Source of the DNA: Thermoplasmata archaeon
GTDB taxonomy: Archaea > Thermoplasmatota > Thermoplasmata > Lutacidiplasmatales > UBA184
DNA: 64,000 bases
Reading direction: 5' to 3'
Assembly: GCA_035499455.1 (NCBI GenBank)
Contig: DATJYS010000001.1
Coordinates: forward strand, 21,594-85,593
Under the pieces are notes generated by a model that did not search any database, was not told the DNA's origin, and saw only the letters and a list, made by a program, of their open reading frames with translations. The translations under genes were made by a program, and so were the position numbers. Every line of letters starts with the position of its first letter. Position 1 is the first letter of the stretch. Positions 1 to 64,000 of this stretch are shown piece after piece.

Positions 1-1
1 G

Positions 2-406
2 GGCGACGGGTTCACGTGGACCGACGCGCTCACCGTCACCCACACCACGTACGCGCTCACCCCGGACTCGGCGCCGCCCGCCGCGTCGGCCCCCGCAGCC
101 GGGCCGCCGGTCCTTCTCATCGTCATCGTCGTGGTCGTCGTGCTGCTGATCGTCATCGCCGTCGCTCTCGCCCTGCGAGGCCGCCGGCGTCCCTCGCTCC
201 CCCAGCACTCGTCGGGCGGTACTCCGCAGTACTCGCCCGGCCCGCTCGGGCCCCCGCCGCCTGCCGTCTCGTTGACCCCCGCGGGCGAGCCGCCCGTTCA
301 GCAGATCGTGATGAAGGAGACCGTGAAGGTCAACTGCCGGTACTGCGGCACGCTGATCAGCGCGACCGATACCGTCTGCCCCAACTGCGGCGCCCCGCGC
401 ACCTGA
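2..406 (+). CDS. C-terminal end of a cell-surface protein (5'-partial): TM anchor plus cytoplasmic zinc ribbon
   Basis: Frame 2 is open from the window edge (GDGFTWTDALTVTHTTYALTPD...). It runs into the hydrophobic stretch VLLIVIVVVVVLLIVIAVALAL followed by RGRRR. It ends with CRYCGTLISATDTVCPNCG (CxxC-x10-CxxC). Track ORF 131..406 is its tail. Confidence 0.6.
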   Translation, partial: GDGFTWTDALTVTHTTYALTPDSAPPAASAPAAGPPVLLIVIVVVVVLLIVIAVALALRGRRRPSLPQHSSGGTPQYSPGPLGPPPPAVSLTPAGEPPVQQIVMKETVKVNCRYCGTLISATDTVCPNCGAPRT

Positions 407-413
407 GCGCGGC

Positions 414-1187
414 CTACCGCCGGTGCTCGAACAGCTGCCCGATCCGGCGCATCCCGCCGGCGGCGGAGATCGCCCGCGACGCCGCGTTGGTCTCCGCGAT
501 CTCGGTGAGCACCCGTCGAACCCCCTCGCGCTGGGCGAACAGCACGCGGGCGCCCCAGAGGTCGTGCCCCACGCCGAGGTTCCGGTACCGCGGAGCGACC
601 GACAGGGTGTGCAGGCGCCCTTCCCCGCCGACGAGCGTGATCCACGCCGCACCCGCCAGATTCCCGCCGACCTCGGCGATGAAGCAGTGTTCGGCCGGGG
701 ACGCGGGCGCGCGGAACCAGGCGTCGTCGAGGCTCCCGTAGACTTCCCGTAAGAGGTGCAGCACCGCCGGAAGATCGGACGTTCGGGCGAACCGCACCCG
801 GTGCCGAAAGCCTCGTTCGGGTCTCCACGCGGGGAGGTCGACCGAGTAGACCGGATACGCGAGGGCGTCGGGGTCGAGCCGATACTCGCAGTAGACGGCG
901 CACCCGCCGCGGGTGTCGTACAGCGCCTCCGCCGAGGAGCGGGTGCGGGCGAAGATCGTCCCGATCCGCTCCGACTCCCTCCGAAGAAACAGACCCTCCG
1001 TTCCGTCGGGGCCGGTCGCCACGGAGACGGTCCCCCCGGTTCGGATCGTCTCCTCGACGAACAGCGGAAGGAACGCCGAGAAGAAGCTCGTGAGCTTCGG
1101 CAGCAGGGCGCTCGGGAGCTCATCGGCGGTCGCGAGAGGGGCGATCGCTAACGGGGTGTCGTTCGGGCCGTCCGTTGCGGAGTCCAT
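414..1187 (-). CDS. GNAT-family N-acetyltransferase
   Basis: C-terminal GNAT core: HCFIAEVGGNLAGAAWITLV...RLHTLSVAPRYRNLGVGHDLW. Start placed at ATG (MDSATDG; cat at 1185-1187) inside track ORF 414..1265. Start uncertain. Confidence 0.7.
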   Translation of the reverse strand: MDSATDGPNDTPLAIAPLATADELPSALLPKLTSFFSAFLPLFVEETIRTGGTVSVATGPDGTEGLFLRRESERIGTIFARTRSSAEALYDTRGGCAVYCEYRLDPDALAYPVYSVDLPAWRPERGFRHRVRFARTSDLPAVLHLLREVYGSLDDAWFRAPASPAEHCFIAEVGGNLAGAAWITLVGGEGRLHTLSVAPRYRNLGVGHDLWGARVLFAQREGVRRVLTEIAETNAASRAISAAGGMRRIGQLFEHRR

Positions 1188-1347
1188 CGACGTGAACGGA
1201 CGAGCCGCTCGCCGGTGAGGTACCCCGCGGGGGGGATGGCGTACACGGCCCGGGGCGGTCGGCACCCGGCCGCGCAGCGGAGGCCGCCTCCCGTCCGCGG
1301 CTCGCCGACGCGGAAGGTTTCATCTTGCGCCCGGCACTTCCCCGTCC

Positions 1348-2193
1348 GTGGCCCCTCGGTTCTGTGCCCACTGCGGCCGGCCCGTCGGACCGAACACGAA
1401 CTTCTGCCCCGCCTGCGGTGCTCGCCTCGCCCCTTCCGGACCGCCCCCGTCCGGTGGCTTCGCCCCGACGGGCTCCTACCCGCCCTCCCCACCGACCTTC
1501 CCGCCCCCGCCAAGGGTGGCTCCGGTCGGAAGCGGCCCGAGCGACGCCGCGGCGCTCGGACACGTTGAGGTGGCCGCGCTGCTCGCGGTGATGGCCGCCG
1601 TGCTCTCCGTGGCGATCGTCATCCTGAACGCGGGCCAGTCGTTCGGAGCGTCCGCTTCGACCAGTTCCGGGTTCAGCTTCGGGGAGTATCAGTCGTACCT
1701 GTATCTGATCGTCGCCCTAACCGGGATCTCCGTCGTCGTGGGGTTGCTCGAGCTCTGGATGTACCGGCGAGCGTTTGTCGAGCTCCGAGGGGTGGACGAT
1801 CGATTCTCCACGCCGGCGACCCTGGTCTTCGTGGCGATCGTCTCGGTGTTGTGTGCCGCAGGGATCGGCAGCGCGCTCGCGGTGGTGGTGTTCGAAGGGA
1901 TAGCGTGCGCCGGCGTGGGCAACCTCGTCACGGGGACGTGCGCGAACCTCAGTCTGGTGTGGACGCTCATAGGCCTGCTCGTGATCGCCGCCATCGGGGC
2001 GTTCATCGGCTACATCGGGCTCCTCGTGGGGATCTGGCGGCTCGGGAGTCGCTACGAGGACGGCCTGTTCAAGATCGGGGCGGTCTTCCTGATCATTCCG
2101 TTGCTGAACGTCGTGGGGGTCGTTCTGATCGTGGTGGCGGCTCGCGCAGCGCGGTCGAAGATCGGCCGGCAGGGTCGAAGCTACTCCTTCTGA
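1348..2193 (+). CDS. Zinc-ribbon / multi-pass membrane protein (DUF973-like)
   Basis: N-terminal CAHCGRPVGPNTNFCPACG, then a Pro-rich linker and several hydrophobic helices. The tail GLLVGIWRLGSRYEDGLFKIGAVFLIIPLLN resembles the archaeal DUF973 membrane family (recalled, not searched). Confidence 0.65.
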   Translation: MAPRFCAHCGRPVGPNTNFCPACGARLAPSGPPPSGGFAPTGSYPPSPPTFPPPPRVAPVGSGPSDAAALGHVEVAALLAVMAAVLSVAIVILNAGQSFGASASTSSGFSFGEYQSYLYLIVALTGISVVVGLLELWMYRRAFVELRGVDDRFSTPATLVFVAIVSVLCAAGIGSALAVVVFEGIACAGVGNLVTGTCANLSLVWTLIGLLVIAAIGAFIGYIGLLVGIWRLGSRYEDGLFKIGAVFLIIPLLNVVGVVLIVVAARAARSKIGRQGRSYSF

Positions 2194-2337
2194 CGTCCCG
2201 GAGCGCGGGCTCCTCGCCGTCCGCATCGAAGTACGGGTCACCGAGGGGCTGGCCCACCTCTCCTGCACGGGGGGTGTGACCCCGATGGATCGGGTCGCCG
2301 CAAGCCTTAGGGGACCTCCCGGTTCGGACCGGCTCCG

Positions 2338-3612
2338 ATGGCCCGACGCGCTCCGAAGATCGAGGTGTCGCTCGCGGCCGTGCGCCGGCTCGCGGTCACG
2401 AAGCAGCATCTTACGGGAGCGAGAGCCCGGCGCCCGACCCCCTCAACGATCCTGAGAGTCGTTCGCGACCTCGGCTGCCTCCAGCTCGACCCGATCAACG
2501 TGGTCGCGCCGAGCCACCTGCTCGTCCTCTGGAGTCGGCTTGGGGCGTATCGGACCTCCGCGGTCGACCGGCTGCTCTGGAAGGACCGGACGCTCTTCGA
2601 GTACTGGGGCCACCAGGCGTCGATCGTCCTCACGGAGGATTTCCCGCTCTACTACGGGATGATGCGCCGCGTCCCGGCCACGATGCCGGCGGGGTGGGGA
2701 CGGACCTGGAGATCTCGGGTCGAACGATGGGTCGCGCGGCACGCGGAGCTTCGGACCTCGATCCTCACCCAGCTTCGGGAGAACGGACCCCTCTTCTCCC
2801 GCCAGTTCGCCCGGCCGAGAAGCCGCCGGCCGACTCCCCGCGGATGGGGGTCGGGAGACGAGGTCTCCGAGATGCTCCAGATCCTCTTCCTGCGAGGGGA
2901 GGTCATGACGGCCGGCCGGGTCGGGATCCAGAAGCTGTGGGACCTTCCCGAGCGGTGTCTGCCCGCCTGGGTCTCCAAGCGGGAGCTGACTCCGGCCGAG
3001 GTGGAGTACGAGGCGGCGCAGCGGTCGCTCCGATCGCTGGGAGTGGCGACGCTCCCGCAGATCCGCCTCCACTTCCTACGGGGACGGTACCGCTCCCTTC
3101 GCGCCACGGCCGAACGTCTGGAAGCCGAAGGAACGATCGTGCGCGTCGGCGTGGTCGGCTCTCCGTTCGCCACCCCCGCCTACGTGCACCGAGAGGACCT
3201 GGCGCTCCTCCAGGCGCTCGAGGAGCCACTCGCCGCGCCGCGGACGACGCTGCTCTCGCCGTTCGACAACCTGATCTGCGACCGGGACCGGACCGCGCGA
3301 CTGTTCGGCTTCGAGTACCGCTTCGAAGGGTACGTGCCGAAGGGGAAGCGGCGGTTCGGCCCGTACTCGCTTCCGATCCTCCACGGGGAGAGCCTGATCG
3401 GACGGGTCGACCCCGTGCTGGACCGCGACCGGGGGTGCCTGACCGTTCGCGGGGTTCATGCCGAGCGCGGAGCCCCGGAGGACCCGGCGACGGTCGAGAG
3501 CCTCCGGCGGTCAATCGACGGGCTCGCGTCGTTCCTCCGAGCGACGGACGTTCGGTTCATCGGCCCCCTCCCAGCGGCGTGGCGGGGCGTGGCCGATGGA
3601 AACGGCGTATAA
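2338..3612 (+). CDS. Winged-helix DNA glycosylase-like protein (YcaQ/DUF1006 family)
   Basis: N-terminus LAVTKQHLTG...VVRDLGCLQLDPINVVAPSHLLVLWSRLGAYR...LFEYWGHQASIV matches the YcaQ-family signature as I remember it. 424 aa. Confidence 0.7.
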   Translation: MARRAPKIEVSLAAVRRLAVTKQHLTGARARRPTPSTILRVVRDLGCLQLDPINVVAPSHLLVLWSRLGAYRTSAVDRLLWKDRTLFEYWGHQASIVLTEDFPLYYGMMRRVPATMPAGWGRTWRSRVERWVARHAELRTSILTQLRENGPLFSRQFARPRSRRPTPRGWGSGDEVSEMLQILFLRGEVMTAGRVGIQKLWDLPERCLPAWVSKRELTPAEVEYEAAQRSLRSLGVATLPQIRLHFLRGRYRSLRATAERLEAEGTIVRVGVVGSPFATPAYVHREDLALLQALEEPLAAPRTTLLSPFDNLICDRDRTARLFGFEYRFEGYVPKGKRRFGPYSLPILHGESLIGRVDPVLDRDRGCLTVRGVHAERGAPEDPATVESLRRSIDGLASFLRATDVRFIGPLPAAWRGVADGNGV

Positions 3613-3678
3613 CCGCGCGTCGGAGGGGTTTGGGAACATTCAAGTAGGACACCCCAGAGTAACGAACGGTGCGCATCT

Positions 3679-4239
3679 ATGCGCATTGGAGCAAACCGAA
3701 TGAACGCGCACAAACTGAGCCGACGGACGTTCTATCTGGCCGCGGTGGTCGCCATCATCGCCTCGACGAGCGGCTTCGCGCTCGCGTCGGTGCTGAGCCC
3801 CGCGACGACCGTGACCCAATCGGCGAGCTTCTACCAGGGTTCCAACGTCGCCGTCGCGGGGTACGACACGCCGACCCTCGCGGTCGGGGCCTCCCCCGGC
3901 ACGTGCTCGCCCTCGACGGTCACGGACGGAACGACGGGCGGCTCGGTGAACCTCGTGCTCTCCGCCTACACCGGCGGCACCAACTGCACGATGTACGACT
4001 TCTCGGAGATCTTCACAGTCGACTACTTCTCGGCCTCGACGACGACCCATGTGGACAACTTCACGATCTACTCGCAGTTCGGCGCGGGCACGGTCCAGAC
4101 CAGCTACGTCCACCTGCAGCTCGGCACGGCCTCCCCCGGTACGTTCAGCGCCAGCATCCAGGTCGTCGTCGACTACGGCCCGATGATGCCCCCGACGGGC
4201 GGGATCACGAACCTGGAACTGATCATCCACCACCCGTAG
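3679..4239 (+). CDS. Tat-signal secreted Thr/Ser/Gly-rich protein, family unknown
   Basis: Twin-arginine-type signal LSRRTFYLAAVVAIIASTSGFALA|SV. The mature part is beta-looking and T/S/G-rich. The likelier start is ATG 3700 (MNAHKLSRR). Confidence 0.55.
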   Translation: MRIGANRMNAHKLSRRTFYLAAVVAIIASTSGFALASVLSPATTVTQSASFYQGSNVAVAGYDTPTLAVGASPGTCSPSTVTDGTTGGSVNLVLSAYTGGTNCTMYDFSEIFTVDYFSASTTTHVDNFTIYSQFGAGTVQTSYVHLQLGTASPGTFSASIQVVVDYGPMMPPTGGITNLELIIHHP

Positions 4240-4311
4240 GCCGACCCTACCCCCCGCCTCGGGGGACGCGCTCCCCCGAGGCCAACCGTTTCTCGCACGG
4301 ACACCATAGCG

Positions 4312-5355
4312 ATGCAGACCACGCAGAACCTCGGTCAGGCGGCCGCTCCGGTTCCCGGGCCGACGCCCGGCCGGATCTTCGGGTTCGCGCCCTCGATCCC
4401 GAAGGACGGTGGTACAATGCTCGCAGCGGCGACCGTCCTCGGTTTCCTCTCCTTCCTGTTCGATCTCCAGAAGTACCACATCGGCTCGAGCCCGATACCC
4501 GCCTGGGTGCCCATCGCGATCGATGCGGCGATCGCCGGAGCCGTCGGGGCGGTCCTGGTGGTCGGTTCTCGGTGGTTTGACGACCCCGCGGCCGGCCCCT
4601 CCGCCGACTACGTGGTTGTGTCGAAACCGGTCTGGGAGAGCGTTCAGCACGAGATCGTCGCCGCCCGGGCGGGACGGAAAGCGGCGAGCCCGGCCACCTC
4701 CCCCGGTCCCGTGCCGATCGCCTCCCGACCCGAACCTTCCGGCTCACCGCGCGCTCCCGAACCGTGGGACGAGGGACCCCTGACCCCCACGGCTGCCGCC
4801 CCCTCCCTGGCCCCCGGAGCTGCTGCGTCGAGGTCCGTCGCCTCCCCCCACCGCTCCTCCTCCCCCGTCCCTGGACGACAGGCGATCCGTCCACCCGTTT
4901 CCGCCCCGATCCCACCCGCCGAGCGACCAGCGCCGCCGGCGCGGTCGCTCGAACCGGCTCCCCCGGCGGTCCCCGACGCTCCGGTCTCTCCCCCGGGCGC
5001 CCCGACCTCCCCGCCGGCCCTCTCTACGGCCGAGACGGACGAGATCGTCCGCCTGGGCGGAATCATGGGGCTCCCGCGACGGCCCAACGAGCCGCCGGCC
5101 CAGTACGCGCAACGGATCGCATCCGAGGTGGACGCCGCCGGTCGGGAGGCGAAGTCCCCCGTTCCCGCCTCGGCCCCGAAGCCACCGGCGGCAGCGTCGG
5201 TCGCGCCGCAGAGCGCGACCCCGGACATCGATGAGCTGATGTCGTGGCTCGAAAAGATGGCCGCGGAGAAGGACGGAGCCGCCGCGGGGACCGCGCCGAA
5301 GAAGAGCCCACCGTCGTCGAGCGGCTCGGGCGGATCGGACCCGAACTCTCGCTAG
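4312..5355 (+). CDS. Membrane protein with long Pro/Ala-rich cytoplasmic or external tail, unknown function
   Basis: Two hydrophobic segments (MLAAATVLGFLSFLF; AWVPIAIDAAIAGAVGAVLVV) then ~230 aa rich in P/A/S. G/C-rich third codon positions. Confidence 0.5.
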   Translation: MQTTQNLGQAAAPVPGPTPGRIFGFAPSIPKDGGTMLAAATVLGFLSFLFDLQKYHIGSSPIPAWVPIAIDAAIAGAVGAVLVVGSRWFDDPAAGPSADYVVVSKPVWESVQHEIVAARAGRKAASPATSPGPVPIASRPEPSGSPRAPEPWDEGPLTPTAAAPSLAPGAAASRSVASPHRSSSPVPGRQAIRPPVSAPIPPAERPAPPARSLEPAPPAVPDAPVSPPGAPTSPPALSTAETDEIVRLGGIMGLPRRPNEPPAQYAQRIASEVDAAGREAKSPVPASAPKPPAAASVAPQSATPDIDELMSWLEKMAAEKDGAAAGTAPKKSPPSSSGSGGSDPNSR

Positions 5356-5472
5356 CGTCGCCGTCGACCGAGGTCCGGGCCGTCCGCGAGGTCGCTCGAG
5401 TTGTTCTCGGGAACACGCGGTCGGCCTACGATCCCGTGGCCCCCACCGTGCGGAATCGAGGATCGCCGGCGA

Positions 5473-5697
5473 CTATCGAGCGGCGGCCGACGTGGGGAGC
5501 TCGGGCCCGGTCTCGACCAGGCGGATCCGAACGAACTTCGGGTTCAGGCTGCCGAACCGGCTCGTGAACCCGGTCAGGAACTGGCCGGCGGCTTGGGACG
5601 GCGTGACGAAGCTCTCGTGCGTCTGCGACTCGATGTACTCCAGCTCGGGCAGCCCGGGGAACCGCGCCCGGACGGTGATCTCGTAGGTCCACGCCAT
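5473..5697 (-). CDS. Small hypothetical protein (74 aa)
   Basis: MAWTYEITVRARFPGLPELEYIESQTHESF... Third-codon positions are almost all G/C when read by hand, like the confident genes. No family recognised. Confidence 0.55.
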   Translation of the reverse strand: MAWTYEITVRARFPGLPELEYIESQTHESFVTPSQAAGQFLTGFTSRFGSLNPKFVRIRLVETGPELPTSAAAR

Positions 5698-5814
5698 CGT
5701 CTACCCCTCTCCCGAGCGTGAGGGATGGACGGGAATCAGGGACCCGGGGTACCGCGGGAGGAGGCCACGGCGACGACAGGGCCTCTCGGCTCGACGCCAT
5801 CGCCTTCCGCTTCT

Positions 5815-7083
5815 TCATCCAACCGTTCCGGGCAGATCTCTCGGCCGCCCCCCGCCTCCCGGAGGGGTCGGCGTTCGGCTCACGGCGACAAGGAGGAGGA
5901 CGACCGCGACGGCGAGAATCGCCCCGAACTCGATGCCGGCGTTCGTCAATCCGATCCGCTCGGAGAGCTCGGCGACGCCGATCGTCGGAACGGCGAGCGC
6001 TAGATAGCCGGCGCAGTAGAAGCCCGCGAGCATCTCGCCACGCTTCCCCTCGGGCGCGACGCGGTCGACGAGCGTGACGCTGCCCATGTAGGTGAGCCCG
6101 ACCGCGATGCCGAGCGCCGCCGAGGCGAGCACGAGCAGGGAGGCCTCGGTCCGCAGCAGGACCTCCACGAGCACGACGAGCGCCCCCACCAACAGCGGGA
6201 ATCCGATGAGGAGCGCCCGACGATCCCGGAGTTGCGAAGTGGCGAGCTGGACGAGCGCCGCGAGGCCGAACATCAGCCCGACGATCGCCCCGGCCGCGAG
6301 CGGGCTCGCGAGGCCGAGGGTCCCCCGCACGTAAGACGGGACGAGGGCGGCGAACAGGCCGTAGATCGCGTAGCAGGCCGCGATGCCGCCCGCGGCGACC
6401 CAGAACGGCCGTTCTAGCTCCGGGGGAACGGATATCCGCTGCACCCGCAGCGGAAGGTTCGAGCCGGCCGCCGTGGCGGTCTCGGGGACGACCCGGAGCG
6501 CCAGCCAGCCCAGCGCGCTGCCGAGGATCGGCAGGAGATAGATCAGCTGGGTGGGATGCGGGGCGTACTCGACGAGGAACCCGCTCCCGACGACTCCGAC
6601 CGCGAACCCGCCGAAGTTGGCGGCCACCGCGACGCGGGCGACGTGATGGGGGTCCCGGTACGGCTCGAGGTCGCTCATCGCGGCGGTGGCGACGCTCGAG
6701 GTCGCGCCGACGGCGAGGCCGCTCACGACCCGCGCCACGGCGAGCCAGAGGACCCCGTTCGCGAGGGCGAACGTCACCGACCCGAGCGCGGTGAACGCCA
6801 TCCCGAGGGAGAGCATCCTCGACCGGCCGACGCGCTCCGCTTGCGGCGCGATGAAGAACAGGGTCAGGAGGACCCCGGGGGTGTACGCCGCGAACATGAG
6901 CCCCAGGATCCCCGCGGAGAAGTGGAACTGGTGCTCGTACGTCGGGTAGAGCGGGGTCGGCACCGCCGCGGCGAACGCAGTGACCCCGAGGACGTACGCC
7001 GTCCAGCGGAACGGTCCCCGCGGGCCGTGCACCAGGAGACGCCGGAGGAGCGAGGGGGCCGAGCCCCCGACCGGCGCGCTCAC
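5815..7083 (-). CDS. MFS transporter
   Basis: About 12 hydrophobic helices (e.g. AYVLGVTAFAAAVPTPLYPTYEHQFHFSAGILGLMFAAYTPGVLL). Start trimmed to GTG at 7083 (cac 7081-7083) because the track ORF would otherwise run into the next gene. Start uncertain. Confidence 0.8.
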   Translation of the reverse strand: MSAPVGGSAPSLLRRLLVHGPRGPFRWTAYVLGVTAFAAAVPTPLYPTYEHQFHFSAGILGLMFAAYTPGVLLTLFFIAPQAERVGRSRMLSLGMAFTALGSVTFALANGVLWLAVARVVSGLAVGATSSVATAAMSDLEPYRDPHHVARVAVAANFGGFAVGVVGSGFLVEYAPHPTQLIYLLPILGSALGWLALRVVPETATAAGSNLPLRVQRISVPPELERPFWVAAGGIAACYAIYGLFAALVPSYVRGTLGLASPLAAGAIVGLMFGLAALVQLATSQLRDRRALLIGFPLLVGALVVLVEVLLRTEASLLVLASAALGIAVGLTYMGSVTLVDRVAPEGKRGEMLAGFYCAGYLALAVPTIGVAELSERIGLTNAGIEFGAILAVAVVLLLVAVSRTPTPPGGGGRPRDLPGTVG

Positions 7084-7279
7084 GTCCTCGCCCCCGATCG
7101 GTCGGGCAGCGTCCGCGTCCTTCGGGAGCGCTCGGGGTCGGCCTGGACCTGCGCGTTCGACGGCCCTTCCTTCTCGACCCGCCCGACGGTCGCCCTCCCG
7201 CCGGACGCCGCGATCGCACCGGACCGGTAGGTGATAGGAATGGCCCGACCCGGTGCGCCGGAGTCGCTGCCGCAGCGAG

Positions 7280-10200
7280 TCAAGGGGGCGACGGCCCGGG
7301 ATCGGTGGGGGGCGGCGGCGGCGCCCCACGGCGGCGCTTCAGCAGTAGGGCAGCGGCGACCACTCCCACGACGACGAGAGCTCCGAGGATCGCGTACGTC
7401 TCGTACGGGGTCGCTCCGCCGGAGGAGGAGCCCGGCGGCGGCGCCGAAACGGTCTCGTTCAGCTCCCGGACGACCGTCTTTGCGTCCGCGTCGGTCATCG
7501 TGACCGTGACCGTGTACCGGCCGGTCGCGCTGTACGTGTGGGTCGGTGCCGCGCCGGTGCCCGTCGAGCCGTCGCCGAACGTCCACGCGTACGAGAACGG
7601 CCCGGTCCCGTCGACCGGGGTCGCGGTGAACTGCACGGAGGTCGACGTCGTCGGGGTGAGCGTGCTGGCGCCAATGCTGCCGGTCGGGAGGGGATGGACG
7701 GTGACGGAGGTCGAAGCGGTCGCCGTCACCCCGAGGGAGTCCGTGACGACCAGGCCGACGGTGTACGTTCCCGTGGCGGCGTACGTGTAGAGCGGGTCGG
7801 CGACCGAGGCGGTGCCCCCGTCGCCGAACGTCCACGCGTAGCCGAACGCCCCCACCCCGTCCGTGGGATGCGAGACGAAATCGATCGTCGACCCCAGGTC
7901 GGTCGCCGGGGTGCTGGCCGAAGCGGTGGCGGTCAGAGCGGGTTCGACCGTTACGGGGGTGGACTCGTTGATCGAGACCCCGAGCCCGTCGGTCACCTTC
8001 ACCCACGCCGTGTAGTCGCCCGCGACGGCGTACGTGTGGGTCGGTGCCGAGTCGGTGGACGTGGCGGAGTGGTCTCCGAATCCCCAGAGATAGGAGAGGA
8101 GCCCCGAGCCGCCGGAGGCGTCGGCGAGGAACGAGACCGCCACGCCGACCTCGGTGGGGCTTGGGGTGCCGCTCGGGGCCGCGATCAGCGGGGCCGCCGC
8201 GACGGTTTCGGTGGTCGAAGCGGTGGCGGTCTCTCCGACCGCGTCCGTGAGGGTCACCGTCACGGGGAACGTCCCGGTGGCGGTGTAGACGTGGGACGCC
8301 GTTGCGCCGCTGCCGACCCCGCCGTCGCCGAACGACCACGCGTACGAAAACCCCGCCGTCCCGCCCGAGGGCGTCGCCGTGAAGTGGACGTTCTGCCCCG
8401 TCTCGGGCGTCGCGTTGCTGGAGAGCAGCGCCACCCCCGGGGACGGATTGATCGTCACGGTCGTTTCGGCGGCCGCGCTCACGCCGAGGCTGTCGGTAAC
8501 GTTGACGCTGACCAGATAGGAGCCGGTCGCGGTGTACACGTGCGACGGCGCCGGTGCGGACGACGTGAGCGTATCCCCGAAGTTCCAGGTGTAGTGAACG
8601 TACGCGCCGGAGCCGTTCGTCGGATCCGCGGTGAATTCGATCGGCAGCCCGAGATCGGTCGCGGAGACGTTCGCGGCTGGGCTCACGCTGACGTCCGGGT
8701 TGACGGCGACCGGGAACGATTCGTTGGTCGAGTTCCCGGAGGCGTCGGTGACGTTGACCCAGGCGAGGAATACGCCCGCCGAAAGGTAGGTGTGGCCCGG
8801 GGTCGGCGCGGTGGAGTCCGGCGCTCCGTCACCGAAGCCCCAGCGATACTGGTACGGCTCGGTGCCTCCGATGGCGCTTGCGTTGAACGTGACGCCGACG
8901 CCGACCTCGGTCGGGGACGGGCTCACCGAGGGGGTCACGGCGAGCGGCACCACGAGGGCGACCGGCTGGTACGTGGAGTTCTGGACGCCGAAGTAGTCGT
9001 GAACCGTCTCGGTGAGGTTGTACGTTCCGGAGACCGGATAGGAGAGCTGTCCACCGAACGTCTCGTTGGTGGTAAAGTTCGCGTCGGTCAGCGACCCCGC
9101 AATGCGATGCGTGACGGTGTCGCCGACCGCCCACGACAGGTCGGGACCGGACCCCGAGCCGACCTCGAGCCCGCCGGAGACGTTCAGCTGGTTCGGCGCG
9201 GCCGGGTCCTGCAGGAGCTGGTAGATCACCGGCTCCGGCGGGATCTCGAACACCCAGGAGTTGTTGTAGCACTCGAGGGGGAAGTCGCACGTCCCGCCGA
9301 TGAGCACCGGTGCGATGTCCGAGCTGTTCGACGGCATCGCCGCATTGGAGATCGCCGGACTGGGCAAGGACGCGAAGAGGGCCGAGGGCACCCAGATTCC
9401 GTTCGTGAAGTACCACGTATCGTTCCGATCGCCCGTGCCGTTCCACCCCCCGAGCATCACCACGCGCCCGAGTTGGCCGTCCCACGTCATGCTCGCCCCG
9501 TACCGCCCCTGCGGGTAGAGCGTGAAGCAGACGAAGATGCACAGCTTGAAGCCGGAGGTGCTCGTGACGTTCGTCCACCCCCCGGCCGTCAGCGTGAACG
9601 TCGCGTTGCTGATCCCGCCCCCGTCCCAAAGGAACCCTCCGAAGAGGACCATCTCGGTGTCCGCCCGGTCGTAGACGAGCGACGCCTGGGTCAGCCACGC
9701 CGCGCCGACCCCGACCGACGGCGCGGGCCCGGCGTCCGTCCAGCCGTGCGCCTTCGTCAGCGTCCAGTAGTCGTTGAAGCCGGGCGTGCAGTTCCCGAGG
9801 TAGCAGCCGCCGACGAGGACCGCCTCCTGGAGGGCATCATCGTAGGCGACGGAGGCGTATCCGACCCCCTCCCCCGGGGCGCCCACCAGGGACGTGATGT
9901 TCGTCCAACCGGTCCCGGTGAACTTCCAGGTCCAGTTGTGGGGGACGTTCTCGTAGCAGGTCGAGTTCCCGCAGTACGTGAAGATCTGCGTGACCCCCCC
10001 GACCAGGAGCACCGCGTCGAACTGGGGATCCCAGACGAGCCCCATCCCGGCCATCTCCGCCGGCGTGCTCGACGGCGCGGTGGTCAGCACGGTCCAGTTG
10101 TACCCATTGTAGACCCAGGTCTGGTCGTCCAGGCAGCTGTAGCCGTAGATGTACGCGACGTAGTTGCAGCCTCCGTACAGGACCACCTCCCCGAGGTCCG

Positions 10201-10648
10201 GGTCGTAGGCCGCCGAGGCGTAGAAGTCGTCCGGGCCCATGGTGCCGCGGTTGGTGAACCCGGTCTGATCCGTCCAGTCGGGGATCCCGGGGGCGATGGC
10301 GGGGTGGGTCGGAGCCGAGCCTACCGAGCCCCCGGGGGGGCCGATACGCACCGCGGGTCCCGGAGCGGGGTTCGCGGAACAGGAGAACGCACCGCCAGCC
10401 GGAGCGGAACAGCCCCAGGGATTCCCCCGGGCCGGACCCGCGCCGCGGGAGAGGGATCCGGCAGCGTCCCGGACGAGATCGGTGGAAAGTCCGGCACGAG
10501 CAGGGACGCTGGTGGTAAGGGTGATCGAACTCGGACGTTGGGGGTGTGGGGGACCAGCGGTCGGCCCATGCGAGACACCGCTCGCCAAGACGAGGAGGGT
10601 CAGCCCGACGACGAACGCCGACCGGAGCGCCTCCGAGCGGGGCGGCAC
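7280..10648 (-). CDS. Large surface glycoprotein: signal peptide, Kelch-type beta-propeller, 6 PKD domains, C-terminal TM anchor
   Basis: - Kelch-like blades: VVLYGGC..., AVLLVGG..., MVLFGGF..., VVMLGGWNGTGDRNDTWYF.
- Six W[GNST]FGD PKD cores: RWGFGDGAPDS, TWNFGDTLTSS, AWSFGDGGVGS, LWGFGDHSATS, AWTFGDGGTAS, AWTFGDGSTGT.
- Tail: YAILGALVVVGVVAAALLLKRRRG.
- Many NxT/S sequons.
- Start set at GTG 10648 (VPPRSEALRSAFVVGLTLLVLASG signal peptide). Confidence 0.85.
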   Translation of the reverse strand: MPPRSEALRSAFVVGLTLLVLASGVSHGPTAGPPHPQRPSSITLTTSVPARAGLSTDLVRDAAGSLSRGAGPARGNPWGCSAPAGGAFSCSANPAPGPAVRIGPPGGSVGSAPTHPAIAPGIPDWTDQTGFTNRGTMGPDDFYASAAYDPDLGEVVLYGGCNYVAYIYGYSCLDDQTWVYNGYNWTVLTTAPSSTPAEMAGMGLVWDPQFDAVLLVGGVTQIFTYCGNSTCYENVPHNWTWKFTGTGWTNITSLVGAPGEGVGYASVAYDDALQEAVLVGGCYLGNCTPGFNDYWTLTKAHGWTDAGPAPSVGVGAAWLTQASLVYDRADTEMVLFGGFLWDGGGISNATFTLTAGGWTNVTSTSGFKLCIFVCFTLYPQGRYGASMTWDGQLGRVVMLGGWNGTGDRNDTWYFTNGIWVPSALFASLPSPAISNAAMPSNSSDIAPVLIGGTCDFPLECYNNSWVFEIPPEPVIYQLLQDPAAPNQLNVSGGLEVGSGSGPDLSWAVGDTVTHRIAGSLTDANFTTNETFGGQLSYPVSGTYNLTETVHDYFGVQNSTYQPVALVVPLAVTPSVSPSPTEVGVGVTFNASAIGGTEPYQYRWGFGDGAPDSTAPTPGHTYLSAGVFLAWVNVTDASGNSTNESFPVAVNPDVSVSPAANVSATDLGLPIEFTADPTNGSGAYVHYTWNFGDTLTSSAPAPSHVYTATGSYLVSVNVTDSLGVSAAAETTVTINPSPGVALLSSNATPETGQNVHFTATPSGGTAGFSYAWSFGDGGVGSGATASHVYTATGTFPVTVTLTDAVGETATASTTETVAAAPLIAAPSGTPSPTEVGVAVSFLADASGGSGLLSYLWGFGDHSATSTDSAPTHTYAVAGDYTAWVKVTDGLGVSINESTPVTVEPALTATASASTPATDLGSTIDFVSHPTDGVGAFGYAWTFGDGGTASVADPLYTYAATGTYTVGLVVTDSLGVTATASTSVTVHPLPTGSIGASTLTPTTSTSVQFTATPVDGTGPFSYAWTFGDGSTGTGAAPTHTYSATGRYTVTVTMTDADAKTVVRELNETVSAPPPGSSSGGATPYETYAILGALVVVGVVAAALLLKRRRGAPPPPPTDPGPSPP
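7450..8950 (-). repeat. Tandem array of six ~85-90-codon PKD-domain coding repeats
   Basis: Six successive units each contain YxW.FGD...HxYxxxGxYxVxVxVTD. Boundaries are approximate. Confidence 0.6.
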
Positions 10649-10826
10649 GCTGGGGCGACGAAGGTTGGCTACATCAAGCTTGGGAGCCCGTCGCCCGCGG
10701 TCGCGCTCTCTCGCTCGAACCAGGAAGCGACGTTCGTGCCGGGGAGTACGGGCAGGACCGCTCCGGTAGTCGGACCCGCCGCAACGGCACGCGCCCTTCG
10801 GGATCGCCGGGTCACCGGAGCCGTGA

Positions 10827-11393
10827 CTACGCTGGGCGATCCTCGATCCGTCCGTTCGCGTGGCCCCATCGGATCCAGCTGACGACCGGCGCTTCGACGT
10901 CGATCTGCCAGAGGAGGGCGTTGAGCTCTCCGCGATGTTGGAGCTCCTCCTCGACCAGATGCCAGAGCGCTTCGCGCACAGGTATGCGGCAGTCATGGTC
11001 CTGTCGTCCCCCCTTCGGTCGAACGATCTCGCGGCTGAGGTCTGCGTAGGTCAGTTCCGCCATGACCCGTTGAACCTGGGCCTGGACGTACGTCTCGTCC
11101 TTCCGCACGGCCTCGATGGAGGCCGGTGCGTCGGGGTCCCCCTCCTGGGCCGGGAACGGAAACGTCGCGCAACTCTTCATCCAGAAGAAGAGGGCGCCCT
11201 GGGAGTGCGCGAAGATGTCGAGCAACGAGGGGTACGAAGCGCCGCGGTCTCGCGTCAGCTCGGTCGGGGCGAGCTTGGCGAGCGTCTCGATGTACCCGCG
11301 TCGCGTGTCGGCGAGGTAGGCGAACCACGCACGGAAGGTCTCCACCTCGGACTCCATCTCTCCGCCCGCGCGCCCGAACGTGGCGACCTCCAT
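10827..11393 (-). CDS. DinB-family (four-helix bundle) protein
   Basis: FRAWFAYLADTRRGYIETLAKLAPTELTRDRG...SLLDIFAHSQGALFFW...ALWHLVEEELQHRGELNALL is a typical DinB/YfiT-like pattern with His residues. Confidence 0.7.
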   Translation of the reverse strand: MEVATFGRAGGEMESEVETFRAWFAYLADTRRGYIETLAKLAPTELTRDRGASYPSLLDIFAHSQGALFFWMKSCATFPFPAQEGDPDAPASIEAVRKDETYVQAQVQRVMAELTYADLSREIVRPKGGRQDHDCRIPVREALWHLVEEELQHRGELNALLWQIDVEAPVVSWIRWGHANGRIEDRPA

Positions 11394-11546
11394 AACTCGC
11401 CCTCGATCGGCCCCGCCTACCGCGCCGACGACCCCCCGAAGAGGGGACGCACTCAGGCTCGCGCTTCCCGTCTGGCAGAAACCCTAAACGGATCGTCCCC
11501 TCGGGGTGGCGTGGCGCCGTGGTCCGATGCCCGGGTCTGGGACGCG

Positions 11547-12338
11547 ATGGAGTCCCACCGCTGGTATCCGCCGTCGTCCCGACGGGTCAACGAGGAGAAC
11601 TACGAACTCGCCGTGACGCCCGGCTCGTCGGCCCTGACGTGGATCTACGGTTTTCGCGCACCGGACGCCTCCGAGGCGGAACGCCTTTTGCGCGAGATCC
11701 GCGCGAAGGTCCAGGCGCTGGGAGGGACGGGAGCCCGTATGTGGATCACTCCCAACGCTCAACCCCCGAATCTAGCTGAACTGCTTTCCCGCTTTGAGTT
11801 CGAGCCGAAGGAGTCCGCCGAGGTGCTGGTCTACGACCTGTGGGACGGATCGGGGAACGGGGTGGTGCCGTCGTTCCGACCCGTTCCGGGACTGACGGTT
11901 CGGGAGACCACCAGCCGGGAGGAGTACGACGCGGTACAGAGCGTGACCACGACCGTCTTCGGTCTCCCGGCTCCCCCGGCGGCGGCCCAGGCGGGGTTCC
12001 TGGAACTGTACGAACGGCAGATCCGCGAGACCGGGCACTCGGGCCGGTTCCTCGCGGTGGACGGAGGACGGGCTGCCGGAGCCGGCGGCCTCGCGCTCGA
12101 AGGTCCCGTCGCGTTCCTCTGGGGTACCGGAGTCCTCACCGAGCTTCGCGGCCGGGGAATCTACGGCGCGATGGTGGACGCCCGGTGCCGCTCGGCGATT
12201 GACCAGGGAGCCGAGATCGCTCTCGTGGTCGCTCAGACCGGAACCTCGGGCCCGATCCTCAAGCGGCACGGGTTCCGGGTCGTGGGCCCGATCCGGGCCT
12301 ACGAAGCGCAGTGGACCCCGGGCGTCGCTGCCCCGTAG
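11547..12338 (+). CDS. GNAT-family acetyltransferase (two-lobed, 263 aa)
   Basis: C-terminal VAFLWGTGVLTELRGRGIYGAMVDARC...ILKRHGFRVVG (R-x-x-G-x-G/A acetyl-CoA motif). Real start taken as ATG 11547 (MESHRWY). The upstream part of track ORF 10860..12338 is antisense to DinB. Confidence 0.7.
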   Translation: MESHRWYPPSSRRVNEENYELAVTPGSSALTWIYGFRAPDASEAERLLREIRAKVQALGGTGARMWITPNAQPPNLAELLSRFEFEPKESAEVLVYDLWDGSGNGVVPSFRPVPGLTVRETTSREEYDAVQSVTTTVFGLPAPPAAAQAGFLELYERQIRETGHSGRFLAVDGGRAAGAGGLALEGPVAFLWGTGVLTELRGRGIYGAMVDARCRSAIDQGAEIALVVAQTGTSGPILKRHGFRVVGPIRAYEAQWTPGVAAP

Positions 12339-12610
12339 GAGCCTGTACCCTCGAGCGCTCCGGGTCGGTGCGCCGGATCGCCCCTCGCGCGGTGAGTCGA
12401 CGGCCCGCGGTGCGACCCGTCCGGTCACTCCCGAACGACCGCCGGGTCCGCTCTCGCCCAGAGAATCAGGTCCCGACCTCCCGCGTCGCGGCTGGGGCTC
12501 GCGCCCGCCCAATCGGGACGCGGGAGGAAGTGTCGCGGACTCGAGAGGCTCGGGAATCCTAGCGACCAACCCGGCGGCAGCTCCCCCGCGGTCTCGCATC
12601 GGAGCCCCTG

Positions 12611-12658
12611 AGCCATCCGTTAAACGAAACTACAGAGAATCTAAGTACTCGTTAAATT
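12611..12658 (+). promoter_or_regulatory. AT-rich putative promoter region of the RHH gene
   Basis: gttaaacgaaactacagagaatctaagtactcgttaaatt lies directly upstream of ATG 12659 in otherwise ~70% G+C DNA. Confidence 0.4.
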
Positions 12659-13069
12659 ATGTTAAACGCCGTGCGGAACGCTCGGGCCGATGCTCCCTCG
12701 ACCCGTTTCCTCGGGGTACGCCTCACGACCGAGGAGGACGACCTCCTCGACCAGTTCTGCCGAAAGCACGCGTTCGCGAACCGCTCCGAAGCGGTGCGCG
12801 CGCTCGTCCGCGAGGCTGCGAACGAGCGGCCGCGGGGCGGCGATCTGCCCGCCACGCTGCGCAACGAGCTCGAAGAGCTGGTCGAAGAGGGATACGCCAC
12901 GAATTTCGACGGCGCGCTCGCGCTCGCCGTCCATTCGGGGATCGTGGAGCTGGCCCGGACTCACACCGAGCGCATGCCGGCGTTGCGGAACCACGCGCGC
13001 GCGGCGAGCGAACGGCGCGAGGGCCGTCGACGAGCGGACCGGGAGGGACGGGGGTTCCTCCGGCGTTAA
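12659..13069 (+). CDS. Ribbon-helix-helix (CopG/Arc-type) DNA-binding protein
   Basis: FLGVRLTTEEDDLLDQFCRKHAFANRSEAVRALVREA is a classic RHH beta-alpha-alpha segment. Preceded by the only AT-rich stretch in the area (12611-12658). Confidence 0.6.
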   Translation: MLNAVRNARADAPSTRFLGVRLTTEEDDLLDQFCRKHAFANRSEAVRALVREAANERPRGGDLPATLRNELEELVEEGYATNFDGALALAVHSGIVELARTHTERMPALRNHARAASERREGRRRADREGRGFLRR

Positions 13070-13236
13070 CCCCCGGGACAAGGGATGGCAGCAACCGCAG
13101 GATCGATGAGCATCGCCTGGAGCGAACGAAGCGGCTTCATTTGCCGACTGTGCCGTCAGGACGCGAAGCATAATGAGGTGCTCCACATTTCGTACTGCCC
13201 CGTCCACGGGCTGAGCTCTCCGCTGGATCAGCTCCC

Positions 13237-13812
13237 GTGGCGGCCGGAGGCGAGAGGATCCCGCGTCTCTATACCCGTACGGGCGACCGAGGGACGACCG
13301 GTCTCGCCGGTGGCGTCCGTTTAGACAAGGAGTCGCCGCGGATCCGCGCCTACGGCACGTACGACGAGCTCGGAGCCCAGCTCGGGCTCTCCTGCGCCCT
13401 GCTCCCCGACTCGCTCGGGGAGATCCGCGCGGTCGTTCGTCGGCTGCAGGACGAGGTGTTCGTCGCTCAGGCGCAGCTCGCCGCGGCGCCGGGGGGACCC
13501 GCGCCGAAGCATCGGATCCTCGCCCGCCACACCGAACGCCTCGAGCGGGAGATCGACCGGTTCGACGCCGCGCATCCCGCGATCCGCAGCTTCGTCGTCC
13601 CGGGCGGGTCGGCTCCGGCCGCGGCGTTGCACGTCTGCCGGACCGTCTCGCGACGGGCCGAGCGGCAGCTGCTCGCCCTGCACCGGGAAGAACCCCAGCC
13701 CGACGAGCTTCTCGCGTGGGCGAACCGGCTGAGCGACCTATTGTTCGCGCTCGCCCTCGCCACCAACCACGGGCTCGGGGTCACCGAGACCCCGCCGGAC
13801 TACTCCGCGTAG
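13237..13812 (+). CDS. pduO: ATP:cob(I)alamin adenosyltransferase, PduO type
   Basis: IPRLYTRTGDRGTTGLAGGVRLDKESPRIRAYGTYDELGAQLG matches the PduO/MMAB N-terminal signature. GTG start. Confidence 0.85.
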   Translation: MAAGGERIPRLYTRTGDRGTTGLAGGVRLDKESPRIRAYGTYDELGAQLGLSCALLPDSLGEIRAVVRRLQDEVFVAQAQLAAAPGGPAPKHRILARHTERLEREIDRFDAAHPAIRSFVVPGGSAPAAALHVCRTVSRRAERQLLALHREEPQPDELLAWANRLSDLLFALALATNHGLGVTETPPDYSA

Positions 13813-13828
13813 GGCGGACGGAGGGATC

Positions 13829-15025
13829 GTGGAGGTCGGGGTCGTCGGCAAGCCGAACGTCGGGAAGTCGACGTTCTTCAACGCGCTCACGCTCCTCGAC
13901 GTCCCGATGGCCCCCTACCCGTTCACCACGACCGCCCCGAACCGGGGGATATCGGCGGTCCGCGCCCCGTGCCCGCACGTCGACAAGGGGACCCCCTGCA
14001 CCGCCGGGAACGCTCGGTGCGTCGACGGAACCCGGTGGGTGCCGGTGTCGCTGATCGACGTGCCCGGCCTCGTTCCGGGAGCCCACGAGGGGAAGGGGCT
14101 CGGCCACAAGTTCCTCGACGACCTCCGGCAAGCCGACGGGTTCGTCCAGGTCGTCGATCTGAGCGGCGGGACGGACGCCGAGGGCCAGATCGTGGCCCCC
14201 GGGACGCACGATCCTTCCCGGGAGGTCGCGTGGCTCGAGGAGGAGCTCGTCGCATGGATCGCGGAGGTGCTCGGCCGAGACTTCGTGCGCCACTCGCGCA
14301 GCGTGGAGCTCGAAGGCAAGAAGGTCGAGGAGTTTCTGACCGAGCGCCTGGCCGGCCTCTCGATCCCGACCCCCGCGATCCTGACGGCGCTGCGGAACGC
14401 CCCGGTCGAACGCGACCATCCGTCGCATTGGACGAACGAGCAACGCCTCGGGCTCGCCCGCGAGCTGCTCCGGTCCTCGAAGCCCCGGCTGGTCGCCGCG
14501 AACAAGGCCGACAAGGCGACGCGCGCCCAGGGGCTGGCGCTCACCGAGGCCGTTCGTCCACTCCCCGTCGTCCCGACCGCCGCCGACGCGGAGCTCACGC
14601 TGCGCCGCGCGGCCCGGGCGGGGATGGTGGAGTACCGGCCCGGCGACCCGTCCTTTACGGTCCGGGATCCGGGACGTTTCAACGCGGCGCAGACGGCCGC
14701 GCTCGCCGAGATCCGACGGGTCGTGGAGGCGTGGGGGACGACCGGGGTCCAGGAAGCGCTGGAGTCGACCGTCTTCTCCCGGCTCCACCAGATGGTCGTC
14801 TACCCCGTGGAGGACGAGACGCACTGGACGGACGGACGCGGCCGAGTGCTGCCCGACGCCCTGCTGGTCCCGGCCGGCATCCCCGCCCGCGCCCTCGCCT
14901 ACCGGGTGCACACGGACCTCGGGGAAGGATTCGTCCGGGCGATCGACGGGAGGACCCATCGGGCGCTGGCCGCGGACCACCCGCTGGAGCCGAACGCGGT
15001 GGTTCGGATCGTCTCGAAGAAGTGA
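13829..15025 (+). CDS. YchF/OLA1-like P-loop GTPase with C-terminal TGS domain
   Basis: G1 motif VGVVGKPNVGKSTFFNALT. Then PYPFTTTAPNRG and LIDVPGLVPGAHEGKGLG. TGS-like tail GFVRAIDGRTHRALAADHPLEPNAVVRIV. Confidence 0.85.
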   Translation: MEVGVVGKPNVGKSTFFNALTLLDVPMAPYPFTTTAPNRGISAVRAPCPHVDKGTPCTAGNARCVDGTRWVPVSLIDVPGLVPGAHEGKGLGHKFLDDLRQADGFVQVVDLSGGTDAEGQIVAPGTHDPSREVAWLEEELVAWIAEVLGRDFVRHSRSVELEGKKVEEFLTERLAGLSIPTPAILTALRNAPVERDHPSHWTNEQRLGLARELLRSSKPRLVAANKADKATRAQGLALTEAVRPLPVVPTAADAELTLRRAARAGMVEYRPGDPSFTVRDPGRFNAAQTAALAEIRRVVEAWGTTGVQEALESTVFSRLHQMVVYPVEDETHWTDGRGRVLPDALLVPAGIPARALAYRVHTDLGEGFVRAIDGRTHRALAADHPLEPNAVVRIVSKK

Positions 15026-15038
15026 GCGGTCGGCGGGG

Positions 15039-16025
15039 TCAGCCGCTCGGGGGGCCGTCCACGAGCGCGGCGCCCTCGCTCGACGGACGGACGACGAACG
15101 GCAGTCCCCCGGCCCGGGCGAGGCGCCGCACGAGATCCGCTTCCCGGCCGGGGGTCGGCAGGGCGACGATCGAACCGCCGCCTCCGGCCCCGGTGATCTT
15201 CGCCGCCTCGGCGGACGGCGCGGCGGCCGCGACGAGCGCCTCGAGCCGAGGATGGGAGACCCCGACCCGGACGAGCAGCTCCTGATTGCGGCGCATCAGC
15301 TCGGCGGTGGCCGCCCGGTTCCCCCGGGCGACCGCCGCGATCCCGTCCCGCGCCACGTCGGCGAACTCCGCAAGCAGTCGATCCCCGCCGGCGGCGGCGA
15401 ACCGCTCCCCGACCGCGCGCACGGCGGGACCGGTCGCGCGCGCGATCCCGCTGTGCGCGACGACCCAGAGCCAGCCAGGGTCCTCGACCCGCCGGACCTC
15501 CCACGTCCGTGCGTCGTCCCGCACCGTCCATAGGCGATCGCCCGAGCCGGCGTTCACGGCGATGCAACCGCCCGCGACCGCAGCCGAGGTGTCCCCTGGG
15601 CTACCGACGCCCTGCGCGCCCCGCTCGATGTCGAACGCCCGCTGGGCGAGCGACGGCCGGTCGATCCCCCCGGTAGCCGCCCCGAGCGCCGCGCCGAGGG
15701 CCGCCGCGAACGCGGCCGAGGAGCCGAGCCCGGCCGCCCGCGGGATGCGGGAGACCGTCCGCACGTCCACCGGGGCGCCTCCCCCCCAGGAGCGCGCCAG
15801 CGCTTCCCGAAAGTACGGGTGGTGGGCCACCGCGTCGGGGTCCGCGTTCAGCAGGATCCGTCCGTCCGGCGAGGACCGGACGATCGCCTGCGTCGTGAGG
15901 TCGATCGCTAGCAGGAGCTCGGGCGCGCCGTGGACGACAGCGTGCTCCCCGAAGACGATGCACTTTCCGGGCGCCACCGCCGAGACCGGAAGCGGGCGGG
16001 CCGGGATCGGGGTCAGCCCCTCCAT
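15039..16025 (-). CDS. mvk: Mevalonate kinase
   Basis: APGKCIVFGEHAVVHGAPELLLAID plus the GHMP ATP motif PRAAGLGSSAAFAAALGAALG. Start ATG 16025 (MEGLTPIP). Confidence 0.85.
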   Translation of the reverse strand: MEGLTPIPARPLPVSAVAPGKCIVFGEHAVVHGAPELLLAIDLTTQAIVRSSPDGRILLNADPDAVAHHPYFREALARSWGGGAPVDVRTVSRIPRAAGLGSSAAFAAALGAALGAATGGIDRPSLAQRAFDIERGAQGVGSPGDTSAAVAGGCIAVNAGSGDRLWTVRDDARTWEVRRVEDPGWLWVVAHSGIARATGPAVRAVGERFAAAGGDRLLAEFADVARDGIAAVARGNRAATAELMRRNQELLVRVGVSHPRLEALVAAAAPSAEAAKITGAGGGGSIVALPTPGREADLVRRLARAGGLPFVVRPSSEGAALVDGPPSG

Positions 16026-16534
16026 CGACCGTCCTTCCCCCGGGAGCGAACGCGCTTTCCCCGCGCCGTGGGGACGATCCGGCGTCGTGCCCCCGGAAGC
16101 GGCTCGGGTCCCGGAACCCCTCGGAGCCGGGCGAGCGCGACCGCGAGCGCCGCGACCTCGCTGTGCGGCTGGTGGCCGACCGCGACGTTCAGCGTGGCGA
16201 GGGCGTACAGGTCGGGAGGGACCTTCGCCCCGCCGACCACGAACAGCACGTCCGGTCCCCGACGTAGGCGGGGCAGCACCGTTTCGAGCGGCTCGCCGTA
16301 CATCGTGAGATGGACGACCGGGCCGGCATGGCCCCGGACGACCCGGCGCCAGTCCGGCGCCGGCACGATCTCGAACGCCCCGCCCCACCCGGTCCCCACC
16401 CGCGCGATGCGTTCGGCGAGCGCGGGGTCCGGGGGGTGGAGGTACATCCGCGTCGCGCCAAAGGCGCGGGCGGTCAGGGCGAGATGGGTGGTGAGCCGGG
16501 GGTCCCGTCCGGGCCGATGGCCGACCCGGAGCAC
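16013..16534 (-). CDS. trm56: tRNA (cytidine56-2'-O)-methyltransferase (SPOUT, aTrm56)
   Basis: VLRVGHRPGRDPRLTTHLALTARAFGA...HLTMYGEPL...FVVGGAKVPPDLYALATLNVAVGHQPHSEVAALAVAL. GTG start at 16534. Overlaps mvk by 13 nt. Confidence 0.8.
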   Translation of the reverse strand: MLRVGHRPGRDPRLTTHLALTARAFGATRMYLHPPDPALAERIARVGTGWGGAFEIVPAPDWRRVVRGHAGPVVHLTMYGEPLETVLPRLRRGPDVLFVVGGAKVPPDLYALATLNVAVGHQPHSEVAALAVALARLRGVPGPEPLPGARRRIVPTARGKRVRSRGKDGRWRG

Positions 16535-16553
16535 CGACGGGGCGGAGCGCCGG

Positions 16554-17078
16554 CTACGCTTCGACGTCCGCCTGGAACCGCTCGATCCGATGCCCACGGT
16601 ACTCCAGTTTTTCCGAACGCTTAACGAGCCCCTTCAGGCGGGTCGGGCTCATGCCGAGCTCCTCCGCGATGTCGGAGAAGAACCGGCCGTCCGCGCCGGC
16701 GGCCTCGTAGATCCGCTGCTCGAGCTTCGCGTACTCCTTCGCCCCCATCGTGGCGATCGAGAGGACCTCAGAGATCTCGACCAGCGGGCTCGTCGTGTTG
16801 ATGTTGATCGTGGAGTAGTAGAAGTGGTAGCTCTTGTCGGGCTGCTTGCGCCCCTCCCGCGCGACCCAGCGGGTGTCGATCAGGCGGAGCTTCTCGAAGA
16901 ACGAGAGCGCCTTCACCCCGTCCTTGCCGAACTCGCGCTCGACGTCCTCGAGCGTGAGCCACTCCTCACCGAGCCGCTGCACGAGCTTCAGCTTCACGGG
17001 CGAGTCGACGGCCCGCAGGATCGGCACGAGGTCGCTGACGTCGTTGACGACCTTGATTCGGTGGATCTGGGCTGCCAT
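16554..17078 (-). CDS. Putative winged-helix (ArsR-like) regulator
   Basis: LVPILRAVDSPVKLKLVQRLGEEWLTLEDVEREFG... and a second HTH-like FFSDIAEELGMSPTRLKGLVKRSEKL. Family call is tentative. Confidence 0.45.
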   Translation of the reverse strand: MAAQIHRIKVVNDVSDLVPILRAVDSPVKLKLVQRLGEEWLTLEDVEREFGKDGVKALSFFEKLRLIDTRWVAREGRKQPDKSYHFYYSTININTTSPLVEISEVLSIATMGAKEYAKLEQRIYEAAGADGRFFSDIAEELGMSPTRLKGLVKRSEKLEYRGHRIERFQADVEA

Positions 17079-17084
17079 ACGTGA

Positions 17085-17267
17085 TTACCCCGAGCGCGCC
17101 GGGGGAGCGTCCGTCGCCAGAAGGAGCCGTCGGTACTTCCCGTACCGGTCGCTCGCGTCGAAGCGCGGGGGGTGCGGCGTGCGGGTCGGCGCGGAGCACT
17201 CGGGGCACTGGGTGCGGAAGGTGTACCGGCCGCAGGCACGGCAGACGTGCAACAGCGACTCCGTCAT
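17085..17267 (-). CDS. nop10: H/ACA RNP protein Nop10
   Basis: MTESLLHVCRACGRYTFRTQCPECSAPTRTPHPPRFDASDRYGKYRR. Zinc ribbon plus the PPRFSP-DKY-like tail. Real gene is the end of track ORF 17085..17897. Confidence 0.9.
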   Translation of the reverse strand: MTESLLHVCRACGRYTFRTQCPECSAPTRTPHPPRFDASDRYGKYRRLLLATDAPPARSG

Positions 17268-18040
17268 GCGCGGGCGAAGCTCCCGTCCCCGCCGGCGGCC
17301 CGGATCGACTTGATCGCCGCCTCGGTCGCGCGCTTGAGCGTCTCCTCCGCCTGCTTGTACTGCGGCGCCTGCACGCGGATGCGGTAGCGCGGGGCGCCGA
17401 CGTACTGGACCTCGACCGCCTCCTTGTCCGCCGCCTCGGCCGCCGCGAGCGCGGCGCGGACGTGGTCGACCCCGTCCGGGGCCCGGTCGGAGATCTCGAG
17501 GGTGCCGAGGATCGTCACCTGCGGCGGCTCGATGTTCTCGCGGGCGACCTTCAGGAAGGCGGTCGCCCACGCCGACTTGTCGTTCTCCTTCTGGAACCGC
17601 TTCGGGTCCGCCGAGGCGATCTCGAAGGCGCCGAACAGCGAGGCGTACCGCTCGATGAGGGGCGGGCCGATGAGGTCGAGCGTCTCCTCGGCGGTCTTCC
17701 CGAGCGACGTCGCGACCTGCTCGACGAGCCGCATCGCGCGCTGCTCGTTCTTCCACGCCTGGACCTTCTCGCGGCGCTGGTGGTCGTTGATCCGCTTCAG
17801 GGAGAGGTCGATCTGGTTCTTGGAGGGGTCGACGCGCAGGACTCGGGCGACGATCTTCTGGCCCTCGCGGATGTGGTCCCGGATGTACTTGACCCACCCC
17901 GCGGCGACCTCGGAGAGGTGGATGAACGCCTCCTTCTTCGCGTACTCATCGAGGGTGACGAAGGCGCCGAAGTTCCGGATCGAGGTGACGGTCCCGATGA
18001 CCAGCTCCCCCTCCTCGGGGAGCTCCGCGCGCAGGGCCAT
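17264..18040 (-). CDS. eif2a: Translation initiation factor aIF2 alpha
   Basis: S1 domain LPEEGELVIGTVTSIRNFGAFVTLDEYAKKEAFIHLSEVAAGWVKYIRDHIREGQKIVARVLRVD. ATG 18040, with an alternative GTG at 18058. 4-nt overlap with nop10. Confidence 0.9.
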   Translation of the reverse strand: MALRAELPEEGELVIGTVTSIRNFGAFVTLDEYAKKEAFIHLSEVAAGWVKYIRDHIREGQKIVARVLRVDPSKNQIDLSLKRINDHQRREKVQAWKNEQRAMRLVEQVATSLGKTAEETLDLIGPPLIERYASLFGAFEIASADPKRFQKENDKSAWATAFLKVARENIEPPQVTILGTLEISDRAPDGVDHVRAALAAAEAADKEAVEVQYVGAPRYRIRVQAPQYKQAEETLKRATEAAIKSIRAAGGDGSFARA

Positions 18041-18058
18041 CCGTCCCGCCGGTCCCAC

Positions 18059-18235
18059 CTAGGCGTCCAGCGAGCGGACCCGCTCGGCCCGCAGGTGCGC
18101 CTGGCCGCCGGTCGGCGTGGCGAGGTTCGCGCCGCAGACGCCGCAGTTCACGACGGTGGCCGGTCGGCTGAAGATCGTCTGTTCGGTCGAGCAGTCGGGG
18201 CATTTCACGACCCAGAACGGGGACGGTCCGCGCAT
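18059..18235 (-). CDS. rps27e: Ribosomal protein S27e
   Basis: MRGPSPFWVVKCPDCSTEQTIFSRPATVVNCGVCGANLATPTGGQA (CxxC...CxxC). Confidence 0.9.
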   Translation of the reverse strand: MRGPSPFWVVKCPDCSTEQTIFSRPATVVNCGVCGANLATPTGGQAHLRAERVRSLDA

Positions 18236-18243
18236 CGATCGTC

Positions 18244-18531
18244 CTACTTGTGCTGCTCGACGAGCTCGAGTTGGCTCGCCCGCCAGCTCCGCGGCTGCAC
18301 GGTGTACTTGCACTTCTTGCACCGGTACTTGAGGTAGACGCGGCGGACCGCCTTCGCCCGGCCCTCCGGCTTCGGTCGGGGAAAGCCCCCGTAGCCACGG
18401 GTGGCGCGGCGGAACCGGCGCTGCCCCCACTTCATCTCGGAGGCGGGCCGCTTCTTGCCCTTCTCGACCTCGTGGTCGGTGTGCAGTTTGCACTTCGGGC
18501 AGTACGTGGACACGGTCTTAGGATAGTGCAT
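18244..18531 (-). CDS. rpl44e: Ribosomal protein L44e
   Basis: MHYPKTVSTYCPKCKLHTDHEVEKGKKRPASEMKWGQRRFRRATRGYGGFPRPKPE...YRCKKCKY. Confidence 0.9.
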   Translation of the reverse strand: MHYPKTVSTYCPKCKLHTDHEVEKGKKRPASEMKWGQRRFRRATRGYGGFPRPKPEGRAKAVRRVYLKYRCKKCKYTVQPRSWRASQLELVEQHK

Positions 18532-18550
18532 CGGGCGCGGCCGAGGTTGA

Positions 18551-18567
18551 TTTCGTATATAGGTATT
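18551..18567 (-). promoter_or_regulatory. TATA-box-like element for the L44e-S27e-aIF2a-Nop10 operon
   Basis: tttcgtatataggtatt. The TATATA at 18556-18561 lies 25-30 nt upstream of the L44e ATG (18531), implying a leaderless or near-leaderless mRNA. Confidence 0.5.
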
Positions 18568-18715
18568 GGGGCGTGGGACGGCAGGCTCCGCGACCGCGCC
18601 GGACCGCACCGGCGGCTCGCGACGGGCGACACGCGCGCCGCTCGCCGAGCGGCGAGCGAACGCTCATATAGGGAAGCCTTTTCGCCGCGCTCGCGTTCTC
18701 ACCTCGGAGACATCG

Positions 18716-19345
18716 ATGGCCGACCGTCCGTCCGTAGAAGCCGTTACCGAAGCGCTCGGGAAAGCCCCGGAGCGCAAGTTCTCCGAGACGGTCGAGCTCT
18801 CCGTGAACATCAAGGACCTCGACCTCTCGGTCCCGAAGAACCGGGTCGAGGACGAGATCCCGCTCCCGAACGGCCGGGGCCGGCCGGTCCGGGTCGCGGT
18901 CATCGGCTCGCCGGAGCTCTGCCAGAAGGTCCGGAACGTCGCGGACGTCGTGATCACCTCCGCCGAGCTCGACGAGTTCGCGAAGGGGGCGAAGAAGGCG
19001 GTCGGCTCGATCGACTTCTTCCTCGCCGAAGCGCCGCTGATGCCGACGATCGGTAAGCGGCTCGGCGTCGTGCTCGGCCCGCGGGGCAAGATGCCCCGGC
19101 CGGTCCCCCCGGGCAGCGACCCAACGAACCTCGTCAATGCTCTCAAGCGGTCGATCCGCATCCGCTCGAAGGGCAAGCGCACGTTCCACGCCCCGGTCGG
19201 CACCCGGAGCATGACCCCCGAGCTGATCGCGCAGAACGTCGACGTCGTCCTGCAGCGGATCGTCGGCAAGCTCGAGCGCGGCCGCTCGAACATCGAGTCG
19301 GTCTACCTGAAGACGACGATGGGTCCGGCCGTTCGGCTGTGGTAG
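18716..19345 (+). CDS. rpl1: Ribosomal protein L1
   Basis: MADRPSVEAVTEALGKAPERKFSETVELSVNIKDLDLSVPKNRVEDEIPLPNGRG. ATG 18716. catatag element at ~18665. Confidence 0.9.
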   Translation: MADRPSVEAVTEALGKAPERKFSETVELSVNIKDLDLSVPKNRVEDEIPLPNGRGRPVRVAVIGSPELCQKVRNVADVVITSAELDEFAKGAKKAVGSIDFFLAEAPLMPTIGKRLGVVLGPRGKMPRPVPPGSDPTNLVNALKRSIRIRSKGKRTFHAPVGTRSMTPELIAQNVDVVLQRIVGKLERGRSNIESVYLKTTMGPAVRLW

Positions 19346-19354
19346 GGCGGATCG

Positions 19355-20215
19355 ATGCCGGGACGAGGATCGGTCCGACCGGAGAAGATCGCCCAGGTCG
19401 ACGCGCTCGCCGAGCAGCTGCTCTCCCGGAAGATCACCGCCGTCGTCGGGCTCCGCGGGGTTCCCGCCTCGGCGCTCCAGTCGATGCGCCGCGAGCTGCG
19501 GAACAAGGACCATCCGATCGTCGTCGCCACGAACAGTTCGATCCGCCACGCGATCGAGCGGGCGGCGAAGAAGCGTCCGTCGCTGAGCCCGCTCCTGGAG
19601 CAGGTCGAGGACCAGACCGCCATCCTCGCGGCGGAAGGCAACCCGTTCTCGCTCGCGCACGAGCTCTCGCAGACCCGGTCTCCGACCCCGGCGCGGGGCG
19701 GCGAGATCGCCCCGAGCGACATCGTCGTGCCGGGCGGCACCACCAGCTTCAAGCCGGGACCGATCGTCGGCGAGCTCCAGCACGCCGGCTTCCCCGCGGC
19801 GATCGAGAAGGGAAAGGTCGTCCTGAAGAAGGACACGACGATCGTCAAGGCCGGGGGGACGATCTCTCGCGAGGTCGCCGGGCTCCTCACGCGGATGGAC
19901 ATCCGGCCCCTCGAGGTCGGCCTCACGCTGCGCGCCGTCGTCGACGGCGATACGTTCTACCCGACCGACGTGCTGTCCGTCGACCTCGATGCGCGGCGCG
20001 CCGACTTCGGCCGCGCCTATCTCGGGGCGCTCGGGGTCGCGCTCGAGCTCGGCATCCTCGCCCCGGAGACGATCGCCCGCCTCGTTACGCGGGCGCACCG
20101 CGGAGCGCTCGCGGTCGCCGTCACCGCCGGCTATCCTACGCCCGAGACCGTCGGACCGATGTTCGCGCAGGCGATGCGCGACGCGGCCGCGGTCGGGCAA
20201 CTGACAGGTCACTGA
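19355..20215 (+). CDS. rpl10: Ribosomal stalk protein L10 (P0)
   Basis: [42 protein letters not shown]. Canonical L1-L10-P1 gene order. Confidence 0.9.
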
Positions 20216-20246
20216 GGGTTCCCCCGAAGTCCACGGAGTGAGAGAG

Positions 20247-20558
20247 ATGGAGTACGTCTACGGTGCGCTGCTGTTGAACGCCGCCAAGAAGCCGATCGAT
20301 GAGAAGGGGATCACCGGGGTCCTCAGCGCGGCGGGTGTTGCGCCGGACGGACCGCGGGTGAAGGCGCTGCTCGCCTCGCTCGAGGGCGTGAACCTCGCCG
20401 AGCTTCTCACCAAGGCCGAAACGTTCGCCGCTCCCGCGGCCGCTCCGGCGGTTGAAGGGAAGGGCGGCAAGGCCGAGAAGAAGGAAGAGGAGAAGAAGGA
20501 AGAGAAGGGCGTCTCCGAGGAAGAGGCGGCCGAAGGCCTCTCCGCTCTCTTCGGCTAA
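20247..20558 (+). CDS. rpl12: Ribosomal stalk protein P1 (L12)
   Basis: [30 protein letters not shown]...[26 protein letters not shown] (acidic tail ending LFG). Confidence 0.9.
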
Positions 20559-20755
20559 GCCGGCGCGACCGGCCCACCGGGGCGCGGCGCCCGCCGCGCC
20601 CCCGGCCCCCCATCCCCGACGGAATCCCGACGCGTCGTTCCGGCGGTCCCGACCCGCTCGACGGGAGCCCAGAGGTTACCTCCGCGCGCCGAACCGTTTA
20701 AGACCCGAGGTCGGGTGAGTAGAGCCGGAGGCCGGGGCCGGCCTCTCTACGATCG

Positions 20756-22162
20756 ATGGGTGCCCGAGAGTTCTGTGGCGTGGTCGGCGTGTCGCTCCAG
20801 GGCAAAGGAGCGGCGCCGTACCTGTTCCGCGGCCTGCGCGCCCTCCAGCACCGCGGCCAGGAGTCGGCCGGGATCGGCACGACCAGCCACGGCAAGCTGT
20901 TCCACCGCAAGGGGATGGGCCTCGTCCACGAGATCTTCACGCAGGAGATGCTCGACACGCTCCGCGGGCCGGTCGGGATCGGGCACGTCCGCTACTCGAC
21001 CACGGGGTCGAGCGACCTCGAGAACGCGCAGCCGATCGTGGTGAAGATCCACGACCAGGACGCCGCCATCGCGCACAACGGCGACATCGTGAACTTCGAG
21101 CGGATCCGCCGGCGGCTGCAGGCGCAGGGCGTCGACCTGCTCGGCAACGCCGACACGGAGACGATGGCGCAGCTGATCGCGCTCGAGTACGGCCGAACGC
21201 GCGACCTCGAGGCCGCGATCCGGCGCGCGTGCACGGAGATCGTCGGGGGGTACGCGGTCGTCCTCCTGGTCGGGAGCCGGGTCTACGGATTCCGCGACCC
21301 GCTCGGCATCCGTCCGCTCGTCTTCGGGACGATCGACGGCGGGGTGGCGGTGGCGAGCGAGTCGGTCGCCCTCGAGCTGATGGGCGGCAAGGCGCTCCGC
21401 GAGGTCGCCCCCGGCGAGGTCGTCGTGCTCGAGAAGGGGCAGCTCGCCCGCTCCTCGCACATCCCGGGCAACGGGGAGCGCGCGCACTGCATGTTCGAGT
21501 GGGTCTACTTCTCCCGGCCGGACTCGATCGCCGAGGGCCAGCCGATCTACGACGTGCGCCACCGGATCGGACAGCGCCTCGCGGCAGACAGCCCGGTGGA
21601 AGCGGACATCGTCGTTCCCGTCCCGGACTCCGCCCGCCCGGCCGCGCTCGGATACGCCGAGCGCTCCGGGATCCCGTACGCGGAGGCGCTGATCAAGAAC
21701 CGGTTCGTGGAACGGACGTTCATCCTCCCGGACCAGCGGCGCCGGGAGTTCGAGGTCCGCGTGAAGCTCCACCCCGTCCCGGGGCTCCTCAAGGGGAAGC
21801 GGGTCGTGCTGATCGACGACTCGATCGTGCGCGGCACGACCCTGAGCGAGATCGTCCAGATGGTCCGGTCGGCCGGGGCGACCCGGGTCGACGTGCGGAT
21901 CGGTTGCCCTCCGATCCAGGCCCCGTGCTACTTCGGCGTCGACATGAAGGAGCGCAAGGAGCTCGTGGCGTACGGCCGGACCGAGGAGGAGATCGCCAAG
22001 ATCATCGGCGCCGACAGCGTGCGCTATCTCTCGATCCCGGGGCTCGTCGACTCGATCGGGCTGAAGGGCGAGAGCCTCTGCCTCGGGTGCCTGACCGGCC
22101 GCTACCCGGTCGAGGTCCCCGAAGAGCGCCACCGGTTCCAGAAGTCGCTCGCGGAGTTCTGA
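20756..22162 (+). CDS. purF: Amidophosphoribosyltransferase
   Basis: MGAREFCGVVGVSLQGKGAAPYLFRGLRALQHRGQESAGI (Ntn Cys). PRTase motif KRVVLIDDSIVRGTT. C-terminal Cys cluster. Confidence 0.9.
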   Translation: MGAREFCGVVGVSLQGKGAAPYLFRGLRALQHRGQESAGIGTTSHGKLFHRKGMGLVHEIFTQEMLDTLRGPVGIGHVRYSTTGSSDLENAQPIVVKIHDQDAAIAHNGDIVNFERIRRRLQAQGVDLLGNADTETMAQLIALEYGRTRDLEAAIRRACTEIVGGYAVVLLVGSRVYGFRDPLGIRPLVFGTIDGGVAVASESVALELMGGKALREVAPGEVVVLEKGQLARSSHIPGNGERAHCMFEWVYFSRPDSIAEGQPIYDVRHRIGQRLAADSPVEADIVVPVPDSARPAALGYAERSGIPYAEALIKNRFVERTFILPDQRRREFEVRVKLHPVPGLLKGKRVVLIDDSIVRGTTLSEIVQMVRSAGATRVDVRIGCPPIQAPCYFGVDMKERKELVAYGRTEEEIAKIIGADSVRYLSIPGLVDSIGLKGESLCLGCLTGRYPVEVPEERHRFQKSLAEF

Positions 22163-22468
22163 GGGGGACGTAGGAGGTTTGACGCCGAGGTTGTTCGCGC
22201 CCCACTTGTGTCGTCGCAACCGCAGATGCACGACGTTCGACAAGTGGATCCTGACAGGTTGGAGCTGGGTTGCGCGCGACCTGACCAAGCACAACGAGTA
22301 TGGCATCAGGACCGGAGCCCTCTCATCGAGAGTCCTCGTCAGGATGGGTGGCGGCACGCGGACTCCGGATTTGACGTAAACCGCGTGGCGGCCATGCCAG
22401 GAAATCGGCTTTTGAGGCCGACTCGCCCCTGACTGACAAAGTCTAACGCGACCGTCTAGGGTCCTGCG

Positions 22469-22873
22469 TCAAGCTAGGACCGGACTCGCGACGTAAGTGC
22501 CGGTGACGACTGCCGTCGGCAAGCAGGTGTATAGACAAAGAGTGCCGAACACGTATCCACCGCCATTGCTCTCGAAGGTTCCAGCGCCGGATGTCCCGTT
22601 GACGAGGTACTTCAGTTCCATCGGAGCGCAACTCCACATCCCGAATTCCGTAGGAGAAGTCGCCGCCCAGTGGAAAGTAAAGTTAGTCCCGTTCACTGGC
22701 GACACAATCGCATCACCGCTGCAGTTGAAGTACGGGTCAGTCATGACGGGGCCCAAGAGAGTAAAGGATCGAGTCGAATCATCTGAACTGGGCGCCGAGT
22801 AGCCCGAAAGGATCGCCGCACTGCAGCCTAGAACGGCCGATAGGCAAACTGCGACCACCCAGACAGCCTTCAC
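22469..22873 (-). CDS. Small secreted Cys-containing protein (lipobox-like signal), unknown function
   Basis: MKAVWVVAVCLSAVLGCSAAIL (L-G-C lipobox-like), then NCSG, WSCAP and LCLYTCLP cysteines. Sits in the lower-G+C islet. No family recognised. Confidence 0.5.
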   Translation of the reverse strand: MKAVWVVAVCLSAVLGCSAAILSGYSAPSSDDSTRSFTLLGPVMTDPYFNCSGDAIVSPVNGTNFTFHWAATSPTEFGMWSCAPMELKYLVNGTSGAGTFESNGGGYVFGTLCLYTCLPTAVVTGTYVASPVLA

Positions 22874-23470
22874 GCGCCGCCCTCCCGTTGAAGATATCGC
22901 AAAGGATTCGATAAGCGTTGCTGCCCGAGAGAGAACGTTCGCTTACGCTGCCTTCGGTAGGCAAGTTAGGGGCGACAGTGTCTGCCTACCCTCTTGAGAC
23001 CCGAACCGCGTCAGAGCTCCTCTGTAGCGGTGGGGACATTAAGGGCTAGCGGGAAGATGAGGGAGTCCCGAGCTCCTCGTGCGTCGAGCGAGGCTCCGAG
23101 CTCAGGAATGGGGGGGATCCACAAATCCTAACGACGGCCCTAGACTAAGCTTGTACTACCACCGTGCCCTTCACGTCGCCGACCCCGCACCGATATCAAA
23201 GACAGGGCCCAGCCCCAGAGCTCTAGAACCCAATGAGCCCAGCCAGTGGCCGAAGCCCCTGATCCCCATCAAAGATCTCGACGTTTGCATGTGATTGAAA
23301 CATAGCCCTGCGGGAGCGAGTCCTCAGCGTTGGTTTGCACACGGGATGTCGAGCATGCAGGGAAAGCCCAGCATGTCGGGCCGGGCAACGCCCCAAGAGC
23401 TATCGGGCCCCGCCTACTGGACCTCGCGGCGCCTCGTATTGTACTCAATGCCGTGGGAGACATCAAGTAA

Positions 23471-24649
23471 ATGGGGCGGGTTACAATACGCTCAGCTGTG
23501 AATCGGGTCCGATTCTCGACACGGCCTGAATCGCGTGGAAGGGGCCCGCGTTCATCGACACCGGCGCACCCCCTTCTGGCGAACGGATTCCGAGTGGTAG
23601 GCGGCTTCTCTGTGGCGTTGCTCGCCCTTACCGGAACCTTGTCCGTAACCGCGGCTCCTCCCCCTCCCTTGCCATCAGGCACTTACGCTTACTTCGACTG
23701 CCTTCACGCTGCTATCACATTGAACTCGACGACCGTGTGCCATGATCAGCTTAGTCATCAGGTCGGGATAGCGCCAGGATCCGGAGGGAGCTTCCACTGG
23801 ACTATGACTTCGTCTCCAGACAGTGGTTACAGCTTTGCCTACTGGACCGCGAGCGGAGCTTGCTTAGGTTCTGCGTGTACCAGTCCCTCCTCCTCAAACC
23901 CGGTGAGGCTCAGTGTGACTTGTCCCGCCGGACAGCGCTGTCAGCCGACGGTCGAGCTAGCGGTGAACTACCCTCTGGTTGCGCCTGACAATTCACCGTG
24001 GGCGGGGTACGCGGTCACGGGGCCAACAGGAAGTGTGACCAAGGTTTCCGGCTCGTGGGTACAGCCCACAATCACCTGTTCTCCTAGTACTTCCTCCCAT
24101 TCTTCCTTCTGGGTAGGAATCGATGGCTACAACTATCATCAGACGTCAAATACGGTAGAACAGGCCGGAGTCGCGGGGTACTGTACGAGGGCTGGCACCC
24201 CCGCCTGCGAGGCCTGGTACCAGTTCGTACCTTCGGCCGGGGTTGATATCACGAATATCACACCTTCCGCCGGCGACATCGTCTCGGTGACGGTCTCATA
24301 CAATGCGGCTACTGCCATGTTCACGGTCAACTTGACGGATGGATCAGCCAGATTCTCCATAAGCCACAGCAATAGCATGGCCAAAGAGAATTCAGCTGAA
24401 TGCATCGCGGAAGACACCGTGCTCGGGAGCGGAAATTTTGCAGACTTCGGAGTCGCAGACTTTGGGAGCACCTATACAACGTCAGTTGGCTGCAGCGCGA
24501 AGATTAACGGGACCTCTGAGTCCTTCGGAGATTTCTCAACAACGACCGCTGTGGAGGTCGTAGACTCTTCGGGTAATGTGCTTGCGACAGTCTCTCCGCT
24601 CGACCCGCTTGGATCCAGCTTTTCGGTTACGTGGCAGCGCGCGACGTAG
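23471..24649 (+). CDS. Glutamic peptidase, family G1 (eqolisin / scytalidoglutamic-peptidase-like) with N-terminal B-repeat-like domain
   Basis: - Ordered G1 motifs: NSPWAGYAV, SFWVGIDGY, VEQAGVAG (catalytic Gln position), EAWYQFVP, AGDIVSVTV, NSAECIAED (catalytic Glu position), GNFADFGVADFG.
- N-terminal SGYSFAYWTASGACLG resembles InlB-type B-repeats.
- Start is uncertain. A hydrophobic segment VVGGFSVALLALTGTL lies ~45 aa in. Confidence 0.75.
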   Translation: MGRVTIRSAVNRVRFSTRPESRGRGPRSSTPAHPLLANGFRVVGGFSVALLALTGTLSVTAAPPPPLPSGTYAYFDCLHAAITLNSTTVCHDQLSHQVGIAPGSGGSFHWTMTSSPDSGYSFAYWTASGACLGSACTSPSSSNPVRLSVTCPAGQRCQPTVELAVNYPLVAPDNSPWAGYAVTGPTGSVTKVSGSWVQPTITCSPSTSSHSSFWVGIDGYNYHQTSNTVEQAGVAGYCTRAGTPACEAWYQFVPSAGVDITNITPSAGDIVSVTVSYNAATAMFTVNLTDGSARFSISHSNSMAKENSAECIAEDTVLGSGNFADFGVADFGSTYTTSVGCSAKINGTSESFGDFSTTTAVEVVDSSGNVLATVSPLDPLGSSFSVTWQRAT

Positions 24650-25001
24650 CACTCAGATTCGTACTAGCACTTCCAGAGGCTGCTTCGATAGGCATCCCTC
24701 GCAAACCCGGATTCGCGCTCATGCCTCCGCGGAGAATCGGCTACCTGTCAACTCGGTTCCCAGCGTCCTGCATTAGGAGAGAGGTGACGCCTTGTAACTC
24801 GCATTTATGGATGAGGCCCCGGCCGCCAAGTTCTCGGTTTCAGGGCAGGCTCAGATTGTTATCGCAATCGCGCTGAACGCCTGGGCGCTGCGTGCGCCGG
24901 CGTGTTCTTAAGTCGCCGTAGTAGGATGGGCAGGCAGAGGGCAGGTGTCAGGTCTCAAGCGACCTCTGGTTTCTATGGAATCCCTCGCGGAGTTCTAGCG
25001 C

Positions 25002-25919
25002 GTGAGCGCGGCGCTCGTCATCCCGTTCGGACCGGTCCTCTATCTCGTACCCCCCACGAGCGACCGGCCCTCGGCCCACCGTCTATCGGTCGGCCGCGGC
25101 CCCCTCCGGCCGGCGATCGACCTGCGCCCCGACGCCGTCCCCTCCTCCCTGCTCGAGGCGATCGATCGCCTGCCGGACGGCACGGAGCTGCGGGCGGCGA
25201 CCCCGGCCCTGGTGCGGGCGCTCTCGGTGCGCACCTCGAGGACGGTCGGGCCGTCGGGAACGGCCGAGTGGCGCGACGCTCGACATCGACTGCCACCGGG
25301 CGACGTCGGATCGGAGCGGGAGTACCTCCGGGACCTGGCCGAAGCGGAGCTGACCCGGGCGCTTCGGTCGCCCGAAGAGCTCCTCATCACCCTCGCCCGG
25401 GAGGAGGAGCGGCTCGAGCGGACCGTCGGTCGCGAACGGCGGGCCGCCGAAGCGATGCTCGCCGTCCCCGACTCCCCGCTCGTCTCGTATGCCGAGCGGT
25501 GGGCCGAGACGCGCGGAGTGCTCGAGGAGCACTACCGCGCCCTCGGGCAGACGCTCGAGGACGCCGCACGATCGGCCGTCCCGAACCTCGCGGCGGTCGT
25601 CGGCGCGCGCGTCGCGGCGCGACTGGTCGCGGCCGCCGGTGGGGTCGCCCCCCTGGGGCGGATGCGGGCCGCCCGCCTACAGCTGCTCGGATCTCGCCGA
25701 CGGCCGTCCCCGGAGCGAGGCCCCCGGTTCGGTGTGATCTTCCGGGCCGAGCGCATGAACGACGTTCCGCTGGAACGACGGGCGGCGTACGCGCGGTCGC
25801 TGGCGGCCCTCGCGGCGATCGCCGTGCGGGCCGATGCGACCACGCGCCGGGCGATCTCTCCCGCCCTCGTCCGTCGCCGAGACCGCCGTATCGAGGAGCT
25901 GGCGCGGAGGGGCCGATGA
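25002..25919 (+). CDS. nop5: C/D box sRNP core protein Nop5 (Nop56/58), compact form
   Basis: NLAAVVGARVAARLVAAAGGVAPLGRMRAARLQLLG...PRFGVIFRAERM...RRAAYARSLAALAAIAVRADA. GTG start. Stop overlaps the fibrillarin ATG (ATGA). Confidence 0.8.
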   Translation: MSAALVIPFGPVLYLVPPTSDRPSAHRLSVGRGPLRPAIDLRPDAVPSSLLEAIDRLPDGTELRAATPALVRALSVRTSRTVGPSGTAEWRDARHRLPPGDVGSEREYLRDLAEAELTRALRSPEELLITLAREEERLERTVGRERRAAEAMLAVPDSPLVSYAERWAETRGVLEEHYRALGQTLEDAARSAVPNLAAVVGARVAARLVAAAGGVAPLGRMRAARLQLLGSRRRPSPERGPRFGVIFRAERMNDVPLERRAAYARSLAALAAIAVRADATTRRAISPALVRRRDRRIEELARRGR

Positions 25920-26680
25920 GAACGGCGCGCCGATTCGAGACCGAGCGAGACTCTCCGCGTCTCGTGCGCCGGCGCTCCGACGATCGGATCGAGCTGTGGA
26001 CCGAGACGGTCGGCGAGCTTCCCCCTGCGTACGGGGAAGGATGGATGGAGCGCGACGGACGCGCGTTCCGACGCTTCGAACCCGCGCGCTCGAAGCTCTC
26101 GGCGGGGATCGTCGCGGGCTGGACGGGCCCGCTCCCCCGGCCGGACGAACGGTGGCTCTACCTCGGCGCGGCGAGCGGCACGACGGCGACGCATGTTGCG
26201 GACCTGGTCGGTCCGGGCGGGCGGGTCTACGCGGTCGAGCGGAGCCTCCGACCGTTCGCGCGACTTCTCGCCACGAGCGCGCGGTGGCCGAACCTGCTTC
26301 CGATCCTGGGGGACGCACGAGCCCCCGAGGGGTACGCCGACCTCGTGCCCGAGGTCGACGGCCTCTACGCCGACATCGCTCAACCCGACCAGGTCGACAT
26401 CGTCCGCGCGAACGCGGCCCTGCTGCTTGGCGGAGACGGGGCGGCGATCGTCGTCGCGCTGAAGACCGCGAGCATGGGCCGGGAGCAGAGCGCGGTCCGG
26501 CATCGGGACTCCGCCGAGACCCGCCTCGCGGACGGCGTCGACCTCGTCCCGGGGGTGCGGCTCGAGCCGTTCCACCGCGGCCACTATCTGATCGGGGGGA
26601 CCGTGCGCTCGGCCGGGGCCCGGCCTCCGCGCCCCGTCAGTCGGCCGCGCGCGATGAGCCGCGGGCCACGACGACGGTGA
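25916..26680 (+). CDS. flpA: Fibrillarin (rRNA/tRNA 2'-O-methyltransferase)
   Basis: FRRFEPARSKLSAGIVAGW...RWLYLGAASGTTATHVADLVGPGGRVYAVE...NLLPILGDARAPEGY...VDGLYADIAQPDQ. Only the last 254 codons of track ORF 24902..26680 are the gene. Confidence 0.85.
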   Translation: MRTARRFETERDSPRLVRRRSDDRIELWTETVGELPPAYGEGWMERDGRAFRRFEPARSKLSAGIVAGWTGPLPRPDERWLYLGAASGTTATHVADLVGPGGRVYAVERSLRPFARLLATSARWPNLLPILGDARAPEGYADLVPEVDGLYADIAQPDQVDIVRANAALLLGGDGAAIVVALKTASMGREQSAVRHRDSAETRLADGVDLVPGVRLEPFHRGHYLIGGTVRSAGARPPRPVSRPRAMSRGPRRR

Positions 26681-27758
26681 CGACGTCCTCGTCGTCGAGG
26701 ACGTGATCCCGGCCCACGGTCTGACCCGGAAACCGGGCGCTGGGGCCCCACACCTGCGCCGCCTTGAACGTCCGCTCGAGCTCGCCCGGGAGCCGGCGCA
26801 GCAGCTCCGTCACCGTGTCGCCGCGCCGCAGGATCACCGGCTCCTCGCGGTCGGGGGGGCGGCCCGGAGGCTTCACGTAGATCCGGATGAAGCGGAGCGC
26901 CCGTCCGATCCGGTCGACCAGCTCGGGGATCCCGGTGCCGTCGCGCGCGCTGATGTACGACGGTACGAACGGCTGCACGGCGATCGCGAGCCGATGGCGG
27001 TCCTCGGCCGTCAGGTACTCCGACTTGTTCACGGCGAGCAGCGCCGGCAGGTAGACCCGATTGCCGGCGAGCACGTCGATCAGCTCGTCCGGGGTGGCGT
27101 CCTCGCGGAAGACGATCGTTCCGTTGTGGAAGCCGAACTCCCGGGCGATCGGCGTCGCGAGGCCCCCCGCGAGGTGGGTCAGGCGGACCGTGCTCGAGAT
27201 CGTGAGACCGCCGCGGTCGACGTGGGTGACGACCACGCGGGGCGGTCGGGCGTTGATGCGGACCGCCGCCCCTTCGAGCTCCTGCACCAGCGCGCGCAGG
27301 TTCGAATGCTCCGGGTCGATGAGGAACAGGATCAGGTCGACCGAGCGCACGACGGAAAGCACCTCCCGCCCCCGGCCGCGACCGATCGCCGCCCCGGGAA
27401 CGAGACCGGGCATGTCGAGGATCTGGATCGAAGCGCCGCCCCAGCGCATCATCCCGGGAATGATCGAGACCGTCGTGAAGTCGTAAGCACCGACCTCGCT
27501 GTCGGCGGCGGTCAGGCGGTTCAGGAGAGTCGACTTTCCCACCGATGGGTACCCGACGAGGCCCACGGTCGCGTGGCCGCTCTTCCGGACGGAGTAGCCG
27601 GTCCCCCCGCCCTTCCCCTTCGAGCGGACCTCCCGCTCCAGGCGGAGGACGGCGAGCTTCGCCTTCAGCCGGCCGATGTGCCCCTGCGTCGCCTTGTTGT
27701 AGGAGGTCTTCCGGATCTCGTCCTCGACCGCGACGATCTGCTCTTCCAGCGACGGCAT
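26637..27758 (-). CDS. DRG-family GTPase with TGS domain
   Basis: IRKTSYNKATQGHIGRLKAKLAVLR, then G1 motif VGLVGYPSVGKSTLLNRLT and ILDMPGLVPGAAIGRGRG. C-terminal TGS GDTVTELLRRLPGE...VGRDHVLDDEDVVTVV. Confidence 0.85.
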   Translation of the reverse strand: MPSLEEQIVAVEDEIRKTSYNKATQGHIGRLKAKLAVLRLEREVRSKGKGGGTGYSVRKSGHATVGLVGYPSVGKSTLLNRLTAADSEVGAYDFTTVSIIPGMMRWGGASIQILDMPGLVPGAAIGRGRGREVLSVVRSVDLILFLIDPEHSNLRALVQELEGAAVRINARPPRVVVTHVDRGGLTISSTVRLTHLAGGLATPIAREFGFHNGTIVFREDATPDELIDVLAGNRVYLPALLAVNKSEYLTAEDRHRLAIAVQPFVPSYISARDGTGIPELVDRIGRALRFIRIYVKPPGRPPDREEPVILRRGDTVTELLRRLPGELERTFKAAQVWGPSARFPGQTVGRDHVLDDEDVVTVVVARGSSRAAD

Positions 27759-27843
27759 CGAAGACCCGGTACCTTCCCGGTGGAGCGCGCCGTACTTGAG
27801 GCTGGCGACGCGCCGTTCATCGTTCGTCCCGACGCGCGATCGG

Positions 27844-30228
27844 ATGCCGCGACGCCGCGACCGGCTACCGGTGAGCGGTCCCGAGTCGGCCCGGCAACCT
27901 TCGGGGCGGACCGCCTGGACGTTCGTGCCCCGGAGCGGAGTGCCCTCCGGTCGGGACGACGCGTTCCGGAGGCGCGCGGAGGTCGAAGCCGCGGTACACG
28001 CCGGCCACGGGCTCGGCGTCGATCTCTCCCTTCGGCTCTTCTCGGGGCCCGAGCCGCGGACCGTCCTCGAGTCGGCGGCGTCGGACGGAGTCCGGTGGGT
28101 CGAGCGGGCGTTGACGCCGTGCTACGAGGGGGGACAGTGGATTCGATCGCCTCCGACCGGGATCGATTCGGAGTCGTCCGTCGCCATCGGTCGACGCGTC
28201 CTCCTCCCGGGCGAGCGCCTCGCCGCGCCCGTCGAATGGGGGATCGTGATGCGAACCGCCACCGTCGCGTTTGCGGCGCTCCGTCCGGGGGTCGAGCTCC
28301 GTTGCCGACTGACGCCGGTCGCCACGCGGCCGGCAAGGGTGGGGGGCTCCCCGCGGTACGATTCTCGCTTCGAGCGGCTCTCGACCCGCCCGGGGCCCCG
28401 CCCCACTGTTCCGGGCGCTCCCGCCGAAGCGCGAGCCCCAGCGCGCGGTCCGTTCTGGAGCGCGGCCGTGGAACTGAGACTCCCCGTCTCGGTCGAGGAT
28501 CGAGAACGCCGAACGGCGATCGCAGCTGCGGAGGCCGCCTGGCGTCGTCTCGACGACGTCGGCCTCTCCTTCTCGGGCGGTAGCCTGGCGCGGCTCGTCG
28601 CGTCCCCCACGCTGCTGTCGTCCGAGGAGCTGCTCGCCGTACTCCCGGGACGAGACGGCGGCCTGCAGGACGCCCTCGCTCCGGCCTCCGGACCGATCGG
28701 CATCCCGCTCGGCCGCACGTCGGCCGGAACGGTCGTCAGCGCTCCGATCGAGGCCGGGCAGGGTCGGCACCTCGCGATCCTCGGGGAGACCGGGATGGGG
28801 AAGAGCTCCCTGATGGTCGCGCTCGCGGTTCGAGCCGCCGAGCGAGGGGGGATCGTGGTCCTCGACCCCCTCGGAGAGACGGCGCGGGAGATCCGTGCCG
28901 AGCTCGGCCCCGAGAACGACCGGGTCCGTTTCGTCTCGGCCGCCGCGAAGGACGCGCCGACCCTGAACGCGCTCGACGGATGCGGCGTAGGTACGGACGT
29001 CGACACCGTCCGCTCGGAGCGACGGATCGCCGACATCGTGCACGCCCTGCGACGCGTGCGGTCGGGACGCTACGCCGACTCCTCGTTCTGGGGACCCCGC
29101 CTGGAGGAGATGATGACCCGCGCGGTCCGAGCCGCCTCCGCGTTCCCCGACGGCTCGCTCGAGGACGCGCACACGTTATTGTCGACCTACGGACTCACGC
29201 GCCGGGCGGCTCCCCCGGCGAGCGAGGAGCCCCTCCGCGAGCTCGCGCAGCGGATCCGCGAGCGGCCAGAGGACGCGGACGGTGCGCGTCGGCTGCTCCA
29301 TGAGGTCGTTCGGAATCCGACGCTCGCGCGGATGCTGTGCGCTCGGCGTCCCACGATCCGGGCCGCGGACTTCGTCGCTCCCGGCGAGATCCTCCTCGTG
29401 TCGGGCGATGCCGGTGAGGTCGGCGAGTCGACCGCACGGTACCTGATCGCGGTCTACCTCGCGCTCGTTTGGTCGGAGCTCCTTGTCGGCGAGCGCCCGA
29501 CCAAGACGTTCGTCTTCCTCGACGAGGCGCAGTGGTTCGCCCACGAGAGCCTGGGAGAGATGCTCCGGTTGGCCCGACGTCGCAACGTGCACACGTTGCT
29601 GGCCACGCAGTCCGTCGCCTCCCTGCCGGAGTCGGTCGCCGAGGCCGTGTGGACGAACGTCGCGGACTTCGTGGCGTTTCGCGGGCTACCCGAGGAGGCG
29701 CGCGAGATCGGCCGGACCGCGCCCGGGGTGACCGCCGAGCGACTCCTTGCCCTCCCTCGTGGCCGGGCGGTCGCACTGATCGGCAAGGGCCGGGTCGTCT
29801 CCTGGATCCGGACGGTGCGAATCCCCCCGTCCCCCGATCGCGCCCCGACGCGACGACCCCCGGTCGCGAAGAGGGGTTCCGGGGCGGACGAACCGTCCCC
29901 GATCCTGACCGCGGGGTGCGTGGGTCGGACTCCCTCGGAACTCGGGACCCCGGGGGCGCTGCTCGAGTGGCTCGGGGAGCGCGCACGTTCCATCGAAGAG
30001 GGAGCGCTCCTTCGCGTATCGCTGGACGAACTTCGGAGGCGCTCCGGGGGCGATGCGGACGCGGTCCGCCGACTCGGCGCGGAGCTCGGGCGTCGGGGTG
30101 CGATCCGCCGGTCCGAGCGGTCGCCCGACGGCACTGTCTGGTGGCTCCAGCCCGCCCTGCTCCCGTCGGGCGAAGCCGGGCCGGTGCGCGCGGGGTCGGG
30201 CGGTTCCGAGAAGCCACAACCCTCTTAG
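27844..30228 (+). CDS. FtsK/HerA-superfamily (DUF87 / VirD4-TraG-like) P-loop ATPase with unassigned N-terminal domain and C-terminal winged helix
   Basis: - Walker A: LAILGETGMGKSSLMVAL (~28783-28806).
- Walker B: KTFVFLDEAQWF (~29509-29529).
- Motif HTLLATQSVASLP.
- C-terminal LRVSLDELRRRSGGDADAVRRLGAELGRRGAIRRSERSPDGTVWWL looks like a wHTH.
- No TM segments.
- The ORF opens at TTG 27796; I prefer ATG 27844. Confidence 0.75.
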   Translation: MPRRRDRLPVSGPESARQPSGRTAWTFVPRSGVPSGRDDAFRRRAEVEAAVHAGHGLGVDLSLRLFSGPEPRTVLESAASDGVRWVERALTPCYEGGQWIRSPPTGIDSESSVAIGRRVLLPGERLAAPVEWGIVMRTATVAFAALRPGVELRCRLTPVATRPARVGGSPRYDSRFERLSTRPGPRPTVPGAPAEARAPARGPFWSAAVELRLPVSVEDRERRTAIAAAEAAWRRLDDVGLSFSGGSLARLVASPTLLSSEELLAVLPGRDGGLQDALAPASGPIGIPLGRTSAGTVVSAPIEAGQGRHLAILGETGMGKSSLMVALAVRAAERGGIVVLDPLGETAREIRAELGPENDRVRFVSAAAKDAPTLNALDGCGVGTDVDTVRSERRIADIVHALRRVRSGRYADSSFWGPRLEEMMTRAVRAASAFPDGSLEDAHTLLSTYGLTRRAAPPASEEPLRELAQRIRERPEDADGARRLLHEVVRNPTLARMLCARRPTIRAADFVAPGEILLVSGDAGEVGESTARYLIAVYLALVWSELLVGERPTKTFVFLDEAQWFAHESLGEMLRLARRRNVHTLLATQSVASLPESVAEAVWTNVADFVAFRGLPEEAREIGRTAPGVTAERLLALPRGRAVALIGKGRVVSWIRTVRIPPSPDRAPTRRPPVAKRGSGADEPSPILTAGCVGRTPSELGTPGALLEWLGERARSIEEGALLRVSLDELRRRSGGDADAVRRLGAELGRRGAIRRSERSPDGTVWWLQPALLPSGEAGPVRAGSGGSEKPQPS

Positions 30229-30253
30229 CCACGGGACGGCCTGATTTTCTCCG

Positions 30254-31060
30254 ATGGAACCTGAGACGGGACCGGCCCCCGTGCTCGGAGCCCGGGAGCT
30301 CGCGAGCCCCCGGACCACGCTCGAGCGGTGCACGACCGGCATCGAGGGCCTCGACAGCATTCTCGAGGGCGGGATCCCCCGGGGCAACATGGTCCTCGTC
30401 GCCGGGAGCGTCGGGACGGGCAAGACGACCCTCTGCCTCGAGTTCCTGGTGCGAGGGGCCGAGAAGTCCGAGCGCTCCCTGTTCATCTCCGTCACGGAGT
30501 CCTCCGGCAAGCTGATCCAGAATCTCTCGACGTTCGACTTCTTCCGCCCGGAGCTCGTCGCGAACGGTTCGCTCGTCTTCGTCGACCTGCCCGTGATCTA
30601 CCGGAAGCTCGGCCTCGAGCGCGAGGAGCTCGCCCCCGAGGATATCGACATCCTCCTGCGGACGATCTCGAGCCTCGTGCGCACCCTCGGCGTCCGGCGG
30701 CTGGTGCTCGACAGCCTCACCTCGCTCTGCTACCGGATCCGGCGCGACGAGCAGATCCGGGACTTCCTGCTCCGCCTCGGCGGGGAGCTGAGCGACGCCG
30801 GCTGCACCTCGCTGCTCGTCTCCGAGATCGGCCCGCAGGCCGGGCGCTACTCGGCGCACGGCGTGGAAGAGGCGATCGTCGACGGGGTGATCCTGCTCTG
30901 GAACAACCGCCGGATGGGCGACATCCTCCGCGTCCTGCAGATCGTCAAGATGCGGGGGACCGCCCACTCCCGAACCCAGTACGTGATCGAGCTGACGCCG
31001 ATCGGCCTGCTGATGGCGCCCCACCTGAAGGGGGCCCGCGGCGCGGACGGGGGCGGATAG
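30254..31060 (+). CDS. Single-domain KaiC/RadA-like RecA-superfamily ATPase (motifs intact)
   Basis: TGIEGLDSILEGGIPRGNMVLVAGSVGTGKTTLCLEFL (Walker A), RRLVLDSLTSL (Walker B), LRVLQIVKMRGTAHS. Confidence 0.8.
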   Translation: MEPETGPAPVLGARELASPRTTLERCTTGIEGLDSILEGGIPRGNMVLVAGSVGTGKTTLCLEFLVRGAEKSERSLFISVTESSGKLIQNLSTFDFFRPELVANGSLVFVDLPVIYRKLGLEREELAPEDIDILLRTISSLVRTLGVRRLVLDSLTSLCYRIRRDEQIRDFLLRLGGELSDAGCTSLLVSEIGPQAGRYSAHGVEEAIVDGVILLWNNRRMGDILRVLQIVKMRGTAHSRTQYVIELTPIGLLMAPHLKGARGADGGG

Positions 31061-31063
31061 TCC

Positions 31064-31648
31064 GTGCCTCCGGTCGACGTCGGCGACCGTCTGCGCGCCC
31101 TGCCGCTCGGGAGCGCGGTCGCCCTGAAGCTCGACCCGCGCGAGTACGCGGACCACTACTTCGCCGTGCTGAACGCCACCCTGCGCGACGTCGGGGCCGA
31201 GGCGAGCAACCACACGGTCTACATCGCGGTGACGAACCCCGCGTCGTTCGTCTGGTCGCTCGCGCAGGCGCTGGACGTGACGCCCGACCGGATCTCGTTC
31301 GTGGACGCGATCAGCCACCTGATGATGAACTACTCGAACCCGCTGCCGAACGCGACGTACGTCGAGAGCCCGCGCGCGCTCGAGGAGATCATGCTGCGCA
31401 CCGAGTACCTGCTCCGGCGCTATCCGCACGCGCGCACGACGGTCGTCATCGACAGCGTGAACTCGCTCGCCATCCACAACCCCCCCGAGCTCCTCTCCGA
31501 GTTCTTCCACATCCTCCTCAACAATCTGAAGAGCCGCCAGGTGCTCACGCTCGTCCTCGAGACGACGGACGAGGAGGCCGCGGCGATCGACCAGATGCTG
31601 AACCTGGTCGTCGACGAGACGATCGACGTGGCGCGGGCGGGTCGGTGA
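31064..31648 (+). CDS. RecA/KaiC-fold-like protein lacking a P-loop
   Basis: The position of Walker A reads GSAVALKLDPREYADHYF. A Walker-B-like strand TTVVIDSVNSLA is retained. G/C-rich third positions. GTG start 3 nt after the upstream stop. Confidence 0.6.
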   Translation: MPPVDVGDRLRALPLGSAVALKLDPREYADHYFAVLNATLRDVGAEASNHTVYIAVTNPASFVWSLAQALDVTPDRISFVDAISHLMMNYSNPLPNATYVESPRALEEIMLRTEYLLRRYPHARTTVVIDSVNSLAIHNPPELLSEFFHILLNNLKSRQVLTLVLETTDEEAAAIDQMLNLVVDETIDVARAGR

Positions 31649-31650
31649 GC

Positions 31651-32412
31651 ATGTCGGACGCGCAGCGGATCTTCGACGTCCCCGAGATCGACCAGCCGCT
31701 CGCCCCCGCGCTCCGTCCGGGGTGGCTCGCGGTGCTCGTCGGCACCTCGGGCTCCGGGGCGCCGCTCTTGGCGAAGCAGTTCGCGAACGCCGGGGTCGGC
31801 ACCACGCCCGTCCTGTTCTACACGACGTACGAGCGGACGGACGACGTCCGCAGCGCGTTCGACGACTTCGGCTGGGACCCGGCGGACATCAAGATCGTGA
31901 ACCTCGCCGACGAGTACTACGAGCGGGTGCTCGTGAAGGGCCTCGAGATCGCCCGCGTGCGCGAGCGCGGCCTCTCCCTCGACGACCTGACCCGAGAGGA
32001 GCCGGAGGGCCGCTCCCGGCCGTCGTTCAGCCTGACGGACCGGATGCTCGCCGACCTCGCCACGATCGATGCGCCGTTCCGGATGGTCGTCGACTCGGTC
32101 GACTTCTTCTTCGAGGTGCTCGACCCCCGCGAGGTGATCACCGTCGCCCGGCAGATCCGCCACCGCTGCCAGACGATCGGGGGGCAGGCCCTCATCGCGG
32201 TCCACTCGCCCGGCCACGAGCGCGCGACCACGACCCGGCTCGAAGACCTCGCCGACCTCGTCCTCACGCTCCGGGCCGAGCCGCACGGGGACCGGCACCA
32301 GCACACCCTCTCCGTCGAGAAGGTCGGGAACCGGCCGGACCTCACCCGCATCTGGCGCGGGATCCTGGACGACCGCGGCTGGCGGGTCGAGCCGCCGACC
32401 TCCTCCCGATAG
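31651..32412 (+). CDS. KaiC-like protein with degenerate P-loop
   Basis: GWLAVLVGTSGSGAPLLAKQF (GxxGxG but Lys-Ser/Thr replaced by Ala-Pro; 31741-31764). Walker-B-like FRMVVDSVDFF. GGTGA 5 nt upstream of the ATG. Only the tail of track ORF 30328..32412 is the gene. Confidence 0.65.
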   Translation: MSDAQRIFDVPEIDQPLAPALRPGWLAVLVGTSGSGAPLLAKQFANAGVGTTPVLFYTTYERTDDVRSAFDDFGWDPADIKIVNLADEYYERVLVKGLEIARVRERGLSLDDLTREEPEGRSRPSFSLTDRMLADLATIDAPFRMVVDSVDFFFEVLDPREVITVARQIRHRCQTIGGQALIAVHSPGHERATTTRLEDLADLVLTLRAEPHGDRHQHTLSVEKVGNRPDLTRIWRGILDDRGWRVEPPTSSR

Positions 32413-32477
32413 CGACCTACCTCCGCGCCACCGAACCTTTATCGGTCCGCCCCCGGTCCTTGAGGGGAGGGAACGCT

Positions 32478-33263
32478 GTGGAAGACGTGGTCATCCGAAC
32501 GCTCGAGAAGGTGTCGCTCCGCGACCCCATCCTGGTGGAGGGCCTCCCCGGTGTCGGGAACGTCGGCAAGCTCGCCGCGGACTACCTCCGCGACCAGCTC
32601 CCCGCGAAACCCCTCGCGACGATCTACTCGAAGTTCTTCCCCCCGCAGGTCTACGTGAGCGAGACAGGGGTCATCCGCCTCGTCTCGAACGAGCTCGCCT
32701 ACTGGAAGGCGCCCGCCTCCGCGCCGCACGACATCCTCGTGCTCGGCGGCGACTACCAGGGGATCAGCCCCGAGGGCCAGTACGAGATCACCGAGCGGGT
32801 GCTCGACTACTGCGCCGGCCTCGGCGTGAAGGAGGTCTACACGCTCGCCGGCTTCGCGCAGGGGCACGCGGTCGAGACGCCGCGCGTCCTGGGCGCGGCG
32901 ACCCTCCCCGCGCGCGTCGAGGCGATGAAGAAGTTCGGCGTCGTCTTCTCCCGCAACGACCCCGGCGGGGGGCTGATCGGCGCGAGCGGGCTGTTCCTCG
33001 GCCTCGGCAAGATGTTCGGCATGGAGGGGGTCTGCCTGATGGGCGAGACGAGCGGCTACTTCGTCGACCCCCACTCCGCGGAAGCGGTCCTCAAGGTCCT
33101 CGGCAAGGTGCTCCGCGTCGAGATCGACTTCACGGCCCTCGAGACGAAGGCGCGGGAGATCGACCGGATCGCCCAGAAGATCCACGAGGTCGAGCAGCGC
33201 TCGGGCGACCCCTCGGGCGGAACCCCGGCGCCGACCCGCGAGGACGTCGGGTACATCGGCTGA
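32478..33263 (+). CDS. PAC2-family (proteasome assembly chaperone-like, ATP-grasp-type) protein
   Basis: PILVEGLPGVGNVGKLAADYLRDQL...ILVLGGDYQ...GLIGASGLFLGLGKMFGMEGVCLMGETSGY. GTG start 32478 within track ORF 31722..33263. Confidence 0.8.
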   Translation: MEDVVIRTLEKVSLRDPILVEGLPGVGNVGKLAADYLRDQLPAKPLATIYSKFFPPQVYVSETGVIRLVSNELAYWKAPASAPHDILVLGGDYQGISPEGQYEITERVLDYCAGLGVKEVYTLAGFAQGHAVETPRVLGAATLPARVEAMKKFGVVFSRNDPGGGLIGASGLFLGLGKMFGMEGVCLMGETSGYFVDPHSAEAVLKVLGKVLRVEIDFTALETKAREIDRIAQKIHEVEQRSGDPSGGTPAPTREDVGYIG

Positions 33264-33277
33264 CGGCGGTCCCTGCC

Positions 33278-34414
33278 GTGCCGCCGGCTCCCGAGCCCGC
33301 GCCGTCCGCGACGCTCGCCGAGCGGATCCGGGCGAGCGCGGACGCGGACGGGTTCCTGCCGTTCGACCGGTTCATGGACCTCGTCCTCTACGACCCCGTC
33401 GCGGGGTTCTACGCCCGCGCGGCGTCGCCGTTCGGCGCCGCGGGAGACTTCTACACCGCACCCCAGGTCCATCCGCTGTTCGCCGCGACCCTGGCCGCCC
33501 GCGTCCGGTCGGCCGCGGGGTCGCTCCGGGGTCGCGGTCCGGTCCGGCTCGTCGAGATCGGCGCCGGGGACGGCACTCTCGCGGAAGCGCTGCTCGGTGC
33601 CCTCGGCCCGGACGCCGGCCTTGACGAGTACCTGCTCATCGAACGGTCGGAGCCGCTGGCGCGCCGGGCGCTCGAACGGACTCGGGTCGCGGGGGACCTC
33701 GCCCGCGTGCCGGTCCGCCGAGCGGTCTCGATCGCCGCCGAGGGTCCGACGGTCGGAGTCGTGGTCGCGAACGAACTCCTCGACGCGATCCCCGCCCGTC
33801 GGGTCCGTTGGACCGGCGAACGGTGGAGCGAGCTCGGCGTACGGGTGGGACCCCGCGGGCTGGAACCCGCGGAAGGCCCCCTGCGCGACGCCGTTCCACC
33901 CCCGCCGCTGCCGACATCGCCCGAGGCGGGAACGATAGTGGAGTTCTCGAGCGGCGCCGAGGCGCTGGTCCGGGAGGTCGCGGACCACCTGGTCGCCGGC
34001 CTGTTCGTGATCCTGGACTACGGGATGTCCGAGGCCGAGCTGCTCGCGGCCCACCCGCGCGGAACGCTGGAGGCGATCCGGCAGCACCGCTCGGTCGCCG
34101 ACCCCCTCTCGGCCCCGGGGGAGACCGACCTGTCGGTGTTCGTCAACTTCGACCGGGTGCGGTCGGCGGCGCGGGCGGCCGGCTGGACCGAGGTCGCCTT
34201 TCGCTCGCAGGCCGAGGCGCTCGGTGCCTGGGGGTTCCCCGAGCGGTTCCAGGAGGCGCTCGCCCGAACGGGCTCGAGCGAGGAGGAGGTTCGCCTCCGG
34301 CTCGCCGCCAAGAACCTGCTGTTCGGCTTCGAGCGGTTCCGGGTGCTGGAGCTCGCGCCGCCGGGCGAGCGTCCGCTCGCCGGGGCTACTTTGGCGTCGG
34401 CCGGACGACCGTGA
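33278..34414 (+). CDS. SAM-dependent methyltransferase, MidA/NDUFAF7 (DUF185) family
   Basis: LPFDRFMDLVLYDPVAGFYARAASPFGAAGDFYTAPQVHPLFA...LVEIGAGDGTLA...VVVANELLDAIP. Confidence 0.75.
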   Translation: MPPAPEPAPSATLAERIRASADADGFLPFDRFMDLVLYDPVAGFYARAASPFGAAGDFYTAPQVHPLFAATLAARVRSAAGSLRGRGPVRLVEIGAGDGTLAEALLGALGPDAGLDEYLLIERSEPLARRALERTRVAGDLARVPVRRAVSIAAEGPTVGVVVANELLDAIPARRVRWTGERWSELGVRVGPRGLEPAEGPLRDAVPPPPLPTSPEAGTIVEFSSGAEALVREVADHLVAGLFVILDYGMSEAELLAAHPRGTLEAIRQHRSVADPLSAPGETDLSVFVNFDRVRSAARAAGWTEVAFRSQAEALGAWGFPERFQEALARTGSSEEEVRLRLAAKNLLFGFERFRVLELAPPGERPLAGATLASAGRP

Positions 34415-35051
34415 TCGGCTCGGCGACCTTCGTGTCGACGAGCAGTTTCGCCGTGGCCGCGGGCAGCGCGATCAGGTCGTCCGCGCGCAGCTCGACCGAG
34501 TCCGGCCCGACCTCGACGGTGTGCCCGTCGGTGAGCACCCGGACGTAGGCGAGCGGGGCGGGGGCGGCTCCCTTCGGGGCCGGGGCGCGCGGCGGGGGCG
34601 GCGGAGGGGAGGCGGCCCGCTCCACCGGGCGCTCGGCGGGAGGCGCAGCGCTCGGCGGGACGCCCGCCGCGGTCTCGAGGTACGGCGCCGACGACCGGCG
34701 GAACCCGAGCAGGATCCCCAGCAACCCGTCGAACATCGCCCGCTCCTCGGCGAGCGCATTCGGTAGCTCCCGCGCGCCCCCGATGCTCGCCTGGAACGCG
34801 AGGGAGAGGATCTTCTGGACGCGGCCCTCGAGGATGTCGCGGGCGACCTGGCTCGCCCGCTGGTACGTCTGCCGGGAGATCTCCCCCTTGCGGCCGGACG
34901 GATTCTCCCGAAGGTCCGCCTCGTACGAGCGTTTGAGCTCGGCGAGGTACGCCGAGGTCCCCTCGTAGTAGTCGAGCGGGAGCTTGGCGAGGCCCCGACC
35001 GGCGGCCTCGTTGCGCCGCCACTCAAGGAGGAGGGTGAACTGGTCGGGCAT
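34386..35051 (-). CDS. GINS complex subunit (Gins51/Gins15-type: helical A domain + beta-rich B domain)
   Basis: LLEWRRNEAAGRGLAKLPLDYYEGTSAYLAELKR... then a P/A linker and YVRVLTDGHTVEVGPDSVELRADDLIALPAATAKLLVDTKVAEPI. Family call from pattern memory. Confidence 0.6.
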   Translation of the reverse strand: MPDQFTLLLEWRRNEAAGRGLAKLPLDYYEGTSAYLAELKRSYEADLRENPSGRKGEISRQTYQRASQVARDILEGRVQKILSLAFQASIGGARELPNALAEERAMFDGLLGILLGFRRSSAPYLETAAGVPPSAAPPAERPVERAASPPPPPPRAPAPKGAAPAPLAYVRVLTDGHTVEVGPDSVELRADDLIALPAATAKLLVDTKVAEPITVVRPTPK

Positions 35052-35080
35052 GACGGGGAGCCCGCGGAGGACGAGAGGAC

Positions 35081-35088
35081 TATACTAG
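35081..35088. promoter_or_regulatory. TATA-like element between divergent GINS and Toprim genes
   Basis: tatactag lies 30-37 nt upstream of the GINS ATG (35051) and ~60 nt upstream of ATG 35148. Confidence 0.4.
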
Positions 35089-35147
35089 GTGTGCGGCGTC
35101 GCCGACCGCAGCGCGCTCTCCCGGGGGCCGGGCGGGCGACCGAGCCG

Positions 35148-35615
35148 ATGCAGCGGGGACGGGATCCGGCGGTCGCGTTCGCCGAGTTCGTGGAGCTGTG
35201 GCAGAAGCTCCTAGCCGAGGCGGGCCGCCCCGGGACGACCGTCGTGGTCGAGGGGGAGCGGGACCGGCGCTCGGTCCGTCGCCTCGGCTGGCCGGGAGGG
35301 CTCGCCGTCGTGCACCGGGGTCGGACGATCTCGGCGACGGCGCAGGCGCTCGTCGACGGGAGCCGGCGCGTCATCGTGCTCACCGACTGGGACTCGGAGG
35401 GGGGGACGTTCGCCCGGCGGCTGCGGGAGTTCCTCACGGCCGACCGGGTGGAGCTTGACCTCGAGTACCGACGCCGGTTCGCGCGGATCCTCCGCGGGGA
35501 GCTCGTGCACGTCGAGGGACTGTTCGGCTGGGCCCGACGGAACGCCGAGCGGTTCGGCGTCCCGTTCGAAGAGATCGCCGGCGGGACGGAGGCAGCCCCG
35601 CCGCCTACGGAATGA
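35148..35615 (+). CDS. Small Toprim-domain protein
   Basis: TTVVVEGERDRRSVRRLG...RVIVLTDWDSEGGTFARRL (Toprim Glu and DxD). Track ORF opens at 35091; ATG 35148 preferred. Confidence 0.65.
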   Translation: MQRGRDPAVAFAEFVELWQKLLAEAGRPGTTVVVEGERDRRSVRRLGWPGGLAVVHRGRTISATAQALVDGSRRVIVLTDWDSEGGTFARRLREFLTADRVELDLEYRRRFARILRGELVHVEGLFGWARRNAERFGVPFEEIAGGTEAAPPPTE

Positions 35616-36219
35616 CCTTCGACTGCGTGCGCCGAGTCTCGCGCCGGTTGCGGCTGCGCGACGGGCGCATCCGCTCGGCGCCCTTGCCGCTCCAGCGGAG
35701 GCCGCGGCCCTCGATCCCCGCGCTGGTGAGGCCGCGGTAGACCCGCCCCTTCTGCGCCGGCGCGGCGATCCAGGCGATCTTCGGGTCCGCGAGGATCTCG
35801 GGGTGGTCGGGGTCGACCAGGATCACCTCGAAGAACTTCTGCTTGCCGTCCTCGCCCACCCAGTAGGAGTTCAGGACCTCGAGGTTCGGATAGTGCTTCT
35901 GCGCCCGCTCCTCGGCGATACGGCGGAGGCTCTTGGCGAGCGTCATCTGGAGAACCCCCTTGTGCTTCGGGCGACGGCCCGCGATGATCGCGCGCTTGCC
36001 CTGCCCGCCGCGGCGCACCCGCACGCGGACGACGAAGTAGCCGCCCTTCGCCCGGAAGCCGACGGCGCGCGCGCGGTCGAGGCGTGTCGGGTACTCGAGC
36101 CGGGTGACCGTCTGCTCGCGGCGCCAGGTGAGCAGGCGTTCGTGCCGGACGGCGGCCCCTTCGGGACCCATCGTCTGACGGAACGACCGCGACATGTAGC
36201 GGTAGGCGGAGGTCGACAT
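35605..36219 (-). CDS. rpl15e: Ribosomal protein L15e
   Basis: RLEYPTRLDRARAVGFRAKGGYFVVRVRVRRGG...LNSYWVGEDGKQKFFEVILVDPDHP...GLTSAGIEGRGL. ATG 36219. Confidence 0.9.
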   Translation of the reverse strand: MSTSAYRYMSRSFRQTMGPEGAAVRHERLLTWRREQTVTRLEYPTRLDRARAVGFRAKGGYFVVRVRVRRGGQGKRAIIAGRRPKHKGVLQMTLAKSLRRIAEERAQKHYPNLEVLNSYWVGEDGKQKFFEVILVDPDHPEILADPKIAWIAAPAQKGRVYRGLTSAGIEGRGLRWSGKGAERMRPSRSRNRRETRRTQSKVIP

Positions 36220-36247
36220 CGAGAGCGGCGCGGGGACCCGGGCCCCG

Positions 36248-36255
36248 TTAATAAG
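36248..36255 (-). promoter_or_regulatory. TATA-like element for L15e
   Basis: ttaataag (reads CTTATTAA on the coding strand), 29-36 nt upstream of the L15e ATG. Confidence 0.45.
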
Positions 36256-36317
36256 CCTGCCGACGCGGCGCCCCGCCGGGGAGGCGCGCTCGAGGGGGCG
36301 GGCGGTCCAACCCCCGT

Positions 36318-36476
36318 TCAGAAGCCGAAGAAACCGCTCGCGCCGCGCAGGATCTGGGAGAACGTGAGCCCGAAGTGATAGAGGGCGAACGCCCCGACGA
36401 GGACGACGCCAAGGCTCACCACGGCGTCGAGCAGCACGCCGCCGCGGACGGACCGGATCCGGCGCATGGAGCCCAT
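36318..36476 (-). CDS. Untracked small membrane protein (52 aa)
   Basis: ATG...TGA read by hand: MGSMRRIRSVRGGVLLDAVVSLGVVLVGAFALYHFGLTFSQILRGASGFFGF. One TM helix. Third-codon positions nearly all G/C. Below the track length cutoff. Confidence 0.45.
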   Translation of the reverse strand: MGSMRRIRSVRGGVLLDAVVSLGVVLVGAFALYHFGLTFSQILRGASGFFGF

Positions 36477-36569
36477 CGAACGACCCCCGGGAGAAGTACG
36501 GAGGCGGGCCGGCGGGATATAGTTCTCGTCCGGCGGTTATACGCCGCCGAGGGCGGCACGCCGTCCGGT

Positions 36570-36983
36570 TCACGCGCCGGCGGGCTTGGCCGGCGCCCAC
36601 GGCAGCCGCGAGGCGCTCGGGCGGACGACCTTCGCGGTGGCATGGCTCTCGGTGGCGATGGCGCGCTCGAGATGGCTCGTGATCTCGCGCACGAGACGGT
36701 CCATCCTCGGCATCTCGTCGAGCGGGATCGTCACCGGGCTCTCCCAGATGACCGCGGCGCCGCCGCTGGTCGGATAGAGGCGGAAGGCGAGGGAGCTCGC
36801 GCCGGGTGGCACCGCGGGATTCATCCGCCCGAGGCGGCCGCGCACGCGGCTCACGGGAGATTCGCTCGACTCCTCCTTCTCGACGGTGTAGCCGAGGGTC
36901 TCGAGGTAGTCGACCAGGTAGCCGGCGAACCGCTCGCGCCCGATGCCGCGCACCCGCAGCCAGTCACCTTCTTCGCTTGCCAT
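36570..36983 (-). CDS. Hypothetical protein (137 aa)
   Basis: MASEEGDWLRVRGIGRERFAGYLVDYLETLGYTVEKEE... G/C-rich third positions. No family recognised. Confidence 0.5.
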   Translation of the reverse strand: MASEEGDWLRVRGIGRERFAGYLVDYLETLGYTVEKEESSESPVSRVRGRLGRMNPAVPPGASSLAFRLYPTSGGAAVIWESPVTIPLDEMPRMDRLVREITSHLERAIATESHATAKVVRPSASRLPWAPAKPAGA

Positions 36984-37716
36984 GAGGAACTCCCCGGTCC
37001 AACGTGCTGCCGAGGCTCCTCAGGAGCCCCAGCATCATCCGGTACTCCGCCTCGGTGGGCGTCGCCCGGCCGAGGACGCGACGAAACAGGAGGATTAAAC
37101 CCCGTCGTTTGTGGTGCGGGTACGGGGTGCGGGCGACGAGCTCGCCGAGACGGGCCAGGAACAGCTCCTTCTCCCGGCCGTTCAGCGCCACGACCTCGGG
37201 CGCCGGCGTCGTCTCCGGATCGAGCGGTCCGCGCGCTCGGTGGAGCGCGTAGAGGACGACCGCGACCGCGTGCGAGACGTTGAGGGTCGGGAACTCCCGG
37301 CGGGCCGGGATATGGACGAGCAGGTCGCACCGCTCGAGCTCGGTCCGCGAGAGGCCGTTGTCCTCGGGGCCGAAGACGACCGCGAGCTGCCCCTCGAGGG
37401 AGCGGGCGATCTCGCCGAGGCGCTCGGGGCTCACGGACCGGCGGAGGTAGGCGGTCGACCGGCCCGTCGAGAGGTCGGTCGTCCCGACGACGAGGTCGCA
37501 CGGCGCGACCGCCGCGTCGAGGGACCGGTGCCGCTCGGCCGACGTGAGCAGCGCGAGGCCCCCCATCGCCCGCCGGCGTGCCTCCTGCCCGACCCGGGCC
37601 CGAGGGGCGACGAGGGCGAGACGCTCAACCCCGAAGTTCCGGGCGGCCCGGGCGGCTGCGCCGACGTTCCCATCCTCCTTCGGACGGACGAGGACCACCG
37701 TCAGGCGGGCCGTCAC
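36964..37716 (-). CDS. SpoU/TrmH-family RNA 2'-O-methyltransferase (TrmJ-like)
   Basis: LTVVLVRPKEDGNVGAAARAARNFG...LAVVFGPEDNGLSRTELERCDLLVHIPARREFPTLNVSHAVAVVLY. GTG 37716 overlaps the FtsY stop (GTGA). Confidence 0.8.
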   Translation of the reverse strand: MTARLTVVLVRPKEDGNVGAAARAARNFGVERLALVAPRARVGQEARRRAMGGLALLTSAERHRSLDAAVAPCDLVVGTTDLSTGRSTAYLRRSVSPERLGEIARSLEGQLAVVFGPEDNGLSRTELERCDLLVHIPARREFPTLNVSHAVAVVLYALHRARGPLDPETTPAPEVVALNGREKELFLARLGELVARTPYPHHKRRGLILLFRRVLGRATPTEAEYRMMLGLLRSLGSTLDRGVPHGKRRR

Positions 37717-38789
37717 CCGGCCGCCTCCTCCGCGAAGAGGCGCTGGACCATCCAGTCCGGATCGAACGGCATCAGGTCGGCGTAGCCCTGGCCGACGCCG
37801 ACGAACAGGATCGGCTTCTTCGTGACGAACGCCGTGCTCAGCGCGGCGCCGCCCTTCGCGTCGGCGTCCAGCTTCGTCAGCACGAGCCCGTCGATGCCGA
37901 GCGCTTTGTCGAACAGGCGGGCCTGCTCCACGACGTCGTTCCCCGAAAGGGCGTCGCCGACGAACAGCGTGAGCGTCGGGACGGCGACCCGCCGGATCTT
38001 CTTCGCCTCCTCGACCAGGTTCTCGTTCGTGTGCTGCCGGCCGGCGGTATCGATCAGCACGACGTCGATCCCCTTCGCCTTCGCGTGCGCGACCGCGTCG
38101 AACGCGACGGCCGCGGGGTCCGAGCCTTCCTGCTGGCGGATGACGCGCACCCCGAGCCGCTCGCCGTGCGTCAGAAGCTGCTCGATCGCCCCCGCCCGGA
38201 ACGTGTCCCCGGCCGCGATCGCGCTCGAGAAACCTTGGGCGCGCAGCCACCCGGCGAACTTGGCGACCGTCGTCGTCTTGCCGGTGCCGTTGACCCCGAC
38301 GAACATGATGATGTACGGTTTCGGCTGGTAGGCGCGGATTGCCGCGGCGAGGTCGAGGGTGTTCCGGCCGAGGATCGCCCGGACGGACCGCTCGAGGCAG
38401 GCCCGGATCGCCTCCTCTTCCTCCACGCCGTGCTTGAGCTTCCGCCCCGCGAGCTCCCGGACGAGGTCCCGACGCAGTCGTTCGATCACGGGGAGCGCTA
38501 CGTCCGACTGGAGCAGCACGATCTCGAGGTCGTCCAGCACGTCGTCGATCGCGCCTTCCTTCAGCTTGCGCGCGAGGAAGCCGCCGCCGAACAGCGCGTC
38601 GTCGGAGACGGGGGGAGGCGCGACGGACGGTTCGGTCGACCGTCCCGGCCGAGGCGCGGTCGAACGGGCCGGCGCGGCGGTGGTCGACGGGCGCGCGACC
38701 GGAGGGGGGGGAACGGGTGCCGTCGATTCAGGCCCGGACGGCTCGGACTCCGATGAACGTCGGAGACGCGCCTTAATCGCGGCCCACAT
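37713..38789 (-). CDS. ftsY: Signal recognition particle receptor FtsY
   Basis: IIMFVGVNGTGKTTTVAKFAGWL...AAGDTFRAGAIEQL...VLIDTAGRQH...LVLTKLDADAKGGAALS. Start ATG 38789 (MWAAIKARL) or 38822. Confidence 0.9.
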   Translation of the reverse strand: MWAAIKARLRRSSESEPSGPESTAPVPPPPVARPSTTAAPARSTAPRPGRSTEPSVAPPPVSDDALFGGGFLARKLKEGAIDDVLDDLEIVLLQSDVALPVIERLRRDLVRELAGRKLKHGVEEEEAIRACLERSVRAILGRNTLDLAAAIRAYQPKPYIIMFVGVNGTGKTTTVAKFAGWLRAQGFSSAIAAGDTFRAGAIEQLLTHGERLGVRVIRQQEGSDPAAVAFDAVAHAKAKGIDVVLIDTAGRQHTNENLVEEAKKIRRVAVPTLTLFVGDALSGNDVVEQARLFDKALGIDGLVLTKLDADAKGGAALSTAFVTKKPILFVGVGQGYADLMPFDPDWMVQRLFAEEAAG

Positions 38790-39246
38790 CGGACGGCGCC
38801 CTCGCCGAGCGCGACGCGGCATCCAAGCGGCGGGAGAGGAGCTGGATCCGCTCGTCGACCGCCCCCATCTGGGATTCGATGTCCTGGACCGCCTGCTCGA
38901 TCCGGGTGATCCGTTGGGCGATCACCTCGGCCGCCTGCGCCCGGTTCATCTCGGTGGCGATCCCGGAGCCGATCCCGACCAGGACCGGGGACTCCCGGTG
39001 CACTCGGCCTCGGACGTACGCTTCTCCGCCGAGGGGGAGGAGGATCTCGTCGCTGGACGTCGCCCGGTCGATCCCTTCGAGGCTTTCGCGGGCGCGCAGG
39101 TGGTCCTGCCGGGACGCGACCAGGATCTGGTGCTGCTGCACGAGTCCGTTCAGCTGGGAACGGTAGGCGTCCAACCGGATCAGGTCCTCCTGGACCTGCT
39201 GCTCCGTGGGAGCCGGCGGTTCGCCGTCGGGGCTGCGTTGCGCCAT
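38773..39246 (-). CDS. pfdA: Prefoldin alpha subunit
   Basis: Coiled coil - beta hairpins - coiled coil: LIRLDAYRSQLNGLVQQHQIL...ILLPLGGEAYVRGRV...VLVGIGSGIATEMNRAQAAEVIAQRITRIEQAV. Confidence 0.85.
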   Translation of the reverse strand: MAQRSPDGEPPAPTEQQVQEDLIRLDAYRSQLNGLVQQHQILVASRQDHLRARESLEGIDRATSSDEILLPLGGEAYVRGRVHRESPVLVGIGSGIATEMNRAQAAEVIAQRITRIEQAVQDIESQMGAVDERIQLLSRRLDAASRSARAPSDVGRD

Positions 39247-39343
39247 GAGCGGACCGAGGGACGCCGGGGCCGTCTTAACGGTTGGCGCGACCCCGGGAGG
39301 GGTCCGGGTCGGGGGAACGATTCTCGCCCGGGCGGCGACGATC

Positions 39344-39532
39344 TCACGCCGAGGGTGTCGGCGAGACGGAGTCGACCCGGATCTCGTGGCGCTTCACGTG
39401 ATGGCAGCCCCCGATCTCGGAGAGCGCCCACTCCCGGGCGATCTCCTCGGAGTCGGCGTCGTGCCTCTTGGTGAACGGCTGCCAGTACCCGCGTCGGGCG
39501 TAGAACGATCCGGTCACGGTGAAGCTGGGCAT
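39344..39532 (-). CDS. rplX: Ribosomal protein LX (L18Ae/L20A)
   Basis: MPSFTVTGSFYARRGYWQPFTKRHDADSEEIAREWALSEIGGCHHVKRHEIRV. Conserved LX-PfdA-FtsY order. Confidence 0.8.
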   Translation of the reverse strand: MPSFTVTGSFYARRGYWQPFTKRHDADSEEIAREWALSEIGGCHHVKRHEIRVDSVSPTPSA

Positions 39533-39572
39533 CGAACGGCTCCTCGGCGGGCGGCCCACCCGGGGGCGTCTA

Positions 39573-39851
39573 TTAAACCTGCTCGGGGGCGCTCGAAGCG
39601 GCCTGGTCGGCCGCGCGCGCGGCCCGGTCGGCCGCTTCGAACCGGGCGCGCTCGGCGAGCCAGCGACGTTGGCGCTCCTGGAGCGCCGACGCCGAGCCGC
39701 CCGGCATCTCCTCGATCGGCGCGCGCTTCGGCTTCTCGATCGGAGCGGCGACGTCGATCGCGGGCTCCGGCTCGGAGGGCGTTCCCTCGTCGCTGAGGTC
39801 TGGATCGAGACGGCGCTGGGCTATCCCGCGAGCTGGGCGACGTGCTTCCAT
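39573..39851 (-). CDS. Hypothetical acidic/helical protein (92 aa)
   Basis: MEARRPARG...PIEKPKRAPIEEMPGGSASALQERQRRWLAERARFEAADRAARAADQ. G/C-rich third positions downstream of the 31-nt overlap with the ThiI-like gene. Start uncertain. Confidence 0.4.
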   Translation of the reverse strand: MEARRPARGIAQRRLDPDLSDEGTPSEPEPAIDVAAPIEKPKRAPIEEMPGGSASALQERQRRWLAERARFEAADRAARAADQAASSAPEQV

Positions 39852-40720
39852 CGTTCCTCCACTTCTTCGTCGGTCAGCCCGACGGTCGGCGAGAAGAGGA
39901 CCCGGTCCCCCCACGCCTCCCGTTGCGCGGCGAACTCGTCGACGCCGAGCGGAAGGACGATCCCGTCCGCCCGGGAGCGGTCGGCGAGCTTCGAGAGGAC
40001 CCCGGCCCAGCCGGCCGCCTCGGTCGACGGCCGGTCCACGACTACGGCGGGGTCGAAGTGCGCGAGGACGTCCCGCACGAACGGCGTCGCCGCGTCCGGG
40101 GCGACTACGGCGACCCGGCATCCTCGCTTCATCATCATGTAGGCGCCGAGCGCGCCGCGGGGGCCGTCGACCAGAGCGACCAGATGGCCCGCGACACCGA
40201 GCGGCAGGCCTCCCGGACCGTCGGCGCGGTCGAACGAAAGATACGTTCGGGGACCCCGGACCTCGACGAACAGTTCGACCGACGGGTGGGTGAGATCGAC
40301 CTTCAGCGCCCGATCGGCGAACTTCTCGAGGAGGTCCCCTCCCAGGTCGCGCGCGAGCTCCTGGCTCGTGAACGGGTGGGAGCCGGTGCGGCGGGCGCGG
40401 ACGGCGAACCTCGTGTGGGGCGGAAGGCGCGGGTCGGCGAGCTCGAGAAGTCGGTCCCGGATCTGTGTCCGGTCGGTCGGCACCTCGTACACCACGCTCG
40501 CCGAGGTGACCCCGAAGACGCGGCGGACCAACCGCAGCGCGGCGTCCGGCACGTCGGCTTCGACGTAGAGGTGCCCTCGGTCAGAGCGCAGTCGGGCGGG
40601 GATCCCTTCACGGACGAACTGGTCGAGGATGTTCCGTCGCAGCGCGGACTCGAACTCGCGACGGACCGGGGGGGATTTCAGCGCGAGCTCGCCGTAGCGC
40701 ACCAGGACGAGCCCCGCCAT
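39821..40720 (-). CDS. ThiI-like THUMP-domain protein with degenerate PP-loop
   Basis: N-terminal ferredoxin-like + THUMP: LVLVRYGELALKSPPVRREFE...RFAVRARRTGSHPFTSQELARDLGG. The PP-loop position reads LVALVDGPRGALGAYMMMKRGCRV instead of SGGxDSxVA. ATG 40720. Confidence 0.7.
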   Translation of the reverse strand: MAGLVLVRYGELALKSPPVRREFESALRRNILDQFVREGIPARLRSDRGHLYVEADVPDAALRLVRRVFGVTSASVVYEVPTDRTQIRDRLLELADPRLPPHTRFAVRARRTGSHPFTSQELARDLGGDLLEKFADRALKVDLTHPSVELFVEVRGPRTYLSFDRADGPGGLPLGVAGHLVALVDGPRGALGAYMMMKRGCRVAVVAPDAATPFVRDVLAHFDPAVVVDRPSTEAAGWAGVLSKLADRSRADGIVLPLGVDEFAAQREAWGDRVLFSPTVGLTDEEVEERWKHVAQLAG

Positions 40721-40772
40721 CGAGAAGGTTAAGACGAGCCCGCCGCTAAAGCGCTTCCCGCGAGCGAGGGCG

Positions 40773-42569
40773 ATGACGTCGGATCCGGCGCACCTCGCCC
40801 CTTCCACCGATCCGTGGGAACCGTTCCTCGCCGCGATCGCGGCGGGACTCAGCGCCGCGGCGTCGACGGCAGGGGTCTCGGTGGAGCCGGCCGCGTTGCT
40901 TGGCCAACTGAACCTGAGCCCGGGTCCGCAGGGGGAGGTCGCCTGGCCGGTGCATCGCCTCGCGGCGGGCGCGCGCCGGGCCCCTCCGGAGCTCGCGGCG
41001 GCGATCGTTGCGGCGTTCCCGACGACGAGCGGAGTCACGCAGGCGACGGCGACCGGGGCGTACGTGAACGTCCGCCTGGACGCCGCTTCTCTCGTTCAGC
41101 GCACGCTCGAGACCGTCTTCCGTTGGGGGGAGGCGTACGGGCACCGACCGCCGGAGGGGCCCAGAGCGTGTGTCGAGCATACGAGCGCCAACGCGACCGG
41201 GCCGTTCCATATCGGGCGGGTACGGAACGCGATCATCGGCGACACTTTCGCGAGGACCCTGCGGGCTTCGGGAGTCCCTGTAACGACGCAGTACTACGTG
41301 GACGACATGGGTCGGCAGGCCGCGATGATCACCTGGATCTGGTCGATGGACCGCAGCCGCTGGCCCGTACCGATCCGGGAGGCGGTCGAGGGGAAGGAGG
41401 CGCCCGGCGAGAAACCGGATGCGCATCGGGGGCGACCGTACCCCGCGGTCAGCGCGTACCTGAAGGAGCACCCCGAGGCCCAGGCGGAGGTCGCGGAGAT
41501 CGTGCACCAGCTCGAATCGGGCGGCGCCCCGCCGCGCCACCACGAACTGACCCAGTCGATCCTCGACGGGATGATCGCCTCCCTCGCGCGGCTGGGGATC
41601 TCGTTCGATGAGTTCGTCTGGGAGTCGAGCTTCATCACCGACGGCTCCGTCGACCGGGTCCTAGAACGCCTCCGGGCGGCGCCGCACGCGGTCCGCGAGG
41701 AGAACGACGCGCTCGCCATCGAGACGGCGAGCTACGGCCTGCCGAAGGAGTCGACCCGGGTCGTCGTGCAACGGGGGAACGGGACGAGCCTCTACGTGAC
41801 GCGCGACATCGCCTACCACCTCGCGAAGTTCGCCCGGTTCGCGCGGGTGATCGACGTCCTGGGCCAGGACCACCAGCTCCACGCCCGCACCCTCGACGCG
41901 CTGCTCGCGGAGATCGGGGAGTCCCGCCGCCCGGAGTTCATCATCTACCAGGACATCACCGTCCCCGACGGCGGTCGGATGTCCACGCGCGGCGGCTCCG
42001 CGGTCTGGCTCGACGAGCTCCTCAAGGAGGCGGTCGAACGCGCCCGCCGGGAGGTGATCGCCCGCCGGACCGACCTTTCCGAGGCGGACGTCGAGCGGAT
42101 CGCGGAGGCGGTGGCGACCAGCGCCGTCCGCTACCACATCGTCCGGGTCGCGCCGGAGAAGCCGGTAGTCTTCCGCTGGGAGGACGCGCTCTCGTTCGAA
42201 GGGCGGAGCGGACCGTTCGTGCAGTACTCCTACGCGCGCGCCGCGAGCCTCCTGCGGAAGGCCGAGGGGATCGCTCCGCCGTACGCCTACGACCCCGCGC
42301 TGCTCGCCGACCCCGAGGAGGTCGCCCTCGTCCGGGTGGTCGCGAGCCTCCCCCGGGCCGTCGAGTACGCCGCGCGGTCGACGCACGTGCAGGGGATCGC
42401 GGCGTACGCCCACGATCTCGCCGACCAGTTCAACCGGTTCTACCACGCGGTGCCCGTGCTGAAATCGGGCGCGGAGCGGGCGAGCCGGGTCGCCCTCGTG
42501 GCGGCGGTCCGGCAGACGCTCGGCAACAGCCTCGACCTCCTCGGGGTCACGCGGCTCGAGTCGATGTGA
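40773..42569 (+). CDS. argS: Arginine--tRNA ligase
   Basis: VEHTSANATGPFHIGRVRNAIIGD (HIGH region), MSTRGGS (KMSKS-like), and a C-terminal DALR anticodon-binding pattern. Confidence 0.9.
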   Translation: MTSDPAHLAPSTDPWEPFLAAIAAGLSAAASTAGVSVEPAALLGQLNLSPGPQGEVAWPVHRLAAGARRAPPELAAAIVAAFPTTSGVTQATATGAYVNVRLDAASLVQRTLETVFRWGEAYGHRPPEGPRACVEHTSANATGPFHIGRVRNAIIGDTFARTLRASGVPVTTQYYVDDMGRQAAMITWIWSMDRSRWPVPIREAVEGKEAPGEKPDAHRGRPYPAVSAYLKEHPEAQAEVAEIVHQLESGGAPPRHHELTQSILDGMIASLARLGISFDEFVWESSFITDGSVDRVLERLRAAPHAVREENDALAIETASYGLPKESTRVVVQRGNGTSLYVTRDIAYHLAKFARFARVIDVLGQDHQLHARTLDALLAEIGESRRPEFIIYQDITVPDGGRMSTRGGSAVWLDELLKEAVERARREVIARRTDLSEADVERIAEAVATSAVRYHIVRVAPEKPVVFRWEDALSFEGRSGPFVQYSYARAASLLRKAEGIAPPYAYDPALLADPEEVALVRVVASLPRAVEYAARSTHVQGIAAYAHDLADQFNRFYHAVPVLKSGAERASRVALVAAVRQTLGNSLDLLGVTRLESM

Positions 42570-42629
42570 TCCGGGCGCCGCGCAACGACCTTATACCGAG
42601 TCCGGGTCGCCCCGTGGGGGAGCGCCGAC

Positions 42630-43058
42630 ATGGGATCGATCCGCGAGGACTTCGGGAAGTTCATCCGGCAGGGGAATCTCGTCCAGCTGGCGGTCGCCTT
42701 CGTCATGGGCGCGGCGTTCTCCGCCCTCGTCACCGCCCTCGTCTCCGACATCTTCACGCCGCTCATCGGCGTCGCCGGCCACTTCAACTTCGATGGGTGG
42801 GTCTTCCATCTGCGGGGCAGCGAGTTCATGCAGGGCGCGTTCCTGAACGCGCTCATCTCGTTCGTGACCATCGCGGTCGTCGTGTTCTTCTTCATCGCGC
42901 TCCCGTACCAGCGGTACATGGACCGCAAGGCCGCGAAGGCCGGCCCGGCCCCCGCGACGACGCGACCGTGCCCCGAGTGCCTTTCCGCGATCCCGCTGGC
43001 GGCGAAGCGCTGCTCGTGCTGCACTTCGCCGGTCGTCCCGGCCACGCCGCCGAGCTAA
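42630..43058 (+). CDS. mscL: Large-conductance mechanosensitive channel MscL with C-terminal zinc ribbon
   Basis: FGKFIRQGNLVQLAVAFVMGAAFSALVTALVSDIFTPLIGV. Second TM at FVTIAVVVFFFIALP. Tail CPECLSAIPLAAKRCSCC. Confidence 0.85.
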   Translation: MGSIREDFGKFIRQGNLVQLAVAFVMGAAFSALVTALVSDIFTPLIGVAGHFNFDGWVFHLRGSEFMQGAFLNALISFVTIAVVVFFFIALPYQRYMDRKAAKAGPAPATTRPCPECLSAIPLAAKRCSCCTSPVVPATPPS

Positions 43059-43759
43059 CCGCCCGTCCGTCGAACGACGGTGGGATCCTCGACCCCGGCG
43101 GCCGCGAATCCCCGGGCCCTCAGTCGGCAGGAGTCGCACCGGCCGCACGGCCGGCGGCCCCCCGCGTAGCAGCTCCACGTGAGCGCCCACGGCACGCCGA
43201 GCCGCTCCCCGAGCCGGACGATCTCCGCCTTCGAGAGGCGTAGCAGGGGCGCACGAACGCGGAATCGGCGAGCGCCGACCCGTCCGGCCTTCGTGCCGAG
43301 GCGCGCGAGGCGCTCGAACGCGCGCAGGAAATCGGGGCGGCAGTCGGGGTATCCCGAGTAGTCGATCGCGTTCGCGCCGATCCAGATCGACCCCAGCCGA
43401 TGGCTCTCCGCGTAGCCGAGCGCCACCGAGAGCAGGATCGTGTTGCGGGCGGGTACGTAGGTGGACGGGATCACGCCGGGACGCGGCCCTCGGGTCGGGA
43501 GCCTTCGGTTCCGGCGGGTCAGCGAGGAGTCGATCAGCGCGGCGAGCGGCAGGCGGAGCTCCGTGTGGCGGTGCGCGCCGAGCCGGCGCGCCAGCGCCCG
43601 CGCCGCCCGCAGCTCTCGGGCGTGCCGCTGACCGTATTCGATGGTGAGGGCGTGCGTCGGCGCCCCGGTCCGGACGGCGAGCGCCAGGCACGTGGCCGAA
43701 TCCATCCCGCCCGAGAGGAGGACGACGTTTCCGTCCCGGGCGCGCGGATCGCTCACCAC
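43055..43759 (-). CDS. queC: 7-cyano-7-deazaguanine synthase
   Basis: VVLLSGGMDSATCLALAV (PP-loop), IEYGQRHARE, and the C-terminal Zn cluster CYAGGRRPCGRCDSCRLR. Confidence 0.9.
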   Translation of the reverse strand: MVSDPRARDGNVVLLSGGMDSATCLALAVRTGAPTHALTIEYGQRHARELRAARALARRLGAHRHTELRLPLAALIDSSLTRRNRRLPTRGPRPGVIPSTYVPARNTILLSVALGYAESHRLGSIWIGANAIDYSGYPDCRPDFLRAFERLARLGTKAGRVGARRFRVRAPLLRLSKAEIVRLGERLGVPWALTWSCYAGGRRPCGRCDSCRLRARGFAAAGVEDPTVVRRTGG

Positions 43760-44508
43760 CCGCCTCCCAGCGCCCGGACCAGGGCGTACGCGATCGCCAC
43801 GCTCGAGAGCATCGCGACGAAGTTGGTGCCGCCTTTACCGAGGAGCCCCCGGTTCTCGAGGGCTTCCCCGACGGCCGAGTCGACCTGGCACCCCAGGAAC
43901 CCCGAGGCCGTCACGATGCCGACGAACGCCGCCGCCCCGCCGAACGGCGTCCGGAAAGCGAAGAAGAGGAGAAGACCGACCGCCGCGGTGACGACGGAGG
44001 CCGCTAGGGCAAAGAGCTCCCCCATAGCCGAGACCCCCCCGTTCGTCCCGGGTGCGACCGGCCGCATCGTGAAGATGCTGCGGGCACGGCCCGAGAGGAC
44101 CCCGAACTCGCTCGCGAACGTGTCCGCACCCCCGAAGGCGAGCGCGCTGGCGAAGAGGATCGCGACCGTGCCGACGGCGGCCGGCCATGCGGCGACCACG
44201 ACCGCGAGACCGGTCGGGACGAGGATGTGGGCCAGGACGTTCGAGATCCCTCGTTCGCCGGCGACCCCTTCCTGCACGCTCTGCTTGCGCTTCTCCTCGA
44301 ACCGATAGCGGGTGGCGAGCGCGCTCGCGCCGACGAACAGGACGAGGAGGATGAGGAACGGGAACCCCCCGAGGATGACGATCACGATGCCGAACGCGGC
44401 CGCGAACCCGCCGGCCGCCGGCGTGAGCGCCCGGCCGATCACCGCGCCGGCCGCGAGGCCGACGGTGGCGGCCGCACCAATGACCGCGGCGAGAACTCCG
44501 AGCACCAC
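43753..44508 (-). CDS. DUF92 / TIGR00297-like integral membrane protein
   Basis: Seven or more hydrophobic helices. GERGISNVLAHILVPTGLAV and SEFGVLSGRARSIFTMRPVAPGTNGGVS resemble the DUF92 (TMEM19-like) pattern. 7-nt overlap with queC. Confidence 0.6.
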   Translation of the reverse strand: MVLGVLAAVIGAAATVGLAAGAVIGRALTPAAGGFAAAFGIVIVILGGFPFLILLVLFVGASALATRYRFEEKRKQSVQEGVAGERGISNVLAHILVPTGLAVVVAAWPAAVGTVAILFASALAFGGADTFASEFGVLSGRARSIFTMRPVAPGTNGGVSAMGELFALAASVVTAAVGLLLFFAFRTPFGGAAAFVGIVTASGFLGCQVDSAVGEALENRGLLGKGGTNFVAMLSSVAIAYALVRALGGGW

Positions 44509-44562
44509 GGGCGTCCGTCGGCGCAGGGGGGCGCGGCCTTAACGGCTTCGACGGCGGCGGGA

Positions 44563-45150
44563 TCAGGCCGACGCCAAGAGTTGACGGACCGCCGCGGGGA
44601 ACGACTCCGCGACCAGGTCGGGGGCGACCCCGTGAGCGGCGAACTCCGCATCGGTCTCGAGCGCGTGGAGCGGCCAGCGAACGCGCACGGTCCTCAGCCC
44701 GAGCTTCTGCCCGGCTTCGGCGTCGAGCACCCGGTCGCCAACCATGGCGCTCTTCGAGAGGTCGATCGACCACTCCCGCTGCGCCCGCTCGAACAGCTCC
44801 GTTCCGGGCTTCCGGCAGCGACAGCCGTGCTCCGGCGCGTGGGGGCAGTAGTAGAACGCGTCGACCCGGCCCCCCGTCGGAGCGATGATCGCGTTCAGGC
44901 GCTCGTGGATCCGGCGGACGTCCTCCTCGGTGTAGAACCCCCGCTCGATCCCGGATTGGTTCGTGACACAGAGGACGAGCCAGCCCTGCGAGCGTGCGAG
45001 GCGCAGCGCCTCCCCCACTCCCAGGAACACTTCGAGCCGGTCGGCGTCCTTGAGGTAGTGCAGGTCGGGATTGAGCGTCCCGTCGCGGTCGACGAACAGC
45101 GCTCGTCGCCCCGCGGCGTCTCCCCCGGGACCCGCCTCCGCAACCCCCAT
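44563..45150 (-). CDS. HAD-IIIA phosphatase, GmhB / histidinol-phosphatase-like
   Basis: ALFVDRDGTLN (DxDGT), VTNQSGI, Zn motif YYCPHAPEHGCRCRKPG, MVGDRVLD. ATG 45150. Confidence 0.8.
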   Translation of the reverse strand: MGVAEAGPGGDAAGRRALFVDRDGTLNPDLHYLKDADRLEVFLGVGEALRLARSQGWLVLCVTNQSGIERGFYTEEDVRRIHERLNAIIAPTGGRVDAFYYCPHAPEHGCRCRKPGTELFERAQREWSIDLSKSAMVGDRVLDAEAGQKLGLRTVRVRWPLHALETDAEFAAHGVAPDLVAESFPAAVRQLLASA

Positions 45151-45192
45151 GTTCCGGGGAGGGTCCTCGCGGGATAACGGTTCGGAGTTCCG

Positions 45193-45984
45193 ATGGTCGA
45201 CCCCACGACGCTCCCCGAGACCGTACGGTCCCTGCCCCGGACTCGCTGGCCAACGCTCGATGCCGCGCTCGATGCGGCGATGCTCCCCTGGCGGTCGCCC
45301 TCTGGTCCTCTGACGATCCTGTTCTCGGGGGGTGTCGACTCCGGAATCCTCGCCTGGGAGCTCCGGCAACGTCCGGCCACGACCCTCGCCACGGTGGGAC
45401 TCGCCGGGTCGGTCGACCTCGACTCAGCCCGGACGGCGGCGGCGGCAATCGGGCTCCCGTGGGTGGGCACCGAAGTTTCGGGCCAGGAGCTTGAGGAGGC
45501 GTTCGAGCGGGGTCGGGAGGAATTCGGCGGCCTTCCCGCTGCGCGGCAGAGTCTCTTTCTCGCCTTGGCGGTGGCGATCGAGCACGCTCCGGGTCCGGAC
45601 CTCCTCTGTGGCCAGGGAGCGGATGAGCTGTTCCTGGGATACGCCCACTATCGTGGTCTGGGTGTCCCCCTCGCGGCGGAGCGATCGGCGTCCGACCTGA
45701 CGGCGCTCCGGGAAGTCGACTGGCCCCTCACGGTTCGGATCGCCTCGAGGCGTGCTCGACGGATCCATGCCCCGTTCCTCGACCCCGGTTTCGTCGCCGC
45801 GACGCTCGAGATCCCCACCGCCCTGCGGAGTCCCGAACACGGAGCGAAGGCCCTCTGGCGCGCGTGGGCGCTCGGGCGCGGCCTGCCGCCGGCGATCGCC
45901 CACCGACCGAAGCGGGCGATGCAGTACGGCACCGGGATCGACCGATGGGTGCGACGTAGGGGGACGCGCCCTACTCGGCCGTGA
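45193..45984 (+). CDS. Asparagine-synthase-related PP-loop ATP pyrophosphatase (no glutaminase domain)
   Basis: ILFSGGVDSGILAWEL (SGGxDS) and LLCGQGADELFLGYAHY. Confidence 0.7.
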   Translation: MVDPTTLPETVRSLPRTRWPTLDAALDAAMLPWRSPSGPLTILFSGGVDSGILAWELRQRPATTLATVGLAGSVDLDSARTAAAAIGLPWVGTEVSGQELEEAFERGREEFGGLPAARQSLFLALAVAIEHAPGPDLLCGQGADELFLGYAHYRGLGVPLAAERSASDLTALREVDWPLTVRIASRRARRIHAPFLDPGFVAATLEIPTALRSPEHGAKALWRAWALGRGLPPAIAHRPKRAMQYGTGIDRWVRRRGTRPTRP

Positions 45985-46930
45985 CGCGCGTACCCGCCTC
46001 GCCCGCGAGGGCTCGCGGGAGCGACGGGATGTCGGTGATCACAAATCGGTGGCCCCCCGAGCGGAGGAAGCCGATGCCGGCCTCCACCTTCGGCCCCATG
46101 CTCCCCGAGGAGAACTCTCCTCGAGCGTGAAGGCGTTCGAGCTCCTCGAGCGTGACCCGACCGAGCCAGCGTTCGGACGGCCGACCGAACGAGACGGCGG
46201 CCCCCGGTACGTCGGTCACGATCGCCAGCGTCGGGACACCGAGCTCGGAGGCGACCAGGGCCGCCCCGAGATCCTTGTCGATCACCGCCTCGACGCCCTC
46301 ATACCGACCGCCCCCCCGACGCACCACGGGAACGCCTCCTCCTCCGGCGACGACCGGAATCCAGCGCTTGGCGAGGTCGGCGGAGAGAAGGGTCCGCACG
46401 GCGTGCCCCTCCAACCATCGGACCGGCCGCGGGGACGGGACGAGCCGGCGCCATCCGTGGCGGGCGACGTCGTGCTGCATCGTCCAACCGAACTGCTTCC
46501 GGACGAGGCGCGCCTCCTCCTCGGTGTAGAATCGACCGACCGGCTTGGTCGGGGAGCGGAACGCCGGGTCGCGGGCCCGCACCTCCATCCGGCTGATGAG
46601 CGGGAGCACCGCGCGATCGATCCGGGCCCGACGGAGCGCGGCTCCGAGCTCGGTCTGGATCAGGTAGCCGATCTGCCCCTGTGTCTCCGCGTCGAGCACG
46701 TCCAGGGGGCGTCGGGGGACCTCCCGGTCGCTCAGTTCGTTCTGGCGCAGCGAGAGCCCGACCTGGGGACCGTTGCCGTGGGTGAGGACGAGCTCGGCGG
46801 AACTCCGAGCCACCGCGGTCAGGCTCGCGGCGGCCCGTCGCATCCTCCCGCGCGCCTCCGTCCAGGAGTTGTCTCCCCCCGGCGAGTGGAGCGCGTTGCC
46901 TCCGAGAGCCACGAGGAGACCGGACGGCAT
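45971..46930 (-). CDS. arcC: Carbamate kinase
   Basis: LLVALGGNALHSPGG...LVLTHGNGPQVG...VVAGGGGVPVV...EAVIDKDLGAALVA. Confidence 0.85.
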   Translation of the reverse strand: MPSGLLVALGGNALHSPGGDNSWTEARGRMRRAAASLTAVARSSAELVLTHGNGPQVGLSLRQNELSDREVPRRPLDVLDAETQGQIGYLIQTELGAALRRARIDRAVLPLISRMEVRARDPAFRSPTKPVGRFYTEEEARLVRKQFGWTMQHDVARHGWRRLVPSPRPVRWLEGHAVRTLLSADLAKRWIPVVAGGGGVPVVRRGGGRYEGVEAVIDKDLGAALVASELGVPTLAIVTDVPGAAVSFGRPSERWLGRVTLEELERLHARGEFSSGSMGPKVEAGIGFLRSGGHRFVITDIPSLPRALAGEAGTRVTAE

Positions 46931-47109
46931 CGCGCCTCGATGCGCGGCTCCGAACTTGAGCCCGTCGGGCCGCGGGGGGTCGCAGCGCGTCGGCGCGCGC
47001 CACCCCGCGCGGCCGGATGCGCGTTCGTTCTCTGCTTCCCGCGGACCCGATAGCCTGGTTCTTAGTCATCATATGGCTCGCCCGGCTTCCGCCACGCGAG
47101 ACTGCCGGT

Positions 47110-47814
47110 GTGATCGCTCGCGTCCGTGTTCTGGAGTCCCCGCAACTGACCCCGACGGTACACGGCATCAAGCTCGAGAAGCCACCGGGATTCGACTTTG
47201 CTCCGGTCCAGTTCTGCGGCCTCGAACTCTCCACGTCCGAGGGACCGCTCGAGTATCCGATGTCGCTCGCCTGCTCTCCCACCCGTCCCTACCTGGAGTT
47301 CGGGGCGCGGATCTCCGACTCTCCGTGGAAGCGAGCGTTCGCGGCGCTTCGGCCGGGGGACGAGGCGGAGGTGGACGGCGCGTACGGCCACTTCGTCCTG
47401 GACGAACGCTCCCCCGCCGTACTCGTCGCGGGCGGGATCGGGATCACCCCGCTCAAGGGGATGGCAGAGTTTGCGTCCGATCGCCAGCTCCCTCTCGAGA
47501 TGCGCCTGGTGTACTCCAACCGGACCGAGGAGGAGATCGCCTACCGCGCGGAACTCGAGGGCCTTCGGAAGCAGAATCCCCACTTCCAGGTGTACCACAC
47601 GCTGACCCGGCCGGCCGACGGCTCCGGGTGGTCCGGTCGTCGGGGACGCATCGACCTCGCCCTTCTCGAGGAGGCGTCGCGCGGGTTGTCCCTGCCGATC
47701 TACTACGTCTGTGGCACGCCCGCGATGGTGCAGGGTACCTACCGCCTGCTGCAAGCCCAGGGCGTCGGCCCGGATCGCATCAAGTTCGAGGTCTTCCGTG
47801 GCTATGGCTTCTAG
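47110..47814 (+). CDS. FNR-like FAD/NAD(P)-binding oxidoreductase
   Basis: VIARVRVLESPQLTPTVHGIKLEKP...RPYLEFGARIS...VLVAGGIGITPLKGM...YYVCGTPAMV. GTG 47110 chosen because the AT-rich cttagtcatcatatgg lies at 47061-47076. Track ORF opens at 47017. Confidence 0.75.
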   Translation: MIARVRVLESPQLTPTVHGIKLEKPPGFDFAPVQFCGLELSTSEGPLEYPMSLACSPTRPYLEFGARISDSPWKRAFAALRPGDEAEVDGAYGHFVLDERSPAVLVAGGIGITPLKGMAEFASDRQLPLEMRLVYSNRTEEEIAYRAELEGLRKQNPHFQVYHTLTRPADGSGWSGRRGRIDLALLEEASRGLSLPIYYVCGTPAMVQGTYRLLQAQGVGPDRIKFEVFRGYGF

Positions 47815-47941
47815 CCTTCGATCCCTCGTGGGATGAGCGGAGCGGGCGCAGATCCAGCGGCCGGGACGGCACGATGGGGGACCAAGCCCCCAACACTGGC
47901 TCTTCGTGACCTGTTGGTACTGGTGACCCCGAGAAGTCCCG

Positions 47942-48157
47942 TTGCGTTTCGCCCACCGGTTCCAGGACCTGGAGCTCGACCGTCGCTCCCGTGTCCTCTT
48001 CGACCGGCAGGCCGTCGCGGTCGGCTCCGTCCCCCGGCGCACCGTGTGCCCCTTCGAGCAACGGAGGACCGCCTCCAACGCGCGGCTCTCCCGGGCGGCG
48101 GTGACGGATCGGACGGGACTGCCGGGACCGGTTCACCGTCACGGCATCGATAAATAG
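47942..48157 (+). CDS. Possible small basic protein (71 aa), unknown
   Basis: TTG-start ORF RFAHRFQDLELDRRSRVLFDRQAVAVGSVPRRTVCPFEQ... Hand count gives ~85-90% G/C at third positions, clearly higher than the other frames across this 360-nt gap. No family recognised. Confidence 0.3.
   Translation: MRFAHRFQDLELDRRSRVLFDRQAVAVGSVPRRTVCPFEQRRTASNARLSRAAVTDRTGLPGPVHRHGIDK
48149..48157 (+). promoter_or_regulatory. TATA-like element for purB
   Basis: gataaatag, 21-29 nt upstream of the purB GTG (48178). Confidence 0.45.
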
Positions 48158-48177
48158 CCCACCACGGGTCCCGAGGC

Positions 48178-49545
48178 GTGACGAGCGATTCCTCGTCGCT
48201 CATCTGCCCGATCGACTTCCGGTACGGCCGTCCCGAGGTGCGAGAACTGTTCTCCCGGGCCGCTCGGCTGCAGCGGGCGCTCCGCGTCGAAGCGGCGCTC
48301 GCCGCCACCGAGGCGGAGCTCGGGATGATCCCGAAGACCGACGCGGAGGCGATCGCCCGCGCGGCGACGATCGAGCATGTCCCCCTGGAGAAGGTGGACG
48401 CGATCGAAGCCCGGACCCAGCACGACGTGATGGCGATCACGCTCGCCCTCGCCGAGGCTGCGGGTCCGGCGGGCCGGTGGGTCCACTTCGGAGCCACGAG
48501 CGCCGACATCACCGAGACCGCGGCCGCGCTGGAGTTCCAGGAGGCGGTGCCGGTGCTCCGCACGGACCTGACGGCGTTCGCGCGGGTCCTGGCCACCCTC
48601 GCCCGGAGCCATCGCGAGACCCCCGAGGTCGCGCGAACGCACGGGCAGATCGGGATCCCGTTCTCGTTCGGTTACAAGATGGCGGTCGCGGCGGCCGAGG
48701 TCGTGCGCCAGCGGGAGCGGTTGGACCAGCTCGCGCCCCGGTTGTGCGTCGGCAAGATGGCCGGAGCGGTCGGCACCGGCGCCAGCTTCGGCGAGCGGGC
48801 CGCGGCCGTGGAGGAGGGGACGATGCGGCGGCTCGGCCTCACGGCGGACGATGCTCCGACCCAGATCGTGGGCCGCGACCGTCTCGCCGAGTTCACGAAC
48901 TACCTCGCGTTGCTCGCGGGGACCGTCGAGCGGATCGCGACCGAAGTGCGGAACCTCCAGCGGTCGGAGATCGGGGAGGTCGCGGAGCCGTTCGACGAGG
49001 AGCGGCAGGTCGGAAGCTCGACCATGGCCCAGAAGCGGAACCCGAGAGCCTCGGAGAACGCGACCAGTCTGGCGCGGATGATCCGCGCTCTCGCCCTCCC
49101 GCCGCTCGAGAACATGGTCCAGTGGCACGAGCGGGACCTCTCGAACTCGGCGAACGAGCGGATCGTCGTGCCGCACGCGGTGCTGCTCACGGACGACGTG
49201 CTGACGAAGCTCACCGAGGTGTTCGCCGGACTGACCGTGGACGCGGACCGGATGCAGCGCACCCTGGCGGCCGCCGGCGGAAGCGCGATGACCGAATCGC
49301 TGATGCTCGCGCTGACGTCGAAGGGCCTCGCGCGATCGGAGGCGCACGACGTGCTGCGCCGGCTCACCCACCGGCCCGAGGAGCCGCCACCGCTGCTCGA
49401 CCGGGCGCGGTCGGACGCGACGGTGCGGCGCCTGCTGAGCGCGGAGGAGATCGAGCGCACGCTCGACCCGCGGTCGTACGTTCGAGCGGCGGCCGCCAAG
49501 ACGGACCGGATCCTCGCCCGGCTCGGGCCGGTCCTCGCGGCATGA
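48178..49545 (+). CDS. purB: Adenylosuccinate lyase
   Basis: LICPIDFRYGRPEVRELFS..., HFGATSADITETA, and the fumarate-lyase signature GSSTMAQKRNP. Confidence 0.9.
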   Translation: MTSDSSSLICPIDFRYGRPEVRELFSRAARLQRALRVEAALAATEAELGMIPKTDAEAIARAATIEHVPLEKVDAIEARTQHDVMAITLALAEAAGPAGRWVHFGATSADITETAAALEFQEAVPVLRTDLTAFARVLATLARSHRETPEVARTHGQIGIPFSFGYKMAVAAAEVVRQRERLDQLAPRLCVGKMAGAVGTGASFGERAAAVEEGTMRRLGLTADDAPTQIVGRDRLAEFTNYLALLAGTVERIATEVRNLQRSEIGEVAEPFDEERQVGSSTMAQKRNPRASENATSLARMIRALALPPLENMVQWHERDLSNSANERIVVPHAVLLTDDVLTKLTEVFAGLTVDADRMQRTLAAAGGSAMTESLMLALTSKGLARSEAHDVLRRLTHRPEEPPPLLDRARSDATVRRLLSAEEIERTLDPRSYVRAAAAKTDRILARLGPVLAA

Positions 49546-49820
49546 GCGGTCCGTCGCGGCCGTGGCACGCCACGATCACCGTCACGACCCCCCGGCCGGA
49601 GGTCGCCGACTGGCTCGCGTCGGCGCTCGCCCCCGAGTCGTCGCGGGAGGTCCCCCGCGCCTCGGCCTCCATCGGGCGCGCCGGACCGGCGAGCCTCTCG
49701 GTCTCGATCGACGCGGCCGACGCGGGGGCGATGCGCGCGGCGCTGAACACCTACTTGGGCTGGGTGGAGCTGTCGCTGGCGACGGTCGCTGCGTCGGAGC
49801 CGTCGAACCGCCGCGCGTAG
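49542..49820 (+). CDS. pcc1: KEOPS subunit Pcc1
   Basis: WHATITVTTPRPEVADWLASALAPES...LSVSIDAADAGAMRAALNTYLGWVELS. ATGA overlap with the purB stop. Confidence 0.7.
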   Translation: MSGPSRPWHATITVTTPRPEVADWLASALAPESSREVPRASASIGRAGPASLSVSIDAADAGAMRAALNTYLGWVELSLATVAASEPSNRRA

Positions 49821-49845
49821 CCGAAGTGCTTATCTTCGGGGTCCG

Positions 49846-50238
49846 GTGGGACGGCCCGTGGCGCTCCCGGCGAAGCTCCAGAACGACCTGAAGCAGTTTC
49901 AACGGCTCCAGCAGGAGCTCGGCGGGACGCAGCAGCAGCGGCTCCAGCTCGACCTGAAGCTCCGCGAGGTCACGCACACCCTCGAGGAGCTCAAGGGGAT
50001 CCCGGAGGACGCGGTCGTCTACCGTCCGATCGGGGGCCTCATGGTGAAGGCGAAGAACCGCGCGGAAGTGGAGGGGATCCTCACCGAGGACAAGGAGACC
50101 CTCGAGGTTCGCCTGAAGGCGATCGAGCGCCAGGAGAACCATCTGAAGGAGCGCTACACCGAGATGCAGAAGGATCTCACGCAGCAGCTCCAGGCCGCCG
50201 GGATCTCGCCCGAGACGGGCGAGGGGCCCGAGGCGTAG
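49846..50238 (+). CDS. pfdB: Prefoldin beta subunit
   Basis: LQNDLKQFQRLQQELGGTQQQRLQLDLKLREVTHTLEELKGIPEDAVVYRPIGGLMVKAKNRAEV...LEVRLKAIERQENHLKERY. GTG at 49846 or 49858. Confidence 0.85.
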   Translation: MGRPVALPAKLQNDLKQFQRLQQELGGTQQQRLQLDLKLREVTHTLEELKGIPEDAVVYRPIGGLMVKAKNRAEVEGILTEDKETLEVRLKAIERQENHLKERYTEMQKDLTQQLQAAGISPETGEGPEA

Positions 50239-50247
50239 GCCCCGCGC

Positions 50248-51309
50248 CTACGACCGGCGCCGCGTCAGGCGCTCCGCCAGCTCTCCGAGCAACGGCTTTC
50301 CTTCGGTCCGGATCGCCCGGCTCCGCTTCAGCCGGCTCAAGGCCCGGGCGGTCAGCTGGGCGATCCGCTGCTCGGAGTACTCGAGGCTGCCGGTCGACCG
50401 GATCGTCTCACTCGCCGCGGCCACCTCGGCCGGGCTCGCATCGGGGTTGCCGAGGACGCGCCGCAGGCTCTCCCGATCCGGCTCCTTGCCGGTCTGCCAG
50501 GCGCGGACGACCAGCAACGTGCGCTTTCCCTCGATCAGGTCGTTCGCGCTCTTTCCCGCCTCCGCGGCGTCGAACCCCGCGCCCAGGACGTCGTCGCGGA
50601 GCTGGAAGGCGACCCCGAGGTCGGTGGCGATCGATTCGATGTCGCGGAGCGAGGTCGGCCGCGCGCCGCCCAGCAGGGAGCCGATCTTGAGCGGGGCCGA
50701 GACCGTGTAGACGGCGGACTTGAGCCGGTGAACGTCCAGCACTTCCGCCTCGCTCACCGCGCCCGGCGCGAGCGTGCCGTTGCGGATGTCGAGCAGCTGA
50801 CCGTAGGCGGTCAGCCGCGTCATCTGGACGTACTCGGCGAGCGCCGCGAGCCGGGCCGCCGCGGGGACCTTGACGGAGAGGAGCGCCTCGACGGTGAACG
50901 GTTCCTCGACATCCCCGAGGGTGATGCCGATCCCGACCCCGTAGTCGTCGGCGGAGCCGCCGAGGGCTTCGCGCCGGTGGGCGGCGGCGAGCGCGCGGTG
51001 CACCGCGACCCCGCCCCGCCGCTCCTCGGCGTGGTCGATGATGTCGTCGTGGATCAGCATCCAACTCTGGAAGTGCTCGACCGCCGCCGCGGCGTCCAGC
51101 ACCGGGCGCGGGTCCCGACCGGTCGCGAGATAGTACCCCGCCAGGACGAGGACCGCGCGGAACCGCTTCCCGCCCCGCAGCGTGAAATCGCGGTTCAGGT
51201 CGAGGTACGGTCGCAGCGAGGCCGGAGCGGAGGTCCCGGCGTTCGCGTACGACGCGCGGAGGCGGTCCTCGAGCCTCGGCAGGTAGCGGTAGAGCTGGGC
51301 GACGTCCAC
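50248..51309 (-). CDS. idsA: Polyprenyl (geranylgeranyl) diphosphate synthase
   Basis: GGKRFRAVLVLAGY..., first Asp-rich motif LIHDDIIDHAEERRG, second FQLRDDVLG. GTG 51309 (VDVAQLYRYL). The rest of track ORF 50248..52293 is spurious. Confidence 0.85.
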   Translation of the reverse strand: MDVAQLYRYLPRLEDRLRASYANAGTSAPASLRPYLDLNRDFTLRGGKRFRAVLVLAGYYLATGRDPRPVLDAAAAVEHFQSWMLIHDDIIDHAEERRGGVAVHRALAAAHRREALGGSADDYGVGIGITLGDVEEPFTVEALLSVKVPAAARLAALAEYVQMTRLTAYGQLLDIRNGTLAPGAVSEAEVLDVHRLKSAVYTVSAPLKIGSLLGGARPTSLRDIESIATDLGVAFQLRDDVLGAGFDAAEAGKSANDLIEGKRTLLVVRAWQTGKEPDRESLRRVLGNPDASPAEVAAASETIRSTGSLEYSEQRIAQLTARALSRLKRSRAIRTEGKPLLGELAERLTRRRS

Positions 51310-51332
51310 GGCGCCTGCGTCTGGACGGGGAC

Positions 51333-51342
51333 CATATTTAAC
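51333..51342. promoter_or_regulatory. Single AT-rich TATA-like element shared by divergent idsA and TPR genes
   Basis: catatttaac lies 24-33 nt from the idsA GTG (51309) and 22-31 nt from ATG 51364. The two start codons are only 54 nt apart. Confidence 0.45.
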
Positions 51343-51363
51343 ACAGAGCGATTGGCGCCTTCG

Positions 51364-52470
51364 ATGGCAAGCACGCCGTTCGTCCAGCTGGCGGGGAGCG
51401 TCGTCGAGGCGATGGGCGAGCGGATGGACGCGGTCAAGCCGACCCCCGAAGGCGTCGTCGTCCAGACGAGCGACGGCCTCCTCTACGCGTTCCTCGAGGA
51501 CCCGACGAAGGTCTCCCTCGGAGCGGCCCGCCGCCTGCTCGAGAGCGGGCCCGGGGGGTCGGTGCGCCTCGTCGTGCTCACCCCAGGCCACCTGCCGCTC
51601 GTCATCGCAGCCGAGCTCGCCCGCGCGGGAGCGACCCTGGTCGAGGGACCGCGGTTCGCCGAGCTCGTCCGTCAGCTGGGTCTCGGCACGCTGCTCGGGG
51701 AGGAGCCGCGCGCGATCCCTGCGGACCAGCGGCGCCTTCTGCCGAGCGCTCAGCAGCTGGATGACGTGATGCAACGGGCTCGGACGTGGCTCGGCTGGGG
51801 GGTTCCAGCCCTCTCGTTGCGGTTCTACCGCCAGGCTGCGGCGCTGAAGCCCGAGTTCGTCCCGGCGAAGATCGGGCTCGGGCGCTCGCTCCTCGCGCTC
51901 GGTCTTCCCGACGACGCGGACCGCCTGTTCGACGAGGTGATCGCAGCCCATCCCGACGACGTGGACGCGCGTCTGGGAAAGGCGGCCGTCCTCGGCGCGA
52001 AGGCGAAGCCCGACCGGGAAGTGGAGGTCTACCGGGCGCTGCTCGCCGAGGACGAGGCGCGGACCGAGGTCCGGGCCCATCTGGTGGCTGCCTTGGTCGA
52101 CCTGGGCGACTGGCCCAGCGCGCGCGTGGAGCTCGAAGCGATGCTCTCCCGCACCCCCGAGGACCCGCAGCTGCGATTCCTGCATGCGGTCTCCCTGACG
52201 AAGACCGGCGAGTCGCGCCTCGGGGAGGAGGAGCGGAAGGAAGCGCGAACGCTCGGGCTGCCGTACGACCGTGAGGTAGCCCTCTGCGAGCACCTCGGCC
52301 TTCCGGCCCCCGAACGTCCACCCCCGTCCGAAGGGTCGAGGACCCTTTCCCGCGCCGCCCCGACGACCGCCGCTCCCGTCCGTCCGCCGAAGTCCGCCAG
52401 ATCGACCCGGCGGGCACGGGCGCCCTCGGCTGCCCCAAAGAAGGCGCGTCCCACCCGCAAACGTAAGTAG
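51364..52470 (+). CDS. TPR-repeat protein with N-terminal endonuclease-like (Mrr-cat-like) domain and Lys/Arg-rich tail
   Basis: N-terminus: VVVQTSDGLLYAFLEDPTKVSLGAARRLL...VRLVVLTPGHLPLVIAAELARAGATLVEGPRFAELV. TPR-like helices follow (ALSLRFYRQAAALKPEFVPAKIGLGRSLLALG...). Tail: RPPKSARSTRRARAPSAAPKKARPTRKRK. Confidence 0.6.
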   Translation: MASTPFVQLAGSVVEAMGERMDAVKPTPEGVVVQTSDGLLYAFLEDPTKVSLGAARRLLESGPGGSVRLVVLTPGHLPLVIAAELARAGATLVEGPRFAELVRQLGLGTLLGEEPRAIPADQRRLLPSAQQLDDVMQRARTWLGWGVPALSLRFYRQAAALKPEFVPAKIGLGRSLLALGLPDDADRLFDEVIAAHPDDVDARLGKAAVLGAKAKPDREVEVYRALLAEDEARTEVRAHLVAALVDLGDWPSARVELEAMLSRTPEDPQLRFLHAVSLTKTGESRLGEEERKEARTLGLPYDREVALCEHLGLPAPERPPPSEGSRTLSRAAPTTAAPVRPPKSARSTRRARAPSAAPKKARPTRKRK

Positions 52471-52502
52471 CGGAGCCCCGACTCGGAGCGCCAGGGACTC
52501 CG

Positions 52503-53408
52503 ATGCGGGTCGTATCGGTCCTGCCGAGCGCCACGGAGATCGTCTTCGCGCTCGGGCACGGCCGCGAGCTGGTCGGCCGGAGCGCGGAGTGCGACTTCCC
52601 CGAGGAGGTGACGTCCGTCCCGATCGTCATGCACCCCCGGTCCTGGGACCAGGACCGTCCGTCCGGCGAGATCGATGCCCGGGTCCGTTCCGTGCGGGCG
52701 ACCGGGGAGAGCCTCTACACTCTCGATGTCGAGCGGCTGCGCGGTCTGCGACCGGATCTTCTGCTCACCCAGGACCTCTGCGGGGTCTGCTCCGTCACCG
52801 ATCGGGAAGTGGAGGAGGCGTGCGCGGTCGCCGGGGTCCGGCCCCGGATCCTTTCGCTCTCCCCGCGGCGCCTCGAGGACGTCTGGCGCTCGGTCGAGCA
52901 GGTCGGAGCGGCGCTGGGGGACTCCCGTCGAGGAGAGACTGTGGCCACGGTCCTTCGCGAGCGCGCCGAGTCGAGGGGCGGGCCCGCGACCGCGCGGGTC
53001 GCGATCGTCGAATGGCTGGACCCTCCGATCCTCGCCGGATTGTGGACGCCGGAGATCATCGCCGCGGGCGGGGGAGTCCCCCTCGGCCCGGGGGCGGGCG
53101 ACGTGGGGGAACGAACCTCCTGGGAAGCGATCCGCGCCCTGCGGCCGGATCTCGTCGTGCTCAGCCCGTGCAGTTTCACGGTTGGCCGGACCCGAAGGGA
53201 GCTCGCGAACGCCCGGATCTCGCACGGGGTCGCGTCCGTTAAACCGCGCCTCGGGACGTTCATCGCCGACGAGGCGTACTTCAGCCGCCCCGGGCCCCGT
53301 CTCGCCGACGGGGTCGAGCTCGTGCGCCGACTGGTGGACGGAGCGCCGGCCGAGTTCCCGATGCCCGTGGATCGGTGGAGTTCGGACGAGGTGGGGGCGT
53401 CGGCATGA
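52503..53408 (+). CDS. BtuF/FhuD-type (class III periplasmic-binding-fold) cobalamin/siderophore-binding protein without signal peptide
   Basis: MRVVSVLPSATEIVFALGHGRELVGRSAECDFPEEV...LRPDLLLTQDLC...RPDLVVLSPC. Begins directly with the first beta strand. Confidence 0.7.
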   Translation: MRVVSVLPSATEIVFALGHGRELVGRSAECDFPEEVTSVPIVMHPRSWDQDRPSGEIDARVRSVRATGESLYTLDVERLRGLRPDLLLTQDLCGVCSVTDREVEEACAVAGVRPRILSLSPRRLEDVWRSVEQVGAALGDSRRGETVATVLRERAESRGGPATARVAIVEWLDPPILAGLWTPEIIAAGGGVPLGPGAGDVGERTSWEAIRALRPDLVVLSPCSFTVGRTRRELANARISHGVASVKPRLGTFIADEAYFSRPGPRLADGVELVRRLVDGAPAEFPMPVDRWSSDEVGASA

Positions 53409-54130
53409 ACCCTCCGAACCCGTTCGCCTACAGCTGGACCCAGACGCCGCCGGCCCACCGGGCCGCCCCGGCGCGGGTCACCACCTCCCGGACGGAACTG
53501 CTCCACCTCGGCGTCTCGTTCGCCGTCCTGACGGCCTGCTTCTACCTGATCCTCTCCCGGAACGTCCTCCTAGGGGGCGGAGGCGGGTTTCCCGGAGGGC
53601 CCCTGATCCAGCTCCCGGTCGCCGGGGTCACGGCGCTGACCGGATTCGTCGCCCACGAACTCGCCCACAAAGTGACGGCCCAGCGACGGGGATACTGGGC
53701 CGAGTTCCGAGCTTCCCCCTACGGGCTCGTCTTCGCCCTGATCGTCTCCACGACGATCGGGTTCCTGTTCGCCGCTCCCGGGGCGACGATGGTGGGCGGG
53801 ATCCCGCAGAACGACGAGGACGGCTGGGGGCGCACGAGCATCGCGGGGCCGGCGACGAACGCCGGGTTCGCGGCGATTTTCTACGGGGGCGCCGTGCTGG
53901 TCGAGCTGTGGACGGCGAGCGCGCTCGTCGTCTACTCGCTCCTGTTCCTCGCGTACATCAACGCGTGGTTCGGCACGTTCAATCTCATCCCGTTCGGCGC
54001 GTTGGACGGACGCAAGGTCTACCTGTGGGACCGGGGCCGCTGGGCGGTGGCGATGTCGGGAATGGCCGCCGCCTCCGTCCTGACCTTCCTCGCGCTGTAC
54101 GAGTACGCGAGTCCGTTCCTCGGGCGCTAG
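53405..54130 (+). CDS. Site-2 protease family (M50) membrane metalloprotease
   Basis: FVAHELAHKVTAQRRG (HExxH) and NAWFGTFNLIPFGALDGRKV (NxxPxxxLDG). ATGA overlap with the upstream stop. Confidence 0.8.
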   Translation: MNPPNPFAYSWTQTPPAHRAAPARVTTSRTELLHLGVSFAVLTACFYLILSRNVLLGGGGGFPGGPLIQLPVAGVTALTGFVAHELAHKVTAQRRGYWAEFRASPYGLVFALIVSTTIGFLFAAPGATMVGGIPQNDEDGWGRTSIAGPATNAGFAAIFYGGAVLVELWTASALVVYSLLFLAYINAWFGTFNLIPFGALDGRKVYLWDRGRWAVAMSGMAAASVLTFLALYEYASPFLGR

Positions 54131-54142
54131 GGACGGGGACCG

Positions 54143-55078
54143 ATGACGAGCCCTCGGGTCCTGGAGCTCGGCCGCGACCGCCAGCTGCTCGACCTTGACT
54201 TTCGCGACGCCGAAGGACTGGTCGCCGCCTACCTGCTCCCCGAGGACGACGGCTGGACCCTGATCGAGACCGGGCCGACGACGTGCCGGGCGGCCCTGCT
54301 GGCCGGCCTGGAGCGAGCGGGGGTCGAGCGCTCCGCCGTCCGTCGCGTGCTGGTGACGCACATTCACCTCGACCACGCCGGAGGGATGGGGGCGCTCGCC
54401 GAGGCGCTGCCGCGGGCCGAGTTCTACGCCCACGAGCTCGGGGTCCCGCACCTGGTCGACCCGACCAAGCTCATCGCGAGCGCGCGGCGCGCCTGGGGCG
54501 CCGCGATGGACCCGCTCTGGGGCGCGGTCGTACCGGTACCGCCCGACCGGGTCCACGCCCTTCGGGGCGGCGAGCGGCTCCCGCTCCGGGGCAGTTTCCT
54601 CGAGGTGATCGCGACGCCGGGCCACGCGAAGCACCATCTCGCGTTCTTCGACACGGCGATCCGGGGGGTCTTCACCGGGGACGGCGCCGGCGTTCGGCTC
54701 GAGCGCTCGCCTCACGTCCGGCCCGCGGTGCCCCCCCCGGACCTCGACCTCGACCAGCTGTTCGCGAGCCTCGAGGCGATGCGGAGGACCGACCCCGCCC
54801 TGGTCCTGTTCAGCCATTTCGGACCCAGCCCGGACGGGGCCGCGGACCTGGTCCGGTACCGCACGACCGTCGAGCGATGGCGGGACGTGGCGCTCGCCGC
54901 CGCGCGGGAGGACCGCGCGGTCGACCACGTGGCGAAGGCGCTCCGGAGCTACGACGGCTCGCTCGACCGGGCCGAGGCGCACGATCGGGAGTCGCTCGTC
55001 TCGGGCTACGAGCTGGCGGCGATGGGGTTCCTCCGGTACTTTGAGACCCGCGGGCTGTTGCCCGGGGCCCCGACGTGA
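54143..55078 (+). CDS. MBL-fold metallo-hydrolase
   Basis: VLVTHIHLDHAGGMGAL (HxHxDH) and VIATPGHAKHH. Confidence 0.8.
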   Translation: MTSPRVLELGRDRQLLDLDFRDAEGLVAAYLLPEDDGWTLIETGPTTCRAALLAGLERAGVERSAVRRVLVTHIHLDHAGGMGALAEALPRAEFYAHELGVPHLVDPTKLIASARRAWGAAMDPLWGAVVPVPPDRVHALRGGERLPLRGSFLEVIATPGHAKHHLAFFDTAIRGVFTGDGAGVRLERSPHVRPAVPPPDLDLDQLFASLEAMRRTDPALVLFSHFGPSPDGAADLVRYRTTVERWRDVALAAAREDRAVDHVAKALRSYDGSLDRAEAHDRESLVSGYELAAMGFLRYFETRGLLPGAPT

Positions 55079-56292
55079 GGCGGGCGACGGTGCGATCCTC
55101 CGGGGTCGCCCTCGGAGCGCTGTTCTTCGCCCGGGCCGTCTACGCGTTCAACTGGTACGACATCGGCGCGGTCCTCCCGATCGTCCGCCAGCAGTGGGGC
55201 ACCGCGCCGATCCACCTCGTGGTCGTCCTCTCGGCGTTCCTCGTGGGGGCGGGGATCTTCCAGCTCCCCGCCGGCTTCACCGCCCTGCGGTGGGGGAATC
55301 GGGCGACCGCGATCGCCGCCCTGGCCGTCATGGCCGCGTTCACCCTCGCCTCGTCCGTCGCCCCCAACTGGATCGTCCTCGCCGCCACGCGCTTCGGCGC
55401 GGGCGCCGGCGCCGCCTTCTTCTTCGCTCCCGCGCTCGGACTCGCCACTTCGTACTACCCGGCGGGTACGCGGGGTCCGGTGATCGGCATCTTCAACGCG
55501 GGGTTCAGCCTCGGCTCGGGGATCAGTCTCGTCGCCGGAGCGCTCGTCGGCCTCGCCATCGGCTGGCACTGGGCGCTCGCGGTGGGCGGTCTGCTGCTGG
55601 TCGCCGGGACCGCGGTGGCGTTCGTCCTCCTTCCCCGGGTGCCGAACGAGGGCTCGCCGAGTCGGGCCCGCGACCTCTGGCGCGCCAGCGCCCCCGTGCT
55701 CACCTCCGTCCCGCTGTGGGCGCTCGCCCTCGGGACGAGCGGCCTCTGGTCCGCGTTCTACGTCGCCGCCCAGGCGTTCCCCCTCTACGCGAGCTCCGCG
55801 CATCCGGCCTGGGGCCTCGCCCTGATCGACGCCATCCCCACGGCCATGATCGTCGCCGAGATCCCGGGCGGACCCGTCGGGGGGTGGCTCGGAGAACGCC
55901 GGGGGGAACTGCGCTGGACCCTCGCCCTCTGGGGGATCCTCACCGCCGCCCTGCTCGCCCTCGTCCCATACTTCGGGCTGACCGACACCTGGGGGGCGTT
56001 CCTGCTTCTGGGGTTCGCGGACGGCGCGGTCTTCGCCGTCCTCTACCTCATCCCGACGTATCTTCCGCAGCTCGGTCGGTCCGAGTTCGCGCTCGCCCTC
56101 GCGCTCCTGAACTCGATCCAGATCTTCATCGGGGGCGGGTTCGCGCTCGTCTTTGCGTACGTCGCCGTCCGGCAGGGGTACCCGGTCGCCTGGCTGCTGA
56201 CGGGAGCGTTCGCGGCCGGCCTGCTCCCGCTCCTCCACTGGGTGCCGCGGTCCCACGGGACCGCCGCCCGGCCGATCGCTTCCGGGGACTGA
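55075..56292 (+). CDS. MFS transporter
   Basis: 12 hydrophobic helices. Loop motif LRWGNRAT. GTGA overlap with the MBL gene. Confidence 0.8.
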   Translation: MRRATVRSSGVALGALFFARAVYAFNWYDIGAVLPIVRQQWGTAPIHLVVVLSAFLVGAGIFQLPAGFTALRWGNRATAIAALAVMAAFTLASSVAPNWIVLAATRFGAGAGAAFFFAPALGLATSYYPAGTRGPVIGIFNAGFSLGSGISLVAGALVGLAIGWHWALAVGGLLLVAGTAVAFVLLPRVPNEGSPSRARDLWRASAPVLTSVPLWALALGTSGLWSAFYVAAQAFPLYASSAHPAWGLALIDAIPTAMIVAEIPGGPVGGWLGERRGELRWTLALWGILTAALLALVPYFGLTDTWGAFLLLGFADGAVFAVLYLIPTYLPQLGRSEFALALALLNSIQIFIGGGFALVFAYVAVRQGYPVAWLLTGAFAAGLLPLLHWVPRSHGTAARPIASGD

Positions 56293-56384
56293 ATCGGGCG
56301 CTCTACGCGGGAGGGAGTGCTCTCCTTCCGCAGCCCGCGCGTCCCCCGTGGGTTCTTTTGTATCCGACCCCGGTGCGAGCATGC

Positions 56385-56457
56385 AGCCCCGTGGTGTAGT
56401 GGCCAAGCATGCTGGCCTTTGGAGCCGGCGACAGCGGTTCGAATCCGCTCGGGGCTA
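56385..56457 (+). tRNA. tRNA-Gln (anticodon UUG)
   Basis: Folded by hand. Acceptor AGCCCCG/CGGGGCT. D arm GTGT-AGTGGCCAA-GCAT. Anticodon stem CTGGC/GCCGG with loop CTTTGGA. T arm AGCGG-TTCGAAT-CCGCT. Discriminator A. No encoded CCA. ttttgtat TATA-like element ~25 nt upstream (56355-56363). Confidence 0.85.
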
Positions 56458-56458
56458 T

Positions 56459-56480
56459 GGTTCGAATCCGACCGGAGCCA
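56459..56480 (+). other. Orphan 3' fragment of a second tRNA (T-loop + 3' acceptor strand)
   Basis: ggttcgaatccgaccggagcca starts 2 nt after tRNA-Gln. It repeats GGTTCGAATCCG of the tRNA-Gln T arm, then diverges (GACCGGAGCC-A vs CTCGGGGCT-A). No matching 5' half (GGCTCCG...) lies nearby. Confidence 0.45.
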
Positions 56481-56679
56481 TCCTGTGGAAGGCCCCGCTG
56501 GGCGGAGCGGGCGAACGGTGGTACTCGGGGGCATCGGCAGGGCGGGGATTCTACCCTCGGATCGATGGGAACCGCACCGCCCGACGTTTTGAGTGCAATG
56601 CAGAATCCCGTCGCCTCGGACCTCCGGCCCCTTGGAGCACGACCCATCCTCCCCAGCGAGCGAGCTCGCCGTGGAGGAG

Positions 56680-57240
56680 TCAGAGGGTCCCGGCGGCCAA
56701 CCCGACGTGCGAGAGCTGATGGAGAAACCGTTTCACCGGCGGGGGGGACATCTGATCGTCCGGAATCTCGGCGGCCAAGAAGATCCCGTCTCGGAGCGCG
56801 AAGAGTCCGTGCGCAATGCGGCGATGGCCGCGAACTCCCACTCCGAAGGCTGCCTTGAACGCGGCGCGACTGTCCGCGTCGGTCTCCTCGAGCGTGTACC
56901 CGGGAGCCCTTAGTTCCGGGTGGTACTGTTCGACCTCTCGCCAGTGGCGCGCCGAATCCGCCGCGACGTGGACCAGCCGCGGCGGGGAATCAAATCCCGC
57001 GAGCTCCTTCTCGAGGTCGACGATCTGGTAAATGCACGCGTGCTTCTCGATGTTGGGCAGCGTCGAGACCACGACCGGACCGTGTTGCAGATCGGCGGCA
57101 AGAAGAGGGACGGGGGCAAAGTGCGCCGGGGCGAGGGAGAACCCGCCCACCAGGCTCGCCCCGACGCGGGGGGCGGGCCCCTCGAGCTCGATCACGGTCT
57201 CGCCCAAGCGTGCGGTGCGAGGCCCGGTCGGCTCAGTCAT
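56680..57240 (-). CDS. Tpx-like thiol peroxidase / redoxin (single conserved Cys)
   Basis: GPVVVSTLPNIEKHACIYQIVDLEKELAGF...VHVAADSARHW...AAFGVGVRGHRRIAHGLFALRDGIFLAAEI parallels the Tpx layout (vPSlDTpvC...). The usual resolving Cys is not present. Confidence 0.6.
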   Translation of the reverse strand: MTEPTGPRTARLGETVIELEGPAPRVGASLVGGFSLAPAHFAPVPLLAADLQHGPVVVSTLPNIEKHACIYQIVDLEKELAGFDSPPRLVHVAADSARHWREVEQYHPELRAPGYTLEETDADSRAAFKAAFGVGVRGHRRIAHGLFALRDGIFLAAEIPDDQMSPPPVKRFLHQLSHVGLAAGTL

Positions 57241-57345
57241 CTCCTCCGGCTCGCCGGTGACCCCGTTCGCCCCCGGAACCGCAGTTTCTCGATCGAACCT
57301 CGCGGTCGTCCGTAGGGTGACGCCGCGCAGTGGACGGCCGCGTAC

Positions 57346-58689
57346 TCATACGGGGACGTTCACTCCTCCGGCCGAGAGCAGCAGCAGTACGTTCAGGACG
57401 AGAATCGTGACGCCGCTGAGCACGGCGAGGATGGTGATGTAGGGCCGATTGACGAAGAAGCTCCCCATGAACTTCTTGCGGCTCGTGTACCAGATCAGCG
57501 GGATCAGGGGCAGCGGGATGAGCAAGCTGAGAGCCACCTGGCTGTAGATCAGCAGGAGGATGGGGCTCATCCCGAGAAGGATCGCGACGCTCGCGGGGAC
57601 GACGTTGATGACCCGGAGTACGATGCGACGTAGCCAGGGGTTCACCTTCGAGCCGAGCAACCCTTCGAACAGGGCCTGCCCCGCCAGCACCCCGACCGTG
57701 GAGGCCGAGAGCCCCGAGAACAGGAGCGTGAGCGCGAAGATCGTCGCCGCGGCGAACCCAAAGAGGGGGATCAGGGTGTAGTACGCGTCGTTGAGCGTGA
57801 GTCCGCCGTTGGCGTTGGTCACCACAAAGAATGCCGCGGCCGCCATGACCAGGATCCCGACCTGGATCGCTCCCGCGAATCCCAGATTGACGATGGTGTC
57901 CCATCGATGGTACCGGAGCAGCTTCTGGCGTTCGGCGAGATCCATGCCGACCACCTTGTTCTTGGTCAGGTAGGATTGGAGGACCAGCGTGTGGGGCATG
58001 ACCGTGGCCCCGACGATCGCGACGACGACGACCAGCTCGGTGGCGTTCGAGAAGACGGGGATGAACGCCCCGCGGGCGACCGCGCCCCACGAGGGCCCCG
58101 CCAAGAACATCTCGTAGACATACCCCATCGCGACCCCGAGGACCATCGTGCAGACCGCGATCTCGATTCGCCGGAACTTCGAGCCGGCCAGGAAGAAGAC
58201 GAGCACCACGTCGAACGCACCGATCCAGGCCGCGACGAGGAGCGAGATGGCGCCGTTGGAGAGCAGGAAGATGGCGAAGGTCACCCCAAGAAACTCCGCC
58301 AGGTCGGTGACGAGGGCAAAGCACTCGCACGCGACCCAATACGTGAGGACTTTCCATCGCGTCTGCAGGCTGTCGTGGACCAGCTCGGCGAGCGACTTCC
58401 CGGTGGCGATGCCGATCTTCCCCGAAAGGTACTGAAGGAGGATGGCCATGCAATTCGTGAGCATAACGGCCCAGAGGAGGAGGTACCCGAATCCGGCCCC
58501 GGCGTCGAGATCCGCGGCGATGTTTCCGGGATCGATGTACGCCACCGAGGCGAGGATCGCCGGGCCAAAGTAGGCGAGATACCGCGTCCGGATCGTATGC
58601 TTTCCCGACCAGATGTGGATGAGACCGGGGGAAGGGTGGCCCGCCTCCCCGACCGCTACGCCGTCCACTGAACGTTCGCCCCCCGGCAA
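57346..58689 (-). CDS. mntH: NRAMP-family divalent metal (Mn2+/Fe2+) transporter
   Basis: FGPAILASVAYIDPGNIAADLDAGAGFGYLLLWAVMLTNCMAILLQYLSGKIGIATGKSLAE. 11 TM helices. Start (TTG 58689 or a downstream GTG) uncertain. Confidence 0.9.
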   Translation of the reverse strand: MPGGERSVDGVAVGEAGHPSPGLIHIWSGKHTIRTRYLAYFGPAILASVAYIDPGNIAADLDAGAGFGYLLLWAVMLTNCMAILLQYLSGKIGIATGKSLAELVHDSLQTRWKVLTYWVACECFALVTDLAEFLGVTFAIFLLSNGAISLLVAAWIGAFDVVLVFFLAGSKFRRIEIAVCTMVLGVAMGYVYEMFLAGPSWGAVARGAFIPVFSNATELVVVVAIVGATVMPHTLVLQSYLTKNKVVGMDLAERQKLLRYHRWDTIVNLGFAGAIQVGILVMAAAAFFVVTNANGGLTLNDAYYTLIPLFGFAAATIFALTLLFSGLSASTVGVLAGQALFEGLLGSKVNPWLRRIVLRVINVVPASVAILLGMSPILLLIYSQVALSLLIPLPLIPLIWYTSRKKFMGSFFVNRPYITILAVLSGVTILVLNVLLLLSAGGVNVPV

Positions 58690-58744
58690 ACAGCCCCGTG
58701 CTCGAGGGGAAATGCGTGCATCGTGTCGGTCGCACCGCTGGAAC

Positions 58745-58775
58745 CATTAATAAGTAGACCCAAAATTATTAGGGT
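58745..58775. promoter_or_regulatory. AT-rich mntH upstream element with inverted repeat TAATAA-n12-TTATTA
   Basis: cattaataagtagacccaaaattattagg. Arms at 58748-58753 and 58766-58771, 55-85 nt upstream of the mntH ORF start. Confidence 0.4.
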
Positions 58776-59051
58776 GTGGCAAGCTAATTCATGAATCCTC
58801 GAGAGGACGCACTCGGGCGCGCCCGGAACTCATCGTGGATAGGTCCTTCATCCCCCGATCGACCTACCCCCGAAACTCTGCCTCCCCCGCGGATCGAGCA
58901 GGGCCGCGGCCCGGTACGGACGAGTCGTTAATCGCGGACGTCCCAAGTTTCTCTCGCCGCGACGACCGACTCGAGCGCGGTGACGTCGTCAACCTAACTG
59001 TTAGCCCTACCCTTCAAGACCTGCCGCGCCATCGGCTACTGAGGTCCAGGT

Positions 59052-59210
59052 ATGCCCGGAGATCACAAGGAGATCGACGCGCTGCATCGAGAGCTCGACG
59101 CGCTGCACAAGGAAGTCGACAACATTCACAAGAAGGTTCACGCCGAGGTGGACAAGCTCCACGAGGTCGTGGATATCCTTCACAAGGAGATCCACCGGAA
59201 GAAGCAGTGA
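59052..59210 (+). CDS. Untracked 52-aa His/Asp heptad-repeat coiled-coil protein
   Basis: Hand translation: MPGDHKEIDALHRELDALHKEVDNIHKKVHAEVDKLHEVVDILHKEIHRKKQ. 44 of 52 codons end in G/C. The other open frames here (track 58835..59236 +, 59007..59195 -) are by-products of the repeat. Confidence 0.6.
   Translation: MPGDHKEIDALHRELDALHKEVDNIHKKVHAEVDKLHEVVDILHKEIHRKKQ
59064..59198 (+). repeat. Imperfect 21-bp (heptad-codon) tandem repeats
   Basis: Units cac-aag-gag-atc-gac-gcg-ctg / cat-cga-gag-ctc-gac-gcg-ctg / cac-aag-gaa-gtc-gac-aac-att / ... Five full units and two 12-bp partial units. Confidence 0.7.
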
Positions 59211-59268
59211 CTCTCGCGAGATTCAACCGGACTTGAACCTGTCCCTGGTCGCGGGTAGGAAGACGTCC

Positions 59269-59691
59269 ATGGAAGGCAAGTTCACGAATGTCGCGCTCGT
59301 CGTCAGCAACCAACAGCGCTCCGTCGAGTTCTTCACCGAGAAGGTCGGGTTCGAGATCAAGACGGACGTCGCCCCCAAGGCTGGGTCCCGGTACGTGACG
59401 GTCGGACCGAAGGGCCAGGAGCTCGAGATCATGCTCTGGGAGGTCGGCGGGGTGACGGACCCCTCCCAGAGGGAGCTCTCGAAGGGGTGGGCTCCGGCGA
59501 AATCCCCGCCGATCGTGCTGCGGGTCACCGACTGCCGGGCGGCCCATCGCGAGCTCAGCGGCCGGGGGGTCCGATTTCACCAGGAGCCGTTCGACCATCC
59601 CTGGGGAACCTCCGCCACGTTTGTGGACCCCGATGGCAATCTGTTCTCGATGAACCAGCCCCCCGCGGGCGCCGCGTGGGCGAAGAAGTAA
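59269..59691 (+). CDS. VOC (glyoxalase/bleomycin-resistance/dioxygenase) family protein
   Basis: FTNVALVVSNQQRSVEFFTEKVGFEI...HPWGTSATFVDPDGNLFSM. Confidence 0.8.
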   Translation: MEGKFTNVALVVSNQQRSVEFFTEKVGFEIKTDVAPKAGSRYVTVGPKGQELEIMLWEVGGVTDPSQRELSKGWAPAKSPPIVLRVTDCRAAHRELSGRGVRFHQEPFDHPWGTSATFVDPDGNLFSMNQPPAGAAWAKK

Positions 59692-59702
59692 GGGGGGCGA
59701 CG

Positions 59703-60149
59703 ATGGGTGCACCCTCCCCCTCGCTGCTGATCGACCGGTACATCGCGAGCCTCCGAGACTGGAGGGGCGAACGCGTGTCGCAGATCCGGCGCCTCATGCA
59801 CGAGGCCGATCCCGAGGTCGTCGAAGAGTGGAAGTGGATGGGCACTCCGACGTGGTCGCACGATGGCGTCATCGCCGTGGCGACTCCGATGAAGGCGAAG
59901 GTGAAGATCACCTTCTCCCGCGGAGCGCACCTCCCCGATCCCCGGCGGGTCTTCAACAACGGACTCGGAGGGAAGGAGTGGCGGGCGATCGATATCGTGG
60001 AGACGTATCAGATCGACGAATCCGCCGTGAGGGAGCTGGTCCGCGCCGCCGTGCGCTTCAACCGCTCGGAAGCGGCCGACCAGCCGATCGCGCCTCGACG
60101 GGCGGGGTCACGCCCGACCCGCACGGCGACCCGGGCCCGCAAAGGCTAG
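59703..60149 (+). CDS. DUF1801 (YdhG-like) domain protein
   Basis: IDRYIASLRDWRGERVSQIRRLMHEADPEVVEEWKWMGTPTWSHDGVIAVATPMKAKVKITF. Confidence 0.65.
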   Translation: MGAPSPSLLIDRYIASLRDWRGERVSQIRRLMHEADPEVVEEWKWMGTPTWSHDGVIAVATPMKAKVKITFSRGAHLPDPRRVFNNGLGGKEWRAIDIVETYQIDESAVRELVRAAVRFNRSEAADQPIAPRRAGSRPTRTATRARKG

Positions 60150-60405
60150 CGCGTGGGCCGCCCCGCGCCTCTCGTCGGGGGGCGAAGGAGAGCATCGGTC
60201 TCACCCTTCCGGGATGCGGCGCTCCCGAACCGTCGGACCTCGCTCGGGGGTTAGACCCCATGGTTCCCCGAGGGAGAAGACTGATTAGCACGCCCGCGAG
60301 GGCCACCGCCGGGGTGAACCTTCTGCCACGCTTCGATGAGGAATCGCCACCGCCGCGCCCGCGGTGCCGCACCCATGGCCGCGTGCGGCGCGCGGCAGCC
60401 GTACC

Positions 60406-61392
60406 GTGAGCGAAGCGGTCGTCGCCCGCGCCTCGGGGCTCGGGTTCGCCTACCGGCCCGGTGATTTCGCCGTCCGGAACCTCGACCTCGAGCTGCGCCG
60501 GGGCGAGGTGTTCGGCCTGCTCGGCCGCAACGGCGCGGGCAAGACAACCACCGTTCGTCTCCTCACGACCCTGCTTCCCCCCACCGAGGGGACCGGGGAG
60601 CTGTTCGGGCGGGACCTCCGCCACTGCGGTCGGGCGGAGCGGCAGCGGATCGGGGTCGTGCTCCAGTCCGAGTCGCTCGACTTCGTGACGGTCGAGCGGA
60701 ACCTGACGCTCTACGCGTTCCTGTGGAGCGTCCCTCGCGAGGCGGCGAAGAGCCGCGCGGAGGAGATGCTCGAGCTGTTCGAGCTGGACCACGTCCGCCA
60801 CCGCAAGCCGTGGGCGCTCTCGGGGGGCGAGCGCCGCCGGTTCCAGGTCGCGCGCGAGTTGATGCACGACATGGAGCTCCTGTTCCTCGACGAGCCAACC
60901 GTCGGGCTCGATGCGCTGACGCGCAAGCGCATCCTCGCCTACCTCGCGCGCCGGGCGCGGGCGGGCCTCTCCATCGTGTTCACGACCCACATCCTCCACG
61001 AGGCCGACGAGCTGTGCGACCGGATCGGCATCCTGCAGGGGGGCCGTCTCCGGGCGACCGGCGCTCCCGCGGACCTGAAGCGGGGGTACCGCGGGTCGCG
61101 GTTCGTGGAGGCCGAGTTCGACCGGCCGGTGACGGTCGAGGAGGGCCGTGACCTCGACGCGATGCTCGCGCGCAAGAACCCGGAGTACACCGAGGTCGCG
61201 CGGGGACCGACCCGGATCGAGTTCCGCGCGCCGGACGCCGAGGGGCTGGTCGCCGAGCTCGCCGGCTGGGCCTCCTCGCGGGGGCTCAAGCTGCTGCGGA
61301 TCGCGGTCCGCGAGCCGACGCTCGAGGAAGCGTTCGTCGGCCTCGTGGCCGACGGCGCGGGCCTCGAGGACGACGGCGCGGAGGCGGCGTGA
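60406..61392 (+). CDS. ABC transporter ATP-binding protein (DrrA/ABC-2 type)
   Basis: GLLGRNGAGKTTT (Walker A), LSGGERRRFQVAREL (signature), LLFLDEPTVGLD (Walker B). GTG 60406. Confidence 0.9.
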   Translation: MSEAVVARASGLGFAYRPGDFAVRNLDLELRRGEVFGLLGRNGAGKTTTVRLLTTLLPPTEGTGELFGRDLRHCGRAERQRIGVVLQSESLDFVTVERNLTLYAFLWSVPREAAKSRAEEMLELFELDHVRHRKPWALSGGERRRFQVARELMHDMELLFLDEPTVGLDALTRKRILAYLARRARAGLSIVFTTHILHEADELCDRIGILQGGRLRATGAPADLKRGYRGSRFVEAEFDRPVTVEEGRDLDAMLARKNPEYTEVARGPTRIEFRAPDAEGLVAELAGWASSRGLKLLRIAVREPTLEEAFVGLVADGAGLEDDGAEAA

Positions 61393-62159
61393 AGCTCCCC
61401 CCGGTCCTCCGGCTGCTCGCGCGGAACTTCGAGTCGAACCTGGACGTGATCACGCTCATCGTGATGTTCGGCCAGCCGGCGTTCCTGATCGTCGTCCTCG
61501 GAACGATGTTCACGCCGATCGTCGGGAACCTGGGGACCGGGGAGAACTACACGTCGTTCCTCGTCCCGGGGATGATCGCCTCCCAGATGATCACCGGCGC
61601 GGTGCTCGCGGGCCGGATCTTCTGGCTCGACCGGCGCTGGTCGATGGTCGAGCAGCTGTTCTCGGGCCCGTTCCGGCGGTATGAGTACCTCGCCGCGCTC
61701 CTCCTCACCACCCTCACGTTCGCGCTCGTGGGGGTCGGGATCATGGCGGTCGTCGCGCTCCCGCTCGTCGGACTGCCGCTCCTCTCCCCGGTCGAGCTGC
61801 TCCTCATCCTCGGGACGATCGGCCTCGGGGCGATCTTCTTCGGCGGGCTCCTGATCGCGATCGGCTCGCGGATCCGCTCCGCGAACCTCTACTTCACGAT
61901 CCAGTCGGTGCTGCAGTACTTCCTCGTGTTCGTCTCGACCGTCTACTATCCGGTCACGTCGAAGACGCCGTTCGCCCTGCGGGCGATCGTCTACGCGAAC
62001 CCGCTGACGTACGCGGCCAACACCGTGCGGGACGCGTTCACCCACCATTTCGGGCCGGGGGACGCGGTCGCCGCCGGCGTCCTCGGGGGGCTCTCCGCGG
62101 TGACGTTCACCCTCGCCGTGCTCGCCTTCCGCCGGCTCGACTTCGGCCCGGTCCAATAG
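61389..62159 (+). CDS. ABC-2 type transporter permease
   Basis: Six hydrophobic helices. GTGA overlap with the ATPase gene. ANPLTYAANTVRDAF is typical of ABC-2 permeases. Confidence 0.85.
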   Translation: MKLPPVLRLLARNFESNLDVITLIVMFGQPAFLIVVLGTMFTPIVGNLGTGENYTSFLVPGMIASQMITGAVLAGRIFWLDRRWSMVEQLFSGPFRRYEYLAALLLTTLTFALVGVGIMAVVALPLVGLPLLSPVELLLILGTIGLGAIFFGGLLIAIGSRIRSANLYFTIQSVLQYFLVFVSTVYYPVTSKTPFALRAIVYANPLTYAANTVRDAFTHHFGPGDAVAAGVLGGLSAVTFTLAVLAFRRLDFGPVQ

Positions 62160-62187
62160 GCGCGCCGTCGGTCCCGCGGGACCGTGC

Positions 62188-64000
62188 CTACGTCCGCCCG
62201 CGGACGGTGGCCAGCGCCGGGGCGAACCCGGTCGGGAGCTCGTGCGGGGGCACCGGGTAGAAGGAGACGCTCACGGCGGCCGGCCCGCCGGCGACGACCG
62301 CCGCCCCCGGGGAAGCGGAGACGAGATAGCCGGGAACTCGGGGGATATGGTAGGCGTGGGTCCCGTTCGGCTCGGAGACCGTGATCGTGGTCGTGTCGGA
62401 GGTGTACTCCGTGCCGAGGGTCCGCACCGACCAGTTCGTCCCGGAAGTGAGCCCGCTCTCGGTGAAGGTGACCGGGTACGTCACCCGGACGAACGTCACG
62501 TTGACGTAGACGATGTTCGCGGCGATGGTGACCGACCCGGGGGCCGGGGTCGTCCAGCCGGGAATCGGGCGCACCGAGTACGGGTAGCTGCCGTTCGGCA
62601 GCGGCACGATCAGGAACCACCTTTCGGACCCGTGCGTGTGGCCGTCGATCGTCACCTTCCAGCGGTGGCCGCTCGGGAGCCCGTGGACCAAGAACCACGC
62701 GGAGTAGGTGACGGGGTGGAAGACGACGTTCTTCGTGATGTCGACCAGCCCGACCGAGACCGAGCCCGGGGAGAGCGGTCGGTACCCCGAGACGAGCGTC
62801 ACGTTGTAGGGGTAGTGCCCGGGGAAGATCCCGGGGAAGACGATCGACGGCACGGTCGCGCAGATCGTCCCGTTGAGCGTCACGCACCAGTGGGTCCCAC
62901 TGGTGAGCCCGGACTCGTCGAACGTCACCGAGCGGGGCACCTCGGGGGCGAAGGTGACCCCGACCGAACGCCCGCCGTGATGCAGCACCGCGGGCGAGCG
63001 CGCGGTGAGGGCGACCGACATGTGGACCGGTCCGGTGACCGAGAACGGGTAGACCCCGTACGGCTCGACGTACGCGACGGTCGTCGTCGCGACCGTGTGC
63101 GGGGTCCCCTGGACCGTGACCGTCCAGTTGGTGCCGAGCGGAAGCCCGACCTCGGAGAACGTGAGCGCGTACCCGGAGGGGCCGATGACGGTCGTTCGGT
63201 TGGACGCGGGTGCGGAGGCGAACAGGAGTCCGTCCACGGGATCGAAGGCGAGCGCGGTCGGCGCGCCGCTCGTCGCCAGCGTCTTGAGAAGCTGTCCGTT
63301 CCCGAGGACGGCGACCTCCCCGGGGCCGTTCACGGGCACGTACACGTCCCCGGTGGAGGGGGCGAACGAGGCGCCGAGCGGGTCCGCGCCGACGATCACG
63401 GTCGCGGTGACCACGGCGTCCCGCACGACGCTGACCGATCCCCCGCCCGAGTTCGACACGTAGACGGCCTGGTCGGCCGGATCGTAGGCGGCGCTCGACG
63501 GGTCGGCGCCGACCCCCGCCGTGCCGGCGACGGCGATCCCGTGGAGGACCGAGACGTTCGCGGAGCCCGCGTTCGCCACGTAGACGTCCCCGTTCGCCGC
63601 GTCGAACGCCAGGCCCGCGGGGGAGGTCCCGACCGCGACGGTCGCTACGACCGTCGTGCCGTTCACGATCGTCACGGCCGCCGCGCCCGGCTCGGCGAAG
63701 TAGATCGACGCATCGACGGGGTCGAAGACGGCGGAACCGGGGGCGGCAGGGAGGGCGACCGTGTCCATGACCGCGAGCCCGGAGATCACGGAGACGTTCG
63801 ACGAGCCGCCGTTCGCGACGTAGATGCTTCCCGTGAGCGGGTCGAGCACGCCGGCGACCGGGTCGGACCCGACGGGGATCGTCGCGGCGACGCTCGAGCC
63901 GTGGAGGACGCTGACCGTGCCGGTGACCGCGTCGTTCCCCACGTAGACGTCGTGGTCGCTGGGGTCGTAGACCGCCCAGGACGGGTTCGTCCCCACGGGA
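62188..64000 (-). CDS. Secreted surface protein (5'-partial): YVTN beta-propeller repeats + four ~90-aa beta-sandwich modules
   Basis: The ORF runs off the window end. It has repeating ...VYVANxGSxNVSVI... (YVTN-type) units. Four modules follow: Y.LTFSEVGLPLGTNWTVTVQG, VTFDESGLTSGTHWCVTLNG, FLVHGLPSGHRWKVTIDG, VTFTESGLTSGTNWSVRTLG. Confidence 0.8.
   Translation of the reverse strand, partial: PVGTNPSWAVYDPSDHDVYVGNDAVTGTVSVLHGSSVAATIPVGSDPVAGVLDPLTGSIYVANGGSSNVSVISGLAVMDTVALPAAPGSAVFDPVDASIYFAEPGAAAVTIVNGTTVVATVAVGTSPAGLAFDAANGDVYVANAGSANVSVLHGIAVAGTAGVGADPSSAAYDPADQAVYVSNSGGGSVSVVRDAVVTATVIVGADPLGASFAPSTGDVYVPVNGPGEVAVLGNGQLLKTLATSGAPTALAFDPVDGLLFASAPASNRTTVIGPSGYALTFSEVGLPLGTNWTVTVQGTPHTVATTTVAYVEPYGVYPFSVTGPVHMSVALTARSPAVLHHGGRSVGVTFAPEVPRSVTFDESGLTSGTHWCVTLNGTICATVPSIVFPGIFPGHYPYNVTLVSGYRPLSPGSVSVGLVDITKNVVFHPVTYSAWFLVHGLPSGHRWKVTIDGHTHGSERWFLIVPLPNGSYPYSVRPIPGWTTPAPGSVTIAANIVYVNVTFVRVTYPVTFTESGLTSGTNWSVRTLGTEYTSDTTTITVSEPNGTHAYHIPRVPGYLVSASPGAAVVAGGPAAVSVSFYPVPPHELPTGFAPALATVRGRT

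Follow-up and report, generated by a model that had tools for sequence, protein, structure and literature searches.

A KaiC-family gene trio between an orphan P-loop ATPase and a PbaB-type gene in soil and peat Thermoplasmata

Genes and proteins of the locus

The window, the whole 64,000-nt stretch of Thermoplasmata DNA analysed, contains five consecutive genes on the forward strand. They encode an ATPase (27796-30228, 810 aa), KaiC1 (30254-31060, 268 aa), Kai2 (31064-31648, 194 aa), Kai3 (31651-32412, 253 aa counted from ATG) and PAC2 (32478-33263, 261 aa, GTG start), and are separated by 25, 3, 2 and 65 nt. The genes, their spacing and the motifs quoted in an earlier note on this DNA are all present in the sequence, and the per-gene annotations given there agree with profile and structure matches. 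If Kai3 starts at GTG 31645, it overlaps Kai2 in a GTGA junction, confirming a possibility raised previously. The start of the ATPase is ambiguous (TTG 27796 or ATG 27844), and its homologues align from about residue 25-40 on. A 586-aa version of the ATPase from the gene caller was rejected as too short, given the conservation of the N-terminal 300 aa.

The ATPase carries the motifs GETGMGKS (330-337), FVFLDEAQ (572-579) and LLATQS (601-606). The first two of these, Walker A and Walker B, are invariant in a 27-sequence alignment, indicating that the enzyme is maintained. Pfam DUF87 matches at 2e-8, TraG-D_C and TrwB_AAD_bind match weakly, and PADLOC mad8 covers the motor at 1e-19; scores against the HerA, VirB4 and CedD NCBIfam models are all far under cut-off. 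In Foldseek, the AF2 model (pLDDT 80) matches TrwK/VirB4 (E = 9e-15), TrwB (TMt 0.62), DndH-C (TMt 0.61) and HerA. The model contains an N-terminal alpha/beta region (~39-290) resembling two beta-alpha-beta-beta-alpha-beta units, a motor in which an all-alpha insertion separates Walker A from Walker B, a disordered linker (681-714) and a winged-helix-like C-terminal domain (713-785). The protein ends in a ...PQPS tail, and no transmembrane segment was found (maximum KD19 of 1.52). Similarity to plasmid DUF87 and TraM-recognition proteins is in the range of 25-29% and confined to the motor, and distant relatives are found in plasmid contexts. The ATPase is an orphan soluble P-loop motor of the VirB4/VirD4(TrwB)/HerA class. 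It would act as an NTP-driven ring translocase, probably on DNA given its winged-helix-like C-terminus.

KaiC1 is a single-domain KaiC-family ATPase. It scores 188.5 bits against Pfam KaiC (E = 1.5e-55), matches KaiC (3e-53) and PH0186 (1e-37) in the PDB, and falls below the cut-off of the ArlH NCBIfam model (39.6 bits versus 215). Its Walker A (GSVGTGKT) is intact and its Walker B complete, and GxxGxGK[ST] is preserved throughout the KaiC1 sequences of the window and its orthologues (74/74). KaiC1 also carries a KMRG(T) motif, at what we take to be the position of the arginine finger of KaiC.

Kai2 lacks the P-loop as well as the C-terminal ~50 residues found in KaiC1. It scores 25.2 bits against Pfam KaiC (1.2e-5), just under the cut-off of 26.6 bits, and matches DUF7504 weakly. 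Foldseek matches of its AF2 model (pLDDT 90) include Elp456 (E = 7.6e-7), PH0284 (TM 0.70), RecA and KaiC; Kai2, as modelled, has a RecA/KaiC fold. Its family comprises 384 representative clusters at E < 1e-3.

Kai3 matches Pfam KaiC at E = 8e-10 and KaiC1 by hhalign with 97% probability (E = 1.6e-11), and has an inserted helical segment. In its Walker A, GTSGSGAP, the lysine and threonine are replaced; the Walker B Asp is retained. This degenerate P-loop is common to orthologues in L085, L086 and L088, and the Walker A lysine is gone in every Kai3 orthologue where the motif could be found. Within the trio, KaiC1 alone combines a complete Walker A with Walker B and the KMRG(T) motif. The trio is made up of one catalytically complete KaiC-type ATPase and one or two degenerate RecA-fold paralogues.

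PAC2 reaches 258.6 bits against TIGR00162 (cut-off 200) and matches PDB chain 3vr0 at 6e-54, and 60/62 orthologues share the tail D[LV]GYIG. PAC2 is an archaeal PbaB-type proteasome assembly chaperone/activator, the PbaB orthologue. The annotated parts of the window contain no NurA, FlaI/J, pilin or integrase genes, as the earlier note had stated, and no T2SS-E/F or Elp3 genes.

Synteny and predicted promoters within the clade

The five genes stay adjacent in ~70 related soil Thermoplasmata genomes. The clade is one of soil and peat Thermoplasmata, and Ca. Lutacidiplasma silvani (order Ca. Lutacidiplasmatales) belongs to it. The same genomes also preserve the order of ~10 flanking housekeeping genes; because gene order is conserved over the whole Nop5...L15e region, in-clade synteny is uninformative.

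Within ~70 in-clade loci, the junctions of the trio measure 0-10 nt. In most genomes, a same-strand gap of only 25-60 nt separates the stop codon of the ATPase from the start of KaiC1 and holds no strong terminator, so read-through co-transcription is possible. The ATPase-KaiC1 link is loose. Specifically, opposite-strand genes separate the two in four lineages (L011, L017, L078 and L080), and in two others (L014 and L076) the ATPase has no KaiC gene downstream. The ATPase is the fastest-evolving gene of the region, with a median in-clade identity of 45% compared with 78-81% for KaiC1 (78%), Kai2 (80%), PAC2 and DRG, and Kai2 is among the slowest. GC3 is 0.85 for the ATPase, compared with 0.96-0.97 for KaiC1 (0.96) and Kai2. 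A functional link between ATPase and trio within the clade, though possible, is not supported.

A BRE/TATA-like box, caaCCCTCTTAG, is located at 30217-30228, ~30 nt before the start of KaiC1. It runs across the final codons of the ATPase, TAG stop included, and is followed by a GGC(C/T)...TTTTCT stretch immediately ahead of ATG 30254. The box keeps a constant distance from the ATG in in-clade loci, with an A/T peak at about -31 to -25, and 44/72 of them match the strict pattern. Where the ATPase ends earlier (L028, L033, L035, L048, L059, L069, L070/71 and L074), the box persists as non-coding DNA, and in L011 and L017 it is duplicated, flanking the insertion on both sides. The QPS tail of the ATPase is retained in L011 and L017 when detached from KaiC1, so it may matter at the protein level too. 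Out-of-clade KaiC1 genes have cgaaaaCCCTAAAGG, TCATATAG or TCAAATAG at equal distance, and the box (in-clade consensus aaaCCCTCTTAGG versus out-of-clade cgaaaaCCCTAAAGG) is common to trio-bearing relatives without the ATPase. The conserved box and downstream stretch (30217..30253, forward strand) are the predicted promoter of a KaiC1-Kai2-Kai3 transcript that is leaderless or nearly so.

Another BRE/TATA-like box, gAACCTTTATCGg (32433..32445, forward strand), was read directly from the sequence ~36-40 nt before the GTG start of PAC2. An A/T-rich hexamer (TTTAT box) is present at -45 to -25 of PAC2 in 55/65 in-clade loci, compared with 4% of random 60-mers drawn from the window, and an aaCCTTTATCG core is visible in eight upstream sequences inspected. 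This box is the predicted promoter of PAC2 itself. The conserved promoter-like boxes ahead of KaiC1 and PAC2 argue against a single transcript of the five genes, which the earlier note had suggested testing.

The trio and its neighbours outside the clade

The out-of-clade sample consists of 80 metagenome loci and six genome contexts, the latter from Methanomassiliicoccales and other Thermoplasmatota. The gene order and overlapping junctions of the trio are the same in distant Thermoplasmatota. KaiC1 is upstream of Kai2 in 64/64 out-of-clade loci, and Kai3 is found in 26/59. KaiC1-Kai2-Kai3 is an old operon of Thermoplasmatota, in which Kai2 is the obligate partner of KaiC1, and Kai3, a KaiC-like paralogue, is an optional third subunit. 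The suggestion that ATPase and KaiC-like genes travel as a block holds for the three KaiC-like genes, which keep their order and overlapping junctions in distant Thermoplasmatota too, but not for the ATPase. It is near the KaiC unit in none of the 80 metagenome loci, and a DUF87 ATPase is present in 0/6 genome contexts. PAC2 is likewise never found near the unit (0/80 and 0/6), and the 80 metagenome loci contain no other neighbour from the window either. In these out-of-clade loci, the five-gene module is not observed.

These counts also bear on whether the trio works together with PAC2/PbaB to assemble the proteasome or deliver its substrates. PAC2 follows Kai3 by 65 nt in the window and by 31-83 nt in nearly all measured in-clade loci, and evolves at a similarly slow rate. 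Its absence near the KaiC unit elsewhere, its own conserved, putative TATA box and the wide occurrence of PbaB-type housekeeping genes (TIGR00162) make such a role highly improbable. PAC2 is a housekeeping neighbour outside the KaiC unit.

Type IV pilin genes follow the KaiC unit in 42/42 out-of-clade metagenome loci with enough downstream sequence, where a locus counted if one or more pilins with a class-III signal were encoded on the same strand, no further than 3 kb downstream. Consistent with this, KaiC1-Kai2(-Kai3) is followed by Pilin_N genes in 6/6 genome contexts. The earlier note had argued that, without pilin genes, the locus is not a pilus system; pilins are indeed absent from the window, but the argument is misleading given the 42 orthologous loci. 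The trio is in keeping with the known link between KaiC-family ATPases and type IV pili in archaea: KaiC-family arCOGs are strongly tied to archaeal T4P loci and have been predicted to act as regulators (PMC4858521). In Haloferax, mutations disrupting cirA, which encodes a KaiC-like protein, are among the suppressors of the motility defect caused by pilin deletion, and deletion of cirA leads to hypermotility (PMC10983859). No PilB/TadC-type machinery adjoins the KaiC-pilin units, so a mechanistic pilus link is based on adjacency and analogy.

Recombination mediators are typically heteromers in which active RecA-fold paralogues are combined with degenerate ones. The trio might comprise RadA/Rad51-paralogue-like mediators (cf. 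aRadC, Rad55-57 and BCDX2), with the translocase as a DNA-repair motor, in line with weak KaiC1 matches to RadA, RadB and RAD51D, the RecA-like fold of Kai2 and the winged-helix-like C-terminus of the ATPase. We consider this very unlikely because KaiC1 is far nearer to KaiC (188 bits) than to Rad51 and RecA (20-25 bits), the genes conserved next to the trio elsewhere encode pilins and not repair proteins, and no nuclease or helicase partner (NurA, Mre11 or Rad50) is present in the annotated window.

We give hardly any credence to the trio being an archaeal counterpart of Elp4/5/6, the hetero-hexamer that in eukaryotes handles tRNA for Elongator. Elp456 chains are the top Foldseek matches of Kai2, but the scores for RecA and KaiC are of the same order of magnitude; the faint matches of KaiC1 to PAXNEB (Elp4) and of Kai2 to Iki1 (Elp5) are under the Pfam cut-offs. 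Three RecA-fold paralogues with degenerate P-loops and the abundance of RNA-modification genes nearby (Nop5, SpoU and THUMP) would agree with such a counterpart, whereas the lack of Elp3 in the annotated parts of the window, the conserved partnership with pilins and the absence of Kai3 from more than half of the lineages do not.

Three units and a possible role of the trio

The block is probably composed of three independent units, the orphan ATPase, the KaiC trio and PAC2, forming three transcription units. Only in one soil/peat Thermoplasmata clade do they lie side by side. The ATPase may have been acquired once by the clade ancestor, landing upstream of KaiC1 such that its 3' end came to overlap the KaiC1 promoter. 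In the same clade the trio has no adjacent pilin genes, and the presence of the ATPase and the lack of pilins coincide without exception. The coincidence amounts to one evolutionary event, yet is compatible with a functional swap.

In a form of the earlier note's model confined to this clade, the ATPase and a KaiC1/2/3 heteromer would make up one machine, in which a KaiC-like ring docks on and gates the hexameric translocase and which would have replaced the ancestral pilin-linked output. The precedent is ArlH-ArlI, where a KaiC-like protein binds a hexameric FtsK-HerA-superfamily ATPase (cited in PMC4858521). The short same-strand spacing in most of the ~70 loci, the invariant motor motifs and the restriction of the ATPase to the lineage whose trio lost its pilin neighbours are consistent with one machine. 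We nevertheless regard it as unlikely, since in-clade synteny extends over the whole region, KaiC1 has its own predicted ancestral promoter, the two genes are separated by opposite-strand genes in four lineages and the downstream trio is missing in two, evolutionary rate and codon usage are discordant, and no co-occurrence was found in out-of-clade loci.

With the block read as three independent units, KaiC1, Kai2 and Kai3 would form a heteromeric RecA-type ring or stack of their own, comparable to Elp456 or the Rad51 paralogues. A heteromer is suggested by the overlapping or 0-10 nt junctions, by the slow evolution of Kai2 despite its missing P-loop and C-terminal segment, and by the match of its fold to Elp456 subunits. 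KaiC1 would supply ATP binding, hydrolysis and possibly autophosphorylation, while Kai2 and Kai3 would supply interfaces. The complex may have a nucleotide-dependent role in the biogenesis or expression of type IV pili, as a regulator or an adaptor, comparable to the role of ArlH with ArlI in the archaellum and to that of the KaiC-like protein CirA in the control of pilin-dependent motility in Haloferax.

The earlier note had named three outcomes that would speak against its module, and two were obtained computationally: a lack of synteny outside the clade and separate transcription, the latter as a prediction from sequence.

The five-gene block and its setting

The window is archaeal, with a G+C content of ~71%. 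It carries five consecutive genes on the + strand, which an earlier note had joined into one module and which were confirmed here: the ATPase (27796-30228, 810 aa), KaiC1 (30254-31060, 268 aa), Kai2 (31064-31648, 194 aa), Kai3 (31651-32412, 253 aa), and PAC2 (32478-33263, 261 aa). The genes are separated by 25, 3, 2, and 65 nt, and a GTGA overlap of Kai2 and Kai3 is possible with a GTG start at 31645. Profile searches agree with the gene assignments made in that note from the sequence alone, namely an FtsK/HerA-type ATPase (DUF87), KaiC-like proteins (KaiC matches of KaiC1 and Kai3, with the KaiC score of Kai2 below the cut-off), and a PAC2-like protein (TIGR00162).

Housekeeping genes lie on both sides of the block. 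Specifically, one flank holds aIF2-alpha, L1, L10, PurF, Nop5, and a DRG-type GTPase (divergently transcribed), and the other holds a Methyltransf_28 gene, a Toprim protein, FtsY, prefoldin, a THUMP protein, and ArgRS, together with L15e and a SpoU-type methyltransferase that were assigned from translations only. NurA, FlaI/J, T2SS-E/F, pilin, integrase, and Elp3 are all absent among the annotated ORFs of the window, and no tRNA or integrase was found near the block. An Rfam search of 20-40 kb for a known RNA element in the intergenic motif gave no match, and a scan for bacterial-type promoters and terminators gave nothing useful, as expected for an archaeon.

Between 22000 and 25000, the G+C content is 0.60-0.66, compared with ~0.71 elsewhere. 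This stretch encodes a small secreted protein (22469-22873, − strand) and a Peptidase_A4 acid protease (23471-24649), and may be a recently acquired island. At 50728-52470 (+ strand), the ORF of a 580-aa TPR protein is overlapped almost completely by an antisense ORF of 681 aa whose GC3 is comparably high (region 50248-52470); the Pfam check of this pair covered the + strand ORF.

The ATPase was used to scan one genome per GTDB species. The scan was positive for at least 143 species, and the best 80 loci were compared. Almost all of these are labelled Thermoplasmata MAGs, mostly from soil and peat; Ca. Lutacidiplasma silvani (order Ca. Lutacidiplasmatales) is among the ATPase-bearing loci. In nearly all of the best 80 loci, the five genes stand side by side, and the entire stretch from Nop5 to L15e is kept together with them. 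Adjacency within the clade therefore says little about function. With alignment offsets allowed for, the KaiC1/Kai2 and Kai2/Kai3 junctions rarely fall outside 0-10 nt, and the gap between Kai3 and PAC2 is 31-83 nt in nearly all in-clade loci measured. Opposite-strand genes separate the ATPase from KaiC1 in four loci, encoding a membrane protein (L011, L017) or a DUF1697 protein (L078, L080), and in two further loci (L014, L076) no KaiC gene follows the ATPase.

The genes of the region evolve at different rates. The ATPase is the fastest (median identity 45%), and KaiC1, Kai2, PAC2, and the DRG GTPase are the slowest (78-81%). GC3 of the ATPase is 0.85, compared with 0.96-0.97 for KaiC1 and Kai2.

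Several in-clade loci have features of their own. Of the two loci in which the trio does not follow the ATPase, the first (L014, 12523-17079) carries a secreted protein together with two paralogous REC-X-HTH regulators; in the second (L076, 2664-6753), the ATPase is bracketed by two paralogous wHTH-like genes. In a long-read MAG (L017:9953-12309), the ATPase frame is split into two overlapping ORFs, either a frameshifted pseudogene or an assembly error. A basal in-clade genome carries three tandem ~205-aa proteins between the ATPase and KaiC1 (L080:12243-14259), which have an N-terminal anchor, a C(S/T)AVGTCP end, and no Pfam match; their similarity to a 175-aa gene product adjoining Kai2 in Methanomassiliicoccales (L081:10788-11315, − strand) is marginal (E = 0.005). 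One contig titled 'bacterium' (L021, DAIDCO010000034.1) has the full Thermoplasmata-type Nop5-DRG-ATPase-KaiC region, and this MAG is probably mislabelled.

A KaiC unit beside pilin genes

An exhaustive HMMER search with Kai2 returned 384 representative clusters. There is a clear gap in identity, from 65% to 41% or less, and the matches below the gap are ~190-aa proteins from other lineages, with Methanomassiliicoccales and unclassified Thermoplasmatota or Euryarchaeota among the sources. In all six distinct genome contexts from outside the clade, the genes overlap at their junctions within a KaiC1-Kai2 or KaiC1-Kai2-Kai3 unit. On the same strand, 3' of this unit, lie one or two Pilin_N genes that carry the classic GVSPVIATILMVAITVVLAAV signal, and none of the six contexts contains a DUF87 ATPase or PAC2.

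A metagenome scan gave at least 561 further stretches with the KaiC unit, the best 80 of which were tabulated. KaiC1 lies upstream of Kai2 in 64/64 of these loci, and Kai3 is present in 26/59. In all 42 loci with enough downstream sequence, a pilin motif is present within 3 kb downstream on the same strand, with two or more in 17. These counts, together with the genome contexts, define the conserved module as KaiC1-Kai2(-Kai3)-pilin. The ATPase is nearby in 0/80 loci, PAC2 in 0/80, and any other neighbour gene of the window in 0/80.

The clade of the window is the exception, with the ATPase and PAC2 as neighbours of the KaiC unit instead of pilins. No pilin motif was found with a strict pattern in the window and 80 in-clade loci, or with a relaxed pattern in the window, in contrast to the out-of-clade orthologous unit with its pilin motifs and Pilin_N Pfam matches. 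The five genes belong to three evolutionary units: an ancient pilin-linked KaiC unit, the ATPase, and PAC2, the latter two being its neighbours in this clade only. The idea of a single five-gene machine made of a translocase, a RecA ring, and a chaperone is removed as a false lead by the analysis. What emerges, in more than 560 metagenomic stretches, is KaiC1-Kai2(-Kai3), a testable unit that always pairs an active KaiC-type ATPase with a P-loop-less RecA-fold partner and that, outside this one clade, invariably has pilin genes downstream.

FtsY and prefoldin lie near the KaiC unit both in Methanomassiliicoccales and in the window; shared ancestry of this arrangement was considered and dropped, as the orientation differs. 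In a Methanomassiliicoccales locus (L081:13634-20570), a type III-A (Csm) CRISPR-Cas cluster lies ~3 kb downstream of the KaiC-pilin unit.

The KaiC-like proteins and their relatives

The trio consists of one complete ATPase and two degenerate RecA-fold paralogues. KaiC1 matches Pfam KaiC (PF06745) with 188.5 bits (1.5e-55; cut-off 26.6 bits) and is similar to KaiC CI and PH0186. Its Walker A motif is GSVGTGKT, and 74/74 KaiC1 sequences (window and orthologues) have an intact GxxGxGK[ST]. Kai3 also scores above the PF06745 cut-off (38.9 bits, 8e-10) and is homologous to KaiC1 (97% probability in hhalign). In all Kai3 orthologues with a recognisable Walker A motif, other residues stand in place of its lysine and threonine, so that the motif reads G[ST]xGxG[AVIL][PE]; Walker B is kept.

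Kai2 has no Walker A and stops short of the last ~50 residues of KaiC1. It falls slightly under the PF06745 cut-off (25.2 bits, 1.2e-5), its similarity to KaiC1 in hhalign is weak (17% probability), and its profile has no match among PDB sequences. Because sequence comparison is weak, its RecA/KaiC kinship was settled by the predicted structure. The AF2 model of Kai2 (pLDDT 90, pTM 0.89) has a RecA/KaiC fold, with Elp456 chains as the best structural matches and further matches to RecA, KaiC, and PH0284 (TM 0.70).

P-loop-less KaiC-like domains (DUF7504) are also found at the C-terminus of 900-1800-aa proteins distantly similar to Kai2 (P0304, P0313, P0317, P0292), which also carry TPR/SNAP-like repeats and Ig-like, BatD, or CARDB domains. 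The DUF7504 KaiC-like domain occurs after DUF835 as well. This distribution points to degenerate KaiC-like domains, with output or adaptor roles, as a broad family.

The three proteins are not bona fide circadian KaiC, which has duplicated CI and CII domains in ~500 aa, with KaiB and KaiA as partners; here there are three single-domain proteins of 194-268 aa, the score against the KaiC equivalog NF006799 is 152 bits versus a cut-off of 408, and there is no KaiB-like neighbour among the annotated ORFs. KaiC1 as ArlH/FlaH was rejected (NF052589, 39.6 bits versus a cut-off of 215; no T2SS-E/F-type genes among the annotated ORFs), as was membership in Elp456 (PAXNEB, 18.2 bits versus 28; Iki1, 13.6 versus 22.5; no Elp3-like gene among the annotated ORFs). 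In Elp456 and the Rad51-paralogue complexes, RecA/KaiC-fold paralogues whose nucleotide sites are in part degenerate assemble into heteromers, as proposed for the trio, but these complexes are eukaryotic, act on tRNA or DNA, and have another gene context, and no membership can be recognised at the sequence level.

KaiC1, Kai2, and Kai3 probably form a RecA-type heteromer, because their genes abut or overlap and co-occur strictly, because a partner incapable of binding nucleotide is among the most conserved proteins of the region, and because the structure resembles Elp456 subunits.

In the literature searched, we found no description of an active KaiC fixed with a P-loop-less partner beside stand-alone pilins in Thermoplasmatota. 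Makarova et al. (mBio, 2017) reportedly proposed a 'KaiC-like signalling hub'. The association of KaiC with type IV pili (T4P) and the inactivated KaiC homologues are already in the literature. KaiC-family arCOGs are reported to have a strong association with archaeal T4P loci (PMC4858521), and Makarova, Koonin & Albers (2016) associated the KaiC-family ATPases arCOG01171, arCOG01174, and arCOG01175 with such loci (PMC4858521). As in the present unit, single-domain KaiC-like ATPases and inactivated homologues lie there beside pilin or T4P genes and are predicted regulators. The present unit differs in its fixed composition: one active paralogue is combined with one or two degenerate ones, and their genes abut. 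In Thermoplasmatota, the set lies directly upstream of stand-alone pilin genes, which are missing in the clade of the window.

Two other KaiC-like proteins are comparable. ArlH (FlaH) is a single-domain KaiC-like protein encoded among type-IV-filament genes, and it binds the hexameric ATPase ArlI (cited in PMC4858521) in a nucleotide-dependent manner. Unlike ArlH, which is one protein, the unit has three paralogues and lacks arlI, arlJ, and archaellins. The KaiC-like protein CirA is genetically tied to the control of pilin-dependent motility in Haloferax volcanii (PMC10983859). Unlike the unit, CirA is one protein, encoded near the arl genes of a haloarchaeon, and no degenerate partners of it have been described. 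Because of the KaiC-T4P association, the ArlH-ArlI interaction, and CirA (PMC4858521, PMC10983859), the putative KaiC heteromer would be expected to help regulate or assemble type IV pili. The unit is a concrete, minimal, and probably heteromeric candidate for the proposed KaiC-like regulation of archaeal type IV pili.

The ATPase, PAC2, and promoter-like elements

PAC2 is an ordinary PbaB-type orthologue. It matches TIGR00162 over its full length (258.6 bits, cut-off 200), with the C-terminal tail conserved and no notable difference. Its nearest solved structure is 3vr0 (6e-54, residues 2-259), named 'putative uncharacterized protein' by the depositor, which we take to be PbaB of Pyrococcus furiosus.

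The ATPase carries GETGMGKS, FVFLDEAQ, and LLATQS at residues 330-337, 572-579, and 601-606, respectively. In an alignment of 27 sequences, Walker A and Walker B are invariant, and most sequences end with PQPS. The N-terminal 300 residues are genuine, as ~785-aa homologues align over 95% of the protein. The AF2 model (pLDDT 80) contains five parts: an N-terminal alpha/beta region resembling two beta-alpha-beta-beta-alpha-beta units, the motor with a helical (all-alpha) insertion between Walker A and Walker B, a disordered linker, a winged-helix-type domain (H-E-H-H-E-E) at the C-terminus, and a short tail. No hydrophobic or TM segment was detected in the protein (maximum KD19 1.52, within the motor).

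Against Pfam, the ATPase matches DUF87 (2e-8) and, weakly, TraG-D_C and TrwB_AAD_bind. Foldseek against the PDB gave TrwK/VirB4 (E = 9e-15, TM 0.41 full-length), TrwB/VirD4 (E ~ 4e-11, TMt 0.62), DndH-C (TMt 0.61), and also HerA. Over the motor alone, identity to plasmid proteins from actinobacteria, Bacillus, and haloarchaea is 25-29%. These relatives carry DUF87, TraM-recognition, or T4SS coupling protein annotations and share the WGPR motif in the insertion, but not the N- and C-terminal domains of the ATPase. On a Haladaptatus plasmid (L089:2484-9589), the relative is the last gene of a same-strand cluster and adjoins a second, 970-aa AAA_10/DUF87 ATPase; the two may be an uncharacterised haloarchaeal conjugation-like VirB4 and VirD4 pair.

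The ATPase is an orphan soluble motor of the conjugation class, neither HerA nor a canonical coupling protein. It has the motor fold of VirD4/TrwB and VirB4, with the all-alpha insertion between Walker A and B, but differs from coupling proteins (VirD4/TraG/TrwB) in lacking the N-terminal membrane anchor and the T4SS or relaxase partners, and its neighbours are housekeeping genes. The resemblance to VirB4 is in fold only, and membership in that subfamily was rejected (TIGR00929, 15.9 bits versus a cut-off of 643). The exclusion of HerA-NurA, Ced/conjugation, and the archaellum in the earlier note holds, with family models far below cut-offs and partner genes absent among the annotated ORFs. 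HerA belongs to the same superfamily and shares the DUF87 match, but HerA equivalog models score 13.7-20.5 bits versus cut-offs of 800-970, the N-terminal region is modelled as alpha/beta units rather than a HAS barrel, and NurA is absent among the annotated ORFs. CedD and VirB4 equivalog models likewise score far below their cut-offs.

The best motor profile in all libraries searched was PADLOC mad8 (1e-19), a single component of an eight-gene system. The PADLOC scan covered the ATPase, KaiC1, Kai2, and Kai3; apart from this match, it gave weak HerA-model scores for the ATPase and a weak similarity of the KaiC1 P-loop to mad8, with no further mad component. The MADS anti-phage system (eight-gene mad operon) was rejected, as mad8 is the one mad component matched among the four proteins scanned; the MADS preprint gives no domain information on mad8. 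A viral or proviral origin was also rejected, with no relatives of the ATPase in IMG/VR and no tRNA or integrase nearby.

In at least 143 species, the ATPase sits at a core position of the chromosome, where it is fixed as an orphan plasmid-type ATPase. Because of its modelled fold and winged-helix-like C-terminus, the protein may be an NTP-driven ring translocase acting on nucleic acid, and a mobile-element origin is suggested. A clade-specific rewiring, in which an ancient heteromeric KaiC-like ring that serves type IV pili elsewhere would now control this newly acquired soluble VirB4/VirD4-type translocase, seems unlikely to us. If true, the result would be a DNA (or protein) translocase gated by KaiC and lacking a membrane apparatus, which is not known to have been described, and the translocase would carry a winged-helix DNA-binding tail.

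The DNA around the ATPase stop is conserved within the clade and reads caaCCCTCTTAGG-N~10-GGCTCGTTT-N~5-cgATGGA. The motif lies at a fixed distance from the KaiC1 ATG, with an A/T peak at −31 to −25 in a genome of 71% G+C, and persists in non-coding DNA where the ATPase ends earlier (L028, L033, L035, L048, L059, L069, L070/71, L074). Outside the clade, where KaiC1 has no ATPase upstream, typical archaeal BRE/TATA boxes occur at the same distance; those of trio-bearing loci read cgaaaaCCCTAAAGG, near the in-clade consensus. From these sequence patterns, we infer that KaiC1 retains an ancestral promoter, probably for a leaderless or near-leaderless KaiC1-Kai2-Kai3 mRNA.

The PQPS tail and stop codon of the ATPase are encoded by cca caa ccc tct tag, and the conservation of this tail is probably at least partly a by-product of overlap with the putative KaiC1 promoter. 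Synteny within a single clade and a conserved C-terminal tail can stem from ancestry and an overlapping promoter, not from function. Two loci share an insertion between the ATPase stop and KaiC1 that carries minus-strand membrane-protein genes (L011:12248-15150, 2.9 kb; L017:12298-13565, 1.3 kb). On either side of this insertion stands a copy of CCCTCTTAGG, in direct repeat: one copy ends the ATPase gene, and the other precedes KaiC1. The repeat looks like a target duplication that keeps both the ATPase end and the TATA-like box of KaiC1. Because the PQPS tail survives in both loci, away from KaiC1, it may also have a role at the protein level.

The interval from the ATPase stop to the KaiC1 ATG contains no more than a short T-tract, so that read-through from the ATPase into KaiC1 may occur. 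PAC2 has a box of its own, aaCCTTTATCG, which precedes its start by ~36-40 nt. At this position, 55/65 loci have an A/T-rich hexamer, compared with 4% of random 60-mers from the window.
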